Positions 1-64,000 of a stretch of DNA of 64,000 nt are shown here, piece by piece (position 1 is the stretch's first letter; every line of letters begins with the position of its first letter). The notes under the pieces are model-generated. The model was not told where the DNA came from, did not search any database, and saw only the letters and a program-made list of their open reading frames with translations. This DNA is from Octopus sinensis (Eukaryota). A program made the position numbers and the translations under genes. The DNA lies in the NCBI RefSeq assembly GCF_006345805.1, contig NC_043003.1, forward strand, positions 28,582,001 to 28,646,000, in the 5' to 3' direction.

Positions 1-230
1 TCTAGCTCCATACAAACTTTGTAGATGAAAGAACTGGCAACTTTTAAAACCACAATAACAGCATGCCTCTTCATTTCTTGAGTAAACTGAGCGTCTCACA
101 TTATTATTTTCTGAAACAAAGATTATACAGAATTAGCAAAAAATGCAGCAATGACCCCAAAAAGATATGTCCTCAAATACCTAACTCACCCTGTATATAT
201 ATGTGTGTGCGTGTGTGTGTGTGTGTGTGC

Positions 231-344
231 GCGCAGGAGTGGCAGTGTGGTAAGTAGCTTGCTTCCCAACTACATGCGTCAGGATTCAGTCTCACTGCGT
301 TGCACCTTGGGCAAGTGTCTTCTACTATATCTTCAGGCCAGCCA
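231..344 (+). mobile_element. SINE family A (tRNA head + CORE-like domain), 5' fragment
   Basis: Head GGAGTGGCAGTGTGGTAAG and CORE-like GCACCTTGGGCAAGTGTCTTCTACTAT; matches other copies in the window. Confidence 0.8.
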
Positions 345-1204
345 ACTATATCTAAGCAAATGATGTTCCCAAAATGCATTATCAACACTATAACATATTC
401 AGAACACTTTCAAAATATTATCTCCGATCTCTTTGAGTATGTAAAAGACAAATTTAGGTGGAGAAAAATGGGTAAGAAAAGATGAGATTTTCCTGTTCAA
501 TTCTGTAGGATTGCATTTGAAAAAGGACTCATACACATCAATATCCATCTCGAAACAGAAAGATCAGAAATGCGACAAATATTTGAAATATGTAGGTCAA
601 ATGGAAAGAAATGTGGAAAAATGGCACATGATGTGAAATTAACGTAACTCAAAACTAAATCTAAAAACACAATATAAAATATTATCTGTAGATTCTTCAC
701 CATCTTCCGGAGTGGCTCTCTTCCTGAAATATCCACACACCATGCAATTAAAGAGAGGAAATTATTGAAACTAGACTCTGCTCATTTTGCCACACTTTAG
801 ACATCATTTTTTTGAAAATTGAAATTATCAAATAAGACATTAGTGTAGGGAAAAAAAATTGACTAAGAATCTAACCGAGAAAATAATATTGAGTGTTGAA
901 CATCAGATATTCTCCAGACATTTTATTAGCAGCCTAGATTACAATTGGGTCTATGATGAGAAAAAATTTCTTGAAAAACGAAAGTACCTGACACCTGACT
1001 ATGTTTCAAATTCTCAACTTCAACAACAACGGTGCTGACCAGTTTTAACTCCAAAAGATGATGCAAGAGTACAAAATGATGATGCAATACTTGCAATGTA
1101 ATGATTTCAAATATGCAGTGAGAAAATAACGGGAAATCGGAAATTACATATTTTGCTGCAGTTACCAATTTTGTCCCCTCACGCCTCTTTTTTATTTACT
1201 GTTG

Positions 1205-1600
1205 ATGGAATGCTTAGCGGCGTTTCGTCCGTTATTATGTTCTGAGTTCAAATGCGACCGTGGCAGACTTTGCCTTGCATCCCTTCGAGGTCTATAAAAT
1301 AATGTACCAGTTAAGATCTGAGATAGAAAATATTAACTAACTCTTCCCTACAACATTCCTGATCCTGTACCAAATTTTGAAACCGTTAAGGACGATGAGC
1401 GGGCAAAATGGTGTTGCCAGAAAATATATGTTTTGTGATATTTGTTCCGGCTCTTTACATTCTGTGTTCAAGTTCTGCTGGGGTCAACCTTGCGTTTTAT
1501 CCTTTCGTAGGATCAACTGAATATAGTACCAAGGACCGGGGTTGATTTAATCGACTAATACCCTCCCCACAATACTGTTGGCCTTGTGCTTCAATCAGAA
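1205..1600 (+). mobile_element. Two degenerate head-to-tail SINE family B copies
   Basis: Each has TTCTGAGTTCAAAT...CTTTGCCTT(T)CATCC(T)TTCG...AAAATAA.GTACCA motifs of family B. Confidence 0.65.
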
Positions 1601-1654
1601 ACTAATATCATTGTCGTTGATATTGTAGTGATTGTGGATAACAAGTAGCTTATC

Positions 1655-1995
1655 TACTGGTACTTATTTTATCGACCCCGAAATGAAGAAAGGCAAAATT
1701 TGCCTCGGCATAATTTGAAGTCAGAACGTAAAGATGAACGAAATACCGCTAAGCATTTCGCCCAGCGAATTCTTATTTCTATACTGCCCACAAGGGGCTA
1801 CACACAGACGGGACAAACAAACGGATTAAGTCGATTATATCGACCCCAGTGCGTAACTGGTACTTATTTAATCGACCCCGAAAGGATAAAAGGCAAAGTC
1901 GACCTCGGCGGAATTTGAACTCAGAACATAGCGGAAGACGAAATACCGCTAAGCATTTCGCCCGGCGTGCTAACGATTCTGCCAACCTACCACCT
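1655..1995 (-). mobile_element. SINE family B (tRNA head + Meta/MESC-like central domain): full copy 1770-1995 plus partial copy 1655-1767
   Basis: Reverse complement gives GGCAGAATCGTTAGCACGCCGGGCGAAATGCTTAGCGG...GAGTTCAAATTCCGCCGAGGTCGACTTTGCCTTTTATCCTTTCGGGGTCGAT; near-identical to 17653-17882 and 24795-25031. Confidence 0.9.
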
Positions 1996-2080
1996 TTCAG
2001 CATATAATATTACATTTGAATTTGTATTGTTTTCAAAGTCAATATAGATGCAGGCGTGGCACTGTTTTTAAAGTCAATAT

Positions 2081-2488
2081 AGGTGCAGGCGTGGCTGTGT
2101 GGTAAGAAGCTTGCTACCCAACCACATGGTTCCGAGTTCAGTCACTGCATAGCACTTTGGGCAAGTGTCTTCTACTATAGCCCCAGCCCGACCAAAACCT
2201 TGTGAGTGGATTTGGTAGATAGAAAGTGAGAGAAGCCTGTCATATATATATGTATATATACTTATATATATGTATGTGAGTATGTGTCTTTGTGTTTGTC
2301 CCTCCCACCACTGCTTGACAATCGGTACTGGTATGCTTATGTCCCTGTAACTTAACGGTTCGGCAAAATAGACCGATACAATAAGTACTAGGCTTTAAAA
2401 AATCCTGAGGTCGATTTGTTCAGCTAAAACCCCTCACGGCGGTGCTCCAGCATTGCTGCAGCCAAAATAACTGAAACAAGTAAAAGAA
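2081..2488 (+). mobile_element. SINE family A, full length
   Basis: A-box-like TGGCTGTGTGG, B-box-like GAGTTCAGTC, CORE-like segment, internal TA/TG microsatellite, 3' GGCGGTGCTCCAGCAT...CTGAAACAAGTAAAAG. Confidence 0.9.
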
Positions 2489-3618
2489 TTGAAATAACAG
2501 ACAAAAATTCGAAAACGAAGAAAAAGAAGAGTTCTACAGTTGCACACACCAACTCCGCCTCTCCTTCACCCCCTTTTTTGCCCAATACCCATATCAAATT
2601 TTCCACAGCTCTCCAGGGTTTGAGAAGCACTGCTCTACCCTGTCACGTGGCATGCTAAAAATAGTAATCTAGGCTCTACTCACAATATTGGCTTACAACA
2701 ACAAAAGTAAAAAGAGAGAGAAACTAAAAATATAACATTACGCTGGGTAATTTAATGTATTCAAAGGTGGGGTACACAGTGGTTGAAAATCTAAGAGGGT
2801 GGTCACTGTTGGAATATTTTTGATCTCAATTTGATCACTAGGTTGCGCCTGGATTAAACAACTACAAATACAATGATTTCTTTTCTCTCTTTTACTCTTT
2901 ACTTGTTTCACTCATTAGACTGCGACCATGCTGGAGCTCAGTCAAACAAATTAACGCAAACAAACACAGATTTATGCATATATATTTTTTGACCATGTAG
3001 CAGCCCACGTGCTTTTCTTCACATTTTTCGTTTCTTCTTCCTTTTTCTTCTCTCTGGCTTTTCTACTTTTAACTTTCCATCTGAACTTTCACTGAGCGTT
3101 AGACTAATCTATTCACTGTGTACGTTCATTTGACTTTTGTTGTTCTTGTTTTTGTTGTTCTTGTGTTCTTGTTCTTGCTTTCGTGAAGTCGCCATTCGTC
3201 ACTGATTTGGCAATGCCATGTCTTTTACTGTTTATAATTTGTACTGTCGTTACTGTCCTGTTTTTGTTACCATTTTTTACCCTTCTGCAAAAAGATCTCA
3301 GAATTTTAATTGATTTGCTTTTCGCAGGAAGGAAAGTTCTTGTCGAAGATACGTCTCGCTTTTATCCTTCGAAACGTAGAGTAGATGAAACCATAGCGAC
3401 TGAAGAAGGGGTTTTTTCTTTGTGTTAATTGTCCTGTACTCTATTTTTTGCTGTTTTTAAGAAAATGTCCAGTTCCTTTGGTTTGTGTCTATGTTTTCGT
3501 TTCTCATTGTGTTCGATGTCCTTTTGGTGTCCTGTACTCATATATGCGTGTATATGTACATATAGAGGTAGGTACGTACATATATGTTTATATATATGCA
3601 TATGTTTTATTTTATTTA

Positions 3619-3667
<49 letters not shown>

Positions 3668-3676
3668 ATATATATA

Positions 3677-3737
<61 letters not shown>

Positions 3738-3738
<1 letters not shown>

Positions 3739-4106
3739 CTCTTTACTCTTTACCTTTTACTTTTTTCAGTCATTTGACTGCAGCACCGCCTTTAGTCGAG
3801 CAAATCGACCCCCAAGACTTATTCTTTGTAAGCCTAGTACTTATTCTATCGATCTCTTCTGCCGAACCACTAAGTTACGGGGAGGTAATCACACCACCAT
3901 CGGTTGTCAAACGATGTTGGGGGCACAAACAGAGACAAACAAACACATATACACATATACATACATACGACGGGTTTCTTTCAGTTTCTTTGGTCGGCCC
4001 GAGGCTATAGTTGAAGACACTTGCCCAAGGTGCCACGCAATGGGACTGAACCCGGAATCATGCGGTTGGTAAACAAGCTACGTACCACACAGCCACTCCT
4101 GCGCCT
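3738..4106 (-). mobile_element. SINE family A, near full length
   Basis: Reverse complement of family A from head AGGCGCAGGAGTGGCTGTGTGG to (GTAAAGA)n tail. Confidence 0.9.
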
Positions 4107-4120
4107 ATATATATATATAT

Positions 4121-4766
4121 ATACTAAGTAATTAAGGGTTTAGCAACGATTTGCCTCACCACACACCGAATTTAGAAATAGCAGTCAAAGAGTTATAGCT
4201 ATTCTTTCTACTAAAAGGGACATCTCAGTAAAACCACAGCACTTGAAAGGCAAACACAGACATGCAAGAGAGAAAGAAATGACGGCAATCTATCATACAA
4301 TTTTAAGTTACCTACGGACGTACGTTTCGAAATTAAGTTTTAGGAAAGCATAAGAATTAGATAATTATGTCTTACCCAACTTCTTTTCTCATCAGCGTAG
4401 GACACTACAATTATGAATAATTGTATATTAAATTTCGAGGTACTAGAAGGCATCATCTCAACTCAGTATCAGAGCGAGCTAAAGCCGTTACCAGTATCAC
4501 CAAATTCAAAGTGTGAATGAAAGTTTGTGTCACCAACCCCTTCCCACCAGCGTGCAGCTAAGACAAGATGTTGTGGTCATTTACTGGGATGAAATATGGT
4601 TATCAGTAATAATATAGGGTGAAATTAATTAATTTGGAATAATCATTCATTTCACTAAGTAGATTTCGGCATGTAAAAGCCTCATTCGAGGAAAGTTTAA
4701 GTAATACTAAGTAATTAAGGGTTTAGCAACGATTTGCCTCACCACACACCGAATTTAGAAATAGCA
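4121..4766 (-). mobile_element. Non-coding, terminally redundant hammerhead-bearing element (retrozyme-like / Penelope pLTR-like) in (TA)n
   Basis: Identical 63-bp direct repeats at 4121-4183 and 4704-4766 (period 583); (TA)n on both flanks; internal hammerhead at 4311-4401; no ORF. Confidence 0.75.
4311..4401 (-). ncRNA. Type I hammerhead ribozyme, canonical core
   Basis: Minus strand CCUACG-CUGAUGA-G...C-GAAAC-GUAC-GUC-CGUAGG: 6-bp stem I, long imperfect stem II, palindromic stem III ACGUACGU, GUC triplet. Confidence 0.85.
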
Positions 4767-5022
4767 ATATATATATATATACGTATATATATGTATATAC
4801 ACACATACACACATACATATATATATATATATATGGTAGCTGATGGGTAGATATGCTCAATACAGAAAACACGTTCGAAATCAAAATCCGAATTCTCTTT
4901 AAATGTATATATATGCACGCCTAGCTAGTGGGTTAACATCATTCGCAAGTTACAACAATACAATAAAGCACACTGCAATCTGCGGTGTACAGCAACATCT
5001 CATAGTTTGGTTGACACTGTGA

Positions 5023-5103
<81 letters not shown>

Positions 5104-5617
5104 CTTGCTATTGTTTTTTTTGGGACTAGACGTTTACCGGGCTGGACGTCATTTTTCTTGGCTCCCGTCATTTTTCTTCTACTATTTTCTTCTCATCCAA
5201 TTATTCTATTTCATTGAAAAAAATTCTCTCACGCGTTACCCGTTACAATCCGTCTTTGCCTAACGGCCCTTAATGTATATTTTCGTCGATTGTTTACTTT
5301 GTACGTTCACTCTATCGTTGTTTGTTCGTTCGAAGCTCTAACTCTCCATAAATTTTATATTATCAAACTTTCTGGATGCTGCTGTCTTAAGAAGTTTCCC
5401 TATACTGTCGTTAAAAGCACGAAATAAGAGTAATAAACAATCCAACAAATGATGAGGAGTTATCTTTTTTTGGTACATTATCCTGTAATTTTTTCTCGTG
5501 TGTTTACGTATTTTTCACTCGTTGGTGCTATACAATGTGTATTTTTTAAATTTTATATGTATATGATAGATAGATAGATTTATATATTGCTAAACCTCGC
5601 TAAGATAAATATTTCAA

Positions 5618-5688
5618 TTACCTGAAGATTGACTGTAACCATAACTCGAATTATTACGAATTGTACAGCTATGAAACGATCGTAGTGT
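5618..5688 (+). ncRNA. Type I hammerhead-like motif
   Basis: UUAC-CUGAAGA-(CUGUA...UACAG stem II)-GAAAC-GAUC-GUA-GUG; palindromic stem III ACGAUCGU; stem I only about 3 bp. Confidence 0.6.
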
Positions 5689-5823
5689 TTTTCTCTTTAT
5701 CTTTTATTAAACTTTTAATACTTTTGATATATATTTAAAATAATATAAATTAATTAATTTTATGTATTGGCTTATGTTTTTCAATGTTTGATTTGCCTAA
5801 TAGTGGTTTTATCTCTAATTTTA

Positions 5824-5871
<48 letters not shown>

Positions 5872-5895
5872 TTTACTGTGTGTGTGAGAGAGTGT

Positions 5896-5942
<47 letters not shown>

Positions 5943-6149
5943 ACTGGCCACTTTTAGTCTTTTTCAGCCAAATGCGCTCACTAGGTTTTGGTCGACCTCG
6001 GGTGATAGCAGAAGATATTTGACCAAGGTAATATGTGGTGGAACTGAAACCAAGACCACATAGTTGTGAGGTAAGATTCTTAACTACTCAGCAGTGTATG
6101 TGCATATATACACGCATGTTTCATATATATATTTACACAATACACACAT

Positions 6150-6180
<31 letters not shown>

Positions 6181-6264
6181 CATTCATACATACATACGTA
6201 CATACATACATACATACATACATACATACATACATACATACATACACATATATATATATATATA

Positions 6265-6671
6265 TTCTCTTTTCTCTCTTTTACTTGTTTCAGTCATTTG
6301 ACTACGGCCATGCTGGAACACCGCCTTTAGTCGAACAAATCGACCCCAGGACTTATTCTTTGTAAACCTAGTACTTATTCTATCGTACCCTTTGCCGAAC
6401 AGCTAAGTTATGGGGACGTAAACACACCAGCATGGGTTGTCAAGCGATGTCGCGGGTGGGGGACAAACATACATACATACATACACAAACGCACATATAT
6501 ATATACATATATACGACGGGCTTCTTTTCAGTTTCCGTCTACTAAATCCACTCACAAGGCTTTGGTTGGCCCGAGGAAATAGTAGACGACACTTGCCCAA
6601 GTTGCCGCGCAGTGGGACTGAACCCTAAACCACGTGGTTGGTAAGCAAACTACTTACCACACAGCCACTCC
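6265..6671 (-). mobile_element. SINE family A, full length
   Basis: Reverse complement of family A including tail CAGCATGGCCGTAGTCAAATGACTGAAACAAGTAAAAG. Confidence 0.9.
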
Positions 6672-7842
6672 ATACACACATACATACATATTTATTTGTA
6701 TGGGACTACTTTGATCAATAATTAGAAAAGGAAAAATATTGAACGGTGACATGGATTCTCTTTGATCATAGATCTGCTCAATCCAGGCTGACCTGGGGTA
6801 AACAACAACAACAACGACAATAACAAGAACTGTTTTTATTTAACCTTAAAAATCAAACACAATATTATTACAAGTTAATATTTGTTTTTCTGGTTGTACT
6901 CTCTCTCCTTCTAAAATATAGATCAGTTTGTATAAACGCCATATGGAAAATAATAGCTTATATTTCATTCGCCTATATTATGATATGCGCCATATTGGTC
7001 CTTATTTACCATTTATCATATTCCTTGTTATGTTTCAACAAACTGCCTTGTCAAGACGAGGTTTTATTTTCAGTTGAAATATAGTTTTTATAACATCTGC
7101 GTTTGATTATTTCGCAAGAGAAGAACCATTTCCAAGGATCGTATTTTTCAGAATATGTCAGCTGGCTGTTACTTTCTATTGTTTATGATTCCTTTTATTT
7201 CTCTTTTCCCTTCTTTTTTTTCTTTTTCGTTCAAAATTTTTTTTTATTGATTTTATACAACTAGGATGTTGTATGTCAAGTAATAAAATAAGTTCTCAGG
7301 GAGCGGATGCCGCAACGCCTTTTCGATTCCCTTCACGGTGCGATTAATAACCTTGAGCAAATAAATATCTTTTACCATATATTCAAATACGAAGTCACGA
7401 GGTTCTACTTGCTCATATGTGGTAAACTTATTTCTCCCCACCCATAACACCTCTTGGTCCATCGATTACTTTAGTAGGGGCTGCTTTGTCGTAAGCATTT
7501 GGGTAAGATCTATATTTTGAGGATGCCCCCTATAACCCTTCGGTCACAGGATCCCCGAAAAAGTTCATAGGCACCGCCCTTTTCCTTATGGTCATAAAAA
7601 TAATTTTGAAAGTGATATTCGTTTTGAGCCAATGAAGGAGCCTCTACCTAATTGTTGAATCTGCTAAAAATAGAAACCAAATCACACTGGTGTCACAAGC
7701 TAATGTCTTTAAAACGGACATTGTAAATGATATTGTTTGGGGTTCAAAAAGGAAGAAAGAAACAGATCAGAGCGCTGTAGTGTGACGTACATTGATCATA
7801 GGTCAGCTCGTTCAAAGTGTTTATTGGGGCTAAACAGCCACA

Positions 7843-8065
7843 ACAGTAGCAGCAGCAGCAGGGACGGCGGTGGTGGCAGGTACCAGAGGCAGGTACCAGC
7901 GGCAGTAGCAGTTGCGGCAGCGGTGACAGCATTGGCAGCAGCAGCAGCGGCGGTGGCAGCAGAGGCGGCAGCAGCAGCGGCGTCGGTAGCTGCATCGGCG
8001 GCAACAGTAGCAGCGGCGGCAGCGGCTTCAGCAATAGCCACTACAACGACGACGACGACAGTAAC
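7843..8065. repeat. GC-rich degenerate (GCA/GCG)n trinucleotide tract, followed by (AAAG)n at 8087-8205
   Basis: Direct reading of the sequence. Confidence 0.85.
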
Positions 8066-8085
8066 TGCAATGTAGTTCGGAGTAT

Positions 8086-8169
<84 letters not shown>

Positions 8170-8771
8170 ATGAAAGAAAGGAAGAAGGGAAAAGAAAGAA
8201 AGAAATAGGTTGTCATGATATGATATACATTGACCATAAATCTGTTTGTTCACAGCAGACTTGCGGCTAAACAATAGCTACTGCAACAACGACAACGACG
8301 ACAACGACTACGGCGACGGCGACGGTGATGGCGGCGGCGTCGACGACGACGACAACGTCAACAACAACATGACTTATCTGTCCTCCACATCAAATACGCT
8401 CTGGCTTAATTTAGGTGTACCGTGCTAGCAATTCCGTAAAAAGGAGGATGATATCTTGCTATAAATGGCTAACAACGACTAGAAATTTCAAGATTTTTAT
8501 AACATGTCTAAAAAAAATATATAAAATGTATATATTTTGTACACCTTCTTTACTCTAGGATTTGAATTTTAAACTTCCATAATCACTGCGACTCAGTTAA
8601 ATCTGGAGAGGATTGTCTCTCCTCTGGTACCTGACCACAGGAGGATACTACGTGTTTAAGGTCATATAATGTTCGTTACTTTAAAAAAAAAAAGAAACTA
8701 AAAAAAGGTGAAATGAGGCGTTTTGTTTAAGAACTCAATGCATCACCCTGTCCACGAAAGCAAACTAAAAT

Positions 8772-8975
8772 CTTCTTTTATTCTTTTACTCGTTTCAGTC
8801 ATTTGACTGCCAACCATGTTGGAGCACCGCCTTTAGTGGAACAAATCGACTCCAGGGCTTATTCTTTGTAAGCTATATTGGCCTTTTTTGCCGAAACGTT
8901 AAGTTACGGGGACGTAAACACACCAACATCGGTTGTCAAGCGATGGTGGGGGTGGGACAAACACACAAATACACA

Positions 8976-9017
<42 letters not shown>

Positions 9018-9220
9018 TATATATATATATATATATGACGGGCTTCTTTCAGTTTCCGTCTACCAAATCCATCCACTCACAAGGCTTCGGTCGGCCCGAG
9101 GCTACAGTAGAAGACACTTGCCCAAGTTGCCACGCAGTGGGACTGAACTCAGAACCATGTGGTTGGGAGTTTCTTACCACACTATGTGGTTGGGAGCTTC
9201 TTACCACACAACCACACCTG
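8772..9220 (-). mobile_element. SINE family A with a small internal duplication near the head
   Basis: Family A similarity; ATGTGGTTGGGAG.TTCTTACCACAC occurs twice at about 9157-9209. Confidence 0.85.
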
Positions 9221-9439
9221 CAATAGAATAAGTACCAGAGTGCAACAACCTTATCACTAAGCCGCGTGCCTCTAAGATCAAGTTTCACAGACGCCAACTT
9301 TGTCATTTGTTCTTCCAGTGGTCGATAAAATAAAATGTTAGTCGAGAACTGAGGTCGATAATATTGACTAAACCCAGCCTTGTGCCTAAAATGGAAACAC
9401 TCAAACGCGCACGGACACACACAGAATCCTGGGGCTAAC

Positions 9440-9595
9440 AAGCAGCTTTAGGGAAGGGTTAAGTCGATTACATCGATCCCAGTGAAAGGTTGAAAGACAA
9501 AGTCTGCCTCGGCGGAATTTGAACTCAGAACGTAAAGACGAACGAAATGCCGCTGAGCATTTTGCCCAGCATGATAACGATTCCGTCAGCACAAC
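9440..9595 (-). mobile_element. SINE family B, partial
   Basis: CCTCGGCGGAATTTGAACTCAGAACGTAAAGACG...GCATTTTGCCCAGC matches family B reverse complement. Confidence 0.75.
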
Positions 9596-10364
9596 GCCTG
9601 AGATGGCCATGGTTGGAATACCCGTGATCTTCGACGTGTTCAATCACGCTAAGCAGTAGCGGTACCACCACCTCCACCACTAAGAACAAGTACATTAATC
9701 AATTATTCATTCACAGTTCGAAAATGATTCGAGATCATGGTCCAATTTTTAAAAACATATTTTTAGGCTGAGGCATGGCCTTTTAGTAAGAAGTCCCAGG
9801 TTCAGTACCAGTACGTCTCACCTCGGGCTACTTGAGTGAATATCTTCTACTATAGCCTCGAGCCGATCAAAGCCGAAAGCGCTAAAGCAAATAAAAACCC
9901 TAACTCCTAATCTACTGCGAAAAGTACATCAATCAGAAATTTCCGTGTTACTAAATCCCTTTTTGGCCTATATGTTGGTTTCTTTTTCCAAAAGCTTTGT
10001 TTATATAATCCAAAATGGCGTCTGTTGTTTATCGAAATGGCAATATATGAAAGATTTAATAAAAACTCACAGCTGATGAATCAACTAGAAAGCCACCGAA
10101 TGGAAGCTCAACCTGTTTAAAATAGCAGCCAAAATGATTTGATAGCGTCAGATGTATATAGACCTTATACCGTTTATTTGTTTCAGTCATTCAATTGCAG
10201 TCATGTTGGGGCCCGGTCTTGAAGGGTTTTAAAGTTTGGTACTCATTCTATCGACCCCTTTTTGCTGAACCACTTTGTTTACGGGGACGTAAACAAACTA
10301 ACATCGATTGTTAAGCAGTGGTGGGAGAATACACAAAACACATGCACGCACACGCAGAGAGAGA

Positions 10365-10428
<64 letters not shown>

Positions 10429-10439
10429 CCGTCAACCAA

Positions 10440-10802
10440 ACTATAGTGGAACTGAAAAGACTGTAGTGGAGTTTCAAGGTTAAAAGCTACAGAACAGCGT
10501 AAAGTTGGTGGAGCTTAAAATCTGTAAAGGAGTTTAAAAATTGTAGAGAAGTTTAAAAACTATAGCGCCTACAGAGGAGATTAAGGAATATAATGGGGCG
10601 TGGTGGGGAACTGAAAAGTCCCTAGCTTTGGGTTGAAGGAAATACAGGATTTCATTCAACATATTCCCCTCTCAAATTCACAGACTTCTTGCAGCGGTCC
10701 TTCAGATTTTTTAAGCCCTGTAAAAAAACTCGGAATGTTGGGCCTCCTACCAAGCCTTTCGCGACATCCTTAAAGCCAGAACTTTTCAGCACCTCTCGGG
10801 TA

Positions 10803-10896
<94 letters not shown>

Positions 10897-11300
10897 GATG
10901 CACATACATCTATATTCCGCCTTTCGCGATACCTTTAAAGCCAGGATCTTTTCAGCTTAAAAGCTATTGTGAAGCGGAAGAGCTATAGTTAAGGTTAAAA
11001 ACTATGGAGCTACGGAGAAGCTTAAAAACTATAGCAACACTTGAAACTATAGAGGAGGTTAAAAACTATAGAGATATAGAGAAACTCCAAAAATATGATG
11101 GTATTTAAAGTCTACAAAGGAGCTTAAAACTTTAGTGGTGGTTAAAATCTCAAGTGGGTCTTGGCGCTTAAAATCTATAGAGGAGCTTATAACTGTACTG
11201 GAGGTCAAAACCGGTAGCAGAGCTTGGTAGTCAAAAACTACAGTAGAGGTTTAAATATATAGTGGACTTTAAAAGTCTATATGTAATTTGAAAACTATGC
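10440..11300. repeat. Degenerate ~21-bp minisatellite (AAAACTATAG.GGAG.TT-like) with a central interruption
   Basis: Recurrent TTAAAAACTATAG / GGAGCTTAAAA words at 10440-10600 and 10950-11300. Confidence 0.6.
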
Positions 11301-11599
11301 TTAGCTTGCATAAAATCTTATGCAGCAACAAAACGAGACCAAGTTCTTGATTTCAAAAACTTAATAAATATATGAAATGTATGCCAATGGAAAATATCCA
11401 CTTACACCATATTTCGTTCTTCAAATTTCAGTTTCTCCCTACAATGTTTCTCCTTGAAATTAGAAGGAAATGTCAAGCCAGAATTCCTTATGGAGGGTGA
11501 TTGAGGAAGAGATGGATGGATGGATGGATAGATAGATAGACTGAGAGAAAGAGAGAGTTGGGTGGAAACTGTATATATAATAATATATATATATATATA

Positions 11600-11653
<54 letters not shown>

Positions 11654-11832
11654 ATATACACACCACGTATATATATGTATATGTGTGTATATATATGTAC
11701 GTATATATATATATATGCATATATGTACATATGTATATGTATATATATATGTAAATATATACATATCTATTTGTATATAAATATCTCTCTCTCTATATAT
11801 ATTATATATACACACCTATGAATTGGATTATG

Positions 11833-11903
<71 letters not shown>

Positions 11904-12659
11904 AGGGAGAAAGAAAGATGTAAAACAAGGAAAAGAAGGCAGAGGGGTCGATAGAAGTGGTGGTGTGCAGGAAACCTACGAGCAGCAAATTAACCGACAG
12001 ACTGACTACAGACATACAGACAGACAGGAAGAAATCAACAAAATTTAAGAATCAGCACTTTCGAAAGCTAATGGGTTGAGTGTAAATTCATATTTGGGTC
12101 AAATTGTAATTACCAAAATAAGTAAGTAAATAAATAAATTACTAAAGAAATAATAATAAATACAAATAAAATATGAGAAATAAAAGAAACTGTTGAAGAT
12201 TTAGGTCATGTATCTGTGGAAATGGTTATTTCTATATAAAATATAGCTAGAACCCACACATAGTGGCTCGTTTTAATATATGGCACATTGGCGGAGGGTG
12301 GGGGTGCCGGAAGGTTTTACGGCTCTAGGGGCCATATGTCAATCTATGTATGCCGTGACTTGCTGTCAATAAATAAATGGTATAGGTCTCGGTGTGTTCG
12401 TGTTACTCGGGTGGCGGGGGTATCGGGATTTTTTTCCTGGGTGTTTTGTTGTGTAGGTTTTGCTGTGTGTGTTGTTTGTTTTTGGTGGTGGTTGTGGTGC
12501 CGGTGGTATTGGTGGTGGAATGGTAGGTATAATGTTATTTAATCATTGAGCTTATATATGTTTATTCATATAATATACACATACACAAGCATACATGTAC
12601 ATACATACATACATATACATATAGATGCAACCATAGAAACTTAGATATATACATACACG

Positions 12660-12814
12660 CAGAAACATACATGCATGCATCTCCTATGTTTCCGACGAAG
12701 AGCTCCGCTCGAAACGTCATACTCTCCTTCCCTTTTTTCCTGAGCGCCTAATAATACTTTAATTGTTCCACCTCCTTGCGTTGTTGTCTTTTTTTGTTTT
12801 CTGTTTGGATTAAC

Positions 12815-12818
<4 letters not shown>
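12660..12818 (+). mobile_element. Penelope-like pLTR fragment with variant hammerhead (CCGACGA core, 12688-12722)
   Basis: CCGACGA-A-GAGC-UCC-GCUC-GAAAC-GUC followed by TTCCTGAGCGCC..TAATAC shared with 17413-17612. Confidence 0.55.
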
Positions 12819-12846
<28 letters not shown>

Positions 12847-13534
12847 CATACATACATACATACATACATAAACAATTAATAAACAATTTTCCTTGTAATA
12901 AACAATTTTCTAATAAACTCTAATAAACAATTTTCCTTGTATTGGAAATTTTCATCAAGATCATTTCCCTATGATAAAGAGAAATCCTTCTGCCCTTTTT
13001 GTACGGACGAACAACTATTTATCCTCTTTTTCACGCACACACTGGTCAACATCAAGAACATGTTTATAGGTGTTTACATTGGAAACACACTCAGCTATTT
13101 CAAATAATATCTACCACCTTACCTAATAATATCTGCAACTTAATCTTTATTCTTTCTTCCCATACCTCCTATTCTTTCCTTCATCTTTTCTATCCAGCTA
13201 TCATTTACTCTCCATTTGTTTATACCTATATCTCTCCTTTAATTCTCTTTCTCTCATTTTCTCTTCCTTCTCTTCTTACGTCGTCCTACGACGTCAAATT
13301 TCATAACGGTATTTTAAAAATTACTAACGTTCCTTATCCAACTTTGTTTTCCATATATGTATATATGTGTATGTATGTATGTGTTGTGTATGTATGTACG
13401 TATGTATGCATATAGGTATGTATATATTATGTATGCACATATGTGTGCTTGTATGTATGTATGCATGTAGTATATATGTATATGTATGTATATGTATATA
13501 TGTGTGTGTTGTGTGGTGAATGTGTGAATTTATT

Positions 13535-13576
<42 letters not shown>

Positions 13577-13628
13577 TATATTGAAGTTTCTTACATCTGT
13601 TAAAATGACTTATTGATGAGCACTGTTG

Positions 13629-13727
13629 TTTATATCCCCCTTGATGGGATTGATGCATTTTTCCACATTATTTTTTCTCACGGAATTATTTCAATGCATC
13701 TATCGAAACATATGTCGGTGATATAAA
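13629..13727 (+). ncRNA. Degenerate type I hammerhead-like motif in a (TA)n-flanked insert
   Basis: Stem I UUUAUAUC.CC / GG.GAUAUAAA, stem II GAUGCAUU...AAUGCAUC, GAAAC-AUAU-GUC; the CUGANGA box is mutated (CUUGAUGG). Confidence 0.5.
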
Positions 13728-13732
13728 TGATT

Positions 13733-13780
<48 letters not shown>

Positions 13781-13796
13781 ATACATACTTATATAT

Positions 13797-27769: not shown

Positions 27770-28010
27770 TTCTGCCTTAAAAAAATGGATCTAGAAATAC
27801 AATATCCCTACACATCTCACACCTATTTTCTTTCCTCCACCTCACTCTATATTTTGTATCTTATCTAAATTAAATATTATTTAACCATCCTCTCATACCG
27901 TCTCCGATGAAGGGATATAATAAATATCCTGGAAACAACTGTAAGATCTCCGTCTGTATATGTTCTAAAATCTACACAGCCTTGGTTTTTAATCTCATTA
28001 CGAAATAATT
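27770..28010 (+). mobile_element. Penelope-like pLTR fragment with hammerhead motif at 27900-27947
   Basis: GUCU-CCGAUGA-A-GGGAUAU..AUAUCCU-G-GAAAC-AACU-GUA-AGAU; homologous to 39205-39425; (TA)n flanks. Confidence 0.65.
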
Positions 28011-28221
28011 CATATATATATATAAGTAGTTGAATGAATTATCCTAGTATGGATAATTCGGTTAACCGATACCCGGGTAGCAAATTCACGTCAGAAAACA
28101 CGGTTGAAGCTACATGCCCAGAGCAGAGATCACTTGCTTTCGTGTGGAAATTTGTGGTTTTTTTTTACTATAAATAAATGAAAGAATGGAGTTGAACGAC
28201 GATTTAACAAAATTCCTTTAT

Positions 28222-28302
28222 TCTCGACATATGTTTCGAAGACTGCATATTCCTAATTCCGAAGGAATAAGGGGTGCATCATGCTACCTTCTCATCAGGA
28301 AA
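28222..28302 (-). ncRNA. Type I hammerhead ribozyme, canonical core
   Basis: UUUC-CUGAUGA-GAAG...CUUC-GAAAC-AUAU-GUC-GAGA; palindromic stem III ACAUAUGU. Confidence 0.8.
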
Positions 28303-28872
28303 GACAAGGAACTTATGTCAGCATCATGACGAACAAAAACTTTTAGATGACTGCCCACACGGAGTCCATAGTGATAATGAGTGTTTCTTTAAAATATTCC
28401 GTTATAAACAGTGACGTCAAAATTGATTGAATTGAGAAGATTCTAGAAAGTTCAAGAGTTCAAAAAAGGTTGGAAGGGGAGAGTTCTAAGAATAGGAAGG
28501 TGACAGGGTGCAAGTCGTATGTATGGTGATGCGTTGTTGTTTGCTTATGCTAATGAGATTGAGTGCCTATGTGTGTGTATGTATATAACTGCATTCGTGT
28601 TTATGTGTGTGTATGTGTGTGCGTGATTGTGTGTGTGGGGGGATAGATGCCAAATAGTGGTGAAGTGACAGGTTTGTGTCTGTGTGTTTGATTGTGCTTA
28701 CGATAGAGAGAGGGAGAGAGAGAGAGAGAGGGAGAGGTAGAGAGACAAAGGTAAAACATACCCCAACGAATTTGGTAGTAGTCCTTCATGAAACGGAGTA
28801 TAAAAATTTGTCTATGGCGGTGTTGAAGAAGTGGAACCAAATTATTAAATTCAAGGTTATCTATATTAATCA

Positions 28873-29290
28873 TCATTTATATGAGTGGAAGGTGTGTTTC
28901 TGCCAGTGCATGCACCTATAGGATTTTTCTACCATTGTGTTTACTAAAGGGAATTTGGCGAAAAGTATATGGAAAAGTTCGGAATTACAGACGCCACAAA
29001 ATTTTCTGCCCTTATAAAACGGAAAGGATACAGACAATATGGACCATTCCAGCTTGAAGGTTATATTGCTGTCCTTAAGGCGTCAAACTAATTTACTTAG
29101 TCCTGTGCTTTGTTGTTTTCTCTTATCTCGGAAAGATGAATAATGATTGGAAATCCTCTGGGATAATTTAGAAGTAGTCGCCCCAATGTAGAAGAAGACA
29201 CCGGTACCGGAAGAAATTTTACACTGGTAAATGGAATTTCTAATTTTGGAATTGCTGGACAAGAACTTTAATCTGTTAGGGTTTACCTCC
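28873..29290 (-). pseudogene. Penelope-type GIY-YIG endonuclease domain, one in-frame stop at 29083-29085
   Basis: NSIYQCKISSGTGVFFYIGATTSKLSQRISNHYSSF...STGLSKLV*RLKDSNITFKLEWSIL...KFCGVCNSELFHIL...LVN...CMHWQKHTF: GIY/YIG, R..H and CxxC..E..I..N..CxH signature of PLE endonucleases. Confidence 0.85.
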
Positions 29291-29514
29291 GAGACTAAGA
29301 CGGAGTTTTTATTGTTATGATTGCTGTTAATATTATTGCTAGCACTGACCACTATACTATTCCTATTATTGTTATTATTATTAATTGTACTATCGCCGGC
29401 AATGTCCCTGACTATAGAAATGCTGGGGTTGTTATCATCAATACTACCACTGTTATTAGAAATGCTGTCGTTGTTGCCACTAACACTACGACTATATATA
29501 TATATATATATATA

Positions 29515-30360
29515 ACGGAAAGCTTACGAAGATAAACAAAAGACGAAGGCAGGTGGAGTACAACCAAACAATTGTATTAGTATGGCGCTCAGGAATAGAA
29601 ATAAAACAAGTCTTTTACGTTTCGAGCCTACGCTCTTCAACAGAAAGATACACAGAAAAGAAACACGGAGAGAAACAAGGAGAGAAAAAATGCGTGCAAG
29701 AGCTAACGATTTAACATGGCGGTCTGATTTCGGCCAGAAGTCAGAGATCAGACGTTAGACGCAAGAGGGATAGTAGGGGAGCTAACAAGGTCAAATGACC
29801 TCGCCCCAACATAAGGGTGCGTGTGTGTATGAGAGAGTATGTATGTGCGTATGAAAGGTCTGGACGTGTGTATGTATGTATGATGTGATGTGTAATGTCG
29901 TATGGTGTAGTGTAGTGTCGTATGGTGTAGTGTAGTGTCGTATGGTGTAGTGTAGTGTAGTTTGGTGGGAGGTAGGGAAAGCCCATGTGGGGTGTGGGTT
30001 CGGCTTGAGGTTGGGGTAGAGTGAAAGGGGGGGTGGGGTGTGGGTTCGGCTGGGGGGTGGGGTAGAGTGGGGTGGGGAGAGTGAAAGGGGGAGAGAAGAG
30101 AGAGGGAGGAGTGGAGGAGGGAAGAGATATGAAGGGGAGGGGAGAGAGGAGATGAGGGGGAGAGGGAAGGAGGAGGGAGGAGAGATGAGGGGGAGGGGAG
30201 AGATGAGATGAGATGAGAGGTGAGGGGGAAAAAGAAGGAAGGAGAGGAGAGGGAGGGTGAGTGGGGGAAAAGGAAGGAGAGGAGAAGAGGAGGGGGAGGG
30301 GAAAGAAGGGGAGGGGGAGAGGAGGGGAGAGAGAGGGGGAGAGAAGGGGAGTGAGGGAGC
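29515..30360 (-). mobile_element. Penelope-like non-coding element with variant hammerhead (29611-29648) and long G/purine-rich tract
   Basis: UCUUU-CUGUUGA-A-GAGCGUAGGCUC-GAAAC-GUA-AAAGA; homologous to 17413-17612 and 55405-55570; bounded by TA repeats. Confidence 0.6.
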
Positions 30361-30622
30361 AGATATATATATATATATACCACCAAGTAATATAGGGGTT
30401 GTGGATCCAACCCACTAAGGGATGATACTTATCCAATATACTGTTGGTATAATGCCCAATTATTAATACACAAGTGTTTTAATTGTAATGCAATAAACTT
30501 ACTTATTGTATGAAATGGGCGAAGGTAAAGAAATATTTTACCATTAATTTATATTGCAAATAAGAAAATGGAGAAGCACATTAGTTGGCTCATCAACTTT
30601 AGGATATTAAAATACACATATA

Positions 30623-31914
30623 CGAGGGGCGTTCAATAAGTAATGCCCCTGACCCACTTCCCATTGCAGTAGAGCAACGAAACTTAGCACAGTTATTAGT
30701 ATTTTTCTACATAGGAATCACCCAGAGTTACGCATTTCTCCTATTGTTTGATGCAGCTCTGGAGACCGTTTTTGTAGAAGACCCCAGCTTGGTCCTCCAA
30801 CCACGACGTGACTTCAGAAATCAAGGCTACATCATCTGTGAAACGCTTTCCCTTCAGAAACAACTTCATGGCTGGGAAGAGGTGAAAATCAGAGGGTTCA
30901 AGGTCAGGAGAGTAGGGGGGATGGGGAGGAGTTCATAGCCGCACGCCTGTGCTTCTGATCTGGCGACACGCGAGTTGTGGACCGGAGCGTTGTCCTGCAG
31001 GAGGAGGATGCCTTTGCTGATCTTGCCCCGCCTCTTGATTTTGATAGCTTCTCTTAATTTCCTCAAAAGTGAAGCATAATATGCTCCTGTAATTGTGGTA
31101 CCCTTTGCCGGGAAATCTGTGATCACTACTCCGTCCTGGTCCCAGAAGACTGTGAGCATGTCCTTGCCAGCGAAGGGCTGCACCCTTGCCTTCTTTGGAG
31201 GAGGTGAGTCACGGTGCTTCCACTGCATTGACTGGGCTTTGGTCTCTGGATCATAGTGATGGACCCAGGTTTCATCCTGTGTAATCAGTCTTTTGAAAAA
31301 TGTTGACTCATCTTCTTGGCACATCTCCAAATTCATCCTCGAGCACTCGACGCTTTCTTGCTCCTGGAAAGGTGTGAGCAACCTGGGAATCCATCTGGCA
31401 GACACCTTTTGCATATGCAAATGGTCATGAATGATAGTTTCCACAGACCCGGTACTAATCTTGACCTGATGGGCTATTTGGCGAATTGTTATGCGTCGAT
31501 CTTCCAAAATGGCAGCCTCAACTTGACGGACAGATGCCTCATCAATGGCAGAAGGGGGGCGACCAGATCTTGGAGCTGTTTCCACAGAGTTCCGACCATG
31601 TTTGAATTCACGATGCCAGGGTTTTACAAGGTCATATGATGGGGCATCATCACCATAAGTTACTTTCATTTCATCAAATGTCTCCCGTGGTGTGCGTCCT
31701 TTCAAATACAAAAACCAGATCACTGCTCGACACTCAACAGGCTCCATTTCACACTTGACTCAGTTCAAACACCTGTAAATCAGAAAGCACAATTAGTTCA
31801 GGGCTGTAATTTGCCACTTAATCTATAGAGATATAAATAATTGCACAGACAAAATTTCAGCTAGATCAAACAACTGCAAGTGGGTCAGAGGCATTACTTA
31901 TTGAACGTCCCTCG
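30623..31914 (-). mobile_element. Full-length mariner DNA transposon (1292 bp), probably irritans/Hsmar2-like
   Basis: 37-bp TIRs CGAGGG(G/A)CGTTCAATAAGTAATGCC(C/T)CTGACCCACTT with 2 mismatches; TA target duplication at 30621-30622 and 31915-31916. Confidence 0.95.
30696..31747 (-). pseudogene. Mariner DD34D transposase with a 1-bp frameshift near 30922 and a premature TAG near 30742
   Basis: HTH region, WIPRLL, TQDETW, LQDNAP; after the frameshift HPPYSPDLEPSDFHLFPAMK...Q*EKCVTLGDSYVEKY*. Confidence 0.92.
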
Positions 31915-31992
31915 TACATACATACAGATACACATACACACACAAACATACGCATATATATATATATATATATATATACATACACACACACA

Positions 31993-32039
<47 letters not shown>

Positions 32040-32568
32040 AACGTGTATACAGTCACGCATGCACAAGTGGCCGTCTGTCTGGCTTTCTATCTATATATCT
32101 GTCTGTCTGTTTACCATCATACATTCAAGGACACACCAGTTCTGTAATCCCATGAAATTAAACGTCGGCTGACTGTTCTTTGGAATTTGAGCAGGAAATA
32201 TTAATTACAAAGAATGTCAACACGAAATACAAATTCTAGCAAAATATGTCAACATAACAGATGACTGAGATACATAGCTGTATCTATGTGTGCGTGTGGT
32301 TCGCGTGTGTGTGTGTGTTCGTGTGTATGTGAGGCCTGTGTATCTGTATGTATGTATGTATAAGAATATATGCATTAATGATATATACAAATGTATAATT
32401 TTGTTGAGAAACCAAATTATTTTTTGCTCCAATTCTTTGTCTCCTATATTTCTTTGCAAGCTGTTCTCATTTCAACATGAAATACCATACATAACTTTTT
32501 GCTTCTGTAACACAGTAAGTCTTTCAATCTTTCTGGTTTACATTTTTCTTAGCTGATTTAATTAATTA

Positions 32569-33133
32569 TTGGGTTGTCCGGAAAGTTCATGCCGATTTAT
32601 AGTAGCTTACATTTCGACTTATTTTAGAACATGGTTGAGTCCATAAAATAGGATTTGACTACGCCTCTATTTAGAGCACAGTTTAAGCTATCTTTTCTTG
32701 GAAGAAGGTTTATGTTCCTATAACCTGTGCTAATTCTGTAACCCTTTAAAATGGAAGATAAGAAAGTTCATTTTCGGCACATGATGCTTTGGGAGCCAGA
32801 CAAAAATTGCTGCAGCTCGGCTGCGATGTGTTACCTACCCGCCATATTCACCAGATATTGCTCTTTCGGATTTCCACTTATTCAGGTCTCTGCAGAATAG
32901 TCTTAATGGTAAAAATTTCAGTTTCTTGGATGACGTAAAAAGATACTTCGATGAATTCTTTGCCATGAAACCACCCCAATTCTGCGAAGAGGGTATTTTC
33001 AAGTTAAAGGAAAAATGGAGACGCATTGTGCAACAAAATGGTTCATATTTGGTTGATTAAAAATGTAATGGCAAGTATTTATTGACCTTTTACTTTCCTT
33101 TAAAAATCGGCACGAACTTTCCGGACAACCCAA
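32569..33133 (+). mobile_element. Internally deleted mariner (565 bp), mellifera-like
   Basis: 30-bp TIRs TTGGGTTGTCCGGAAAGTTC(A/G)TGCCGATTT, TA duplication; MEDKKVHFRHMMLWE (ATG 32751) joined to PPYSPDIALSDFHLFRSLQNSLNGK...WRRIVQQNGSYLVD* (33060). Confidence 0.92.
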
Positions 33134-34054
33134 TATTTATATATTTTTTAAATAAAAATTATTCTAATTGAAACCCAGGATACCTAAAATTGTGATATAA
33201 TTCTTGAGATAAAAAAATCAGACTAGTTGGCAAGAAGCATCTTTCTCATGCCTCATCTCCAATATTACGACCAATGATACATATGTCACCACTGCAACTG
33301 CGTCTAAGATGACGACGACGACGACAATGAGTTAGTTAAGGAGTATATTCTGGTCCTTCTTAAACTCCCATTTTGTCGCGTAGTACCTTTTGGTCCTTCA
33401 TAATACTCGTACCTACAAATGTGTAGCCTTGTAGCCTGTCTTAGTAATCGGTGTTTAGGAACATTCCGTCTTTAGTCATAGTATATCCAAGGTAGTGTAC
33501 CCAGTTGAGGTACGTTACTATACTACATCTAGAGTAACGTACACAATCATGATACGTTATCCGTTATCATGACACATCTAGGGAACGTACGTAGTTGGTA
33601 CCCATTTTTATGGTAACGAAACACTGCTGTTTTAATCCCTCCCTTCGCATACCTTCAGTACTTATTCCTTATATGTTGGATTTATTCCCCTCATTGAAAT
33701 TATCTCTACGTAGATCATAGCGCTGACAGTTACGTACCGCTGATAATCGAGGGGGAATCTTACACAGGAATTTGGCCTGCTAGAAATAGCAGCAATTAAA
33801 TTCCACTGAAACCAAACAAGTATGTTAAGAGAAAAAGGACTTGTTAGTTAAATGACGTAGTTGTTGATAGATTGGCAGAAAATAAGATGAGATGGTCGTG
33901 ACTGGAATGTCTTTGGTTATAAGTCTATTAGGACAGAGGTGGCATGGATCTAAACAACAACAAATTGAAATTATCGATTCCATGGACTGCTTTCAAAACC
34001 GCCAACTGTCCGACATCTTTCATGTTGTCTCACCAGGATTAATAGTGAGCCACC

Positions 34055-34700
34055 AAATTGGTGGAGTCGTTAGAACAATACACAAAATGCTGAGTAATAT
34101 TTATTCCGGTTCCTTACGTTCTGTGTTCAAATCCTAGTGAGGTCAACTTTGCTAATTATCCTTCAGATCCGTCCCAGTATTATTAGCAGGGTAAAAGGTT
34201 TTTTATCATTTATTCCAGCTCTTTTCGCTCTCTCTGAGGTTAAATCCTGCTGAGATCAACATTAGTATTTATCCTTCTGGGGCAGTAGATTAGTGTAACC
34301 TATAGAGATTTGGACAATTTATTTTATGTCATTTGTATCCGGCTTTTGTGTTCTGAGTTCATTTCTTCCCGAGGCCAATTTTGCCTGTCATTCTCACTGA
34401 ATCGATAAATAAAGTAGCAGGACAGTACTGGTATCAATGTAATTGATTAATCCCCTCTATCGTAAATTTGCGGCCTTTCCCTAGGTTACAAACAGTTACA
34501 GAGTCAGTAGCAGGCAGAATAGTTAGAGTGTCAGGCCAAATTGCAGTAATTTTTCCAACTCTATACCTTCTGAGTTCAAACCCCGCTGAGGTAGCCTTTG
34601 TTTTTCACCCCTTAAAGTATGATAAAATAATGTACTACGGTCAATATAATCAGCTAATCACCTCCCACAAAGTTAAGGGTTTGTACTTATCGTTAGAAAT
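34055..34700 (+). mobile_element. Cluster of about 4 degenerate head-to-tail SINE family B pieces
   Basis: Repeated TTCTG(A/T)GTTCA..TC...GAGGT.A.CTTTG motifs at about 34120, 34232, 34351 and 34568. Confidence 0.55.
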
Positions 34701-34877
34701 AAGTATTTCTTCCGACACTTCACCCATGAAGTACCCAAGTAAGTAGAGTAAACGTGTTTGTATCTTTCCGACAAGTTAAAACTACTTAAAGAAAGATTTA
34801 AAGGAAATATTTGTATTCAACCATAAAAATTCCCTGAAAAAACAGAAAAGTCACCAGGGATCGTTCAGTGAGTCGAT

Positions 34878-35755
<878 letters not shown>

Positions 35756-35779
35756 ATAATAATAATAATAATAATATTG

Positions 35780-35854
<75 letters not shown>

Positions 35855-35857
<3 letters not shown>

Positions 35858-36411
35858 GCCCTGATGCAGTACCAGGCAGTGGCTCTCATGGCTTCTGATC
35901 TTAACTGATTGGAAGTGTTATCATGTACATTGTTTTGTCTTGGTATAAAAGATGGGCTACAGCAAATATTCTGCTCAATACCACAGATTTGCTTGTCAGT
36001 TGTTTGACCTTAACCAGTTGAGCATGTCCCTTAGTGGCTGACGATATGTGCATCTCTGATCACGAGCAGAAGTAGTGGGGGAGCATCATAGCCATGTGTT
36101 GAGAGGGATTCTTTGGGGTTTGAATAGTTCACCTCTGGAAACATGGGTGGTTCTTTCAACATCCTTAAACAACTCTTATTCAGGGACCGTTTGAGCGGGA
36201 TGGGCTACTCAACCTGAAGAAAATTCTAACTGGGCCCCACCTGCAAGGTCATGTGCTGTTTATCTTGATATGAGATCACCATGTCGCGCACATATGGTTG
36301 TGATGCATGTGCCTGGTGTACCTTTATCAGACGGGTAGTCATGATGGGTATATTGGGTTTCGTATATTTTACCCCAGTGTCACTTTGATGGCATGAACTG
36401 CTCTCTCACTC
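35855..36411 (+). mobile_element. ~557-bp non-coding element inserted in (AAT)n, copy 2
   Basis: Same ends as 25725-26279 (AATGCCCTG...CTCTCTCACTC). Confidence 0.85.
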
Positions 36412-36474
<63 letters not shown>

Positions 36475-36479
36475 AATAA

Positions 36480-36690
36480 TGGTTTCAAATGTTGGCGCAA
36501 GGCCAGCAATGTTTTAGGGGAAGGAGTAAGTCGATATCATCGTCCCCAGTGCTCAACTGGCACTTATTTTATCGACTTCGAAAGGATGGACGGCATAGTC
36601 AACCTCAGCGGGTTTTGAACTCAAACGTAAAGAGCCGAAAGGAATGCCACTAAACATTTCATCCGGCGTAGAAACGATTCTGTCAGCGCA
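36480..36690 (-). mobile_element. Older SINE family B copy whose tail is the adjacent (AAT)n
   Basis: GGTTTCAAATGTTGGCGCAAGG...TTATTTTATCGACTTCGAAAGGATG...TTTGAACTCA. Confidence 0.75.
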
Positions 36691-37115
36691 TCACTTTACT
36701 AATGATGATGATGATGATGATGATATACATCATCATCATCATCATCATCTTAAAGACAGTGAGCTTACAGATTCGTCAGACCGTCGGAATAAATACTTTG
36801 CGGAAATTTGTTCTTTACATTCTGAGTTCAACTACCACAAAAATCAGCATTGCCTTTCATCCCTCCATGGGTCGGTAAAAATAAAGTACTAAATAATTAG
36901 AGTGGATAGTAATCACCACTACCCCCCCCCCACCTCAACATTTATGGCCTTGTACCTAAATCAGAATCCATATTGCATATGAATTAGTATTTTGTTTACT
37001 AGTTTGTATTTTGAAATATGGTCTACCCTGGATGTTGTCGTTAAATATCAGGGGAGAATGAATCTCCCGGAGGCGGGTAGAGCGAAACAAAAGTGCTGTT
37101 CACCGTAAAAAGGGA

Positions 37116-37192
<77 letters not shown>

Positions 37193-37397
37193 GCAAGGTC
37201 CTTTTGAACTTGATGACAAGAATGCCTAGAAAAAAGTATTTTTGAAAGGGCAGAGCTGTCTGTTGTAGAAAGGTCATTCGATATGAATTGCTTCAATGAA
37301 ACGAAGAAGCAATATCAGAGAGCGCAAAATGTGTCAAGTGGAAGCATGAAACTGCTTGTTTCTCGAAATGTCTGGGACCAATTTCTACAACCTAGAG

Positions 37398-37761
37398 CTG
37401 GAGTATCAAACGTGTAGCCCGCGGTAATGTTTACTCGTGCACTGGTTTTTAATTGATATATAACAAAAGAGTATTGTTAGATCTTAAATTAATTTTAAAA
37501 TGTTCATTAAAATAATATCCTTTTCTACTCTAGGCACAAGGCCCGAAATTTTGGGCGTGATAATTTGTAGACAGAACTTACAAATCCCGTTTAAGTGTAT
37601 AAAGCTCTAGAACAAAATAGTTTCAGTGAAAAAACTTGAGCTTCTTTAGGGCAGCTTTTCTAACGCATGAACTTTCAGTGGCGTGGTTGAAATCTCATTG
37701 GTTAGTAATAAAGGCTTATCGACTGTATGTGGCCCATAGCGGTCATACGTACGCATGCATA

Positions 37762-37801
<40 letters not shown>

Positions 37802-37878
37802 GCTCCTATTCAGCTCACGAAATCTAAAGTACGTTTGAATCCTCCCTACACAAAACTAAATGAGTTTGACACTAGCTG
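37398..37878. mobile_element. Possible degenerate hAT (Charlie-like) MITE
   Basis: Ends CTGGAGTATCAAAC / GTTTGACACTAGCTG resemble CAGGGGTGTCAAAC-type TIRs. Confidence 0.3.
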
Positions 37879-38168
37879 ATCAAGAACAAGAACTTTGTTA
37901 CATTAAGGCACAATGAACTAACAGTCAGTTATTTAACACACGTTTATCTCCTTTTATCTTTATCGCCTGGAGTTGTATGACGGAGTGAATTAGTGCAATT
38001 AGCGTGAGGTTTTTGATAAGTTGTCTATCATGAATGATTCTATGTCATGGTATCTCCTTTAACTTCTTCCTATTTTAAACTCGTTTATACATACTGGAGT
38101 TAACGGGCTTTCGAGAGAGCTCAGCCCCCATCTCGATGATGATGATGCTATTCAGTATACACACACGT

Positions 38169-38255
<87 letters not shown>

Positions 38256-38477
38256 AATATATATATATATATTATATATATAGCATCCAAAGACAGCTAA
38301 TTCCTTTTAACTACAAATATTACTTCACAGACATTCGGTATGTGGTGAAGCAACTAATTATATATAAAAACACTTTTTGTGTAAGTTTTTACCGATAATG
38401 GTTTTTTCCACACCGAAACTACTTGGTAAAATTTATTAATTATTAAATTAATAATTCTTTACCCTATATCTGTAATG

Positions 38478-38518
<41 letters not shown>

Positions 38519-38625
38519 TATATTATATATATATACATAAAATAATATAGGCTAGCAAAATTATAGAATTTTTTCTACCAGTGGTCTAGCATGTATAAAA
38601 AGTCAATAGACAACATATTTTCCAT

Positions 38626-38995
38626 ATAAAATTAGTGTACATTTAAACATTTTAACAGGTCGCCTTATATGATAGAAGGAACAGTCAGAAGTCCAAGCCA
38701 CAGTTAAAAGCAATTTCGAAGGGAATGAAAAATAAAAGCATTTATCATGTTTTACAGCCGGACCTAGGTTTCGAAATATAATTAGCAAATAAAATAATTT
38801 GCTAAGCGAAGTTCTCATCAGCTAATTAAAGTTCGAAACCTAGGTCCGGCTGTAAAACATGGTAAATGTTTTTATTTTTCATTCCCTTCGAAATTGCTCT
38901 TAACTGTGGTTTGGACTTTTGACTGTTCCTTCTAGCATTTAAGGCGACCTGTTATGGGTCGCCTCTTTTTGTGTTTATATGTACACTAATTTTAT
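38626..38995. mobile_element. Fold-back Penelope-like pLTR; hammerhead core at the turn (38755-38821, minus strand)
   Basis: Arms 38626-38775 and 38832-38995 are reverse complements; minus strand CUGAUGA-GAA...UUC-GAAAC-CUAG-GUC. Confidence 0.75.
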
Positions 38996-39092
38996 GTGTG
39001 TGTGTGTGTGTGTGTGTGAAGTATTATTACTGTTAAAAACAGTAATAATGAGGTGACTAGCAAGACTTCTACCTAAGCAAGTATAATATGAA

Positions 39093-39425
39093 ATCTTACA
39101 GCTGTTTTTTGGAATAATTTATATATCTTTCATCGGAGATGGTGTGAGAAAATGGTTTTCTATTGGAATTTACTCACAAGGTATTGGAATCTTACACATA
39201 TACCATTCTGCCTAAATAATGGATCTACAGATGCAATATCCCTGCATATCTCACGTCTACTTTCATTCCTCCACTCCACTCCACTCTCTGTTTTATATCT
39301 TATCTAAAATAACTATTGCATAACCATTTTCTCACACCGTCTCCGATGAAGGGATGTATAAAATATCCCGGAAACAGCTGTAAGACCTTCTGTTTATAAA
39401 TATTCTAAAATCTTTCATAGCCTTC
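39093..39425 (+). mobile_element. Penelope-like pLTR with hammerhead at 39339-39386 and an inverted partial copy at 39093-39157
   Basis: GUCU-CCGAUGA-A-GGGAUGU-AUAAA-AUAUCCC-G-GAAAC-AGCU-GUA-AGAC; palindromic stem III ACAGCUGU. Confidence 0.7.
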
Positions 39426-39505
39426 TCTCTCTCTCTCTCTCTCTCTCCGCTTGAAAACCGGTGCTGGTGTGCTTACGTCCCCGTAACTTAAGGGGTCGGC
39501 AATGA

Positions 39506-39575
<70 letters not shown>

Positions 39576-40615
39576 TATATTATATCATATATATCCCTCT
39601 ATTTCTCACGCTTTGGCGCTTCCTTGCATCTCTTCACTTTCTGTTCCTCTCTCGCTCTCGCTTTCTCTGCTTGACAGGACAAAACCGAAAATCAACTCAA
39701 GAACGGAAAATAAAGGAGAGGAAAAAACCACAAATAAATAGATAAATAAATAAAATAAAATAAAAGAAAAGAAACATAGAAAAATAAGTGCCTTGAACAA
39801 GAAAAAAAACCTGAGAAACAAAAATGAAAGGAGAATAACGAAAATGGTTTTAGAAATATCGTTAAAAAACACAATATTGTATCATATTATTAAAACATCA
39901 CCACACCCATCTGGTAGAACCACTTGTAGGGAAGAATTTACTGTCTAGAACATCATCATCATATTATAACGGTAGAAATAAGGACGGGTGGAGTAAAGAG
40001 TATATTATATTGTTGTTATCTGAAGAATTTTCGCAAAATAAGAACTCAGAAATTTGAGACTGATAAATATTAGGTCTGGAAAAGAGATAACTAGGTTTTG
40101 GAATTGAAGAGCAAAAAAGAAAGGTCCCTATATATGAATTTCATTCTCGTATTCTATACATGCACAACAAAAATACAGGCATGTACTTGCTTTTATATAT
40201 AATAGGAATACATGGACTTATACTGTATATAAGCACACGTGTATGCGCTTGTGTATGTGTGTGTGTGTTTATTATACTTCTGCAAGGAAAAACCTGACAA
40301 GCTTCAGCTTGCTCGATTTCATTACACAGTCTGATGACGGCGTGTAGACCAAAACTTTGAATACCCAGTCAACGTTTTCCTCGTAAAAGTTTAATAAACA
40401 TGGTCTCAAATAAACGGGATTGAGTAATCCTTCACACTAATGCTAAGCTGTATAACTATATAAAAACAAATAGGAATATATGCATACATACATACATACA
40501 TGGAGACATACACACACGCACACATACATACATACATACATACTACATACATACATACATACATATATATATATATTTCAAGAGAGAGTGAGAGAGAAAG
40601 AGAGAGATGCATATA

Positions 40616-64000: not shown

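Follow-up and report, generated by a model that had tools for sequence, protein, structure and literature searches.

The systems closest to the element described here are the retrozymes of animals and the Penelope-like elements (PLEs). Retrozymes derive from the pLTRs (the non-coding ends) of PLEs, an origin set out in a 2026 preprint that also describes solo monomers and units of 51–972 bp and reports cleavage in vitro for one of nine Xenopus retrozyme dimers (bioRxiv 10.64898/2026.07.22.740005). The proposal that circles made by hammerheads are copied over more than one unit dates from 2014 for PLEs (PMC4209133) and from 2020 for retrozymes (PMC7229834), and more-than-unit cDNA from circles is the stated retrozyme model (PMC7229834; bioRxiv 10.64898/2026.07.22.740005). 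Because this kind of element and the circle model have already been described, the present element opens no new class.

Among PLEs, members of the Hydra clade are described as targeting (TA)n and bearing a 3' hammerhead, and they include an Octopus bimaculoides family, Hydra-1_Obim (PMC8557442). Naiad PLEs likewise target (TA)n and are reported in the same source as long inactivated in cephalopods. Partial tandems also arise in PLE clades without canonical hammerheads, namely Naiad and Chlamys (PMC8557442). Further, an Anolis PLE starts reverse transcription at two internal sites, which define an optional tail; its hammerhead mutants insert normally and none of the reads reported for it end at the cut site, so that cleavage appears dispensable there (PMC11167929). 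The choice between circular and linear templates is an open point in PLE biology. Our literature search, which did not extend to subscription papers, Repbase and some supplements, found no cephalopod retrozyme.

We analysed a window of 64,000 nucleotides (64 kb) from Octopus sinensis, to which all positions below refer. The locus at 4121–4766 is organized as follows.

4106–4123, no strand assigned: left (TA)n target, the TA tail of a common interspersed repeat (about 3740–4105)
4121–4703, minus strand: full non-coding 583-nt unit, the RNA sense being the minus strand
4121–4183, minus strand: 3' copy of the 63-nt repeat, whose end at 4121 is probably a recurrent start site of reverse transcription (site 1)
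4311–4401, minus strand: type I hammerhead with a 6-bp helix I, an intact core and a helix III of 2 bp plus a palindromic tetraloop; predicted cut at 4317/4316
4329–4388, minus strand: extended 60-nt helix II arm, a 4-bp base with G10.1-C11.1 followed by an imperfect hairpin (predicted −10.7 kcal/mol)
4602–4703, minus strand: optional 'tail' of about 100 nt, from start site 1 (4704 = 4121) to start site 2 (about 4602–4609)
4704–4766, minus strand: 5' copy of the 63-nt repeat, probably a second-round overshoot followed by 5' truncation
4767–4834, no strand assigned: right flank, an AT-rich microsatellite

The exact 63-nt direct repeat (4121–4183 = 4704–4766) recurs at a spacing of 583, and the insert of 646 bases therefore consists of one 583-base unit and a 63-base overlap, or about 1.1 units. 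(TA)n lies on both flanks (4106–4123 and 4767–4781) and masks any target-site duplication, and letters 4121–4123 are common to the left TA run and the first three letters of the repeat. These coordinates bear out the initial annotation, which had described an ORF-less unit bounded by an exact repeat within (TA)n. The unit has a GC content of 36% and a longest stop-to-stop frame of 69 aa, and none of 40 endonuclease/PLE-type proteins matches it (best tblastn E 0.029). It thus lacks the single ORF with RT and C-terminal GIY-YIG by which an autonomous Hydra PLE is recognized. No second copy of the unit is found by blastn within the 64-kb window. The repeat in whose tail the insert sits (3740–4105) is SINE-like and common, with further copies at 2088–2487, 6267–6695, 8774–9182, 51596–51931 and 52678–53069.

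Overall, we give a probability of about 70% to the following reading. The insert would belong to a many-copy family that has no ORF, a cyclic 583-nt unit and a predicted hammerhead; it would be a non-autonomous parasite of Hydra-type PLEs, with reverse transcription running a little beyond one pass of its RNA.

The predicted ribozyme is well delimited. Helix I pairs 4401–4396 with 4316–4311 and is followed by CUGAUGA (4395–4389), helix II (4388–4329) and GAAA (4328–4325); the helix III region is an 8-nt palindrome (4325–4318), with C17 at 4317. A strict hammerhead descriptor finds one match in the real window and none in 30 dinucleotide shuffles, and together with these positions it supports the intact minus-strand motif and predicted cut site as first annotated. 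The motif had also been likened to the minimal type, which does not hold: it has none of the min-HHR marks (an absent helix III, a helix I of 4–5 bp, an extra base before helix II) and instead combines canonical helices I and III with the long arm. The canonical metazoan form outlined in PMC4209133 agrees with it in helix I (6 bp), in the base of helix II (4 bp) and in helix III (2 bp, with a palindromic loop). The unusual feature is helix II, a 60-nt imperfect hairpin that went unremarked in the initial annotation. At the gathering score Rfam reports nothing in the window; when the threshold is relaxed to E up to 10 in the surroundings of the insert, the matches are of microsatellite type or weak chance ones, and no hammerhead is among them. 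Pattern scans for the motif in metagenome, viral and prokaryote collections gave no match or chance matches; candidate L001 was judged by eye, and L002–L004 do not extend past 22–30 nt. In helix II, a variant at 4331 and a loose end with a variant at 4386 may form a compensatory pair, but they are unphased and the pair was not counted.

Folding predictions bear on how such a ribozyme would act. The monomer is predicted to misfold, with a blocked fold 3.2 kcal/mol below the active form, while pairing of the 8-nt palindrome between two hammerhead copies is predicted at −9.8 kcal/mol. On these energies dimer cleavage would be the likely mode. As a separate observation, the minus-strand stretch 4311–4242, which begins at the last helix I base, is a 70-nt GT...AG segment with a pyrimidine tract. 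It could be a retained intron, as is known for Penelope, and is skipped by no joint among the contig joints.

The copy family was surveyed in contigs of four public sequencing runs, out of 24 listed, aligned to 4095–4790. Two DNA-labelled runs, which carry two organism labels, gave 3587 and 2373 aligned contigs, and the two others gave 347 and 106. None of the runs is recorded as RNA, and two that are guessed to be RNA were left aside as evidence of expression. Summed depth in the DNA-labelled runs is about 2e4 to 1e6, against 16–18 for two flank-bearing contigs; summed contig depth is not copy number, and we read it as many copies and nothing finer. For the same reason, depth steps near the hammerhead were discarded as evidence. 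The element is thus a many-copy family. Bridging was scored by a 31-letter rule among the 32 contig pieces listed, 6487 others lying outside the listing. The 4703/4704 junction is bridged by two of them, both from other copies with 16 differences each; the counts are two for 4604, three for 4183/4184 and one for the cut site. Since other copies bridge 4703/4704, the family sequence closes into a 583-nt loop and the junction at this locus is not local; the unit is cyclic.

The same order is preserved in a divergent relative within the window.

38283–38484, plus strand: divergent 5'-truncated relative between two (TA)n runs, aligning to 4763–4604 across 4704/4703 and ending at site 2

This relative was first seen as a weak nhmmer match (E 0.26) and was then shuffle-tested; its score of 103 is the best of 1260 tiles and is reached by none of 1000 shuffles. 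Because the relative and the other copies contain the same junction, the sequence order is ancestral. It is therefore very improbable that a local tandem duplication or an assembly artefact created the 63-bp repeat in a single-unit insertion, an account that also sits poorly with the varied right ends that are the rule across the family. In its favour are the identity of the two repeats and the lack of any listed contig reaching across all of 4121–4766. A single-copy or purely local origin, against which the initial annotation had wished to be checked, is likewise at odds with thousands of aligned contigs. No contig piece listed contains two units in tandem, the contigs being too short to reveal dimers.

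The ends of copies are patterned. Two contigs, which are records from other loci, start at 4121 (site 1) behind (TA)n and other flanks, and about 4605 (site 2) is the starting point, behind (TA)n, of one contig and of an additional loose end. Other copies re-enter (TA)n after 4149, 4189, 4229, 4249 and 4266 (among the 12 rows listed of 15), and we interpret these joints into a TA run as copy ends. Although few copies are seen, starts recur at 4121 and about 4605 while stops vary, and two recurrent 3' ends with variable 5' truncation are the PLE signature. The initial annotation had proposed an arbitrary start point, which stands for the 5' end only, and had suggested a test for circularly permuted copies with variable redundancy; copies do cross the junction and do stop variably, but they start at two recurrent sites. 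The two start sites (4121–4138 and 4601–4619) share a short motif on the plus strand, AGTAAT then AGGG, with TA-like letters first.

These ends also bear on the possibility that the insert is merely the pLTR of an autonomous PLE, doubly 5'-truncated and made up of a 583-nt piece and, at the 3' end, a restart of 63 nt. Such an origin would suit the distance of 193 nt between the hammerhead and the TA end, which is 201 nt in the Hydra remnant at 28 kb, as well as the restart-like joint (4227 to 4713) of one contig and the commonness of Hydra-type remnants in the window. However, the 4703/4704 junction is ordinary family sequence, bridged by other copies and kept in the divergent relative, the loop closes at 583 nt, and the unit contains no coding remnant. 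The share of contigs running on into unlike sequence (0, 0, 0.01 and 0.05 in the four runs) points weakly the same way, as contigs break at branches. We consider the truncated-pLTR origin rather improbable, and a non-autonomous family with its own cyclic unit accounts better for the junction.

The age of the insertion can be constrained loosely. Among the rows listed, the 4121–4766 copy departs from at least 95% of aligned depth at 7 or more of 520 non-redundant sites, differences that may stem from the donor or from a species difference. At a rate of 7/520, two 63-mers remain identical with a probability of 0.18, and their identity permits up to about 2.3% divergence per copy. A recent insertion of this copy is plausible, but it does not follow from the identical repeats, as had been proposed, given this permitted divergence and the sites that differ from nearly all contigs.

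The window further contains remnants of candidate mobilisers. Three GIY-YIG endonuclease remnants are present (12910–13104, 28876–29292 and 49402–49683), and together with further hammerhead-like motifs they form the following features.

28024–29292, minus strand: Hydra-type PLE remnant with a GIY-YIG C-terminus at 29292–28876 (one in-frame stop), a hammerhead at 28298 and (TA)n 201 nt past the cut
12910–13735, plus strand: Hydra-type endonuclease remnant, followed by a decayed motif with the helix III palindrome of the element at 28 kb
49402–50130, plus strand: Hydra-type endonuclease remnant, followed by a hammerhead-like motif at 50030 with a 59-nt arm, 20 nt before (TA)n
5622–5690, plus strand: hammerhead-like motif with a 44-nt helix II arm, 144 nt before (TA)n, no linked ORF
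14630–14686, plus strand: hammerhead-like motif with a 31-nt helix II arm, 262 nt before (TA)n, no linked ORF

The remnant at 28876–29292 matches Pfam GIY-YIG weakly and below the cut-off (E 0.0015), and its best protein match, named from Octopus sinensis, is 89% identical. By eye it resembles the Hydra-1_Obim endonuclease in the supplement of PMC8557442. Its relatives carry a CxCx5C-type linker and a CxxC..E..N..CxH pattern, the combination given there for Hydra PLEs (PMC8557442). The 28298 hammerhead has an intact core, a 4-bp helix I, a 54-nt helix II arm and a palindromic helix III. Under relaxed criteria, six hammerhead-like motifs are found in the 64 kb against one match in 60 block shuffles; their helix II arms are 31–60 nt, their helix III palindromes differ, and Rfam reports none of the six. 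Adjoining the divergent relative, 38622–38997 forms an inverted repeat in head-to-head orientation (82% across about 390 nt) with a hammerhead-like motif at its centre (38821, minus strand), an arrangement of the inverted 5'-truncated type described for PLEs. Other repeats in the window include a tandem duplication of about 430–450 nt at 97% identity (56906–57773), what we take to be a mariner-like transposase frame (30866–31759, plus strand) and, presumably, an RTE-like LINE remnant (42179–43230, plus strand).

The region of the element after the predicted cut has no similarity to the Hydra remnant at 28 kb (z −1.3) and is marginally similar to two other window motifs (z 1.9 and 2.2); no link to an autonomous partner was found among the remnants tested in the 64-kb window, nor to a named family. 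Autonomous PLEs that share the target preference are represented by the three Hydra-type endonuclease remnants and Hydra-1_Obim, with remnants alone and no intact partner seen. Given the Hydra-type remnants and (TA)n targeting here, and the long inactivation of Naiad in cephalopods, the Hydra clade is the likely mobiliser and the candidate partner. The suggestion in the initial annotation that a Penelope-like RT/GIY-YIG protein acts in trans is accordingly a likely one, in view of the Hydra-type remnants, the (TA)n target and the PLE-type ends.

A mechanism consistent with these features can be proposed. Read-through transcription of more-than-unit copies would give minus-strand RNA, in which two hammerheads could pair through the 8-nt helix III palindrome and excise 583-nt monomers, which a host ligase may circularise. 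A PLE protein would then act in trans, nicking a (TA)n run and priming internally at one of the favoured positions (4121 = 4704, or about 4605), possibly aided by 3 nt of TA microhomology. Reverse transcription would mostly halt early and leave short 5'-truncated copies, whereas at 4121–4766 it would have made one full turn and a further 63 nt.

The nature of the template is less certain than the cyclic unit. Partial tandems occur in PLE clades lacking canonical hammerheads and an uncut multimer would leave the same trace, so the 63-nt redundancy does not establish a circular template. We place a ligated circle at a little under even odds, regard an uncut linear multimer as a less probable yet serious candidate, and think a template jump improbable. 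The predicted circle fold is more stable for the minus strand (−138.5 kcal/mol; z −3.4, 40 shuffles) than for the plus strand (−112.3 kcal/mol), with long helices predicted to flank the ribozyme and one helix to enclose start site 1. The predicted pairs are not significantly spared by family variants: of the 40 listed, with 77 further variant rows outside the listing, 9 break one, against 12.6 expected (P 0.076), and none of these 40 rows has both-sided changes at them. A conserved helix across the junction was set aside, as the two-sequence consensus fold with the relative picks a different helix from the single-sequence fold. At four positions on which the family is divided (4129/4712, 4133/4716, 4150 and 4164) the two 63-mers agree, which suits one template molecule, although identical adjacent units would give the same agreement.

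The same family and mobiliser could operate with no circle at all, through a linear read-through transcript that stays uncut and comes from a donor in tandem or longer than one unit, the hammerhead being dispensable or acting later. The normal insertion of Anolis hammerhead mutants, with no reads reported as ending at the cut (PMC11167929), and the partial tandems of Naiad and Chlamys (PMC8557442) lend this weight, as do the predicted block of the monomer and, weakly, the absence of a pile-up of ends at 4316 among the contig rows listed, contigs being all that this count covers. However, linear copying would shorten copies each round and need a supply of more-than-unit donors, the agreement of the 63-mers at family-split sites leans mildly against it, with the reservation just given, and the mussel retrozyme is reported to accumulate as circles (PMC7229834). 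We judge a circle-free history unlikely, without dismissing it, and slightly-more-than-unit copying by a Hydra-type PLE fits either template. Similarly tentative, and in our estimate doubtful, is the fullest version of the circular reading: an abundant 583-nt circular RNA of rod-like fold, with hammerhead and reverse transcriptase entry site at opposite tips, mobilised by Hydra PLEs as a dispersed octopus retrozyme and belonging to an octopus-wide class whose 30–60-nt helix II arms escape Rfam and short-loop descriptors. If that version were true, its hundreds or more dispersed copies with two fixed start sites would make it possible to test directly, on genomic sequence, whether partial tandems of PLEs stem from circular templates. 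In a family this dispersed and polymorphic, checking the redundant ends of many copies for identity could tell a circular template from a linear one. The element also adds a probable cephalopod example of the PLE-derived, retrozyme-like kind, points to the Hydra clade as mobiliser, and lies in a window dense in long-armed hammerheads.

Compared with metazoan non-LTR retrozymes as described in PMC7229834 and bioRxiv 10.64898/2026.07.22.740005, the octopus element is likewise non-coding, below 50% GC and present in many copies. It shares a type I hammerhead with a short palindromic helix III (here as structure only) and a self-paired predicted circle with PLEs alongside. It shows no PBS/PPT-type LTR, as judged by its PLE-like varying ends. 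Its 583-nt unit is outside the range of about 170–400 given in PMC7229834 and inside the 51–972 of the preprint (bioRxiv 10.64898/2026.07.22.740005). The locus has 1.1 units and one ribozyme, whereas two or more hammerheads in tandem characterise an 'active' retrozyme in that preprint. It also differs in its 60-nt helix II arm and its recurrent start sites in (TA)n, and its cleavage and circle are predicted ones, whereas the mussel retrozyme is reported to accumulate as circles (PMC7229834).

With Hydra-clade PLEs, including Hydra-1_Obim (PMC8557442), it shares the (TA)n target and a canonical-type hammerhead in the 3' part, but it has no ORF and its hammerhead sequence is unlike that of Hydra-1_Obim; the Hydra loop II regions listed in PMC8557442 are 3–10 nt, against arms of 31–60 nt in the octopus window. 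The resemblance extends to non-autonomous PLEs such as Chlamydomonas MRC1 (PMC8557442, PMC11167929, PMC3846280), with which it has in common microsatellite targets, a partial tandem whose upstream copy is 5'-truncated, 3' ends that recur, and two start sites of reverse transcription with an optional tail in between. The tail is about 100 nt here and 30–40 nt in the known PLEs of these sources, and most Chlamys elements, unlike this one, are described as lacking canonical hammerheads (PMC8557442). As in non-autonomous PLEs, there is no ORF, copies are dispersed and numerous, the pLTR forms a partial tandem, and the 3' ends recur with an optional tail. Judged from these features, the element would work like an animal non-LTR retrozyme and carries the tested marks of a non-autonomous PLE derivative save a link to a named partner. 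It is best read as a PLE derivative that is non-autonomous and retrozyme-like, and whose RNA template, circular or multimeric, was copied over a little more than one unit.
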